64,000 nucleotides of DNA, taken from Glaucostegus cemiculus. Lineage: Eukaryota. The DNA lies in assembly GCA_976551045.1 (NCBI GenBank), contig CDPCPM010000022.1:6200001-6264000 (forward strand). The letters run 5' to 3'. The number at the start of each line of letters is the position of its first letter. Position 1 is the first letter of the stretch. Made by a program: the position numbers and the translations under genes. Below the pieces are notes generated by a model. It was not told where the DNA came from and did no database searches. It was given only the letters and a program-made list of their open reading frames with translations. Positions 1 to 64,000 of this stretch are shown piece by piece.

Positions 1-59
1 TGTGACTCTTTTGCCAGCTTTCAGGATTTTAGTGAGGATGTTTCCTGCTCCCAAGTCCT

Positions 60-1210
60 GGCAGGCTTCTTCAGAAGATCAGAGGTCGAGGTATCCAGGG
101 GAGGTTGGCTGTGTGGATAAGAAATTGGCTTTCCTGTAGAAGGCAGAGGGTTGTGGTGGAGGGAGTGCCCTCGGATTGGAGGGCTGTGACTAGTGGAGTC
201 CCGCAGGGATTAGTTCTGGGGCCTCTACTCTTTGTTATATTCATAGATGATTTGGATGAAGGAGTGGAGGGATGGGTTGGTAAGTTTGTAGATGACACCA
301 AGATCGGTGGTGTGGTAGATAGTGTGGAGGACTGTAGGAGCTTACAGGGGGATATTGATAGGATGCAGAACTGGGCTGACAGGTGGCAGATGGAGTTTAA
401 TCCGGAGAAGTGTGAGGTGGTGCACTTTGGGAGGACAAACTCCAGGACAGAGTATAAGGTAAATGGTAAGGTTCTTGGCAGTGTAGAGGAGCAGAGGGAT
501 CTGGGTGTTCATATCCACAGTTCACTCAAAGTTGCCTCGCAGGTGGATAGGGCTGTTAAGAAGGCTTATGGGATGTTGGCTTTTATAAATAAAGGGAATG
601 AGTTCAAGAGCAGAGAGGTGATGATGCTGCTTTACAAAACTCTAGTTAGGCTGCACTTGGAATATTGTGTTCAGTTCTGGTCGCCACATTATAGGAAGGA
701 TGTGGAGGCGTTGGAGAGGGTGCAGAGGCGATTTACCAGGATGATGCCTGGATTGGAGGGTATGGAATATGAAGAGAGGCTCAAGGTGCTAGGGCTCTAC
801 TCATTAGCGAGGAGGAGGATGAGAGGGGACTTGATAGAGGTGTTTAAGATATTGAGAGGAATAGATAGAGTTAATAGTCAGCGCCTCTTTCCCAGAGCGC
901 AGATGCTAAAGACGAGAGGGCATGCCTTTAAGATAATTGGTGGAAAGTATAGGGGAGATGTCAGAGGGAAGTTTTTCACCCAGAGAGTGGTTGGTGCATG
1001 GAATGCACTGCCTGGGGTGGTAGTGGAGGCAGATACGTTGGACAGGTTTAAGAGATTGTTAGATAAGCACATGGAAGAATGTGGAATAGTAGGATATGAG
1101 GGTGGAAAGAGTTAGTTTGGGAGATGTTTGTAGGATGGCACAGCTTGATGGGCCGAAGGGCCTGTTCTGTGCTGTATTGTTCTATGTTCTTTCTATGTTC
1201 TATGTTCTAT
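60..1210 (+). mobile_element. 5'-truncated CR1-clade LINE (HER1-like), young copy
   Basis: Open RT frame, followed by the CR1 3' UTR motif (gatgggccgaagggcctgttctgtgctgta) and a (GTTCTAT)n tail ending ~1210. Confidence 0.95.
72..1115 (+). CDS. CR1 ORF2 C-terminal half (reverse transcriptase), 5'-truncated, no own start codon
   Basis: Motifs WIRNWL..RRQRV, SGVPQG.VLGPLLF, KFVDDTK (FADD variant), LERVQRRFT, FFTQRVV..WN.LP. The frame extends upstream of the ORF track start (QKIRGRGIQGRL). Confidence 0.9.
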   Translation, partial: QKIRGRGIQGRLAVWIRNWLSCRRQRVVVEGVPSDWRAVTSGVPQGLVLGPLLFVIFIDDLDEGVEGWVGKFVDDTKIGGVVDSVEDCRSLQGDIDRMQNWADRWQMEFNPEKCEVVHFGRTNSRTEYKVNGKVLGSVEEQRDLGVHIHSSLKVASQVDRAVKKAYGMLAFINKGNEFKSREVMMLLYKTLVRLHLEYCVQFWSPHYRKDVEALERVQRRFTRMMPGLEGMEYEERLKVLGLYSLARRRMRGDLIEVFKILRGIDRVNSQRLFPRAQMLKTRGHAFKIIGGKYRGDVRGKFFTQRVVGAWNALPGVVVEADTLDRFKRLLDKHMEECGIVGYEGGKS

Positions 1211-1808
1211 CATGTTGGTAAGAGTGGCTGAAAAGTTGATCAAATTTGGTTGCTATAGAATGGAGTCCAGCGAGTTCTCATCCAGAGAGTAGGTCTTCAA
1301 AATGTTCCTTTCAGCAAGCATTGACTGACTTCTAGTCCCTGATGGGTTTATCTGTACTTGCCTCTCAGTGGATTAGTGTCTTGGGTGTTTGGATGGTAGA
1401 TGGGTTTTGCAGAAAGATTTTTAGCTTATTTGTTAAACTCGGGAGAGTACTTGCGAGGGTATTTTGCTCATGTCATCTCCTGGAAATAATCATTTTCCTT
1501 GTATATAGAACATTTTCAACGTAATTCTGTAATTAATTGTAAACTATATCCAATATTTGGAAATAAAATATGAAATAATTATTGAATATAATTCCCCAAA
1601 TATAGCTAGTTAATTGATTTCCCTTAAAACTTTTCCTCAGTTCAAAAATAAATCTTCAAATAAAATAGCAAATGGGTTTAGCCAAATTTGATGCCCTATT
1701 TTCTTTAGGCTACTCTGTTCATTTTATTGTGTCCAGAAATGCTCTGTAGTGATAACCTATTAGAGATTGGTGACTACACATCACATTAACATGGAACATG
1801 TAGGTTGT

Positions 1809-1960
1809 CATTTAAGAAACACTTGGATAGGTACCCGGAGGGGCGGGGCTTAGAGGGACATGGTGCCAAACGCAGGAAATTGGGACCAGCTGGGCGGGTA
1901 CCATGGTCGCACTGACTTGTTGGGCTGAAGGGCCTGTATCCGTGCTGTATAGCTCTATAA
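1809..1960 (+). mobile_element. CR1 3' end fragment
   Basis: FKKHLDRY-like coding end plus the gggctgaagggcctgtatccgtgctgtat tail. Confidence 0.85.
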
Positions 1961-2459
1961 CCAAAGAACCCATGCATGTCATGGCTGTCAGTGAGTTGCT
2001 GATCCTCCAGTGCTGTCTTCATCCACTAGCTGTTCTTTAGGTCATGGATTTTCTGCTGGACGTCTGCTTTCCGGTCTTGCTTCTTTTCCCCTGAATAAAG
2101 CTCAAGCTTCCAATCCACGAATGCTTTATATTTCTGGTTAATTAGCTACTCGTTCTCATGACAATTCTCATCAACTCAGTCCTGGTTCTTCCTGTTAGAG
2201 AAGGTGAGGGTCTATTGACAGGTGCCAATCATGGCAGACTTCAGGGCAGCCCAGAAGCTGTGGGCACCCTGCTGATCCTCCAGGCAGGGTTTTGACTGGC
2301 TGTCTGTGAGGCTCTGCCTCAGAAGGGCTGCCTTTGTGGGATCCTTGAGAGCATAGACATTGATCTACCTGCTGCATTGCTTCTGATGATGTCGACTGCA
2401 ACAGGCTGACGATGCTTTTATTTGCATATGTTTGGAAGCCAAAGACGCAAGGTATTGCT

Positions 2460-2592
2460 GGAGATACAAGAGACTGCACATACTGGAACCCGTGGCCAAA
2501 AAACAAACTGCTGGAGGAACTCAGCAGGTCAGACAATATCAGTGGAGGCAGATGATGGCTGACCTTTCAGATCAAGACTGTGGGTCAGGCTG
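2460..2592 (-). mobile_element. Penelope-like element (PLE) terminal remnant with decayed hammerhead motif
   Basis: ctgctggaggaactcagcaggtcag matches the PLE end at 17090-17115. The minus strand retains gtcttgatctgaaaggtc. Confidence 0.65.
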
Positions 2593-2604
2593 CTGACACA
2601 GACA

Positions 2605-3118
2605 CTCTATGCTGAGCTCTATCTGGGAGACAGAGGCAGACAAAGAAAAAGATTCATGGATGTATACAAGACTTTGTTGAGGAAGTGTGAAAGTTCCTGC
2701 TGGGATCCTCTCGCTCATGGCCACTCAAAGTGGAGAAAGAGCATTCGGAATGATATTGAGAACCTCAAATCCAGCACCAGGAGTACACAGAAGTGCTGTA
2801 TAAGTGGCAGAAGGGAAGTGCCAGCTCATAAACTGCACAACCACCTATTCACCCTTGTCAGCCACCTCCTGCCACATCCAGAGTCATAGAGTCATACAGC
2901 ACAGAAACAGGCTCTTCGGCTGAATTGGTCCATGCTGACCAAGGTGCCCCATCCAAACTAGTCCCATTCACCAGCATTTAGCCCATAACCTTCCAAACCT
3001 TTCCAATCCATGGGTCTGTGGATAAGTCTGTGGTTTCTACATTAGCCACCGCAGATCCCACAAAGCCAGACTGGAAGCAAGTCAATCTCAATCCCAAGAG
3101 GCTACCTACGAAAAGAAG
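2605..3118 (+). mobile_element. RTE-clade LINE 3' end, degraded, interrupted by a CR1 tail
   Basis: LYAEL..RQRKRFMD.YK..L.KC...WD.LA....KWRKSI peptide, a C-terminal Cys/His remnant and a short gaag-type tail. Confidence 0.7.
2880..3012 (-). mobile_element. CR1/HE1-type 3' tail nested in the RTE copy
   Basis: gagtcatagagtcatacagcacagaaacagg is the reverse complement of the CR1 tail and its microsatellite. Confidence 0.85.
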
Positions 3119-5294
3119 GTGACCTAACTGCAGCACAAACTCCCTACTTTATTTTCAATTCCCCTGGCAATCAACAATGACATTCTGTTAGCTTTCTTAA
3201 TTGCAATCTGCATATTCACCTATTTTTTTCAATTAGTAAAGAAGTCAAAAAAAAAGCTTCAAAGATATCAATCATGTATTAATCTTGGAACCAATTGTTA
3301 GGGGCATTAATTTGTGAACCTTGATAGTGGAGGCAGGAATGTTAATTGGTAAAATTAACATCTAATGTAGGCCATAAAGTTGAAGATATTGATGAATTGT
3401 GTCATGAGTGTTAGCAAGACCAGATTTTGAGCATTGTTCTCCATCGCCCAAAATTGTCAATTGCTAGCAGGTTAGTTCCTTTCCTCCCATGCACCGCACC
3501 AACCCCCCACCCATCGCCACCACCACCACCCAGCATTACCCCACACCAGTCAATACCCCCCCTCAGTTCATCACCAACTCTTTCCCCATTGGTCACCTAT
3601 TGTTCATTAGCTTTCCCTTCCCACTACTACCACCCTCAGCTCTGGACCCTCTATCTGTTTTTTCCCCAGAATCTGAGGTAGAAGTGTAATGTATATTACA
3701 GCCTAAGGGTTGAAATGCAAGAAACCTTTCACCTTTGCAACAAAATGTTGCCATTTACAGAATCTATACTTCAGTAAATGTCAAAAGTTCACAAGATGGC
3801 TGTGTGGTGTCTGTCTCAGTGTTTGAGGTGGTGATGATGCATGGAGTCAAAAAGAGATCCTCATTTTGAAATGAAAAGTGGTCTTCATAATATTACTGGA
3901 ATTAAACAAGCTCTCTCAGACTGTAAAAAGAAATCAGTGCAGCTTTTAAAGATCAGTTGTAATTTGTTTCAAATGTTCTTACAGATAATTTTTTTTCAAA
4001 AATTTTTGGGCATTGTGTTGCATTGACTTCATCAGCGGAATTTGCTGGGTGGATGTTCTAAGCTCAGTAGTGCAGAGAGTTCAGCGAAAGGAATTTGCCA
4101 GAAAAAAATGGTATCCAACATTCTTGAGTGGTCATGTAAAAAATAGACACTCTGTCCTCCGTATTTTTTTTAAATTAACAAGTATGTTTAAACCTTAGCA
4201 GCCACCATTCCCCAAAAGCTCATTAGGTAGGGGGCTACAATGCTCACCTCAGCAGGGGTCACAATGAGGGTGTTGCAATTCAAATCAGAGTTCATGGCCA
4301 AGAAGACAAGATTCAGCAAAGCCCCTCTCCTTGATTTCTTTTCTTCAGTCATTGTTGGAAGTGTATATGGGTGAATTGTATTCATCTGTGAACTGCTCCA
4401 CAATAAAATGTTCAACCAATATTCAAGTTCGTAAGTGCTTGAAGACTTTCTGGGCAAGGTACCAAGAGACAGTGATCCAAAGATCTAAAAGCAGTCACTA
4501 CAGGTGAAATTGCCCTTCACAAGCATGGTACAAATGGGTTCATAGGCATTCAATGGCTGTTTCAAATTATGCACTTAATTATCCTCTCATTGACTAATCT
4601 GACGTCAGTTGACATGGTCTGCCATTCTGACAGAACCTGTTTTGCATTAGTAACTACACCCTAGTGGCAAAACATGTTGAGCTTCAGTTGATTGTGAAAT
4701 CAAGGAGGTTCTTCAAGTTGTCTTTATCTCATGTGTAAAGACAAAGTAAGTATTAAGCAAGGGGCTCATGAAAACAAATAAATAAATTTGGTAACTGGAT
4801 CTCTCTAAATTTTTAAAGTCATTTTAACTAATTTGAAAATCAGGTTACTCACAACTGGTGGACTAGATAAACTAATTTAAATACTTTCTTTGATAAATTG
4901 ATTTTCAGCTCGCAATTATTTCATGGAATATACTATTATGCAAAGAAAAATACATTCGACCACAATTATGCTGTTTCACGAAAATGTGGAGGGAAAAAAA
5001 TTGATCTATTAATTCATTGGAAACCCAACACAATTTTGAGCATAATTTGCATATTAATTACTCATTTCACCCACAGCAGAAATTCAGTACCAATGTACCT
5101 CCCACTGGTTAGACAAGGGGGTAAAAGTTGGTCGGTCTGACCCAACTTGAAAAGTTGAAAAACTAAATGTTGATATCTATTCAAAAACATTTTGTGTAGT
5201 TGAACACATTAATCTGAAGAATTGGGATTAACATTTCACAACTCTAAATGGCAATTGTGATGACTGGAAAAGGATCTTCTACTTCTTGATACTT

Positions 5295-5741
5295 GCCACC
5301 ATCCATGAAAAAGCACCCCATTTGATTGGTACCCTATCCACTACCCTACACATTGATTACCTTCACTCCAATGCCCATTGGCTGCAGTGCACACCATTCT
5401 CAAAATGGTGCCTGGTTCACAAAACTATTACACGTCTGGACTACTCCAATAGGACCTCTCAAATATTTGATCTCTACTATCAAGAACAGTAAGTTGTCAG
5501 GCACATGGGCACATCATCACCCACAAGCATCCCACCAAGTTGCACACCATCCCAAATCAGAAAAATATTGCCACTCTTTCATTATTAACAGATCTAAATT
5601 GCAGAACCCTATCCAACAGTGCCATCACAAAAGTACATTCACAGGAAGCTCTTCAGCAATCGAAAAGGTGGCTCACCACCATCTTCTCACAATTATCAGG
5701 CATGAGCTATAAATGCTGGTCCTGACAGTGATTCCCAAATA

Positions 5742-5742
<1 letters not shown>
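5295..5742 (+). mobile_element. Old non-LTR retrotransposon 3' end (CR1/L2 group)
   Basis: Degenerate aaggtggctcaccaccatcttctc...ataaatgctggtcc..gtgattccca terminus. A related tail (caagggcaattaggaatggac) occurs at 5871 and 7500. Confidence 0.55.
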
Positions 5743-5773
<31 letters not shown>

Positions 5774-5866
5774 AACAACAGCTACCGATAAAAACTTGCT
5801 CTTTGAGGTACTTGATTCTGGGATTTTAAAGTAGCTCAAACCATTTCCTTTCAAATGTAATACTAG

Positions 5867-7766
5867 AATTCAAGGGCAATTAGGAATGGACAAGAAATTC
5901 TATGCTCATTAGTGACTCCCTTGATTCAAATATGATCAAAACAATGAATATTATGAAAATACTCCTTCTCTCTCTCTGCCTTACCTGGCAAAATGGATGA
6001 ACACCAGACTTCTTCTGTTAATGTTCTTTGCTCCAGAAAGATGAAAATCTCAAGAAGACATGCACAATAGAGAATATCCCAATCAAAATTAGAGTATTCT
6101 GAACCACAGGGTCTGCAGAAAATGTCTTTGCAAGTTGTTCTGTTGGGTGAAGCATGTTTTCTTGGAATCTACACAAGACAATTTGAACTAATTATGCATT
6201 GAGGGCACATCAAAAATAACAAGACCATAGACATGATTTTCATGGATTGACATTTATGACTTTAAGCTCATTTGTGAATTGTGGGTAAATAAAGGCAGAG
6301 TTGTTTATGATGTAGTTTACAGGGTAATCCCATTTACTTCCTGCATGCAGCATGGTGTTTAATGTCCACATTCTCTAGGATTTCCTATGTGTGTGAGGGC
6401 AGCCACAACACGGTGTAAATGTAATTACTTCAAACTGTTTTCGGCCATGTTTTAAGGTTAGAAAAATAAATCATCTGCCCACAGGCCATGGGGGCTGGTG
6501 CCAAAGCTAGAGTCTATCACTAAGATGTATGCTAGGCCTCAGCTGGAAGCAATTAGACTCCAGCTGAGGTATTCTGCAAGGAGGGCGGTTGCCACAGAAT
6601 CACTCTCAGGAGATGGGTTACTAAAAGCCATTGAATCACTGGAAATTTACAGTCTGTTTTTCCTGCAGATAGATTTGAGAAGCCACATGCTGAATGTCAA
6701 TTGTTTAAATGTCAGCTCAAGAAACTTTTCACATTGATAAAGAAGACCTACTCTATCTTTAATGTGGCCCCTAACCATGTAACTTGCTGATCTAATCTGC
6801 AGTGACCCTGCCGACAAAGGCAAGAGTTCTACAAGGAAAGTCCGTTGTTGTTATTGAAACTAAGTGTCCGCACAATACTATGTAGATTATACAGCACAGA
6901 AAAAAGTCCATTAAGTTCAACAGATCTGTACTGGTGTTCATCCTCCAGTTGAGACTCCCCAAATTTCATCTCAGTTTTCCAGCAGTCCCTTAAATTTGAC
7001 TGCATTGGGTTCTCAACCAGTGGGTTTAGTTCTAATCCTATTATCCAGTTGCATTAAAACAGGTTTGTCTGCCTTCTATGTGAGAGGTTCTACTTTTTCT
7101 AAACCAAGAAATAAACAGATTGGAAACAAAAAGGATGTACTGGAAGAGGGAGATGAGAAAGCTAGAAACATTAATCCTAAATGGCCATAAAATTAATCAA
7201 AATATCAGTGTGGTTATTTTAGCTGTCAGTAACCATGTAAAATGGATTTATTATCCAGTGTCTTTTATTTTGACTACTGCTCATTTTATTCCATTGCCTA
7301 AAAGTTATAATATCCCCTACTAATGCACTATTCCACCCTCTGGTTGAGAATCCAGCACAGGCAATACACTTGTTTTCCATGGTGATGTTTATTTTCAACA
7401 GAGATCTATAGATTTCCTTACTGAATTGTGTTTTGGTGGACAAAATTACTGTCAGCATCTCCCATGAATAATTTGTACCTTAGCTTAAGCGACTCAATTC
7501 AAGGGCAATTAGGAATGGACAATAAATTCTATGCTCATTAGTGACTCCCTTGATTCACAAATGATCAAAACATTGAGTATTATGAAATCTCTCTCTCTCT
7601 CTCCCTCCCTCAACCCCCCCCCCCCCCCCAACCCGGAAACATGGATGCATGCCAGACTTCTTCTGTTAATGTTCCTTGCTCCAGAGGGAACTACAGTTTT
7701 CCTTATTGAATTGTGTTTTGGTGGACGAAATTACTGTCAGCATCTCCCATAATAATTTGTACCTTA
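5867..7766. repeat. Local tandem duplication with an internally deleted second copy
   Basis: 5867-6037 matches 7496-7685, and ~7399-7482 matches ~7682-7766 (direct repeats). Confidence 0.85.
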
Positions 7767-7859
7767 ATTCTATCTACTTGATTTTTTTGGCTTAACTCCA
7801 CCTCTAATTTTATCTCCAACTAAAAAAAAATCACACCTTGATCTCAGATTTAATACTTT

Positions 7860-8110
7860 GAATTAAGTTGGTACTCAGTTTTTTTTCCACTTCCATCATC
7901 CTTTGTATGTTTCCTAGATTCTCTTCCAAGTTGCCTTGTTCTGATTTTAAAATTATGTCTGTTTGTCCTAATGTCACCATAAGTACAAGCTGAACTGTAC
8001 CTGCCCTGTTAATCCTTTTCAGAATTCTAAAAAGCTCAACCAAATCAATTCTTGCCTTTCCATATTTTGAGGAATACAACCCTAATTTATGCAATCACTC
8101 CCCATAATCT
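7860..8110 (-). mobile_element. Old CR1 ORF2 3' fragment
   Basis: Minus-strand peptide LHKLGLYSSKYGKARIDLVELFRILKRINR, resembling CR1 LGLFSLE.RRLRGDLIEVFKIL. Confidence 0.7.
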
Positions 8111-8669
8111 AATCTATAGTGAGATTTGGCCTCTGCTGTGCACAATGAGCACCTGTTGAGAGCATTTGGCATTAGTGAAGGTGAAGTAGGGGCCAAAGCA
8201 GAAAATGCTGCCTGGTTATAAACAAGTCGTTTTGGAGATTGATGGGAAATGCCACTTGCAACTCAATTCTAAGTCAAATAGGATGGCAGAGTGTTTGAAA
8301 TGAACTGAAGGCAAACTGAGTACCTAGGATCGTAGATGTGGTTTTAGCCTAAAATTGCAGAGAGGGAATTCAGCTAGGGCTTAACTTATGTAGGAGACAA
8401 AAATTACAGCTGAAGAGCAAAGTAATGATTTAGTTAAAGTCAAGCAGGTAGTTTTAGAACTGGACAAATTTTTTTAGAAGATTAGTCCCCATGCCTGGAA
8501 TAGAGAAAAAAAGGTTGGGTAATGTTGTGAAACAACCACCTCTTATAAAAAGAATTCATGCAAGGGCAATTTCCACTCCTCAGAATTGCAGAGGAAAGAG
8601 TTCATCCTTAGCCATCAGAGACAGAGAAAGAAGAAGAAACAACAAAAAAGTAAAGGTTATATATCACAA

Positions 8670-9843
8670 AGCATTCATATCAAGTAAAATGAATCAATGG
8701 CACAAATAGAGTTAAATGAGTTTTGATTGAGTAGCCATTTATGAGACGTAGATAGAAACTAAATTTTTCAGGTATGTAACTTATAGAAAAGTTGGTCAAA
8801 ATGGAAAAGGAGATGGGTAGTCCTGATATTAAAAGAATGTGATAAAGCCAATAGAGGGAATGAATATTAACCCAAAGATCAGGATGTATTAACATAATGG
8901 GTGGAATTACAAAACAGTGAAGGGCAGGAGGCACCGTGGAGTCTCTGATAGGCCCCAGAGAGTAATGACAGTATTGAGCAGAGTGACAAATAGAAAATTG
9001 CAAAAGCATGTAATAAGGACAATTCAAACAGAATGGGCAAGTCAACCCAGAAAAAGTAAGGATTTAGTGGGTCCTGGTGCATGGATTGCAAATAATCATT
9101 TGAGAATTCATGTAAATTACAGAATGTGCAGGGTAATATGTGGGAAACATTGAAAGCGTTAAATGCAGTGCCAGGTTTATTTGAGTTTTTGAACCACACA
9201 TATGTGCATCATAATACACACACGATCAAAATAGGTCCAATGACATCATACATGTTTACATATGTTACAACCTACAGGGATGGCAAAGATTTAGGAGGCT
9301 AAATGATATTTTACCCTTTACTGCAATGGGATTATAATAGTTGAGTGAGAAAGTCTTGTTACAATCATATGGGGCTTTAATGAGATCCCAACAGTCATAT
9401 TGCTAACAGAATTTTTTAAAACTTATTGGGGCTTGTAAGAACAGGCGTCTCCTTTGACAAAAGGTCCTGGAGGTTAGAAGAAGAAAGAATGATCTCCTTG
9501 AAATATATAACATTCTTAAGAGATTAGACAGAGTAAATGTAGAAAGGCTGCTTACTTAGGCCATGTGTGACTTTAGATCCATGGGTCATAGTCTTAGGAT
9601 AAATGATTAGACATTTAGTACCAAAATGAGGAGAGGCTTCTTCAGTAAGGGGGTTCTCCACCCGACAGAAATGTGGAAACACAGTTCTTGTGTGTTTTCA
9701 AGACTGAGATCAGTAATTGTTGGGCACAAGAGGAATGAAAGGATGCGCTGAGACTGAGAAATTGTAGCCTATGTAAAAGTTCAGCCATGACCTTATCGAA
9801 AGGCAGAGCAGAACCATTGACCTAAATGTTCCCATTTATGTTC
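8670..9843 (+). mobile_element. Old degraded CR1 (RT to 3' UTR)
   Basis: Degenerate SGVPQG, DLGVLV..L, DL.EIYNILK.LDRV and FFS..V motifs, ending in a CR1-like tail. Confidence 0.6.
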
Positions 9844-10083
9844 TGAAGATTACTTCATTTTGCCTAAGGAATTTGGCAAAAAGGGGTTAGATGCAGTGTC
9901 AGGGGAGCCAAATTTAAGCTGGGAGGGCAGATGATTATTTTAGTCTTTCCTGTGGTTTGAGGAAATTTTGACCCATTCATTGAAATAATCTGAGACCATA
10001 AAGATTATTGTAGCATCAAGAAACTTAGTAACACTGAGAAGCAGCAAGTCATCTAGGATTAAGATGATCACCTAAGATCATCT

Positions 10084-10682
10084 AAGATGGCGGCGCACAT
10101 GGTTGCAGCGGCCTCTCCCGGGTCAGTAGTGCTTTATGTTTTTTGTTAGTCTTTTAGTGTTTTGTGCTGTTTTTTTTCTTGTGTTCTTTGTTCTTGATGT
10201 CTGCGTGCTTGATGTTCGTTCTATGGATTCGTTGTTTGTGCTGACGGCAACAACAGCTCATCGGAGCCCAGCGTGTCGAAGGCCCTGGAGCCTCGTGGTG
10301 GCCTCAGGCTGCGGGCGGGGAGGGGGCTGCCCGGGCCGGAGGTCGTCAGGCTGCGGGGCCGGGAGGTGGAGGCCGTCAGGCTGTGGGGCCGGGACTGCGG
10401 CACCAGAGGCCGTCAGCCGTCGGACTGCGGGGCCGGAGGTGGTCATCGGTTCGGACTGCGGGGCCAAAGGTTGTAGGACTGCGGGCCCAGAGGTGGTCAT
10501 CAGTGCGGGGTGAGGCTGGGGCTGGTTGATGTACCAATGTTTTGATGTTTTTGTCCTGTTGTCTTTTACTGTCTGTAATATCTTTGCACATTGGCCTATG
10601 GAGTATGATATCTCGCCTTCATGTATGCTGGGTGTGTGGGTGTGTGTACATGAAAGTGACAATAAACTGATTCTGATTCTGA
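10084..10682 (+). mobile_element. Non-autonomous composite retroelement: AAGATGGCGGCG head, T-rich segment, GC-rich VNTR, Rex1/Babar-type tail
   Basis: Ends gtgacaataaactgattctgattctga, the same terminus as the Rex LINE at 48025-49699. CpG-rich and lacks RT coding sequence. Confidence 0.75.
10300..10525 (+). repeat. GC-rich VNTR/minisatellite (variable units around GG(A)CTGCGGGGCCGGAGGTCGTCA)
   Basis: About 8 degenerate units visible directly in the sequence. Confidence 0.85.
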
Positions 10683-12125
10683 AGAGGAGACCAAGGCTAC
10701 ATCCAACAGTGGAAAGGGCAAGAAGGTGAAACATGGCTGGAGACATGAAGGGCTGTATTAGAAAAGACAGTAACGGCACAACCCAAAGTCATCTCATGCA
10801 GCTGGACAACTAAGCAGACACAAAGGAGAGGGAAGGCATTGTCAGGAGTGTTGAATTCTAGGCAATACTTCAATGTACCAGAAGAAATTGCAATACCATT
10901 ACAACCTAAATAATTTAATTAAAACTCAGAATAAAATTATTTTAAACCAAATATAACCTGGATGTAGGAAATACTAAGGCTGTAAGGCTGCCTAAAAATA
11001 CCATCAGTTACAGCATTTCAAAGTAATTCAATGTATACAAAGCAATTTAAAATAACTCTGAAAGATATATGATGCTATATAAATGCAAATCACTGTATCT
11101 TGTCACTATTACACTGTCAGAAGGTACACTATGCCACTTTAATTTAATAACTATACAGTACAATACCTCCAAACTCAACTCATTCTTGCAACAATATTTG
11201 AAACCAAAATCTGAGAATTCTTTATTTTCATTCCGAGACACTAAAACGGAGAACAAGGGTGATGGGTAAAATCATGTTAATCTTTTTTACATGAACTGGT
11301 ATTTGAATCACTGTTCTGGGCAGGGACAGAGTGTATGTTCAGGGAAATGTTCATCTGTTGTGTTTTGAAAGAAATAAAGAATGGTAAATGTCAGAAATGT
11401 GGTGACTTAAACAGTGCTGAACTGACAAAGAGAAAATTTCCATATGATATAGAGCCTTATCACAACTCTCAGAAGTGTTACAAAGTGCTTCACCTAGAAC
11501 GAAATGCAGTAATTGCTAAAGCTTTCATACACAAGGTTGGATGTGAAGCACTGCATAGGAGTAGAAAGACACACTAAAATGTGAGAACAAACTGAGATAT
11601 ATGTCAGTGTCAAATACATTACAGAGAAAGTGACTGCATGTCTGCAAAACATGATGTGAAATATTTGGGGTTATAGGTCTTTAATTTCTGTGAAGCTATG
11701 GAAATAACTACCTCTTATTATCTAACATGCAGGAACAAATGAATGTAACATTTGACAGGGATGAAACAAATTGAAAGAAAATCATGCAAAAATGGTTTTT
11801 GTTTGGTCTTTCAGTGGATGAGTATCTTTTACTCGTCAGTTTTTTACTGATCCAAAATCTTTTGTTCTGCATTTAATACTCACATTCAATTCATGGATTA
11901 ACATCCCAAAAGCAAAATACCGTAGGGGCTGGAAATCAGAAATAAAAACAAAACATGCTGGAAGTTCAATTTCTATGGAGAGAAAAACAGTTCATGCTTA
12001 AGTTAATAAACATTTACCAGTCCTGCAAAAAGTTAGAAATAAAACAATATTTAAGTTGCAAATATGTAGCATGTCTGGCATCACCTGCAAAGAAAGAAAA
12101 GGAGTTAATTGTTCTTCCTGGCAAT

Positions 12126-12417
12126 ATCAGAATCAGTTTTATTGTCACAACCATATACATACATAGTATGCATAGGAGCGAGATACTGTCCTCCTCAGGT
12201 GCTCATCCCATAAAATAACATAACAACCAACAGAGACACACATACACACTTGACAGAATAAACATTACAAAACATTAAGCATTAAAAGCTATGGAAGTTA
12301 AAATTAAATTAGTACGCAGATTAAATTAAAAATGGCCGGTAAATAAATAAATAGTTATTAAAGTGAACAGGCTGGTGTCGGGCATTTAAAGTGCTGGTGC
12401 ATTTCTGTGCATCCTAG
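12126..12417 (-). mobile_element. Rex1/Babar LINE, 3' UTR-only copy
   Basis: Nearly identical to 48025-48323, with an (AATCAG)n tail on the + strand. Candidate TSD CAATATC at 12122-12128 and 12423-12429. Confidence 0.93.
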
Positions 12418-13084
12418 TGCATCAATATCCTAGTGAACTGATAATTAGGATAGCATATTCAATTCTACAGGCATGCATGGGAGGAAACAAAAGGAGTAAT
12501 CAGAGAAGCAAGTAACAGAAAGAAAAGGTTGGAGAAAGAGTGCTAGTGCAGTGAAGGAAAAAGGACACGGAACGTTGTCAGAACGTATGTGAAAAGAACC
12601 AAGTTGAAGAGCGATTAAATGCCCTAAAATGAGGAGTCAAACTGAAAGACAATAAAGGAAATGAACAGTCAAATGGAGCAGTGAGCAATCAGATAGGAAC
12701 TCTGCAACCTGAAGGTCGTACCCTGCCTGACACTATATTATACATCTTCAGCTATTGAGTATTTCATATTTTTGACTGTTGGACTTTTCAATATATCTAT
12801 CGTGTGACATACCTTAAACCCATTTTTGAGAAAGAACAGCTTGGGTCATGCATCACTCATATACTTATTAACAATAGTGCTATTAACATCAGATTTTAGT
12901 TAATTTGAGTGACCAGGAATATCAAGAATACTCCCATGGACTCCACAGGATTGATGAGTCACTAACACATTGTTGAGTATGCCCTCCTTGCAACATTTGT
13001 CCACACATTCACCTTTGTACATTCAGTGGCATTTATTGAAATGTAATAGGTACATTTAACATCTCACATTTCAATCCCACTTTT

Positions 13085-13745
13085 TAACCAATATAGACGT
13101 TAGCATATTTTCTAAATGGCAAAAAAATTAGAAATGGTGGATGACGCAAAAGGTGTTGGTACATCTAAATATTAAAAAGGTAAATGGAAAGATGATTTTT
13201 TTTGTTTCAATTAGTCTGGTATACAAAAGGAGGAAGTTAGATTACACATATCCTTGATCGAACCACAATTAGATTGTTACATTGTTTTGGTCAGTCCATC
13301 TGAAGAAGGATTTAGAGAAAGTGCAATGCCAGAATAAAATTATACTAGATCTTAAAAGGTTAAAATAGGACCCCAGATTACATAGATTTGGATTGTACTC
13401 TCTTTTGTACAAAAGATGGAAGGGTAATTATAATCAGAATATTTGAAATAATTATTCTACAGAATTGATATGGAGAAACTATTTCCTCTGGTGGAGAAAT
13501 CCAGAATATGTAGACATTTTCTTAAAATGAACACAATGTTGTATAGGAGTGAAATTAAGAATTTATTTTTCAGCCAAATGATAATGGAACACTGGAATTC
13601 TTCCTTTTCCCTGTTCTCTCACACTAAAAATGCCAGGTCCTGGATTTTAATAGATAGGGGTTTCAATGGATATGGATCACAGCTGAACAGACTGATTTGA
13701 AGTAATGAACAATCCTGAGGGCACATTGGATGCCTCCTGTTCCTA
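13085..13745 (+). mobile_element. Old degraded CR1 3' portion
   Basis: EKLFPLV.KSR...HFLK....YR.EI..LFFSQ..MEHWNS peptide. Confidence 0.65.
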
Positions 13746-16529
13746 AAGCATTCTCAGATTTACCAAAGGAGTTTCTAAAAATCCACACCATAAATTAGCC
13801 AACTCTTACAATGCATCAGTGAGATAAAGTGCTTAGTAAGTCCTCCATATTGATAATACCATATAAGTGGATCCTTCATGTATTCAATCAAAACATTATT
13901 AACAATATCATAGACTCATACTGTAGGTGTACTACCAAGGAATTTGCCTAATTCTGTGTATTAAAGACAGATAATATCAACTTTTTGATTGACATTATAA
14001 AGCAGTTTTACAGCTGGCACTCTCAAGAATGAGTTTGAGTGAAAAATAATAAGCATACGAACTGCTCCCATATCATTCTAAGCTTCATGTACGTTATTCA
14101 AATTTAAATTGCCATTTATTGCTTTATACCAACCAGAGAGTACAAAACCAGAATGTAAGAGCTTTGCAAGTTCAAGTTGAAGCTTGTTTTGCAATAGTTC
14201 TATCTTGATGTTCAATTGATAACTAAGTTGAGGAAATGTCAAGTAAATAACCTGTGAAGATTGTTTCTTGCAAATGGCCTGACTGAGGAAAGTATTAAAA
14301 TCTCTCTGTGAGATAGGGTCATTTTAACTAATAGACCACTTCAACCTAACTTAACCTTTAAACGTGGTTGCGTAGATCAAATTAGATGTTCCATTTAACA
14401 AACAAAACCTTTGTAATCAATTATAACTTATTGAAAGCTAACTACCATCTTCTTACCAAGAATTTATTAATTATCTTTTTCCATAAGCATACATTGCTTG
14501 CACTTTAAAGTGACAACACTATTTAAATCAAATTATTTCTTGTTAAATATTTTTATTGAAATCTATTAACAAGGTTGTAGCATTGGTGTTCTTTTATTGC
14601 CAATCTTCAAATGGATACTTAAAAAAACTACATGTTGTGTTTATAGCATTCGTCAAGAAAACTGTTGGAGCAAATAAAAACAGAGAATGTTGGAAATTGC
14701 AGGCCAGGCTGAGTTCCAACATCTGAAGAGACTTGCTTTTAAAAGTTTTGGAGCAGGCTTGTAATGTCATGAGTTAGCAGTGCAGTCGATGGACTTTTAT
14801 GAGGCTGGTTTCTCAGACAAGGAAAGCTTTGAAAGTTGGATGAGGGATCAATAACAGTCCAGGAGCATCTGCTGATTGAAGAGATATAGAGTGAAATCCA
14901 AACTTTATCAGCTTCCTCCGTTCTGCTTTCATTTATTACATTCCTGAATTAGAGATTGAGGGATTATAATTGGATCAATCGGCTGTTCAACATCAACAAG
15001 GCTGGCTTGATGTGAACTTTGATAAAGTGTTAGATTGACAATTTAGCCAAATCTGGCTCTTAGTGCTTTCTTCCCCATTGATACTTATCTTTCATTATTT
15101 ACCCAAAGTGGAGTCAATGGAAATTACTTTTTAATTTGATTAAATGTGACCCATCTGATGCCCACATTGATGGTGCCAAGAACCTTTTCCAAGACAGAAC
15201 CATCATATTGTTCTGCTATTCCATATCATTATACTATTCTCAACAATCATCTATTTCATATAATTTCAAGGCATGTTAACCCTTTAAAAGTCTTAACATT
15301 CCAATGCCCAGAGTAAACCTAGTTCTTGTATTTTGATATGGCACTTAAGACATTATTTGTGATTTGTTGTATTTCTAAATCTGCAGACTTTTGACCTTAA
15401 GATTTAATTATTTGGACAAACAAGAGGGAGAGTGGAATGGTAACATGACATCCATGTTCTCTATGCACTAGGTCTTCAGTTCATATAACTGCTCCAATTT
15501 AACAACAGGCCACTGTTTGTAATGAACCCTAGGTCATACCTGTACAAATTTTATTACCCCCACATGATGTAGTGCCATTCAAAAGGATTTTTAGCATACC
15601 AATAGGAGGGTATGACTCCTAAATTGGGTCAGTAATTAAACCCTGTGTAAACTGCCTCTGGCAGGTAATCTGACACAGTTTGCAATTAGTATTATAACTC
15701 CAGCAAAGCCACACCAGGGATCGTGACAACTTTCTAAACATTTTATAATCTTTTTACATAACGAGATAGCAGAATCCCTTGCTCATTTTCAGATAGTCTC
15801 AAGATTCATACAACTGAAATATGAGTTTCTGGAACATTGAAATATACATGACTTGGCCTTTTTTTTGGTTAAACAAAGATCAAAGTGCACTTGGCAGTCT
15901 AACTAATCTACCAAATAAACAATGCTGTATCATGTATTGAACCAGATAATACCTATAAATACACTCCAACTGTAAAGCTTTCTAGTCCTTGTTAAAAGTG
16001 TTCCAAGTGTCTTGCTTGAAAGCTGGATACTTGTACATGTGTTCCATCACCTACATATGTAATGAATATAAAGTTTAATTGCATAGAATTAAGTATAAGC
16101 TAATGAGATGTCCACTTTCCCTCAACTCCCACATGCCTCCATGTTGCGACTACAATACATGTTATGTTTCTGTACTTTAAGAACTGTGTGTATGGTCTGA
16201 CTTTTGATACACTTGCTGTACCAGCCACTGCTGTTAATTGAGTGTTAACTGCCTTCATTAAAGATTTTTGTTCAGCACCTCTATCTTCATTACTTGCCTA
16301 CTAATTGTTGGTACCTGTGGGAACAGCTACCAATACACCAACATGCATTTTTTTCCCCTTTGTCTGCTCCCCAGAAAAAGAGAAAGATCTCCATGAAAAC
16401 TGCATCTTTTGAATCCAATGAAGTATTCCCAAAATTTGATCACTGCTCTAATGGAGAAAACACCATTTTTTCACTATATGCTTCTACAAACAGCAATGGA
16501 ATAATCACCAGATTGAGGAAGAAATAAAT

Positions 16530-16750
16530 ATTGGTTGGACATCAAGAATAATTCTCCAGGGATTAATTTGCATTCACCTGAAAGAGCAGATGGGGCTTTA
16601 TTTATAGATTTATCTAAAACAGTATCTTCAACAGTGCAGCATCCCTTCAGACCTGCAATGGAGTGGTTTATACGCTGAAATCTCTGAATTAGCATAAGAA
16701 TGCACAACCTTCAGAATCACAGATGAGGGTGCTTCTTCCTGAGAAATGCC
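16530..16750 (-). mobile_element. DeuSINE (SacSINE1/AmnSINE1-like) remnant
   Basis: Minus strand reads gctgcactgttgaagatactgttttagataaatctataaataaagccccatctgctctttcaggtgaatg, matching the recalled Deu-domain consensus. Confidence 0.7.
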
Positions 16751-17072
16751 TCACTAAAGGTTTGGAATGGAATACAGCAATCAAAATAATAAACCCATGT
16801 TGAATGTTTCCAGTTTTAACACAGAAAGTAAAAAAGTCCCACTGTTCGTGACTAGTAACTGTCCACTTTAGCCCAAATGACACAGTCTGTACAAGAATGA
16901 AGTTTGTTCCTTGAAATACCATTGTGACTTTTCTAAGTAAGATTTGAGATACACACACAATCAGAAAGTCCAAATTATAATAATTTTACCTTGTACAGCT
17001 ATCTCAACAACCTTATTGGGAGTTAGCACTATGAATAATTTTTAATCTGAAATGACTGCAGTATCAACATGG

Positions 17073-17474
17073 TTGAAAAACACTGTGATGCTGGAGGAAC
17101 TCAGCAGGCCAGGCAGCATCCATGGAGAAAAACAGGCGGTCAACGTTTCAGGTCAGGACCCTTCTTCAGGACTGAAGATAGGAAAACAGGAAGCCCAATA
17201 CATAGGAGGGAAAAGCAAAGTAAAGATAGGTGGACAAAAGGGGGGAAGCAGGGTGTGCACGGGGAGGTGATAGGTAAATGCAGGTAAGAGATAATGATAG
17301 GCAGGTGCAGGGGAGGAGGGGAGAGCAGATCCACCATGGGATGGGTCAAAGGTAAGGAGAGAAAAAGGAGGTCGAAAAAAGAGAGATAGGCTTGGAAAGG
17401 GAAGAAGAGGCATGGTGGGTGTTGAGGGGGTAGGGGTTACTTAAAGTGGAAGAATTCAACATCCATGCCATTCC
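17073..17474 (-). mobile_element. Penelope-like element 3' end (ORF C-terminus, 3' UTR, terminal repeat with hammerhead ribozyme)
   Basis: Minus frame NGMDVEFFHFK* (17472-17437), a pyrimidine-rich UTR, the HHR core, and the gatgctgcctggcctgctgagttcctccagca terminus. Confidence 0.85.
17137..17174 (-). ncRNA. Minimal type I hammerhead ribozyme motif (PLE-associated)
   Basis: CAGUC-CUGAAGA-A-GGGU(CCUG)ACCU-GAAA-CG-UU-GACCG. The catalytic core is complete, stem I is 4/5 bp, stem II is 4 bp, and a palindromic ACGU replaces stem III. Confidence 0.75.
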
Positions 17475-17477
17475 AAG

Positions 17478-17545
17478 TGCAAACTGCAGGAAGAAAACTT
17501 CATTTTCCATCTTGGAACCTTGCAGCCTAATGGCATGACTTTGTT
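17478..17545 (+). mobile_element. Inverted PLE endonuclease C-terminal fragment
   Basis: Plus frame CKLQEENFIFHLGTLQPNGM, resembling the PLE GIY-YIG C-terminal motif (E..LIF.LGTLQP.G). Confidence 0.75.
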
Positions 17546-17681
17546 TCTCTAGTATCAAAATGGTATTCTTCAAGGTATTAATACTTCTCTCTTAAAAGTA
17601 GATTATACTGAACACATCTACTTTGGAAGCATGGAACACTAAAGTATGCTGTCACTTCTTGTAAGTGAGTGTTCCTATTAT

Positions 17682-18230
17682 AACATAGGAATAGGAGTAA
17701 GTACTTCAGTCCTTCCAGCCTGATCTGCCATTTAATTTGATCATGGTGATCTACCAACCTTGGTTCTGAGGCCCTTAATAGCCCTGAACAAAACTATCAA
17801 CTTTAGATTTGATATTTTCAACTGATCTGGGCCCTTGAGCTTTCTGGGGGAAAAAGCTTCAAATTTTCTGTAGCGTTTGTATGAAGAAATAATTCTTCAA
17901 GCATCTCTGAACTACCTAATTCCAGTTTTAGACTGATCTCTGGTTCTGAATGTACCAACAGAGAAAATAGATTTCTTTTATCCATCTCATCAGTTCTGGT
18001 AATCAACTTAATTGTCTCCATGGGATAACCTTTTAGTCTCATTCTTCAAAGAAATACAATCCAAATCTGTGCAACCTGTCCTTATAATTTAACTCTCTCA
18101 GTCCCGGTCTGGTGAATAGAATTTCAGGCCAGCATATCCTGAAAAGGAACACATTCGAGGGCACTATTCAACTGTAGTGTTGTTTTCTAGCCCTCTGAAA
18201 TGGCTAACATTCTATTAACATTTTTAATTA
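17682..18230 (-). mobile_element. Old CR1 3' portion
   Basis: Minus-strand peptide RLKGYPMETIKLITRTDEMDKRNLFSL. The tail appears as aacataggaataggagta...cagtccttccagcctg on +. Confidence 0.65.
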
Positions 18231-19724
18231 CAATTCAGTATCATGTTACAAGTTAGTCAGCTTTGGCAGTTCACAACTCTGAGTTCAATTTTAAATTAAT
18301 CCTGTATCGTCAAAATAACATTAATCCTCTGACTAGATGCAATGCAAGCAACCAGCTTTGAATCCCCCACTGTTATACCCAGTTACGGAACACTGCTCAT
18401 CATCAAGTGCCAAAATATAGGAGTACACTTCAAAAGGAATCAGCAAGATTTAAATAATCATGCCAACAGAAAGAACTTTATACATTGAGCTTTTACTTGA
18501 TGAAAGATGCACTGCTGGGCCAATGCAACTTGCAGTCTTGAAGATGAACAAGCAGTGTTGTTACTGCTATGTTCCATGTTGAAATTAAGTAAATCCAACC
18601 TAGGTTCCACTTTAGAACAGGTATTGCTTTATAAACTGCTGAGGCAACATTCATTCCTGGCATCTATGGAAAATGTTATTGCATGCACATTATATTTTGC
18701 AGCCACTACTGTAATAATATTTAGCCCAGACACTAGAAGATAAAGTTATACTCCTTGGTCTGTGTTAAAGATGAGGAGTCAGCTGGACCTGGATGAGTAG
18801 TTGGTATAAGCTATCAAGGACAATTTACCTCCTCTTTTTCTCTTCGGATGACAGCATCTAATCTTGAAGTTAGAAAGTTATCTCCCATTCAATTATTGTT
18901 TCTCTTGAATGCTCAAAGATTTAGAAAAAGCAGACAATCTTTTATTTACCCACTGTTCTGAAAAACACTGGAAAGTTTAACTACAATAGTACCAACCCAC
19001 CACAGAATACAAACTCAGAAATGTAATGACAGAGCTGATCTCAGAATCAGTCCAATCTGATTCTGAGATTGGCTCCTGGACTGCAGGTGCAGCTGTTGAT
19101 TGATCAAAGGTTATAAGTTCCACCTGGCAACACAGGTGAGGTGAAGCAGAAGTGTCAGGTATAGGCTGCAGTCACAAAACACCAGCATTGGACAAATTAA
19201 GCAGGTATTGCCCAAATCAGCTCTGAAATAATTCTCTGATGTCCTGTTATCAAGTTACACAGACAACAGGCTGAACCTGCCACAAATGCTTCCTAACATC
19301 CTGAGTAAAAAAAATACAGATGTTCCTTTTATTCCATCAGAGAGCCATCATATATAACTATGGATATCTCTCTCTCTCTCTCTCGTATATGCAGGCACTA
19401 ATCTTTCAATTCATTTTCTTCTACTATTTCTGGTGAAGAACAGTAATTTTCATTCAGAAAAATAAAATATTACATTTTACAATAAATTGTAATCAATGTG
19501 AATAAACAGCAAAGGAACACATCAATGTTGAAACTGGCAGAAGCACAAAAAATTGGAAATACAATCTAAATCTGTTCATTATTTGAAAGATCTGAAGCTG
19601 AAAAGTGAATCTGATTTACTTTTACCTGCTTTGTTCTTGAAATAACATTTTTACTTCTAATCAATGCAAACTGATGAAATTTGGCTCTTTCTATTTGTCT
19701 GCATCTTTATACCCAAATAATACA

Positions 19725-20790
19725 ATTATGTTGCAGCTGTACAAACATTGGTTAGAGAGTACTTAGAGTAACGTGTATAGTTCTGGTCGCCACACTACAG
19801 GAAGGATGTGGTAAGAATATAGAGAGTGCAGAAGAGATTCATCAGGAGCTCACCTGGAATGGAAGGCTGTGGTTATAAGGAGAGACTGGACAGGAACATA
19901 AGAAGCTGCTGAGAGTAGTGGACTCTCCCCAGTACATCACGGGCACATCCCTCCCGACCATCGGTAGTATCTACAGGAGGTGCTACCTCAAGAAGGCAGC
20001 ATCTATCATCGAAGATCCCCACCACCCAGGCCATGCCATCTTTTTGCAGTTACCATCAGGCAGGAGGTACAGAAGCCTGAAGTCCCACACCACCAGGTTC
20101 ACGAACAGCTACTTCCCTTCAACTGGAAAAACCCTAATTACTACAGTTTAGCAACACTATGACTACTTTGATCATTTTGTACTAAAATAGACTTTGTTTT
20201 TTTGTTCTAATTGTGTTCTTTCTTGTAAAATAATGTATAATTTATGTTTAGTTTATATTTTTTCTTCTAAATGCTGTTTATATGATGCCATGTGCCTGTG
20301 ATGGTGATGCAAATACGCTTTTCATTGCACTTGTGCAGACATGTACATATGACAATAAACTTGACTTTGACTTTGGATAGGCTGGATTCATTCTCAGTGA
20401 AACATAGGAGGCTGAGGGGTAACCTTATAAAGGTTTACAAAATTATGAGGTGCACAGATAGAATGGATTGTCAGAATCTTTTTCCCAGGGCAGAATTAAA
20501 GGGCACGTTTAAGATGAGAGGAGAGAAACTTCAGGGGAAATCTCAGGGAAAGGTCTTTCACACAGAAGCTGGTAATAATTTGGAACAAGCTACCAGAGGA
20601 GGTTGTGGAAGCAGATACTATTACAATGTTTAAAAAGCATTTGCACAGGTACTTGGATAGGAGTAGAGGGATATGGGCCTAATAAGGCAAGTGGGACTGG
20701 TGTAGACTGACATTCCAGTTGGCATGGATGAGGTGGGCCATAACGGCTTGTTTCTGTACTGTACAGTCCTGTGATTTGATGATTCTATGA
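19725..20790 (+). mobile_element. CR1 3' portion, split by a Rex insertion
   Basis: MLQLYKTLVR..LE..V.FWSPHYRKD before the insertion. DRL.SFS..RRLRG resumes at 20374, and the CR1 tail runs to ~20790. Confidence 0.9.
19895..20373 (+). mobile_element. Rex1/Babar LINE 3' end
   Basis: ITGTSLPTI..IYRRC.LKKA.SII.DPHHPGH.IF..LPSGRRYRS peptide and a gacaataaacttgactttgacttt tail. Flanked by TGGACAGG/TGGATAGG (probable TSD). Confidence 0.9.
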
Positions 20791-20859
20791 ATTCTAAGGA
20801 GCTCTGTGATCAGAGAGAACTACACAAGTTTTTGAAAGAGAAGTTGTTGAGAAACTGTG

Positions 20860-21400
20860 CAGGATTTTGACTTTTTAAGTAGAAACCTTTGCTGCAAAAG
20901 TACAAATGCAAGAAAGTTATGTTCTGATTAAATAGGTATAAAACGTTGGTCTGGCCTTAAAAATTGATGAATTGTGGCCAGTACTGGGCATAAACACTTT
21001 ATGAATGATGTTGTTGCCTTAACAAAGCAAAGACATATTAGATTAACAGAAAGAGTGGATGACATTGGTTGTATGAAGAGACTAGAGGGCTTAGTCTCCT
21101 TAAATAAAAGGTTAAGAGGAGATTCAATTGGTCCTCAAAATCAGCTTCAAAAAGCTTTCTAAGAGAATAAATTGAGACTAACTACTTTAAGTGAAAAAGA
21201 ATGAGTAGCCTGAGGAGACAGAATTAAAGTAATTGGCAAAAGCAAAACAGAAGCCAATTGAGGAAATAAAAACTTCCAAGGTATCGCCTGGAATGCTCTG
21301 GCTGAGGTGGTGAAGGGAAATCTTCCAAAGGGAAATTGGAGAGGATGACTTTACAGGGGTATGAAAGAAGATCAGGGGCCTATGTGGAAGAAATATTCCA
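20860..21400 (+). mobile_element. Very old CR1 fragment
   Basis: YKTLVWP and KRLEGLVSLNKRLRGD degenerate motifs. Confidence 0.5.
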
Positions 21401-22266
21401 TAAATTGTTGCAATTTGGAATGCGCTAACTAAAAGAAAGGTGGAATCAAAATTCAGCTTTCAATTAGTTTGATTTCTTGTTGAGAGAATTTTGAAATCAT
21501 GCCTTGGCAATGCTAGCATCACTTAAAAATTAATTTCCTTGAGGTTTTGTGGTTGCTTGAAAACATAGGATCTGCATGGTATCATCAGGAGCAACCAGTT
21601 ATTTCCTCATTAGTGCTATCTGAAACCAGTGATGTTAAGACATGCTTTTGGTTTTAATTTACAAGTATTACATTGCTTATCTGCAGGTTAATTACATATG
21701 TGATAATTTTGTTGCAGAATTAGTCAGTGAGAGTTTTTCATTCTTACTAACTAGTCCCATTGTCGAAAGAACTAATCCAAGTAAGAGTTTATTAAACCTA
21801 GTACATCACACAAGATTAAGATTAACAAAGAACATTAGGAATAAGTCCTTGTCTTCAGCAAAGCAATGATCAAACCTAGTTCCCTTTAGTATAAATCAAT
21901 AAATCAAGATGTCAATTCCCTAAAGTACTTAGATATGGTTATCAGTTAGTATATAAAAAAAGGCCAATAAAGATAAAAAGAGAGTCAGTCCTCCCTGCAA
22001 TACTAACTACAAGTAGAAAGTGCACAAAGGAAAGTTTCAATTAGAATTAAAAGTAAATGAAATCCTTTGGATACTTTCTCAAAACCATTGCTTTTAGACT
22101 CCCACACACCTAGATGACATGGGGTTGGAGGAGTTTTGTCATTAAGACTGTTTCTGTGACTTTTCTCTTCCTTCCCTTTATAGTAGAGCTTGCAAGAGAG
22201 AAAACTGTTTTAAATCTAGGGTTGGAAAATTAATGTTATGCACCTTACATACAACGTGTGTTGGAG

Positions 22267-22399
22267 ACACAAGAGATTCTACAGATGCTGGAATCAGGAG
22301 CAACACATAGGACTAATGAAAGGTCTTGACCTGAAAGTCAACTGTTTATTTCCCTTCACAGATGCTGCCTGACCTGCTGAGTTTCTCCAGCATTTTGTG
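22267..22399. mobile_element. Short PLE-derived remnant with inactivated hammerhead
   Basis: ctaatgaaaggtcttgacctgaaagtcaactg (CUGA changed to CUAA), then gatgctgcctgacctgctgagtttctccagca. The 5' part is a PLE end in the opposite orientation. Confidence 0.75.
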
Positions 22400-23644
22400 C
22401 ATCATGATATAATGCATGCTATAGCCACAATTCTATGAAAAAAATGTTGGTTTGGAGGAAAGCTTTTATCATTCACCTGGTAAACAATTGCACACAGACC
22501 TTTTGTGAGCATAGCAAAGACACTGCCCATTGTCCATTAAGTGTTTCAGTATGATGCTCCTCACAGGGGTTCAGTGGTGTCTGTGAACAGGGAAAACATC
22601 AGCAACTTTCTTCAGACTGGGGAATCCTGACTGAGATATGTAGAGTCTCAATCAGGGAACAAAGAAATGAAAATGACAACAAAGACAAGCAGTCAAAGTA
22701 AAATCAAACTTAAAAATATGCAATATCAATCTTCTTCTACAGGATAGAGATACTCCACCTTTCAGGCCCCAGAAATTTGTTCAGTTGTACTTATCACTTA
22801 TTACCTCATTAGAAGCTTACTTGTTCAAAAATGTATTAGTTGCTTTTTAAAGAAGACCTGGTGATAAATTTTCAGTACGGTCATTTCCATGCTAAGAACT
22901 ACCACAAAGCATCCCAAGAAGGAGGAAAATATCTCTAAGTGAAACTTCTACATTTTTATGTTTAGTTGAGTAAATGCAGAAGTTGCTGTCAGATTTACCT
23001 TGCAACAAAAGTGAGCAGAGATAGTCTTACTTACATTATTGGCAAAATCAAGGTGAGTGAGTTCAATGGGATGAATGCAACTAATTAGGCTGTTTTATAT
23101 ACAATTGAACATCATGATGGGAAGGTATTGAGAGGTGAGGAGATGAGTTATTTGTCAGAGTACTCAATCTTCAACCTATTCTTTTACCAAATATTGTTGT
23201 ATATTATTCACAGAAGCTTCTTGTCAATGGTGTCTCCTAAAATGAAAATAGTAACAGTGACGGTGGTACTTCAATTGTTTTATATAGTCATTCAAGGGAT
23301 GTGGATGAGGAGAAATGGGTTTACATATTTTCTTGGAATTAGTAATTAACTGGCACATGTGGCAGAGTCCAAGTTTGTTTGTCTTTTATTGTATAGCTTT
23401 TCAGTACTTCAACAGCATGTTTATTTCTTTTAAACTAGCTAAGATAAATCTGTCATGGAATCTTTTTGATTTTTATTCAATGTTTCAAGGGAGCCAAAAT
23501 CATGCTCATCCCAAAAATATATGGCGATTTGCTCTACCAACTTACTTGCCAAGTAATGAAAAAGAAACTCCATCTCATTAATCTAAAGAAGGTAAAATTT
23601 CTTTGTATTGAACGATGAATATTACCCATACATAAATATGAAGA

Positions 23645-23878
23645 AATTTAATAGAAACCTGAGGGGCACCCAGAGAGTGGTCAGTAAATGAAATGAGCTG
23701 CCAGAGGAAGTGGTTGCAGAAGATAGATTAACAACATTTAAATGGACCAGTAAGTGGATAAAAAAGGTATAGAGGGATAATGGCCAAACACAGGCAAGTG
23801 GGACTAGTTTACATGAGAATCTTGGTTGGCATCGACCAGTTGGGCTGAAGGGCCTGTTTCCATGCTATATGACTCTAA
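23645..23878 (+). mobile_element. CR1 3' end fragment
   Basis: cagagagtggtcag...gagctgccagaggaag and the gggctgaagggcctgtttccatgctatatgactct tail. Confidence 0.85.
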
Positions 23879-25404
23879 TGGCTGTAAGTCCAAATATGCA
23901 ACTTGACCTGCTCATTGAAGTTATAAGGAAAAGTGTAAATTGAGTGACACAATGAAAATCTGTACCAGAATGCACTAAAATCCTGGTTCCTCATTATGTG
24001 GAAAGTTTTCACTTCTGAAAATGTGTTGGGGCAATGCTTTGAGTCCTACTAAGATACATATGCCAAATCTTTTAACAATGTATGACCTTACTCTCAAATG
24101 CAATCATTTTTTAAAAACTCTCAATTCCCCCGAATTAGCTTAGTCTTCTGTTTTTGTTACCAGTGCTCCAAAAGCAAAGATAAAATGATAAGAAAATAGT
24201 TTACACAAATCATTTTTGATGTCTTTTATCTCAACACACACTAAAATATATGAAATTAGGATGGTGTTGAATGTACTGAACACAGCATTTATTAAGTTCA
24301 CTGCACTGGACTCAAGGGCAAGACCCCCATTGCTAGCATTAGGTTTTAAATCCACTACAATCCAATTAGTGACTGGACACCTTATGGCGTTTACTAAACT
24401 GCATTAGAAAGAATAGTTGATGCCAAACCAGTTGAGATTTTCACTTTCACAGTCTCTGTTTTAAGTGTCCTCTTTTTCTTACAAAATGTCATAAACCCCC
24501 AAATTTACCTCAATAGAGCAGAGCAGAAAAGATTCTCAAGAGAAAAATCTTAAATAGACTTTGCGATAGGATAATCTCCTTTTCAAAATCTGTCTTAAAA
24601 AACTTTCCTCCAGCAGTGCTGGACACTGGTTTTAAATATTAAAGGATAAAATATTGTTCTCAGATCAGCAGCACTAAATTTGTTATATTAATGTTTACAC
24701 TTCCAAAATTCTCTCTCTTGTCTTAAATAGGGCAGAAGTTAAGTAGCAAAGGGCAATATTTATGTTTCCTCTACATCACTGGTTCAGTACTGCCAACCCA
24801 AGGACAAGTTTTTAAATAAATAAGTTTGAATGATTTAAATACAAGATTTTGTTTTGGTGTTGCTCCTCATGGAGGAGTCGTGGAGAGATACAATATGGAC
24901 ACAGGGCCCCACTGAATCCACTCTGATCATTTGCACAGACCCTACAATAATCCCATTTCTACTGTTTCACTCCTTTCACTTCTACAACCTTATGGGAAAG
25001 TGGCAGAGTTATCTGTATTTGACTTCACATTGCACATGAAATTACATGATAATTTTACAGCAGGAGCAATTCTGAGAGATGTCCTATTACACAAAATTTG
25101 ACAAAAATATTTCATATCTTGCCCTCTATTCCCTAATCTTCCTAGTCACATGTGCTTTGTATTAATTGTGCTGCAGTTGTTTAAATATTGTTGGCTTATA
25201 AAGTTTTTCCCCTAGTAACTATTCGCTGTATCTTTTAGACTAAATATTATCAGGAATGATTTTTGACTTTCCCCAAGCAACCATCTTCTCAGAGGCAACC
25301 TATATTGTGTGAATAAAACCAATTGTTATATTTAACTGGTATTTTTCAAGATATCACATAATTCTAACAATTTTTAATAAAATTAATGTCCCAAAACTCT
25401 TCCC

Positions 25405-25745
25405 AGGAGTATTATTAAACATAACTTTTCTCTATGCTACATGGATATATTAGGACAGACGGCCAAAAGCTTGGTCAATGAAGTAGATATTAAGGGACCA
25501 TTAAAGGAGCAGAAAGAAGTAGAAAGATTTAGAGAGGGAATTCAAGACCTTAGGGATTTGGCAGCTGAAATCATGGCTGCCAATGATGGAGCAATTAAAA
25601 TCATGAATGATTAAGACAGTGGAAATGGAAAAGCACACACTCTCCACAAAATGTTTCTTAACAGAGAGCCAGTGTGGGTCAGCATATATAACATGGATAA
25701 GTGAACATGATTTTGCGCAAGTTAGAATACAGCAGCAGTGTTTGA
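25405..25745 (-). mobile_element. Old L2-type LINE fragment
   Basis: ggccaaaagcttggtcaatgaagtag...gagggaattcaagaccttaggg...cagctgaa pattern, similar to 42490-42900. Confidence 0.55.
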
Positions 25746-28179
25746 CAATCTCAGAATGCATCAACACATTTTACTAGCAATTAAATGTATTTGAGGTGCA
25801 GTTGCTGGTATAATGAATGGATATACATAAAATAAACCATTTATCTACTTTGGTAACCCTGGAAACAACTTTCCTGAAGCTGGAATATCAAGGTAATACC
25901 TGTGTCTGCATGATATAAATGGAAGAAAAATACTCCAAAAATTCATTGTCCATATGCATGAATCACCTATGAAGAAGTAACATCACATTCTGCATAGGCA
26001 GATAATTTACATAAATACAAAATTAATACTGATAGGAATTGAAAAGAAACAAACTCAACTGAAGTGATTCTAGTTCATTTGCTTAAATACAATAAAAAGG
26101 AAAAAATAATGGTTTATGAGGGATTTTTCTCACATATAAAATATTACAACCATCTTGAATTTCAGAACGTATTTCAAACCCCAATATAATAGTTAGTGTA
26201 ATCGAAAAAGCAGCATGTACAATATCTTGTGTGGTAAGTTTGGAATGAGCTATAGAGACAAATCATCCAAACTCCATTTGGCAGCTATTACCAACCCATT
26301 AAAATGAATTCTTAATAAATGTTACTGCAATAGAATAGTACCAGACAGTACGAGGATGCTGAACATCTATTTGTCCTTCTGAAGATTCATATATTGTTGT
26401 GAATTTGCTGCTGACTCACAGAAAATGATCAAGTGTAAATATTACATAGTTACTTATTGCAATCATATTTTGCAGCAGGAATCTCACTTCAAGATATTGG
26501 GATTAAGTTTGTGTTGCAGCAACAGCAGTCTGCTGACAAAAATAGATGCAAATCTTCATGCTATCTCTGCAGGAAAGGGAAATAAAGGGTTTAACACCTG
26601 GCTTAATGAAACTAAAATCAACATTAACACTTTACGGCAAGTGTACCTAACCTGTCAACAGATTTCCCAACTCCAAGGGAATATTATGCAAGTTGACATA
26701 ATTTGTTCTGGTCAGGCTATAAGAGCTGGATAGACTCAAATGTGTGGCACACCATTACTTTTATGTCAGCATTGTAATGCTCTCATCACTTTGTAATGCT
26801 GAGTGTTTTAGAGGAAGTTGAAATATCCTTTTTTTTAAACCAGTAACATTGAATTTCATACATAGCGAATGGAATGCCTGACAATGAAAGTCAAAAAGTA
26901 AATTTCTTGTGAGTATCACCTTCATCCAACATCGGCAAGTATTCCAGCAAATCCACCCAGTTGTAGACATGATCTTGAAACATCGACATATGCAATTTGA
27001 AGGCTTCTATTATATAAACACAACAAAGCCTATTTAATGAGACATTCGATATAGTGTGCAATTAGTTAAACCACTTGAAATGCTTGGCTGAGTATTACAT
27101 AATGAAAAATATGATGAGTGATGCTAGTTTATTCTATCATGTTTATTGTACACCTTCCCATGTCATTTTAGGCATTTTCAAACTGTCAATTTACAAGTCT
27201 TTTCAATGTAGATGAATTGAAATATGCAGGCTTTATAAATCATAATGTTTCAAGAATTATTGGCATATACTCATCTCAAAAATGAGAAGCAACCATTATC
27301 TCAGTCAGGCTAAAACATGGGAAGTTCTTGAATCCTTTACAAGCAAAACTATTGACTACATGTTTTAAACCCTGTCTTTATTACTATTAGCTTTATGGGA
27401 TGAATAAAGCAAGGAGCAATTGTCTCGCCACCAGCTTCTTCCTCAATTACAAACAGATTTCACAGTTGGTTGTACACAGCAATGATTGTCCACAAGTGTT
27501 ACATTTCACAGGACAAGATGTTCCTTAGAAAGAGTGAAGAAGTTCACACTGTGATCAGTGGTTCCGGTGCACAGAGCCCCACAGATAAAGGGAAAACAAT
27601 GGGATTTGTATTTGCTCTATTATTCCGTGAAGTGGAAAGGAAGTAACACTCCAGCTTCAAACTGATGTCATCCTTTGAGATTCTAAACAAAAACATTTTT
27701 TTACATCTTTGGATCACAGCTGTGATGAGGATTCAACAGAATCAGCACTCTGTGAGCTGCATCATCGTTGTGTTTTGCTTTCTCAAGAATATCAACAGGA
27801 ATCAAATTAAATTCTAATAGGCAAATATCAATTCATTGTCCAATAATAATTAAGAATAGACTCGTTAGATTTTATATGTTATTTCAATTCTTGAACTTTG
27901 TTCTAAAGTCTAAAATTCTTATATAGGCTTGAAATTATTTAGACTCATTTAAAGCTTTGGCACATCATTTCTATTTTCTGTGCAAAACATAGGTAACTCA
28001 ACATCCATTCATGTTTCTGAGGGCTACTGATACCACTGAAATCTTTTAAATGTGTACTTAGATACGTATTGTCCATATCTTTTGTGTAATTATGCAACCC
28101 ATATAATGTTACAAAGGCCAGCTGTGTTCCTTATGTCCTCGCAATTTACTTTAATATAAACAACTGCTGTATATTTCAC

Positions 28180-28487
28180 ACAAGGTCACAAGATAATGGA
28201 GCAGAAGCAGGCCAGTCGGCCCATCGAGTCTGCTCCAAAGGGAAGGGAGGATGGGGAAAAAAGAGGATAAGAGAAAAAAAAACCTATTCTAAGTCCAAAT
28301 CCCTGCCTTATCTCCATATCCCTTGATACCTTGACCAATTAGATATCTATCTATTTCCTTCTTGAATATCCCCAATGATCTGGCTTCCACTGCTTTCTGT
28401 GGTAAGGAGTTCCACAGGTTCACCACCCTCTGGCTAAAGAAATTCCTCCTTATCTCTGTTTTGAACCTGCTTCCTCTAATTCTAAGG
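28180..28487 (-). mobile_element. CR1 3' end (different subfamily)
   Basis: Minus FFSQRVVNLWNSLP-coding segment (ttccacaggttcaccaccctctggctaaagaaattcc on +), with the ggagcagaagcaggccagtcggcccatcgagtctgctcc tail. Confidence 0.88.
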
Positions 28488-28494
28488 TCAACAT

Positions 28495-28870
28495 CCTTCT
28501 TATTTAGGCAGTCCCCTGGGATTGATGATGACTAACTCCCACTCTGATTTTGTGGGTTCTGTGGTGGCAGGTGAGGCCTATGTGGGGACCACAGAGTCTT
28601 CTATGGATGGGGACAGTCGTGGCTTATGGAAAGGAGAGAGGATAGTCTGTGAGGTGGTCCACTGCTTCTGAAACTTACTCAGTCCTCTGTGCTCACTTGA
28701 TGCCTGGCCTTGAGTTTCTCAATACCACCCCAAAGAGCCCTTCTCCACTTTGAGTGGTCATGGGTACAGGTTTCCAAGAATCAGTTGAAATATTCCTCTC
28801 GATGGGTTTGAGCACTTCCTTGAACCTTTTACTCCATCTATTAATATCTTCCCATATCAGAGCACAGAAA
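28495..28870 (-). mobile_element. RTE-clade LINE 3' end, degraded
   Basis: Reverse-orientation homolog of 2605-3118 (ccttctccactttgagtggtcatggg; ttcttatttaggcagtccc tail). Confidence 0.65.
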
Positions 28871-28898
28871 AGTGTGTCTTTTTCAGGAGTCTGGCATG

Positions 28899-28952
28899 AT
28901 GCCTGACATAGGCCTTGTCATACCTATGTCAGGCATAGGTATGACAAGGCCT
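28899..28952. repeat. Perfect 27-nt inverted copy inserted into its own template
   Basis: The sequence equals X[1-11] + revcomp(X) + X[12-27], with X = atgcctgacataggtatgacaaggcct. Confidence 0.95.
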
Positions 28953-28996
28953 GTTCAATGTAAGTTACAGTGTGTAACAAAGCAGAGTGTACTGGG

Positions 28997-29080
28997 GACA
29001 CAAGAGACAGCAGATGCTGGACAATTCCTTTCCCCTACAGATGCTACTCAACCCACTGTGTTCCTCCAGCAGACTGTAGC
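28997..29080. mobile_element. Short collapsed PLE-derived remnant
   Basis: gacacaagagacagcagatgctgga...acagatgctactcaacccactgtgttcctccagca. Same layout as 22267-22399, with the HHR deleted. Confidence 0.6.
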
Positions 29081-32000
29081 TCCTTAATATTGGCGCCACC
29101 TGGCACATACAGGCCATGTCTCAAAAAGAGAGTTTCTCATTAATCTTGCTCTGTCATCTTCATGTTGACTCTGTCTTTACTCATTCTCCATTTTTACACA
29201 TTATTGCCTTAATATCTTTTGTTTCTCCCTGAATGTGTATTAGCAGGTGAGATGTAGAAGCTACCAACTGTGAGCAAACCAATGGAAAACACCAACAAAA
29301 ACAACAACTTGTATTGCTATTGCACTTTTAACTTTGCAATATGCCCCAAGGCATTTTTCTTATGACTGGAAAGTAAAGAGCAGCATGATGTGATGCCTTG
29401 GAGAAAGGAACATCATTGACTTAAGGCAATCATTTTCATTTGGACTTGCAAGGAAAACATGACTTGTTCCCTTCAATGCTCCCCTTCTAATTATCTGCCC
29501 TGTCATTCATGCTACCTTCATCTTTTTGTTCCAACATGTCCCTTACTACTTTGGCTTCCCACTGGACTGCCCCTTCCAATCACCATTTCTTTCCACTGAT
29601 ACCTCTACCAAGTTAAACAATCTGATTGACCCTTGTATTTTCTTTTCTACCTCACCATCAACACTCCATTTACTATTTGATGATTCTTTTCTCCTTGCAA
29701 GGGCAGTGAAGAATGTATACCGACCCCCACATTCTCAACGCCAAATCATTTTCCTTTGTCTATCTCTCCCACATTTCTCTTCCATCCAGGCTTCTTTCAA
29801 AAAGCTACATTGGAACTCCAGATGAAAATGTAATTTTCAATGGAGCATACAATCTACATCAGAATCTTAATGAATAAATGTGAAATAAACAAACCTGATT
29901 TTGAATTAATACAATGAATTTTACAAATATTTGTATTTCACTGAAAAATAGGAAAACATTTGCAGTGGCTGTCTTTAATTGTACAGCGTGACTGCAGATA
30001 CTTCAAAGAATGTGCTATTAGAAAATCCCCTTCAAAGTGTTTTAAATGTAATTACTATGCATGACCTTTCTTTTAATTACAAGTCACATGATTTTACCTT
30101 TTAGACTGAAATCTGAGACTGACAGGTAGCAGGTCAGCTAGATGTTTGGCCTGGTTAATGTTGCTGTAATAAAACTTTGGTTTCTTCTCAGCCTTATTTA
30201 TTATATCTTGTGGATGTTTACTGCCTAAAGAGCAGAGAACATTTGTTATAAAAAAACATAGAGAAACCACGGAGACAAGTGACCATCGGTGTCTCTATTC
30301 TAGACCAACATCTATGCAAAACCTCAATGGCTTTAATGTCAAATTAAAGGCACATTAGAAACTAAAGCATATTTTAACATTTGACCAATATAAAGTAAGA
30401 AGTCTATTTTGATTACCAGCCAAAACATGTAGCTTGTCACACATGAATTTCTTTGTAAATTCTTAGTGTCACATGGTCAGCCTGGATCATCCTGGATGCT
30501 GCTCACTGCTTGGTCTCATCAGTCATGGTCCTACGCCTAATTTTGCTGGATATGGAGAGTGGATGATGCACCCGAAAGGCATCCTACCAGGTGGACTACG
30601 ACTCCAAGCAGTGAGTAGGTCTCAGCCATTATATCCTGACAGCATTTGACAGTCCCTAAAGGCTATTTAATGGTTTCTAAATGTCTCTGCTGGTCAGAGA
30701 CATTTACAAACTATTCAAATAGCTTAAAATAATAAAATTAAAACAAGGAAATAAAACCAAATTTAAAGCACATTTAGACAGTAACAAATATTTCAAAAGA
30801 TTAAAATAAAGTAAATTAAATAAAGAACTTACTTACCCTTCTCTCTTTACACAAGGTCAGCAAACCCATTCATGTAAATGGAGTTGCCATTTATATCCTT
30901 CCTTCAGTGCCGCTGCTGAGTTCATTGTGGAGACCAGTGGTGGAGCAGACTGCCAGCACATTCCCAACTTCTTCATTTGACCACATATGCACAGGGGATC
31001 CAAAACGAGCTGAAGAACTGATGGCTGACAGCCAGCAGTTTCCTTTGGATCCATCGGTTATCAATCAGCACAAATGGTATCAGGGCCTTGAAAATTTAAA
31101 TCATTTAAAAGGAGCAAAATTTACTTAACAGACGTCCAGAATAATCAATAAAATGTTTTCAGCATGGTTGAACCAATGGCCTAATATATGAATGCAGCAT
31201 GAAGGTTTTAGTTATGATTTGTGGCCAAAGGCCATAATAAATCTCAGTTGAGTTGGAGAAAAAAACTCAGGAATCCTGAACAATATTTATTTCCTCATGC
31301 TAGTTACTTACTTTGGACTTAAATAGCAGGGTGATGTCTCTCATAGTCAAATAGCTGAGACTTGGAATCTAAACTTTCTGCATCCATGAATCAGTTCACC
31401 AACAGTAATGGAAGTTTTCAGAACATGCGCGGGGGAGAAAATCAGCAAATAATAATTTAAACAGTCCACAAATGTATCAATTAGTAACAAGATTTATGGA
31501 AGTATTTTTAGATTGAGTTAAACCTCAGACTTGCTGGCAGTAGTGTCCAGATGTTTGGAGGAAGAGTGTGGTGTGTGGGGCCCCAGCTCTGTTAGCATGT
31601 GCTGACATTTATGCCAATAGTAGAACTTATTTAAAACTTGAACGAAGAAGTAATACCACAGCCAGCAAGTTTAAGTACTTGTGCAATGGTAATTAGTAAA
31701 TTTTCCTTCAATTTTAGTGATTTCCATGTGTTTGAGGGGTTTTGTTGTGGTTTATTTCATACTGTTCATCATTTTCATTTCAGCTGCGGATTTTCTGTTT
31801 GGAATATATATTTAGCATACTGCGAGCTAAAATTAAACTTTGGTTTCCTTCATGTCCCTTTCTCACTAAACATTTCCCTGTACTCCTCTCTGATGCACTG
31901 ACTCCTTGCTGGGGTATGGGTCATCACCCTAGAGGCCTAGTTTCAAATCTGTGCCTTGTTGGCGTTTGTTGGCAAGCTATTCAAATCAAAGAGAATATCA

Positions 32001-33274
32001 CAGCTGAGTCCATTGCTCTCCTTGCTTGGCTTCCATATTTGCTATTCCAGCAGGGCTTTACCCAATAGCAAGAAGAAACAAGGAGTCAATTTGCCTTTTC
32101 TTTCACCACTACCACAATGGTAGTGGTGAAAGAACTCTTGTTAACCCTCTAACTCTGAGCCAACCAGGACCAGCAAAGTCAGTGATGAGCGGAATCAAAC
32201 CTTCTAACTTTTCATTCTGCGTGGCTGGATTGTTCACTGAATAAGTCCAAAAAGCCAGAGGGGGAGTACTAGTGGCTGCCTTGGCAAGTTCTATATATGT
32301 TGAAACTAAAGTCTGGTATCATCAGAAAGCCGAAATGACCAATCATTTAAAACTAAAGCCCAAAAACTATTACATTCTAAGGCTGGAGAATGTATTGATT
32401 ATCACCCTTTCCTGTCAACTACTTGCTTGCCTGTGATTCTTTAGAACTGCCTGAAATCTGCCTGGAAACTGATTGTGTCCATCTCCACATGGTAAGAATG
32501 CAGTAGTCACCTTCAAAAGTACACTTATACACACACATACCACATTCTCTGTACAAATATATACATATATGTATAATGGCAATCTATGCTTTACTTCTCT
32601 GGAGCACAATTTTCCCAAGTAGACCTCAGACGTTCAGCCAGGTGCAGTTAAGTGGGGTGACTGCACTTCATTCACACGAATGTGATTTATATTCATCAGA
32701 TATGAATAATGACTGAGGTCAGAGATTTTCATGACAACTTATCCTGCAGGCCTGTTACTTGTTTCCAAACACTACCTATCTGTTGAATACCAAGATCAGA
32801 GGGAATAGCTAAAATTGGTAAAATACGTTGAGATAAAAAAGATCCACTCCAATACTCTGTATCAATAAGATAGAGCCACAAAGGAAACTGCAACACATCT
32901 ACAAATTCTGACATTATCTCTTAGAAAACAGAGGGAATTGTCCCTCAAGAAATCTATGTGTAAACATGATGAATATGGTTCAGTACTTCCTCCTTTAAAA
33001 TAAAATGAGGATGTTTTCTTTACAACTGAAGGTGTTTTAATTCTTGGTTATTTAAAATCTTCAGGCTTATTCAGACCATGCACATGTTTGCTCCCAGTGA
33101 AGATGTAATTGGATGGAAGCATAAATAGAGGTGAACTTGCTATTAAATCAGCAGGGGTTGGTTGCAGTTTCCACTTCCAGAATGATGAATTTTCTGGCTC
33201 TGCCAAGCAAAGTAACCATCTTCCAAAACAGCATCTGGAATTCACTTGTATATAACTGTTTAAACAAAAATTAC

Positions 33275-33361
33275 CTTGTTGAACAGAACAGCAAAAGCAG
33301 TGTTGACCTCCAACTGTTTGTTCTCTATGAAGTTTCCGGGGAATGGAATAGTATCAGGGTT
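33275..33361 (-). CDS. Internal coding exon (87 nt, phase 0-0) of an unidentified large gene
   Basis: Acceptor attttcattctctgttgtattttccag|AAC and donor AAG|gtaatt. Only one frame is open: NPDTIPFPGNFIENKQLEVNTAFAVLFNK. Lies in TE-free sequence. Confidence 0.75.
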
Positions 33362-34912
33362 CTGGAAAATACAACAGAGAATGAAAATATAATCTGAGCT
33401 GCAGAGGCATAGACCACCTGATGGAAACCAAATAACTCTTGCTGACCTGGCCCGTAAAGAAAACATTTTACTTGCCTCATGATGCCTCCACCATGGTTCT
33501 CTGGTCTGTAAAATTACCTTGCATCTCAGAGATTAGAATCTATTAGTGAAACATCTGCCTGAAATTGATCCACTTGACACTTATTGGACCAAAAAAAGAA
33601 TGACTGAATATTAACTTCCATGCCACCTGATTCTAAGGTAAAATATCTTCCATGATCTATGTTACAAATATAAGATCTCTAATGGTAAGCACGAGGCTTC
33701 CACATTTTCAAAAGAATAAATTCAGGCTTATGCTGCTGAACTTCCATTACAAAGTGAAGACAGCTGGTTGTCCATTCAAGCATTCAATATGCTTACAAAT
33801 TCTTGCTGAATGTCCACACCTCCCAACTCTCTGATTCACCACCCTTCACCTCAACAGGTCAGACTGCTCGTTTTATGCAGCAACCCAACAACCTCTGCTG
33901 AACCAAACAGCTTTCGATGTTCAGCTTATTTAAGTGGGTTGGGTGAGATCCAGATAGGCTCACCACCTCAGATGTAGCTGTCTCCTCAAACTGGAGATAC
34001 AGATTATGGATGATGATAAATTCTGATGGCTTGAACTAACATAAATTATCTTCATCTAGTGGCTGGTGTCAAAAGAACAATCATCCCATCTTCATACAGA
34101 TCAGGGATGCAGCTCTACTGCATGGATAATTTAAGAAATGGGGCTATTGAACTGACTATACAGTTTCCATGGTCAGTTTGAAGGACACACATGCCCCCAA
34201 AATCGCAAAGGCCTATTCCTCAAAGTTCCACTTCCTAATCTTCTTGATTTTTTCAGTTGAAAGCTGGAGTTCAGTCATTTATTTTTCCAAAAATATGCTC
34301 AGTTCATAAAATGCAAACACATAATACATATGCGCACATTCACAGAACAAGACGGGTCACTCCATTGCTTACAGTCAACATGTATCAATCTTTCTTTCAC
34401 ATTGAATCCATGAGTGATGAGCTTAAGAGGTTTTGACACAGGGTTCAATTTCCCCACTGTGTAATGGTGGGAAGAATCCAGGCTGTGGTCATTTCCCACA
34501 AAATTTTTGTGGTGGCTGCAACAAGCTTTACCGTGTCCCTCAGCATGTATCCTGAATCTGGGGAATGCACCAATCTACAACATTTGGTTGTGGACTGTTC
34601 CCTGCACTGGAAGACCAGCAAGTTTTTGGGCAAACCAAGTGGGTCCTCCACCAAGTTGCTAATCTTAAGCTGCACTCAATGTTTATTTCAACATGCATAC
34701 CTCAGAACAGCCTGCAGAGCACAAAGTCCTGCGTCACACAGCTGAATGGGATAAACATCAACATGGGCAATTACATCCCACTTCAAATGCACATTCCAGT
34801 GGGAGACCATTGACCGTCTCAATATTTGGTGCTGCTAAGTCTTCGACTGTTCGTGAAGGATAAAATAGGTAGGCCCTTTTCACCACCAGCCAAGCAATAT
34901 CCTCGTGCTAGC

Positions 34913-35290
34913 GATATTGGTATTGGTTTATTATTGTCACTTGTTCCAAGGTACAGTGAAAAGCTTGTCTTACAAACCAATCGTACAGGTCAATTCATTA
35001 CACAGTGCAGTTACATTGGGTTAGTACAGAATGCATTGATGTAGTATGGGTAAAAACAATAAAAGTACAGAGAAAAGTGTCACAGCTACAGAGAAAGTAC
35101 AGTGCAATAAGGTGCAAGGTCACAACAAGGTAGATTGTGAAGTCGTTGTCCATCTCATTGTATAATCAGAATCAGAATCAGAATCAGTTTTATTGTCACA
35201 ACCATATACATACATGGTACGCATAGGAGCGAGATACCGTCCTCCACAGGAACAGTTCAACAGTTCTTATCACAGTGGGGTAGAAGCTTT
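34913..35290 (-). mobile_element. Rex1/Babar 3' UTR (second family) nested in the Tx1 copy
   Basis: gatattggtattggtttattattgtcac tail on +, with an SFYPTVIR-coding end at ~35265-35290. Confidence 0.8.
35164..35250 (-). mobile_element. Young Rex1/Babar 3' tip nested in the older Rex UTR
   Basis: (AATCAG)4, followed by sequence nearly identical to 48040-48105. Confidence 0.92.
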
Positions 35291-38200
35291 TTTGAAACTA
35301 CTTTAAAAGTCTGCTTAGAGAATCATCTGAAAGGATCCAATGTATCCTCTTCCAGTAGGTCCTCGAAGACATTTCCTGCAGCCCATTGCCTGATTGACTT
35401 GTGGTCAAAGATGTTCTTCAGCACAAACTTTTCCATGACAGACAGGAGCTCCATTTGAAAGAAATGTTCCTTATCAATGTGGTTGGACTCATCTTTTGCA
35501 GCAAATAGAACCTCAGCACATAGTGACAGGATTTAGGCCATGGTAGGTGCAGTTTTTCCCTATTTCTCCAGAGGTTTTTATTACTTTGTGTCTCTGTGGA
35601 TCCAACCTATTCTTGGGTAAATTTGTAACTCCCATTCCAGACAAAATCAAAATACTGGACCTGATAGGGCTTGTAATTTCAGTCATTTAATAAAATCGTC
35701 TATGGTCTTACTCATGGTTGGTGTGCAGCATAGAGGCAGAGGAGCAATATAACATGTTTACTCTCCTACTGAATGTTGTGTTTTATCACAAACACATCCT
35801 TCTGTTCCCAGCAGTGATTATTTACCCTTAAAATAGAACCTCCATTGGATGGAATCTCTGAAGTAAAAATATTGTTCCTCTGCTTTTTACTCTAATTTCG
35901 TCCATTTACTCCCATTTTGAAGCCAGTTGTAAACCGGTGATGAAATTTCATGGCTGGCAAAAGTACTCCTGTATCAACTCTTGAAGCTATTCTTCCATGT
36001 GTCAGCTTGGGCACTGATTGTCAGCAGTTTATTTCCTCATTCAGACAACCTTTTACACACTGACCTAAGCACATGAACAGACTAAAAAGACTGGATAAAG
36101 GGAATCTTAAATCCAGATCAAGAAAGATTATGGGAATATCTTTTTCAGCGTCTTGAAACAATCAAGAAAGTCTCCAAGGCACCTCAGGAGACATGGATGC
36201 CTCGAATCACAGGTAATTATCAATTTACCCTTAGTAATGGAAAGTACAATTTCAGAATCTACTTCAGATTTATTTTTAAAGAATACTGGCAAATCAAAGT
36301 AAGAAATTAGAAAAAAATTCAAATTGTGGGTGTATGTGCTTGTGTACATTTATTTTGATGTTGAGTATTTACAAATGATAATTATTTTCAAAAATTCTCC
36401 CATGTAAGATGTGGCAATTGAAACACTGGTAATTTTCATTCAATGGTAACTTTAGTGATGGCTGTGTTTGATTAATTAAAAATGTAGCCTTGCTGTCTCC
36501 ATTTTAAATGGGGTCACTCCTTTTTGTATTTAACTGAAGCATTCAACACTGAGTTGTCACAGCTCCCTATCATATCTGAAGCTCCCTTATCATCCTGAAA
36601 TAAACTTTGAATACCAGCCACTTTCAAAGCAGCCACACGCAGTGCAGAGTTTGTTAACTGAGCAGTGATAAATGCTAATTGAAGATCACCATGCGGCCTT
36701 TATTTAGAGCTCACTGCCTCTCTGGGACATCAGTAGCTCCAACGTCAAGGAGATTAATCAGCTTGTGACTAAATTTACGGAAAACTCCATTGTGAAAAAT
36801 GTGCAATGTCCTCACCTTTATACAAACAGTTCTTTGTGCATTTCTTTAAGTGAGTTAAGTCCCAGGAGAGCCTTGATGCGTGCAGCTAGTAAATATGACA
36901 AGACTGTGATTTTAGTTTGTTGACATAAAAAATATGCCTCCTAAGTCCCAGAGAACCATTTTAACAAGAGGTCACCCATTAGTCGTCCTCCAGCCAAATC
37001 AGAAACTTTAGCCATTCCTGATGACTGAGTTTGATGAACAAGATTTGAAAGGATTTATAGTGCACCCAGTCATGTTGAGTTCAGGGTTAGGACCTATTGG
37101 AAAAAGCCTGATCCTTGAACAAATTTAAACCTGTTCTGAGTCACAATATGCATTTAAAGCTCCATTTTTTATTTCAGTGCTTCACTCAGATCTAATTAAC
37201 AGCTATAAATTCACTTTTTATTGATTGAAATGTAATTACACCTCACATAAAACTGTATAAAGTGGAAAGGAATGCATTGTCCCACCAAATGGAATAGGGA
37301 GGTGTGCACTTTCCGGAGCAGCCTATAATAGTGCAAATGCAGTTTATTTCCTTTAGTGAAGTCTTTCAATTAGTGGTTACTCTGCAGGACAATAACAGCA
37401 GGGAAATATTATCCTGTGTAGCCATTCTTACTGCAAAAGGTTTGATTAAAAATGGCTCCAAAGCAAATTGATTTGATACTGGGTTAGACAAACAATCTTG
37501 GCATTTTTCCAGGTTAAAAGAACTGACCAGTGCATGTATCCTCCTTAAACTAATTATAGTCAAAATCTGGTCCCAGTTCGAGAAGAGTTCAAATTTAAAT
37601 AATAGGGATGGTAAATTCAGTTAGGAAGTGACCAGAACTGAACTACAGAGCTAAGCATGATGTTAAAGCCCAGAGTCAGAGTCTGCACCACTGCGATCTG
37701 ACTGGGATCTAGCAGACATTTTGGCCAGTCAGTTTTCATTTCAGAACTACAGTTTTAATTTTCTTCTTTAAAGTGGAAAAGTGAGTTGTCATCATCTCAC
37801 AAATGAGTCATTTCATTTTCCTTTTCTTTATTATATCAAGTAGATATTTTATTAACCCCTCAAAATGTGGTGGAAGTAAAACTTTAACCAAAATTTCAAG
37901 TTGCAGCTCATTTGGCCACAGCCATGGACCCCAAAGGAGAGGTCCAAGAGACACTATTCCCGGGAAGGATCTCACTCCTGGTTACCATCCTATGCCCCCC
38001 TCTGAAAAATAGATACATGCTGACTGCAAAAACTGCAGCCAAGCAGACTACCGACGAGCTTGTTAAAACACACAAGAGTAAACCTTTGTGCAAGAATATA
38101 AAAAAAGTAATGACTAGTAAACCCAGTTCATTTTGCTTCATCACAATCCGTATTTCTAGGCAACTCTAACGGGTGCCAAATTTGATTTTTTTTTAGTATT

Positions 38201-38761
38201 TCAATAAACTTGTTGAGGATTTTCCCAGAGCCCTAATTGTAGGATGTGTTGGTGAATCTATGACTTGGAAATATAAGAGGTGCCGTCCCTCTGCATTGAG
38301 ATCCAAATTAATAAAGAGAGAAGGCTCTGATTCAGTCAAGTTTTTATCAGGGCTTTAAGTAATACAGACTTTGTCCTAAAGCAGGAAGCTAAATATGAAG
38401 GAGGTCAGTTTTTGAGTTATTAGTAGTCCAATAGAGCTGTAACACACAGAGTAAACTGTCTGCAAATATTTATTTTTCCCATGATTTCAAGGCATGAAAT
38501 GAGAGATTAGTAAAATTTGACTTGACTGTTACCATGTACTTTAATCATTTTAAATTATCTACATTTAACCAAGTGCCTTTGAAAAGATTGCTGAACCTCA
38601 AGAACATAAGAAAAATGTTGGATTTCACCATTGCCGCATTAAATATTTGGCAGCATGTTCACAACATTATACGCAAAATGTTCGGATCTTTTACCAGAAT
38701 GAGCATCACTGTCTCATCTAACCAGCTATGAAGAAAGGATATTTTCACCATGTGCTATGTC

Positions 38762-39125
38762 AGAGTTCTAGAGCCGTAAAGAGATACAGCATTGAAAAAG
38801 GGTCTTTTGGCCCACCAAACCTGTGCCTACCATTAAGTATCCTTCCCCCATTTTTATATGAATCCTACCCTAACCCATTTTATTCTCCCCACATTCATCA
38901 ATGCCCCCCAGATTCTACATAACAGGGGCAATTTAAAGTGGTCAATTAACCTTTCAAACTGCACATACTTGGAATGTAGAAAACATTAACTGGAGTACCC
39001 AGAGGAAACCCATGTGATCACAGGGAGAACATGCAAACTCCACACAAACAGCACCAGAGATCAGGATTCAACCAGATCACTGGAGCTGTAAGGCAGCAGC
39101 TCTACTAGCTGCACCGCTGTGCCAC
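38762..39125 (-). mobile_element. HE1-type V-SINE (tRNA head, V domain, CR1 tail)
   Basis: Minus strand reads ggcacagcggtgcagctagtagagctgctgcc...ggagtttgcatgttctccctgtgatcacatgggtttcctctggg, with a CR1-like tail. Confidence 0.88.
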
Positions 39126-39219
39126 AACTTATTTACATTTTGTGACAGTGCATAGTTATTATTCCAGTGACAAGGAACTCTTCACCAACAAGCAAAGGGA
39201 ACAGCAATAAACACCAAAA

Positions 39220-40593
39220 GTGTGGTCTGAGGTTCGTTCCTGCTTCAAAAGGGCAGAAATCATACCAGTGCCCAAGAAGAGCAGGGGGAGCTGCCTTAAC
39301 AACTATCGCCCGGTAGCACTCACATCTACTGTAATGAAGTGTTTTGAGAGATTGGCTACGGCTAGAATTAACTCCTGCCTGAGCAAGGATCTGGACCTGC
39401 TGCAGTTCGCCTAGAGCTGCAACTGGTCTACAGCAGATGTAATCTCATTGACTCTCCACTCTGCTTTGGAGTGCCTAGACAACAGGAAGACATATGTCAG
39501 GTTGCTGTTTATTGGTTACACTTCAGTGTTCAGTACCATGATCCCCTCAGTATTAAATCAGCAAGCTTCTAAACCTGGGCCTCTGTACCTCCCTCTGTAA
39601 CTGGATCCTCAGATTCCTCATCGGGAGACCACCAAAGTCAGTACAGGTTGGTAATAACATCTCCTCCTCACTGACAATCGACACAGACACACCTTGAGGA
39701 TACATGCTTAGCCCACTGCTCTACTCTCTCTAAACTCATGACTGTCTGGTGAAACACAGCTCAAACACCATCTTTAAATTGTCAGATGACATCACTGTTA
39801 TTGGTAAAATCTCAGATGGGGAGGAGGAGGTGTATACGAGTGAGATAAATCAGCTGGTTCAATGGTGTCACAACAACAACCGCGTGCTCAATATCAGCAA
39901 GACCAAGGCATTAATTGTGGACTTCAGGAAGGGGAGGTCAGGTGGATACACACCAGTCCTCATTGTGGAGTCAGTGGTGGAAAGGGTGAGCAGATTCAAG
40001 GTCCTGGGTGTCACCATCTCAAAGGATCTATCTTGGGCCCAACACATTGATGCAATCACAAAGAAGGCACGACAGTGGCTCTACTTCATTAGGAGTTTGA
40101 GGAGCTTTGGTATGTCAGCAAAAACTCCTGTAAATTTCCATAGATGTACAGTGGAGAACATTCTGACTGGTTGCACCACTGCCTGGTATGGAGGCTCCAA
40201 CGCACAGAATCACAATAGGCTGCTGAGGATTGTAGACTCAGCCAGCTCCATCACTGGAACAAGGACATCTTGAAGAGGTGGTGCCTCAAGAAAGTGGCAT
40301 CCATCACTAAGGACCCTCACCATCTGGGACATGCCCTTTCCTTTTTACTACCATTGAAGAGGAGGCACAGGAGCCTGAAGACCCACACTCAGTGATTTAG
40401 GAACAGCTTCTTCCCCTCCCCCATCAGATTTCTGAATGGCCCATTAACACTACCTCATTATTCTATTTTTGCACTATTTATTTATTTTGTAATTTATAGT
40501 AATTTTATGTCTTTGCATTGTACTGCTGCTGCAAAACAACAAATTTCACATCATTTAAGACAGTACAATAAAACTTATCCTGATTCTATTCTG
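39220..40593 (+). mobile_element. Rex1/Babar LINE, 5'-truncated, with stops and frameshifts
   Basis: IIPVPKK...[37 protein letters not shown]-like and TAWYG motifs, ending in a caataaaac..ctgattct tail. Confidence 0.92.
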
Positions 40594-41859
40594 AAGTGGT
40601 AAACCTAATTCCCTAATATTAACATAATGGTTCATCTTGATGTATTTAATCAGGATACAGTGACTCTAATTTCACTTGAATCATCTTAGTATACATAATC
40701 CAGACAATGCATTCACAACTTCAGTTACAGTCTCCCAATATTTCTATCTGTGCTGCGGTGTTGACATGTGGCTAATTGCCCCCAAAGATATCACAAATGT
40801 ACTACTATACTAAAGATACAATGGCTGGAGGGAAAACCATATATCTTATGTAATCTCTTGGCTACCATTACTGAGTGGTATTGTTCACATTTGGAGTTTC
40901 CGGCATTAACTACAAGTGAATGCAGGTTGTTGCTTGTGCAGGTGATAGTGGAACTTTCATGTGTTCAGCTGGCTGCCAAAAATCAAATTAATGAAAAAGG
41001 TTTTGTAAGTGTTACAAGCAAATCCTGAGGCAATTGCATCTTTTTGAATTGAAAAACAACTCTGCTGAAATATGCTGAGTCCAGCACTACGCTGCTCTAA
41101 TTTTAGGTCCGGTATAATTTAGTAGCTCTGACCTTGAATGAGGATTTTTATCACATCTGCTGGAAATTCACAGCAAATCTTCTGACTTCCCTCAACCCAG
41201 CCAGACTCCCAGTAATTTTCACCATCCCTGCCTGGTAGGAACCAACTACACTTAAAGTTGGTGCCCACCACCGTGTCTTGCCAACTTCCCACCTGGAATT
41301 TACCAACCTTGTGAGGCCAGATATATTTAATTGAACTCCCCACCCCAATAATGTTTTGTACCACTTTAAGGATTGTATCATGTGACCAGATGGTGTCTAC
41401 GTTGGTATTACATTGTCCATAGTGGAGATCCATCTCTGTGGAGAGAGACAGATGAGTGCTGTCATGACACTGTAACCAAATTTTCCAATGGGCGCCAAAA
41501 CACTCAGACATCTTCAAAGCTGTCTGCTCAAGGTTAATCCTATTTTCAACAGCATGTCACTTTCTTTTTCCCCCAAGTTTTGTGAATGTATTCCTGGACC
41601 CTCATCCTAGTTTAATGAAAACACACATCAATATTTTCTGAATGATATACAATGTTCACTTGGTTTTCCATACATGTGTCATTTCTGCTGGCCAATGAAT
41701 TGCAACTTCCTCTTCGTTCAGTTATCCTTCATTGTCTTAAATCTACTTGGGAATTTAATTTCTGGACCACCGACACCCCTTCCCCCCCATACCCCTCCCC
41801 AGAGTGAATTGTTTGCAATATTGCTCACAATCACATTGAGAACCAATATAACTTGTAAA

Positions 41860-42330
41860 TAATCTGTCCATTAATGTTAATAGAATATTTGAATGCAAGC
41901 AAAAGTAATCCTCAGCTGAAAAATACAAGTGCTTTGTAAAGCGGGAGTGCAGACCAAGATAATGAATCTTTCCTAGTCTGTGATTGACAATCTGTTCAGT
42001 TTGATTTATGTATATACAGAAAAATCGGCACTGTGGCATAAAGAATTTATCCGCAAGTGTGGAAAACTTGATAGTCCATGAGTGATGAAGTCACGAGAGA
42101 GTTATCAACTTCTTCCTTGTCAGTTGTCCACTGAGGCTTGGTTTATATCATTCACTTTTGATTTACCTTTAATGAACACAGAGGGTGTTTTAGTACTTCT
42201 CCAGAGGACATGTGACCTGCCTTTCACTTCTTTTCAAAAGGAAATGCTTACCAGATTGAAAATCTGCTCAGTAGAGGGACAATTACTTTGAAGGGAGCGT
42301 TTCAGCACAAAATAAAGCTTGCTGCAGCAG
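41860..42330. promoter_or_regulatory. Candidate conserved non-coding element (enhancer)
   Basis: TE-free block with TGATTGACA (Pbx/Meis-like, 41981) and TGATTTAT (Pbx-Hox, 42002) 21 bp apart. Conservation not testable here. Confidence 0.4.
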
Positions 42331-42489
42331 TGAGTGGTGGAGGTTTGCTCAAATTTAACTTAGTGAGTCAGGGGAAGGAAAATGTTGGTTTCTAACATTG
42401 AAATTTGCAGTATAAAGTTGCAATGGCTGCCAGTTTCAACAGTTAGACTGAAGACTGGATCTCTGCATTAGATGATTTATCATCTGTCA

Positions 42490-42900
42490 ACAAGCACTTG
42501 CATTAGTATAGCATCTTTTAAATGGCAAGTTATCCCATGGAGCTTCATAGAATGTGAGAGAACAGAATGTTGCATAAAGGATGCAAGGACAGGGGAAGTG
42601 ATAGACTTTAGAGGATGTACTTAAAAGAGAAGGGAGAGTTGGAAAGTTAGAGATTTGTTAAGGGAGGGAATTTCAGATCTGGGCCATAGCTGAAGGGAGG
42701 ATTACAAATGTTGGAGCCAGAAATATTTGGGATGTGCAAGAAGCCATATTTTGAGCAGCTCAGAGACTTTAGATAGTAGTGGGGGTGGAGGAGGGGAGGG
42801 AGAGTCCCCAGGAGATTTTAAAAAGGATAAGAGTTTTAACTTTAAAGTATTACTAGATATGTAGTTGATGGAAGTCAGCAAGCACTGGAGTGTTGGATAA
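42490..42900 (-). mobile_element. Old L2-type LINE fragment
   Basis: caacaagcacttgcattagtatagcatctttta tail, gagggaatttcaga...tagctgaagg, and ggaagtcagcaagcactggagtg. Confidence 0.55.
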
Positions 42901-45900
42901 ATAAGAACATAAAATAAGTATGACCATCAAAAAAAAAGGGTTTTATATTATGGAATCCCTCTGATCAACATTTCTAAATTCAGTATTTAAATTTCTTTTT
43001 TAATCTTTTAAGGTTTATGATATCACACCCTGCAATCTCACCAAGTTCAGAATTTTTGTGCAAACAAAGAAGTTCTGACCCTGAAAAATTTAATTTTGTT
43101 AATATTGTCACCTGTATTTTCTACTTTCTCTCACCCCACATCTTTTTACTTGTCTAATCATTCTTCTTTTCTTTTCCAGCCCAGTTCCTCGGTTCACCTA
43201 CATTCTCAGTGAATTCCCTGCAAATCATCAGATCTTTCTATCGTTTTCCAACCTAGCTCTAGATGACCTACAAAAATAGTACACGTTTGTTGTTTCAGTC
43301 TCTCTCTCATTCCCTCTCTAAGATACAAGAAAGTAGCTGGTAATTCAAACTGACACAGATACATCACAGCATAACAGCATTCTTTTTATGACTTTCTTCC
43401 AACAAGCTCCCAGTGGAAACTTCTGCACACGTTGTTACAGCCCAGAGACAGTTAGTCACAGCGGGCAATCCAGAAAGAGTGACAGCATTAAAGCAACAAT
43501 TATTGCCAACAAACCAATATTACATTCAACACATATGTTACAGTTTTACTTCATTGATGTTTGTCCTCAACCTTACAATGAAGTGAGCTTGATGGATAGC
43601 ACATGTGTAAAGGAGCATGTCATTGATTTTGTTATTATTTTTACATAAGAAGAATGTTGCTGGTAAGACCATCATTTTTTGACCATTGCATGTGTGCTTG
43701 AGAAGATAATAGTGAACATCTAACTTAAACAAGGGGAGTCATTGTGGTGAAGATACTCCCCCTGTGCTGACTGGGACTATGTTGCAGGAACTTCCCCAGA
43801 GGTGAATGAATGGCATTGACTACAGATTTTTATATTTTTTCACCCGTCAGCCACATGGGACCTTGTCAAAGCCTTGTTAAAATCCATGTAAGTTATATCA
43901 AATGTATTTCCCCCAAACTGAGCCTCCTTATTGTCATCTCAGAACATTTAATTAAGTTAGTCAGACAAACACTTCATTTCCTGAACAAACCCTGTAGCCA
44001 CAGCACTTATACGGCTGCTCCAGTTAAGTTTCTGATAGCAATGGCCAGTGTCTGCCACCTGATTGGCATATACATGTTATGCCATATCTGAGCCCTGATT
44101 TCAATGTTATTTTGATCTCACTAATACATAGGCGTGAGGTTCTTCATTATCTGATGTGTTGTCAATGAAGTTGAACGATGTGAAATAATCAGCAAGCTTC
44201 CTTATTTCTGAAATGATGGAGGGAAAAGTTATTGGTGAAACAGTGGGCCCAGAACCAAGGAACTCCTGAAGCTGAAATGATTGTCCTCCATCAACCACAG
44301 CCATCAAGATAAAGAAAAAGCCATGAAAATCAATTGCAAGACATGAAGAGAACAGGAGACAAAAAAATTGGTACCAGTTCATGAGAATTACAAGAGAAAA
44401 TATAAATGCCAGTTCCTCAGTTGACCAAACGTTTGATATTTCACTTTGATTAAGTTCCAGACTGACCTTTATTACATTGTTTTTGCATCAAAATAAGAGG
44501 GTAATGCCAGGTGACTCCTTACAAGGTGCAGACAGATAACTAAGTTGGCAATGCTGGAAAAATGTATTTCTTACAGCAGGGACATTTATTACAGCATATC
44601 CCCAGCTGCTTCAACCTCTGAATGCTGCAACACATTGAATTGAGATTTATTTTGTTTTACGCATGGATGTGATTTTTCAAGAACTCACATCCTGACTCCT
44701 TTTCATTACCAAATTCAGACAAAACCTCGGAGATGATTCAGATCAAGCAATTCACAGACTGTTAGCAGATCCACGGTCTAGACAGGCCATGCCAGAATCT
44801 TATTTGACCCAGCACAAAATCAATCCAACTTTAATCAGGATGCACTCAGCAGACAATAGAGCAAATACTAAAATCAAACAAGTACTCTTTAGCAGAGTCA
44901 AAGTTGCACATTTTAGCAATAAATGCATGCATGGAGTAAGGGAACAGATGAAGGGGAATGTAGCTCAGTTTATGAATGAGTAGTGAAATAAATTGATTTA
45001 CTACGTCAATTCCCCAGGACACCACAGAATCTCAGCATTGTTTGTGGTTCTTTAGAACTCATTCCCTGACATTCCTATATTGCAGACTTAACTAATTTCC
45101 AAATTGGATTCAAACACTGGTTGCAGAGGTAACCTTCTGAACAACATCGCCATCCAATCTCCTAATTTATTAAATCTTTAAAAGAATTAATGTATATTAC
45201 TGTAAACTTCTTTTTCATTCATTGCAACATGAAAATCATTTCATGCTGCTCTGCATGAAACAGCTGTTAACATAAATTTAATCACAAGAAATTAAAACAT
45301 AAAAATTGTAATTACAACTATACATGTCTTCCACTTAAAATAAGCACTTATTTCAGGAATGTCACAGTTAAATTTTTGTGTTAGTATCAGGGGATTTGTT
45401 CCATGCATTTAGTGCTCAATTCTTCAAACTATTATCATATTAAGGAAAACCAAGGAGACAATAAAACTGGAGATCTTTAAATCTCACAATTTACAAGGAT
45501 AAATTAAACCATTCATATTTAAATTTCAGCCATTAAAATTTGCAAGCATCTTAACTTTCAATTTAGATTGAATAGGGATTATTTTTGCACATATTGATTT
45601 TGACACATTTATATTGCCCATTGTGCACACTTAACTGTTCCTATTATATATCATAAATCATGGTCTGATATTTCATTCTTAAAACATTTGTATGTTGAAT
45701 TTCCCCAGAGTGTTTCAAGGTAAGTTACAGTGTTTAAGTGCAGCAAAAGTACGTCCTTTCCAGCAAATAAAATCAATAAAATGCCACCCCAGGCAACATC
45801 CATTTGCCATCCCTATATGTTTTGGTCTCTGACTGCTCAACATACAAATGAATTTTCCACTGCAGACTTGCATCAGCTGGGGAGTATAAAAGAGATGATT

Positions 45901-46082
45901 GTCCAATAGAATTGACCTCCCAGTGACAGCCGGCCAATGAACATATTGATGCAATGTTCAACTTTGGGTAGATGTCAAATGCACATCTTGTTGTGCTAGT
46001 GACACAATGATGGGCGGAAGGGTAAAGTGCACATCAGGAATTCAGCCAGTTCTTTCAGGGCCACAAAACTGGCAATTATATT

Positions 46083-47210
46083 GAACATAGAACAATACAG
46101 CACAGGAACAGACCCTTCCGCCCACAATGTCTGTACCGACCATGATGCTAATCCAAACTAATCCCATCTGCCTACATGTGGTCTATATCCCTCCATTCCT
46201 TGCGTCTCCCTAAATGCCTTTTAAATGTTGCTATCATATCTGCCTCCACCATTTCCCCTTGCAGCATGTTCCAGGAACCTATCATTCTCTATCTAAAGAA
46301 ACTCACCTCATAAATTTCCTTTAAACTTTCCCCTCTCACCTTTAAACTATGCTCTCTAGCATTTGAAATTTCCACCCTGGTAAAAAGACTATCCACCTTA
46401 TCTATGCCACTCCTACTTCTAAATTCTTCTCTCAGGTTTCCTTTTAACCTCCAATGCTCCAGAGAAAATAATCCAACTTTGTTCATTCTTTCCTTGTACC
46501 TAATCCAGTAACATCCTGGTGAACCTCTTTTGCACCCTCTCCAAAGCCTCCACATCCTTCCTGTAAATGTGATGACAAGAACTACACACAATACCCTAAA
46601 TGCAGCCTAACCAAATTTTTATACATCCGCAACATGACTAGTTTATATTCAGCACTCCAACCAGTGAGGGCAAGTATGCCTTACACTTTCTTTACCACTC
46701 TTTCTATTTGTGTTGCCACTTTCAGGGAGCTACGGACTTGCACCCAAAGATCCCTCTGTACATCAGTGCTGCAGCCAGTTACTGTATATTTTCCACCTGC
46801 ATTTGACCCCTCAAAGTGCAACAGCTCACATTTGTCTGGATTAAACTCCACCTGCCATTTCTTTTCCCATATCCCAAATGGATCTACCTCCTGCTGAATC
46901 CTTTGACAACCTTCCTTGCTATACACAAATCCACCAATTTTCACATTGTCTGCAAAGTTACTAATCAGGCCACCTACGATTTCGTTCTATATATCACAAA
47001 CAACAGGGGTCCCAGTATGATCCTTGAGGAACATCATTGGTCACAGACCACCAGTCAGTAAAGCATCACTCTGCCCCTACTTGCTGTCTTCGATGATCAA
47101 GCCAATTTTGAATCCAATCTATTAAGTCACTGTAGATCCCATGTGCCTTAATCTTCTGGATCAACCTACTATGATGGACCGTATCAAAAGCTTTACTAAA
47201 GTCCATATAT
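46083..47210 (-). mobile_element. CR1 LINE, 5'-truncated, degraded RT
   Basis: VYMDFSKAFD.V.H.RLIQKI, WQVEFNPDKCE and DLWVQVRSSLKVA motifs, with the gaacatagaacaatacagcacagg tail on +. Confidence 0.93.
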
Positions 47211-48024
47211 ACAGTTTTGTTCCAACAATATTCACTAATCAAATAATACTGGTTTTTTTTTCCCACTGCAGCCCACTCACTATTCTGTCACCAAAATATT
47301 AAATGCAATGAATACATTTTCAGCTTGCATAGGCTCACTGGTCTCAATGCGACTGGTTCAACTCTCTCCTCACACCTTTTTGCCTCTATCTGGACCAATA
47401 GTCAAAGTCACAACAGTTGCAGCAGGGCAATAAGAAAAGGATAAATGAGAAGCAGCTGTACTGAAGGCAGAGGAGTGAGACGGCAATGAATATGAACAGA
47501 AATAGAAACTGAAATGTGTGGGCTGCAGAAAGACTGTGGAATGAATTTGGGTGATAATGCTAAAGTTAAGGCGGAGTGACAAAATGGATGAGAAAGAGAG
47601 AGATTAAACATAAAGCAGGAAAGAGGTTGAAGTGAAAAAGAAAGAAACTGAGAGGATGCCATTGTAAGGCAATCCTCAATCCACACTGGAGCACAGGCCT
47701 CAGTAACTTTGTTCCACACATTCCTTTGGATGAACAAACCAATCAAATGTTAACATAATATTCTCATGGTGAATTAGTTCTATATTTTTGCTTATTTTAA
47801 GATATAGATTTAAATTTTACATAATTTGGGTGCAGATTACGACTTTGAATACGTAGCACAAGAGTCAGAGCACACACTTCCGTCTCTGCAGTCCAGCGTT
47901 AACCACCCACTCAAGCTTACTCCCATGCTCGCTCCTGTAACTCTATCAGCCTGAAATTCTGTTCTCTTCTCCATTATTTGATTATCTATTTAAGATTTAC
48001 ATGAAATCTACACTCTGCAACACA

Positions 48025-49699
48025 AATCAGAATCAGAATCAGTTTTTATTGTCACAACCATATACATACATAGTATGCATAGGAGCGAGATACCGTCCTC
48101 CTCAGGTGCTCGTCCCATAAAATAACATAACAACCAACAGAGACACACATACACACTTGACAGAATAAACATTACAAAACATTAGACATTAAAAGCTACG
48201 GAAGTTAAAATTAAATTAGTACACAGATTAAATTAAAAATGGCTGGTAAATAAATAAATAGTTATTAAAGTGAACGGGCTGGTGTCGGGTATTTAAAGTG
48301 CTGGTGCATTTCTGTGCACCTAGCATCTCTTAGTGTTAACAAAGGAAGATGGAGGGATGAGAGAGTTTGCAGTTCTGATGGCTTGCGGAAAGAAGCTATT
48401 GTTCAGCCTGGTCGTTCTTGCCCTGATACATTTAAGACTCCTCCCTGATGGCAAAATTGTGAAGAGGTGGTGGGAGGGGTGAGAAGGGTCGGCCATTATG
48501 CTTTTGGTCTTCCTCACACAACGGTCTTTGTATATGTCTGCGAGGGATGGAAGCGAGACACCTATGATCCACTCCGCAGCCCTAACTATCTTCTGGAGGG
48601 ACTTCCGCCCAGCAGCTGAGCAGCTTCCAAACCAAACAGTGATACATTGAGTTAGGATGCTCTCAATGGTCCCCCTATAGAAGGTTTTCATGACGGAGGG
48701 ATGGGGGTACACTTTCCTCAGTCTCCGCAGGAAGTAGAGGCGTTTCTGAGATTTCTTCGTGAGGGCCGTAATGTTAGTAGACCAGGTCAGGTCGTCGGTG
48801 ATGTGCACCCCCAGGAACTTGGTGCTGCGTACTTGTTCCACAGCAGACCCGTTGATGGTCAGCGGGGCGTGCACATGGTGACCCCTCCTAAAATCCACTA
48901 TCATCTCCTTGGTTTTATCCACATTCAAGGAGAGGTTGTTGTCATAGCACCACATGGCTAGTTGTTTCACCTCCTCTCTGTAGTCCGACTCATCGTCATT
49001 CGTGACAAGACCCACCACTGTCGCGTCATCGGCAAATTTAACAATGCGGTTGGAGCTGGATCTGGCCTCACATTCGTGAGTCAACAAGGTGAACAGGAGT
49101 GGACTGAGCACACAACCCTGTGGGGAGCCAGTGCTCAGTGTGATGGTGCTTGAGGTGTTTTCACCAATTTTGACTGACTGCGGCCTGCAAGTTAGAAAAT
49201 CCAGTATCCAGTTGCAGAGAGGAGAGTTAATGCCCAGAGCGCTCAACTTCCTGATTAGCTGTTGCGGGATGATGGCATTGAAAGCGGAGCTGAAGTCGAT
49301 GAATAGCAGTCGGCAGTATGAATCCTTCTTCTCTAAGTGATATAGTGCAGAGTGCATGACAGAGGAGATTGCATCATCGGTGGACCTGTTTGCCCGATAA
49401 GCATACTGATGAGGATCCAAGGATGGGGGGAGGATGGCTCTAATGTGCTTCATAACTAGCCTCTCAAAGCATTTCATGACAATCGGTGTTAGAGCTATGG
49501 GACGGTAGTCATTCAGACACATTGGAGGAGACTTCTTAGGAACAGGTATGATGGTGGCAGATTTTAGGCACTTAGGAACAACAGCCTGCTGTAGGGAGAT
49601 GTTGAAGATGTCAGCCAGTACATCTTTAAGCTGGTCCGCACAGTCCCTAAGTATCCGCCCCGGTATGTTATCCGGTCCCGCAGCCTTCCGAGGGTTAAC
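48025..49699 (-). mobile_element. Young Rex1/Babar LINE, 5'-truncated, with intact RT
   Basis: Uninterrupted frame, CpGs retained, 3' UTR with AATAAA and a (CTGATT)n tail. Confidence 0.96.
48320..49699 (-). CDS. Rex1/Babar reverse transcriptase plus C-terminal domain (460-codon open frame, no endonuclease)
   Basis: [14 protein letters not shown]..., [52 protein letters not shown] and FLGVHI motifs. The frame extends 59 codons upstream of the ORF-track start at 49522. Confidence 0.92.
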
Positions 49700-50107
49700 C
49701 TGTAAAAGGATCTATGTGATAGTGAAACTGACACTCTCACTACTCTCTGCATAAAGGAGTTTCTCAGGCCTCCCATTCTGATTTTTTTTCTGTCTTTTTA
49801 ATACCTTTTATGTTGGGAAATGCCCTATCTGCAATTTTCCAAGGCACTGTGGTAGATGAGAAAACACTCCCTGGAACATGGGAAAATTAGACTTCATATA
49901 CTTAATTAATCTGAAATATAGAAGTCAAAAATCCCCAAAGTAACCTGGAGCTCTATAGATATTGGTAATGACATTCCAAAGATATTCTCCAGATTATCAA
50001 CTCCAATTTCAGCATGGCATATATGGACACTCTATGCTGTTGTATCTTCTGTAAACTTACTAATCAGCTCATCTACATTTTTTGTCCAGATAATTGATAT
50101 ATATATT

Positions 50108-50250
50108 AATAACAGAGGTCCCAACACCTTGTGGAACGCTGCTGGTCACAGAACCCCAGTCAGATTAACACCGCTCCACCACTACCCTCTGTCTTCTATG
50201 GCCAAGCCAATTTTGAATCCAATCTACCAAGTCTCCATGGAACTCATGTA
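50108..50250 (-). mobile_element. Internal CR1 RT fragment
   Basis: Minus strand encodes WIQNWLGHRRQRVVVE...SVTSSVPQG. Confidence 0.8.
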
Positions 50251-53194
50251 GGGAACTAATGTAAAGAATATTTCTCTCGATTCTCCTAGGTTTTCACAAA
50301 TCTTTCACCAGATTTCAACAGTAATCATCACTGTTGATGATTAAGAGATCATTTGTGGAAATGTAATCTCTTTAACCAAAGCCTAGCCCATTTTCTCATT
50401 GATTACCTTTAGATTCCTGAATTCCTATCATTTCTGCGCTAGAAATCCTCAAGATTTTTAGATTTTCCATAAGTTAAACTTTGTTGATCTCTGTATTTGT
50501 TGGTTGCCAAGCCAACTTGATTAGAAATCAGACATAATATTTTGATGAAGAGTTATCTAAAAGATTAAGTACATTAGAAATAGAGAATGAAAAAGGTGAT
50601 AATAAGGAATAAAGCTGAAATGAAATTAAGATTTCCATTTATATATAGCAGCTTTACTAATCTGCAAGACTTCCCAGAAAAGTTTAAAACCAATTAACTA
50701 TTTTTGACATGTCGTCATAAAACATTTGCCTTACGGGGCTTGTCTAGTTATTAGCACTTTAATTTACACAGGGAGAAAAAAGCCTTTGATCTCTCTCGGT
50801 GCTATACATAATCAAGTATCTCCTGTCTGGCAAGACTTATCTTTGCTATCCCCAAGTGATTTTTACATTACTCCCATTCCTCATTATTTTTTAATGTTTT
50901 CTTTCTTATCACAGCCTTTAAGATTATTTTTGACTTTTTGTTTCAACCAGTTGGTTTGATCTCATTATTTTCTCTTTTATTCCCCCCCCCCACACAAAGG
51001 ATACATTCCCACATTTTATAAAGCAGCATTGTAAAAATCCATTTCTGTTCTATTTTATTTTCTAATGCTGCCTCTCATTTAATCCTCTTTAGACCTCTTC
51101 TGAAATTGTGTATGTCGGTGTTATTTTTAGTCTTAAGCTTTTTCATGATGTTAAATCCAACAACACAGTGATCATTGGGAACCTGTGGCAAGAGGCGAAT
51201 AAAAGGAATAAATTTTGTTTTTTTTAAACCGTCATTGTTATTATATACATTGGTGTCAAAGTCAGCATTAGAATTTGATTTTCGGGTCAATTAAATTGCA
51301 ACTCATCAAAACTGCATTCTCATCCCTGAGGTTAAACAATCAGGGTGAATCGTGTGTGAGGAAATACAGCATCAATCTTTGTTGTAAATGGGGAATCATA
51401 AAGCTTTGTATCTAATTTAAATTGGGTCATCCTTAAGGCCATCTGTATTAAAAGGGTATGAAAAGATACACTTACGTGCTTTTCACATTGCTGTACTTCA
51501 GTGCATTTAAACAAATCAAAACACCCCCTTATTGACTTTCCCAAGCAATGGTCTGAAGTGAACCAGCTTTGATGTATGATAAAGATGCATTGACTTCAAA
51601 GTGAAAGCTACCATAATCCCACATTTGTCTAAGTTTTCTATGAATTCAACCAGAAATTAGCAAAGAGCATTTTAGAATGACATTTTAGCTTTAATCAGTG
51701 ACTTTGGAGGATCAGAGTACCATGATTAAAAAGTATATACATACAAAGATAACAAAGCACTTCTTATAAAGTAAGTGTGTTGTTCAAGAAATTATCTCCT
51801 GCTTTGCGATCAAGATTAGTAATGCTTAGTATTCATATCAGTTCTTCTTAACCAAGTCTTCTATCCCTTTGGCTCTGGTTCACTAATTGTGCATTTCACC
51901 CCCAGGTTGAAAGTCCCAGTCTTAGCCACTAAACTTAAAGCTTCTTTGGCTACAACAAATTTTCCTCCTTACTTTTAACAGTAATAAGTTACAATTGTAC
52001 CAGCAGCAATGTATTTGTCATGAATTTAATGAATCACAAATTAGTAAGGGTGCATGACAAAGACTAGTCAGACATAAACCTCTATGTAGTACTGTTCTTT
52101 TCACACTTTTCGTACAGCTAATGGATCACTTTGTAATTTTAAGTGATCAGCAATTCATTCAGTCAACAGCAACTGTGGAAAACCTTACATGGACCTGAGG
52201 GAAAACAAATGTGTTTCTTGGAACTGTAGTGAAGAATATTCCCATATTCCAAGGTTTAAACAAACTTCATAGCAAACATGACAGATAAACTCTGCGGCCA
52301 ACACTGAGAGGATTCAGATAAAGACTTTTAAGAATTTTCCTAATGAGGAAATAATACCAAAGATAAAGCTGCAATATTACAGCATCTGACAAAAAAGAGA
52401 TGCAAGGTTTAGAGTCACAAAATAGAATTTGAACTTAGTGTCTTATACATACACAAAAACAGCTAGAAATTCCATGAACATGTTAAGGGACAGAATTATA
52501 CTTCATAATTTATATTTAATTGTTCTGGCATTTTTCCACAATAGTCTCATTGCCTTGGACTTTGAAATATTCATACAGTGAAACATCCCAGTCCTTATCC
52601 CCCACAGTGAGCTTTTGTGCTGTGGAGATGCTTGGTATTGTTCTTATCCATGTGTATGACTCTGTTTTTATCTGTTTAAAAGGATCTCAGGTGAGGGTCA
52701 TTCCTCATCACATCCAACTATGGTTATAATCAAATTATCTCAACTAAGTTGTACTCTTTGTTTACCCACATTGTGCATATTTGATCATTTAAATCTTTAG
52801 TGTTCACTGTGGCCATGAAGTGGAATTTTCTCTTATTCTCAGCAAGTGTGGGAACATAGCAGGGCCAAGGTCAGTGGAAGGGTAAATGTCTAACAAGTTA
52901 TTCCAAAGAAGGAATAATACTTGCACATGCATAACAATTGTATGGAAGCCGTTTCTGTAATGACAAGCAAACTCAGCCATCGGAGACTATGTTAAGTATT
53001 CATGTAGGTCCCCTTGCTCACTGCATTGAAATAGAAGAATCTTGTAGTTCTGTTGTTTTTAAATAGCAGCGTAAGTTCGCACAATGAACCATTACCATTT
53101 ATCCTTGAAGGTAGCACAAACAAATATCATGTGATGAATTCTTGGTGATTGTAAAGCATATGGCTCTGGTTTGAAGAGACTACAGGAGCAATGC

Positions 53195-53699
53195 AGGGAA
53201 GATGCCATTAAACTGGAAAGAGCGCAGAGGAGATCTAGGAGGGTGTTGCCAGGACTCAAAGAACAGAGTTACAGAGAGTGGTTGAGCAGACTAGGACTTT
53301 ATTCGTTGGAGCTCAAGAGAATGAGGGCTAATATTACAAAATAATGGAGGGGGGGGGGCATAGATAGGATGAATGAACACAGTCTTTTTCCCAGGGTTGG
53401 GGAATCAAGAACTAAAAGACACTGGTTTGGGGTGAGAGGGAAGAGATTTAATTGGAACCTGAGAGGCAACTTTTTCATCAGAGGATATATATATATATAT
53501 GGAACGAGCTGCCAGAAGAAGCGGTTGAGGCAATCGCATTAACAACATTTAAAAGGTCTTGGTCAGGTACATGGATAGGAAAGGTTTAGAGGGATACGGA
53601 TCAAACGTGGGCAAGTGGGACTAGCTTAAATGGGAATCTTGATCGGCATGACCCATTTGGGCCAAAGGGCCTGTTTCTGTGCTGTATGGCTCTATGACT
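53195..53699 (+). mobile_element. CR1 3' portion
   Basis: LERAQRR.RRVLPGL and LFPRVGESRT motifs, with the gggccaaagggcctgtttctgtgctgtatggctctatgac tail. Confidence 0.9.
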
Positions 53700-53783
53700 G
53701 AAGTGGTGATGAATGGCAAGTTGGTGCAAAATAGTGATCCCAAATGTTACATCTACTTCCTGAGTTTTTAACAAGTTAGACCT

Positions 53784-54212
53784 TGTGGGATCCAGTTACT
53801 TTCAAATCCACAGGTTCTTTCAGGAGTCCAGGAATGAGTTGAAAACCGTTTGGTGCTTCACAAAGTTTTATTGGAAAGTTTAAGACAAAGAAACAGTCAC
53901 AGAGCACATGGCACTAGCTTTGATGAGCCGAGACAAAGGGAACCAAAGAAAGCTCAGGCCAAGGGGGAGGAAGAGAGAGATTAACAAAAAGCGACACCTT
54001 TTATACCTGAGATAAGAGATGCTCTTTTAGCTAACAATAGTCCAATCAGGAAACCTATTATATACCTGTGGCCAAACCAACCAATGAAAAACCACATATT
54101 TACCTGATAGACAAATCAATAAGCTAGCAAGCGACCACTCCTTGTGCAGCCACTTGAGGTGTATTAAACACTATACATGTTAAAAAGCTAATTAAAACAG
54201 TCGAATCCAACA
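53784..54212 (-). mobile_element. Solo LTR (429 bp, TG...CA, 4-bp TSD ACCT)
   Basis: TSD ACCT at 53780-53783 and 54213-54216, and imperfect terminal inverted repeats (tgtgggat/tgttggat). Along the minus strand: CCAAT boxes (54081, 54042; written CCAAT on +), then TATAAAA (54005-53999), then AATAAA (53872-53867). Confidence 0.85.
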
Positions 54213-55828
54213 ACCTCTTTTCACTATTAGAAGTATATTATGGTACATGGATAATAAAATCAATCATTGGCAGTCTAACAGCAGAAGGCTGTATGCTTAA
54301 TTTACACTGAGCGACCATCATCAGCCCCAGGCTGCTTGGTGAACAACCACAATAATGTACTTCCCATAGTTCCAGATCAAGGGAGATCAGATGCCACTGA
54401 AACTCAGAGAATCAAAGGGCAACCGATTGAACTTATGCCATTGACACTTTGGTATTTCACATTGATATTCCAGGCATTCCCACCAATGACATCCACTTTG
54501 ATTATCAGCCTGCCAGAACTACAAGCACATTCTGAGTCCTTGTACTAGAAAGTGAAGCCCAAAAGACCCAGAAACTTAAATGCATAATTTTCTATTTTAG
54601 GACAAGGATTAGCAGGTACTTGCCAGCTCATTCTCAAGGTTGTCCAAAGTTACACTGGCCCAGGGTCAGTGAAGTGAATTAGAATCCCCATTCAGGGCAT
54701 GCATCATACCAGCAGGCTCTGTTTATAAAAAAAATTCAAAATTGCAATCAGAGAAAGCACGTCAGGAATTCCATCCCTATCACAGATAACCTGACCAGCA
54801 ACTTCATCCTCACCCACCCATCTCGCCCCCAATTAAAAATCTGCTCACTTTCTACATTGCAGTAATTATCTATGACCCCCAACATTTCAGCAGTTAAATT
54901 TATGTTTTTGATTGATCATTCCTGAAATATTATTTAAGGATATTGATTACATAATTTCCTTATTAATTTTGATATTTACAGTGCCCAATTACATTATTAG
55001 TTACTTAAGAACTGTAACTGTTAGGTTAGGTTCTTTGTAAACTTGGAACAAAATTCCATTCTCATACACACATTCTCACCAGAAAGAGTTAACAAATTCA
55101 AGGAATTGGCAAGTGTGTTGAAACTGTGGACAAACCAGATAACAAAATCTTTGAATTGCAACCAATTCCCCATAAGACGAACTTCCAAGTATTTGATGAA
55201 ATATTGTACACGATGCCTGGCAGGCAAGCTTCGGAAATATTCAGGTCACCGCGAGGAACACCAGCTTGTTAGCCTGAGTACTTTAGCCATGAACAACAAG
55301 GCATGATGTTTGAAATTATTAGAGCTAGAACACAGACAGAGTACATGACCAGAACTTGACCCCACAGAACTTGTGTTCACCCAGAGTGCCTTGAGTTATG
55401 GCATCACATGAGCCAACTGTCTGTTTCTAGGTCAAGTTCTTTACAGCTCAAAACACCTATTACTGTAGATGTCAAATGCTCAGTTGAAATCAATAGTAAA
55501 TGCAAGCAAAACATTAAGAAATACTGTAATCTTTCTTTTCTAATGAAGCCACTCCACTTGGTTTTACTTCATGCTTTAAGCTTTCTGATTTACAATTCAA
55601 CAAATCACTAGATTGGAGACACAGAAGAGATGAAATGAAGAAAGAAATGAGCTCAGTATTTTAAATCACGAAGGAGGCACAGTTCAAAAAGCATCATTTA
55701 AATTATTCCTTTACATCTTGTTGTCTAATCATTTAGCAGTTTGTTCAGTCGGAAATTTGATAAACAAAGAGGAGATGGAGAGTGGGATGGGAAAGAAATG
55801 CAAAGCATTTAAATATGTCTATGACTTT

Positions 55829-56310
55829 ACATAGCAACATAGAATACCTACGGCATAATTCAGGCCCTTCAGTCCACAAAGCTGTGCCAAACATGTCCCT
55901 CCCTCAGAAATTACTAGGCTTACCTATAGCCCTCTATCTTTCTCAGCTCCATGAATCTATCCAAAAGTTTCTTAAAAGACCCTATCATTTCCACTTCCAC
56001 CACCATTGCCAGCAGCCCATTCCATGCACTCACCACTCTCTGAGTAAAAAACTTACTCCTGACATCTCCTCTATACTTACTCCCCAGCACCTTAAACTTG
56101 TGTCCTCTTTTGGCAACCATTTCACCTCTGGGGAAAAGCCTCTGACTATCTACCTGATCAATGCCTCTCATCATCTTACAAACCTCTATCAGGTTCCCTC
56201 CTCATCCTCCGTCGCTCCAAGGAGAAAAGGCTGAGTTCCCTCAACCTGTTTTCATAAGGCATGCCCTGCAATCCAGGCAACATCCTTGTAAATCTCCTCT
56301 GCACCCTCTC
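55829..56310 (-). mobile_element. CR1 3' portion
   Basis: MMRGIDQVDSQRLFPR...FFTQRVVSAWNGL peptide and CR1 tail. Confidence 0.92.
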
Positions 56311-57275
56311 ATTAGCTTAATTTCAACTGAAGCAAGCTCATTTCTAAAGCACTGGATTTGTAATGGGACTATTACATTTGTTAGCACTTCACTCTACCTT
56401 AAAATACTGGGGGTGAATTTAACCCATCCCATTCAGAAAGGTATCAGTGACATTTGAAGTTTTTAAGTGTACCTGATATTGTTCTTAGCATGGCCCAAAA
56501 AACGGTTCTTAATCCAGCCTGTTTAGCAATAGTAATGCCACCACTCTAAGATGAACTAAAGAGTGGATTTGGTCTCCACAATGACCATGCTCTGATCACT
56601 TCTGCTAAGATGGGCATTTACAAATGCATCAACAACAATGTAGATTGCTGAGAATGAGATCAAGTGGCCATTTCTCCATGCTGCTCCTTGCATTACCTGT
56701 TACGATGCCAGATAAACAGTTGGATCTGTTGGATTTGATGGCACCAACACTTCCGGCGATTGATGTCGAGAACCACTGTAACTGCAGCTACATTCTGTAT
56801 TCATGCAATCCTCAGTGCTTCTCCCACCATGTGCTGAACATGGATTTTTCATGGGCCAGGAATCTATACCGAAGGCTCCCAGAACTACTCCCAACCACCT
56901 GCACACCTCTCTCTTCCCCCTACCCAAAATCTTCCCCATCATTTTCCCTCACTGTACTTCTGCTTCCAGTGGGATGTATGCATTGAAGGTGATGGGAAGT
57001 TTTGGGATTTTAACTATTCATGTGATTCCATATGTATAAAACTACATCAGGCAACATGGGTATCAGCCAAATTAGCCGATGAGACTGTTATCCCTCTTTG
57101 GCAGCAGTCCTTGAATATTCCTGATGTTACGAAGTCACTTAATATTAACAGCAGTTCACAACACACCTTTGTGCATCAAATTGTTCTCACCGTTAGATAA
57201 TAGATTTCTGAACTTTGATTTCCACTTCCAAACAAGTACTGTTGAACATGTACCTTAATAGGAATTGTGTTCTGG

Positions 57276-57680
57276 TACAGGTTGAGTGAGCCAGGGCTTT
57301 TCTCTCTGGTGACTTGATAGACATGTACAAGATGATGAGAAGCATAGATCAAGAGGACAGTCAGAGACTTTTTCCCCAGGGTGAAAATGAGTAACATGAG
57401 GGGGCATAATTTTAAGGTGATTGGAGGAAATAATAGGGGGGATGTCAGAGGTAAGTTTCTTCTTTACACAGAGAGTGGTGGGCATGTGGAATGCACTGCC
57501 CGCAGAGGTTGTGGGGGCAGATACATTGGGGACATTTAAGAGACTCTTAGATAGGCACATGAATGATAGTAAAATGGAGGACTACGTGGGAGGGAATGGT
57601 TAGATAGGTGTTAGAGCAGGATAAAACGTTGGCACAACATCGTGGGCCGAAGGGCCTGTACTGTGCTGAAATATTCTATG
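57276..57680 (+). mobile_element. CR1 3' portion
   Basis: FFTQRVVGMWNALPAEVVGADTLGTFKRLLDRHM peptide and the gtgggccgaagggcctgtactgtgctg tail. Confidence 0.92.
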
Positions 57681-60600
57681 TACCATTTTCAGGAGTGAAT
57701 GGAATTTACCACCTAATACCTCGACTATCAACTGATATACTGATACCACTTTATGGAAATATATTAATGGCATAGCCCTCATTCTAGCTGTCACATATTT
57801 TTCAGACTATTTCTAATGAAGTCCTTTTCTTCAAAAGCCACTTCTTTAACAAGTTTAGAAAATATTAATGTATTAAAACCCAACTTCTGCATCTAATGCT
57901 GGGAAACAGACAAGGACTATTTCGTAACAATCATGTCCACTTATACCTTAAACCTTCTTTAAGTTACACCATGAGAAGACTTTCCAGAAATGCATGGTTT
58001 TTGCTTGCAGCAGTTTCAGAGCCATGACTAATGATAAAAAGCTAAAAAGGTATAAACTAGCAGCAGGAGGACACAACCTGCACAGATTCAGTTGTGGGCT
58101 CCTATAACTTGAAATCCTTAAATCATTGATCCAGAATCATGTTATGAAAAATTAAACGGAGCACTCAATACAAATGCTGAAAGAAGCAATAATCTTATGC
58201 TTTAGAGATCAACACAGCAATCTGGTGTTTGTCTTTTAATTACATGGTGATAAAGAGTGGTCACTTATCAAAGTATGAGTTATTTATGAAAACAAACAAC
58301 ATATTTTAATTGACAAAGCATTTATGTTGTGCACTTACTGATGAATCAAAACCAAGAATTTGCAAACTTATTGCACTTCAGTCATTTTAATAAAATAATG
58401 AAGTAAAACTGAAGGCAAGATATGAGAAAAAGACAATAGAATCCTCTTGTTCTATTTACACATTCTGGACTCGCCTCTCATGAGTGGTGCATTGTACAGG
58501 TACATATGAAATGTAAGAACATGTCCCTCCATGAAGGAATGAGCTGAAAGCATTTCAATTATTAAAACAATCTGCAGACATACAGGCATCTGTACATTCA
58601 TAAGGTTTATAAACATTCTCTTCTGCACATTTACTCATTGATAGCAGAAAGCACAGCAGGTGGACATAGTGAAAATAGAATAAAAGACTAATGGGCAATA
58701 ACATGAGCAAATATTTTCTGGGAAGCCTCGTGATTCAGAAAGCTGTATGGTAAAGTTGTAAACATTGCCAGTTCAAATCCTCAGCACAGGGACCCATGTA
58801 CTTAGAGTTACTTGAATTGTAGCTAACAGGCACTGAAAAATCCAAGGCATGACAGGATTCAATGCACCACTGATTGAAGATCACAAGTTATTCTTGCCTT
58901 TTTTTAAATGAACTATTAACACATTCATAATCTGATATGATTATGAATCATATTTGAGTGATAATACAGATTCCACCACGAAAGTTTACAAGGTGACCTC
59001 AGACCACTGAGATACAGGCAGCAGGACATGTACAAGTGTTTGCTTGTTCTTATCAGAAACATAGTGCTACAGACATAAACAGGAAAAATTCAAACTCATG
59101 TCACATTGACTCTGAAGTGGAACGAAACCTGCTCTTATCAGACTAGCTTCAATGAAGTGGCTTGCATTTGGTCTCACCCATAGGGCCCCATTGTAAATCA
59201 GATGTAGGAAACTATATCTTTGGGTATGTCTCTGTTTTTGTGTATTTGTGTATTTCTCCTTGTGTATTTAACACAACTTAACTGTAAAAATAGTAAACCA
59301 AATACATTGTCCAATTTATTGTAAATGTACTCAAAACCACCTTCCATCCAATCTTAACATAACCAAATCTACTGCAGCATTTCCTCACAAAGGTTTAATT
59401 TCACAGTGTCTTTAACTCTGGAAAGGAAAATATAATCCAGTTTGGTAATTAACTCCAAAAATGTAAATATATACTGAAAGAAAGTTGATTCTTTCTTGTA
59501 TAGTAAAATATTAAACTTTATATTCCACCACTATGGCAATGATTCCTGCTACTTGGATGTGCTGCAGTAGTGAAAACTGGTCTTATTTTAATTTATACAT
59601 TAGTGGAGTAAAATTGCCTCATAAACAATGCAAAAGTTTGCAAACTCTGGATTCATTGAATTACTACAACCTTGGCTATATAATGTCTCGATAAAAAAGT
59701 TACTGCTGTTTATAAACAGAATGGAAGAAAAGCAGATATTAGTCAGGATAAACTCCATTAAATTTTATTACTTTGTTTGAAGTCTTTCAAAAGGATGGGG
59801 GACTCTGGGCAAAAGTCAGGCTTTTATTAGTGTACAAAGCTTTACTCATTGGTTTATTCATTTGACAACATTTGAAATCCACGTCCATTATTCTACTTTT
59901 ATTTGAAAATATTTTACTGTATATGACTGACAAAATAATGCATAAGTTATCAAATTGCCATCACTTTATTCAACCATTAAAAGCTGTATATGCACAGCCT
60001 GCCAATGACAAGAAAAATCTTGCATGCAGCTTCCCAGAAATTTCCCATCAGTGAATCTTCATCATAGGTTGATTACAGAGTAGGTCATTGTTTAGAAATA
60101 GTTTAGTTTATAACCATAGATAATCAAACAAAGACATGAATCACAGCCATAATCTGCCATCCTTTTAGCATAGGTCATTTGTCATTTAATCCAGAGGTTC
60201 AAGGTTTACATCCTCAATTTCCCAGCATCTGAATTTTCTAATTTGCACTGTCAAAAAACTTCAGTGGTTGACTTCAAGATGTAAAAGACTTTGAAAATAC
60301 TGTTCATTGAGCACTTCACTAATTAAATATTACAGCTGCACTTGGATCTGCTGGTCAGCATTTATACTCGAAGAAACCCACTCACACAAGACAACAATTC
60401 ATTTATCCACAGAGATTCCTTGGAATAGATTTTTTTTTTGCCCACCTGGGCAGTAATCTGGCAGAACAGATTGCCTGCCCATGGAAGTGACAGCTTGATT
60501 TACCATTCTATTGTAACTAATGGAATGAAAATCTTTCCCTCGGTGCCTAAATCCATCCTCAAGATTCAAATTTACATCCTGAACCAAACGAAGCTGCAAC

Positions 60601-61124
60601 TTTTATGCAACTTTGTTTATCGGGCTAGCTATTTGTGCAAGCATATGAGCAAGTGCAGCACGCAGTCTGGCAGAGCCATTCCCTAACTCCCCCCATCCAC
60701 CCGATAGCCACGGCCACAATCACAACTGTCAACACCATCAGACACGCCTTTACACACCACCTTCAGCCCTTTAGTGGAATAGAAGACAGTGTGAGTATTG
60801 ATGCAGTTGGATGAGCAGAACTGAGAGAGATACTAAGTTTAACAACATTACATGACGACAAAGCCTGAGGAAACTTGATTTTATTGCCGAGACAGATGTC
60901 CGGTTTACTGCATTTACAAGAGCAATTAGAGCAGCTGAAGGGTCAGTTCAGCTCTTTTATTGCTAAAACCTATATTTTATTTTGAGTGCTAAAAAGGGGA
61001 AATGGCCACTTTGAGATTGTTTGGATGAAATGAATAATGAAAATCCAAAACCAGTCCAACAACTTCTTTACCTACTTAGTAGATAAGACTTTTTAAAAAT
61101 ATCACCCACTAATCAATAAAGGAT

Positions 61125-61472
61125 GGCACAATGACACAGATAGTAGATCTATTCCCTCATAGCACCAGAGACCAGGGTTCAATCCTGATCTCTGGTCCTG
61201 TCTACATGGAGTTTACACGTTCTCCCTGTGACGGTGTGGGTTTCCCTTGATTGTTCCAGTTCCCCACTCATCTCCAAGAGACATGCTGGCTAGTAGGTTA
61301 ATTATCCACTGTGAATTTCCCCTAGAGGTGTAGGTAAGTGGCAGAATCTGGGAGGAGTTGATGAGAATGTAGGGAGAATAAAATGAGATTTGTGTAGGAT
61401 CAGTGTTAATGGTTGTTATGGTGGGCATGGACTCAGTGGGCCTACTTCTGTGCTGTATGATTCTGTGGCTCT
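61125..61472 (+). mobile_element. HE1-type V-SINE
   Basis: tRNA-like head with B box gggttcaatcc (61175-61185), V domain ggagtttacacgttctccctgtgac..gggtttcc, and a CR1-derived tail. Confidence 0.9.
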
Positions 61473-63689
61473 AATAAAGTAGTTTGAAAAGATTGACAGA
61501 GAATACAAACCATGCAAGTACTGAGCAGGGACAATGTGAATGGAAGTGCCTGGAAGGGCACGATGTCCTGGAGAGAATTGGAACACCTGATTTCCTGCAG
61601 GTGCTCATTGAAAGGAGCAGACAGAGTTAGCATGCTCATGGAGGCGTAATTGGAGCAGGCCACCCAGGTAACAGACGTCTTGGATGTTTGAAGCTGATTA
61701 AAAGGGAGCAGAATGAGAGGAGACAGAAATAAGGCAGTGCAGTAAACCAATGGTTCTTGAGTGACCCTGATGTTCTTTCAGGAAGCCGGGAGCCTGTTTT
61801 GACTGCTTTTGATAGCTTTTAAAGTCCACAGATTTGAAACTGGCCAACTGTTTAATTTTAAATCTTTTAAATGCATTTGTGGCTGAAGTCTGCTTGGTAT
61901 GCATGCTCTCTTTTTTCAAGTGGTTTGACAAGCAGGGTGCTGCTACTGAAGATGTAGAGAAGCAGCGGACAGTGTACCCTGCATGAGGCAGAAAATATCA
62001 GAAACAGCGGGACACAAAGCGCAGCAGAAAAAAGCAAACAAAAAATGAATTCCAACTTTGCTACAAATACAGTGCTGAAAAGGTTTATTGACCTTGTAAA
62101 GACAGATAACCTAAGGCACTGGGTAACTCGGTTCCTTGATCAGAATTTGATCTGAGCGCTTTTTAATATTCCCAAAATTCTTAAAATCTCACCTTCAGCA
62201 TGCACCCTGTAAACCATTCCTCCAAGTCTGTTTCTATTGCCACTTACTGACTTAGCATGCCAGCAAAAATTCCACAATCCAGGTGTATCTGTAACTGCAT
62301 GAAGTCCTCAGCCTCCCCTTCGAAATGGGCTTTTACGGTGTCACTTTATGGTATGGTATAACTTTCCATCACATCTTACTTCTTTCCAGTAACTACAGGA
62401 GTAGGGGGCTCCACTGGACATCCTGAAGGTGAGTGTCATCTCATTCCAGCGATGTCAATTCATAAAAACTGTGGCAGATCGAGCAGGAAATAAGAAAATC
62501 CCAGCAACAATCCAAAACAGTTTTGAAAATACCTGTCATACCTGCTGTGGATGACAGGTTAGTGTGACTATTTCATTTCCTCTTTGTCCCTCTCTCCTCT
62601 GTTTCCCTTTTGTTGGATGTTCTCAGACTTCACAAGCTGGAGCATTCAAGAACTTGACTGAAAACTAACCAACCAGTGTGACTACACGTCTGTCAGCTTT
62701 TCGCTGCTTTACTTCCCCTGTCCAATCACCAACACAAGAACAGCCATTCTGGAAGTAAGAAGGTGGAAGGTGGAGGGCGGTGTGTGGTGAGTCATGCAAC
62801 AAAGACAGGTGGAAGCAGGACTAGAAGGAGGAGAAATGCCCAATCCATTCTAAGAGAGAAAGATCACTTGTCACCTATAATGTTAAAGACAAGGACCAGA
62901 TCTGTGGCATAAATTTTAGGAGAAAGTTGCTTTCTAAGAACTGTATGATTTCTGCTGTAGCTGTCTAGAAGACACCAACCAGTCCAAAAGGCACCAGCCA
63001 TTCACAGAGATATTCAACATTCAGTCAAGAACAATGATGAAGATCAGCTTGCAGAACCTGCAGGTGACCTTGAATGGCAGCAATACCATGGCTATCTACA
63101 TAGAACCTCCCCACTCCATCAGACAAAACCAGTCATCAGGCCTTTGGTTTCACTACCACTGCATTCTTAGAGATGATCACCAATGTGCTTACCTAATATA
63201 AGAAAGGAAATGGGATTGGATTCCATAATGGCATTGAAACTATAATGCAAATACAAATCAGAGGCCAAGATGATGTGAGGAGTCCAGACAGGTTTACAAT
63301 AGATATGACTAGAGAAGGAGACACTATTTTACATGGAAAGCAGCACTTCCACACACACTGTTCCTCCATCAAGTGCTCTTGCATTCCCCACAGCCACTCC
63401 TGGCCTACCATTACAATTTAATTTAAAATATTATTACGAATTAAATATTTCTACATTACTTGTGGAACTTCTAAGATCACCTCTCAGCTGTTTCTGACCT
63501 TTCTTCATAATTCAGACCCCAACATCAGGAAACAACTTTGCACTTCTGTTCTATACTGACTGCACCATTTGAATACCTCCATTATTTATTGGTGATCACA
63601 ACTAGACACCACATTGAAAGTATAATTTCACCAGAACATTAAGCGTATTGATCACAACGTGTATGTTATGCTTTGCTTATTTAGTTTAA

Positions 63690-63950
63690 CTTTATTTGAT
63701 GCGATGCATTAATTATGTTGATCATTATAATATTAATCTTTGACAGATTTGATCCTTTGATTAGAGCACGACATGTAAATTGCAGTGTAACAAAATTATG
63801 GGCTTCTTCATTAGGCAGTATTCAGTAGTCTGTCGGAATTGCTTTGATAAATATCGCACATCTCTGCAAGATAGTACACCACCGGCATGAAGTGCTCAAG
63901 GTTTCAGTAATGTCTCAGCAGACAGGAAATGAGAGAGTTTAAAACATGCA
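63690..63950. promoter_or_regulatory. Candidate conserved non-coding element (enhancer)
   Basis: TE-free with several retained CpGs. Motifs: TGACAG (63741), CCTTTGAT (63754), ATGTAAAT (63773), CTTTGATAA (63842), CAGGAA (63923), multiple TAAT. Confidence 0.45.
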
Positions 63951-64000
63951 ATTGTCCAGCCCCCATGTACACTATTCTCACCAGTATAAGTATTCCCATA

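Follow-up and report, generated by a model that had tools for sequence, protein, structure and literature searches.

An ORF-less family with LINE-derived ends and an element-specific VNTR in the genome of Glaucostegus cemiculus

Results

Anatomy of the element and its surroundings

The window, that is, the whole stretch of 64,000 nucleotides (nt) analysed here (Glaucostegus cemiculus, assembly GCA_976551045.1, contig CDPCPM010000022.1, positions 6,200,001 to 6,264,000), contains a non-coding element at 10084-10682 and several pieces of LINEs. The features relevant to the analysis are as follows:

10049-10083, + strand: 5' junction at which the first letters of the element recur as short, scrambled repeats (sequence)
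10084-10094, + strand: YY1-like motif at the 5' end, common to the LINE 5' end (LINE comparison); a predicted Pol II initiation signal
10084-10175, + strand: head, comprising the LINE 5' terminus and the T-rich tract (84-86% over 92 nt versus full-length LINE family A)
10176-10337, + strand: diverged remainder of the LINE 5' UTR, to about LINE nt 270, in which the GC-rich zone begins (profile search)
10338-10499, + strand: element-specific VNTR of seven degenerate units with the core GACTGCGGGGCC (unit decomposition)
10500-10533, + strand: fixed linker 3' of the VNTR, at the place of a longer unique spacer in older subfamilies
10534-10682, + strand: tail from a LINE 3' UTR, nearer to family B than to family A (alignment)
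10614-10658, + strand: predicted tail hairpin (fold prediction)
10661-10666 and 10667-10682, + strand: tail signals, AATAAA and (CTGATT)n, respectively (sequence)
12126-12417, − strand: LINE family A 3' UTR fragment (alignment)
35170-35250, − strand: short LINE family A 3' end fragment (alignment)
48025-49709, − strand: 5'-truncated LINE family A copy with RT and PF09004, the probable partner type (domain and family search)

Read directly from the sequence, the motif AAGATGGC lies at 10084 and the T-rich tract at about 10130-10200, the middle part (10255-10530) has a GC content of 72% and 24 CpG dinucleotides (observed/expected ratio, o/e, 0.73 versus 0.20 for the window), and the tail terminates with AATAAA followed by (CTGATT)n, the last nucleotide being 10682. 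All these parts were found where the original prediction had placed them. It assigned the start to the motif itself, whereas most relatives begin 3-5 nt more 5', with ACCC or GATCC preceding AAGATGG. Similarly, the predicted VNTR is present, although it occupies about 160 nt (10338-10499 by unit decomposition; 10338-10495 as called by Tandem Repeats Finder) rather than 220 nt. Across the family, its units are mostly 14, 23 or 30-31 nt long. The possibility that the VNTR is coding was rejected, because unit lengths of 14, 23 and 31 nt are not divisible by three and Pfam gave no match. The scrambled repeats at the 5' junction were likely made during 5' joining, and short 5' duplications of a similar kind were seen at loci L058 and L048. 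According to the part of the source used here, CAAGATGGC is the YY1 site of mammalian L1 (PMC5381506).

Searches of the element yielded no tRNA, no meaningful Rfam match, with no family near threshold, and no Pfam match in the four frames spanning it, consistent with the predicted lack of both a Pol III head and an RT. A ribozyme or otherwise structured 5' head was likewise rejected (no Rfam match near threshold; fold z +1.1). One might nonetheless take the element for a Pol III SINE whose small-RNA head has gone unrecognised, given that its size and LINE-type tail are SINE-like. However, it has no tRNA, 5S or 7SL head with A and B boxes: no B box was detected, the first 100 nt contain four runs of 4-8 T, which stop Pol III, and the head proved to be a LINE 5' UTR (see below), making a SINE of this type extremely improbable.

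Elsewhere in the window, additional LINE remnants with RT and PF09004 matches lie at 36-1112 (+) and 39734-40270 (+), and the 50 scanned frames, among 124 long ones, contained LINE domains only and no host gene domains. The microsatellite end occurs four times in the window (0.02 expected), and the element tail matches the ends of the LINE fragments at 12, 35 and 48 kb; the predicted similarity to the tail of the 48-kb LINE was recovered at 84% over 44 nt (E = 5e-7 within the window). This LINE belongs to the young family A (40 scored matches at 98%), the full-length copies of which measure ~3.54 kb and have one long frame with AP endonuclease, RT and PF09004 domains. The homologues recovered for its RT are teleost proteins of 60-71% identity that have an identical set of Pfam domains, none of them named Rex1; as these homologues are unnamed, the clade assignment follows from anatomy, on which we take the LINE to be a likely member of Rex1/Babar. 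It has an AP endonuclease before the RT, and its conserved 3' UTR runs into an oligonucleotide repeat, the same arrangement as that given for Rex1 in the part of PMC6274825 consulted.

Copy number, linkage and insertion marks

The element at 10084-10682 belongs to a non-coding family with thousands of copies dispersed through the genome. In the 2.85-Gb genome, an exact 21-nt motif of this tail type was matched 695 times, a 25-nt head motif 1,924 times and a 22-nt motif spanning a junction specific to the youngest subfamily, Z, 2,086 times, all of which are lower bounds, whereas the reversed motifs used as controls gave no match. The objection that the element could be single-copy thus fails. 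A search of the genome with the element returned 4,087 candidates at first look; 40 of them were scored, and all 30 fetched loci carried both head and tail within 566-968 nt. Loci retrieved by the head alone also had the tail in 30/30 cases (a set that overlaps with the first 30 loci). Furthermore, all 40 heads sampled from the head-motif matches (the first 43 listed minus three already-known copies of subfamily M) were ORF-less head-VNTR-tail elements of 472-1,188 nt. In both head sets (30/30 and 40/40), the tail lay within 1.2 kb with no RT between. The linkage of head and tail around a VNTR of variable length, anticipated for a genuine family, therefore holds for all loci fetched.

Among the first 60 of the 695 tail matches in contig order, 16 belonged to full-length copies and 44 to 5'-truncated ones, 34 of these being cut within the head or VNTR and 10 consisting of short tail pieces; seven of the 60 fall into two groups of segmental duplicates. 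Truncation at the 5' end combined with an intact 3' end is a mark of target-primed reverse transcription, and the (CTGATT)n end varies in length among copies. Target site duplications (TSDs) did not exceed chance among 88 full-length copies whose 5' flanks were distinct: at least 7 shared flanking nucleotides were present in 3/88 copies versus 2.5% of shuffled pairs. One copy inserted in a LINE was accompanied by the loss of a few bases and no duplication. Examined for an empty-site allele, contigs of runs X1 and X2, from one sample that is possibly the source, contained no joint across the element, their cover of the flanks being thin.

Subfamilies

Full-length copies were sorted into three groups that come from targeted searches and imply no proportions. 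The oldest, O (31 copies, median 626 nt), has 1-8 VNTR units, a LINE-like A-rich start and a long unique spacer; the middle group, M (22 copies), has 3-27 units and a short spacer; and the young group, Y (35 copies), which includes the copy at 10084-10682, has 6-26 units and has lost the spacer. Along this ladder the VNTR grows, with medians of 4, 8 and 13 units. The surplus of heads over tails led us to a fourth group, Z: of the 40 head matches fetched, 25 were Z and 15 had the old tail. Median non-CpG divergence from the group consensus is 5.2% for O, 2.7% for M, 1.7% for Y (all three computed with six copies that were later moved out of O) and 1.4% for Z. The corresponding values for LINE families A and B, both 2.1%, place their ages within the range of the element subfamilies.

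Z is the youngest and largest subfamily (2,086 junction matches; e.g., L341, L345 and L350-L352, genome G000), with copies mostly of 870-1,190 nt, new unit types and often a 5' T run. At its 3' end, the old tail has lost the 5' arm of the hairpin and continues into some 185 nt of family-A 3' UTR (85-88% to LINE copies), and locus L274 carries a transitional, less decayed double tail. Some Z copies differ from the consensus by 0.2-0.4%, and this group, with its nearly intact CpGs, is the best candidate for current activity.

In head trees built from subsamples of 27 and 31 elements (midpoint root, LINE heads as outgroup), the elements form one lineage apart from all sampled LINE heads (support 100/100), with M, Y and Z nested in O. 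The YY1-like motif, compared at L121-L150, L151-L180, L001-L060 and L341-L380, is preceded by a run of A in both the LINE and O, by GATCC or ACCC in M as well as Y, and by a T-run of 0-57 nt in Z. At L256, L024 and L025, the GT-rich hairpin loop has expanded into long (GT)n microsatellites.

Origin of the parts

All 30 family-A heads fetched run on into LINE sequence. A profile of LINE nt ~140-270, built from 55 family A and B-like copies, matched 30/31 O elements (best E = 3e-11), 5/22 M and 6/35 Y, with 0/88 matches for reversed controls. The head, which had been proposed as a separate module, is therefore the LINE's own 5' UTR, the similarity of 84-86% over its first 92 nt extending as homology to about nt 270. 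At the other end, the old tail of the element scored 102.5 against the family B 3' UTR and 93.5 against that of family A, compared with at most 66 for shuffles. By contrast, the VNTR unit was found in 87/88 elements and in none of 57 LINE 5' regions, and LINE profiles beyond nt ~270 matched the VNTR or spacer in 0/88 elements, so that neither could be traced to the LINEs sampled. Hence, the ends derive from the LINE and the middle is the element's own. Two candidate sources for the middle were rejected: the spacer resembles the LINE N-terminal coding region by eye, yet 0/88 matched at E<0.01, and the only VNTR seeds found within the LINE 5' UTR required up to 7 edits.

These findings bear on two alternatives. 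If the elements were recurrent or one-off internal deletions of LINEs that carry the VNTR in their 5' UTR, both ends would be LINE-derived, as they are. However, the VNTR unit is missing from 57/57 LINE 5' regions, which disposes of the VNTR as an ordinary part of the LINE, and the elements form one clade of nested subfamilies with diagnostic changes, their thousands of copies being dispersed and showing 5' truncations of their own, so that a one-off deletion is refuted as well; we regard this explanation as largely refuted and very improbable. Alternatively, the element could be a true SVA-type composite of unrelated modules, namely, a promoter head, a captured genomic VNTR and a LINE tail. 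The absence of a LINE match for the VNTR and spacer speaks for such an assembly, as does the composite nature of the youngest subfamily, acquired through tail capture, but it is the LINE that supplied both the head and the old tail, the presence of only 1-8 units in the oldest subfamily fits growth inside the element, and there is no Alu-like part, CT-hexamer, SINE-R, poly(A) or TSD. We consider this alternative unlikely. With the head being a LINE 5' UTR, the element should be classed primarily as a SIDE, a bipartite LINE with an internal deletion, and its resemblance to SVA is one of analogy only.

The direct parent is missing, as neither the 60 tails and 40 heads nor the 30 + 30 earlier ones included an autonomous LINE carrying the old tail or the head in its exact form, and the nearest LINE heads are separated by a long branch of about 0.35-0.4 changes per column. 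An RT was located near 5 of the 60 tails, two of which are fused behind a complete LINE tail, with the other three inserted in other LINE fragments. At locus L278, the tail is a variant that falls between those of LINE family B and of the oldest subfamily, and it may lead to the missing parent.

Other repeats were observed during this analysis. One LINE-B fragment is present in many copies that share their 5' breakpoint and their internal insertion; these cluster on contigs C110, C469 and C591 (L225, L228-L231, L233-L235, L238-L240, L242, L243 and L246) and constitute a large segmentally duplicated unit. In the flanks of L006, L009, L022, L025 and L099 there is another abundant tail type, AATAAA + CTGATTCTGA preceded by different upstream sequence, which is a further LINE family or parasite with a common terminal repeat.

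CpG content and methylation

In the head and tail, transitions at CpG sites outnumber those at other C/G sites in O (14.3 vs 4.1%), M (8.6 vs 2.0%) and Y (9.3 vs 1.3%), such that the CpG transition rate is 3.5-7 times the non-CpG rate in the older copies, including the subfamily of the copy at 10084-10682. Within the VNTR units, CpG positions are likewise the most changed. Such decay points to germline methylation, and hence most copies are probably methylated rather than functioning as CpG islands. In Z, the excess is smaller (1.8 vs 0.8%), which can be explained by youth alone, and the eight copies measured satisfy the island definition by sequence (o/e 1.13-1.27, GC about 70%, 458-678 nt). 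The proposal that the element delivers a mini CpG island thus applies, by sequence, to the youngest subfamily, whereas the CpGs of the older copies, Y included, have decayed.

A possible route of mobilisation

The family, in which a GC-rich VNTR specific to the element lies between a LINE 5' UTR and a LINE 3' UTR and which lacks any ORF, is likely transcribed from its inherited internal promoter and copied in trans by the enzyme of the LINE, itself a likely member of Rex1/Babar. Its head and tail are homologous to both ends of the APE- and RT-encoding LINE of the same genome, and the lineage may have been founded by one ancestral internal deletion or end-joining event. Pol II is predicted to initiate at the YY1-like motif, in which case full-length copies would retain their promoter. 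The LINE protein would then recognise the 3' hairpin and (CTGATT)n and prime reverse transcription at the nicked target, a process from which the observed 5' truncations and TSD-less junctions could arise. Over the subfamilies, the VNTR lengthened and gained unit types while the unique spacer shrank, and in the youngest one a broken old hairpin precedes the captured ~185-nt family-A 3' UTR, a tail swap that would give this subfamily the use of the currently abundant LINE. After insertion, most copies would become methylated, judging from the CpG decay.

The predicted hairpin is common to LINE and element and shows one change on both sides of the stem, from C-G in the LINE and O to U-A in the younger subfamilies. 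In an alignment of 10 hand-picked rows, from which the structure itself was derived, 91% of the hairpin cells are paired and the covariation was equalled in 14/500 shuffles; stability was not in excess of shuffles (z −0.35). The two head-to-tail fusions among the 60 tails, directly behind a complete LINE tail (L266:1195-1570 and L277:685-1570, element-oriented), suggest either template jumping or that the (CTGATT)n tail is targeted, but could alternatively represent insertion into a LINE tail. Taken together, the shared hairpin (weakly), the LINE-tail fusions, the tail capture and the similar ages of the LINEs support a machinery common to both, as far as can be judged from sequence.

Discussion

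Our analysis suggests that the element is very probably a Rex1-like SIDE, and probably an undescribed one, in which a VNTR has expanded and the tail has been exchanged. The original description as an SVA-like composite is retained with respect to the dispersed non-autonomous family, the LINE-type tail and the VNTR; the independent head is not. If our interpretation is correct, Rex1 joins the short list of LINE clades that yield ORF-less bipartite parasites, and does so in a vertebrate-type genome. A single genome holds the full series from a short LINE derivative to a VNTR-bearing composite, including a tail swap in progress, so that two questions become testable: whether an SVA-like VNTR is selected or a by-product, and which RNA structure is seen by Rex1-type proteins. 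The young copies, some nearly identical to the consensus, are candidate markers of insertion or length polymorphism and candidate CpG-rich promoters.

The closest kind of known element is represented by SIDEs and other bipartite ORF-less LINEs (RIME, NARTc, R2 SIDE, RTE-N, Vingi-N, Bov-A and the CR1-derived Persaeus). As described in the portions of PMC5786205 and PMC6740152 used here, they share with our element both LINE ends, the lack of an ORF and of a Pol III head, a presumed LINE promoter and trans-mobilisation. The element has the 5' homology to the 5' end of an autonomous LINE and the 3' homology to a LINE 3' UTR with its terminal repeat, carries no EN/RT coding remnant, and has undergone its own amplification, as seen in the dispersed copies, subfamilies and 5' truncation. 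In the sections considered, PMC5786205 traces such elements to RTE, Ingi, Vingi and R2 only, and PMC6740152 calls SIDEs rare, adds an insect CR1 case and does not mention Rex. The element differs from the SIDEs described there in its Rex1-like parent, as opposed to RTE, Ingi, Vingi, R2 or CR1, and in its expanding central VNTR, the word 'tandem' occurring 0 times in the text of PMC6740152 that was covered. Literature searches yielded neither a Rex1-derived SIDE nor a fish VNTR composite, and none is named in the parts of PMC3747384, PMC5499810 and bioRxiv 10.64898/2026.10.27.761883 that we used; the family may already have an entry in Repbase, Dfam or SINEBase, or be in the repeat libraries supplied as supplements to shark and ray genome papers.

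Non-autonomous elements with LINE tails are also represented by SINE2-5_NV, which is paired with Rex1-24_NV in the part of PMC3747384 consulted, and by HE1/HER1 of sharks and rays, but these have tRNA heads. Tail exchange in SINEs (WALLSI, ERE4B and IdioSINE2, from the relevant part of PMC5786205) likewise provides a new LINE 3' end, as does that of the elephant-shark CmiSINE/SacSINE1, in the passages of PMC5499810 considered. Unlike these SINEs, the element has no RNA-derived head, keeps the decayed old tail upstream of the new one, and has a transitional form in the same genome (L274).

The second point of comparison is the group of SVA, LAVA, PVA and FVA, which, in the part of PMC4432496 used, is called hominoid-specific with regard to VNTR composites with an exchangeable 3' module. 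The element lacks the CT-hexamer and Alu-like 5' domain of this group as well as the poly(A) tail and TSD, its units are shorter (14-31 versus 30-50 nt), its partner is not L1 and its ends come from the partner LINE. A more ambitious reading, which we offer tentatively, is a second, independent origin of VNTR composites outside primates, in the form of a Rex1 SIDE with a still active tail-swapped subfamily, more than 2,000 promoter modules of CpG-island size, some of them unmethylated and regulatory, and a functional VNTR; jointly with these, and no less speculatively, the VNTR might have been selected for transcription or mobilisation, as in LAVA. What the element and the SVA group have in common, following the same part of PMC4432496, is a non-autonomous organisation with fixed ends, a GC-rich VNTR in the centre, the units of which differ by subfamily, and a 3' module that can be exchanged, a likeness that we draw as an analogy, with no claim of homology.
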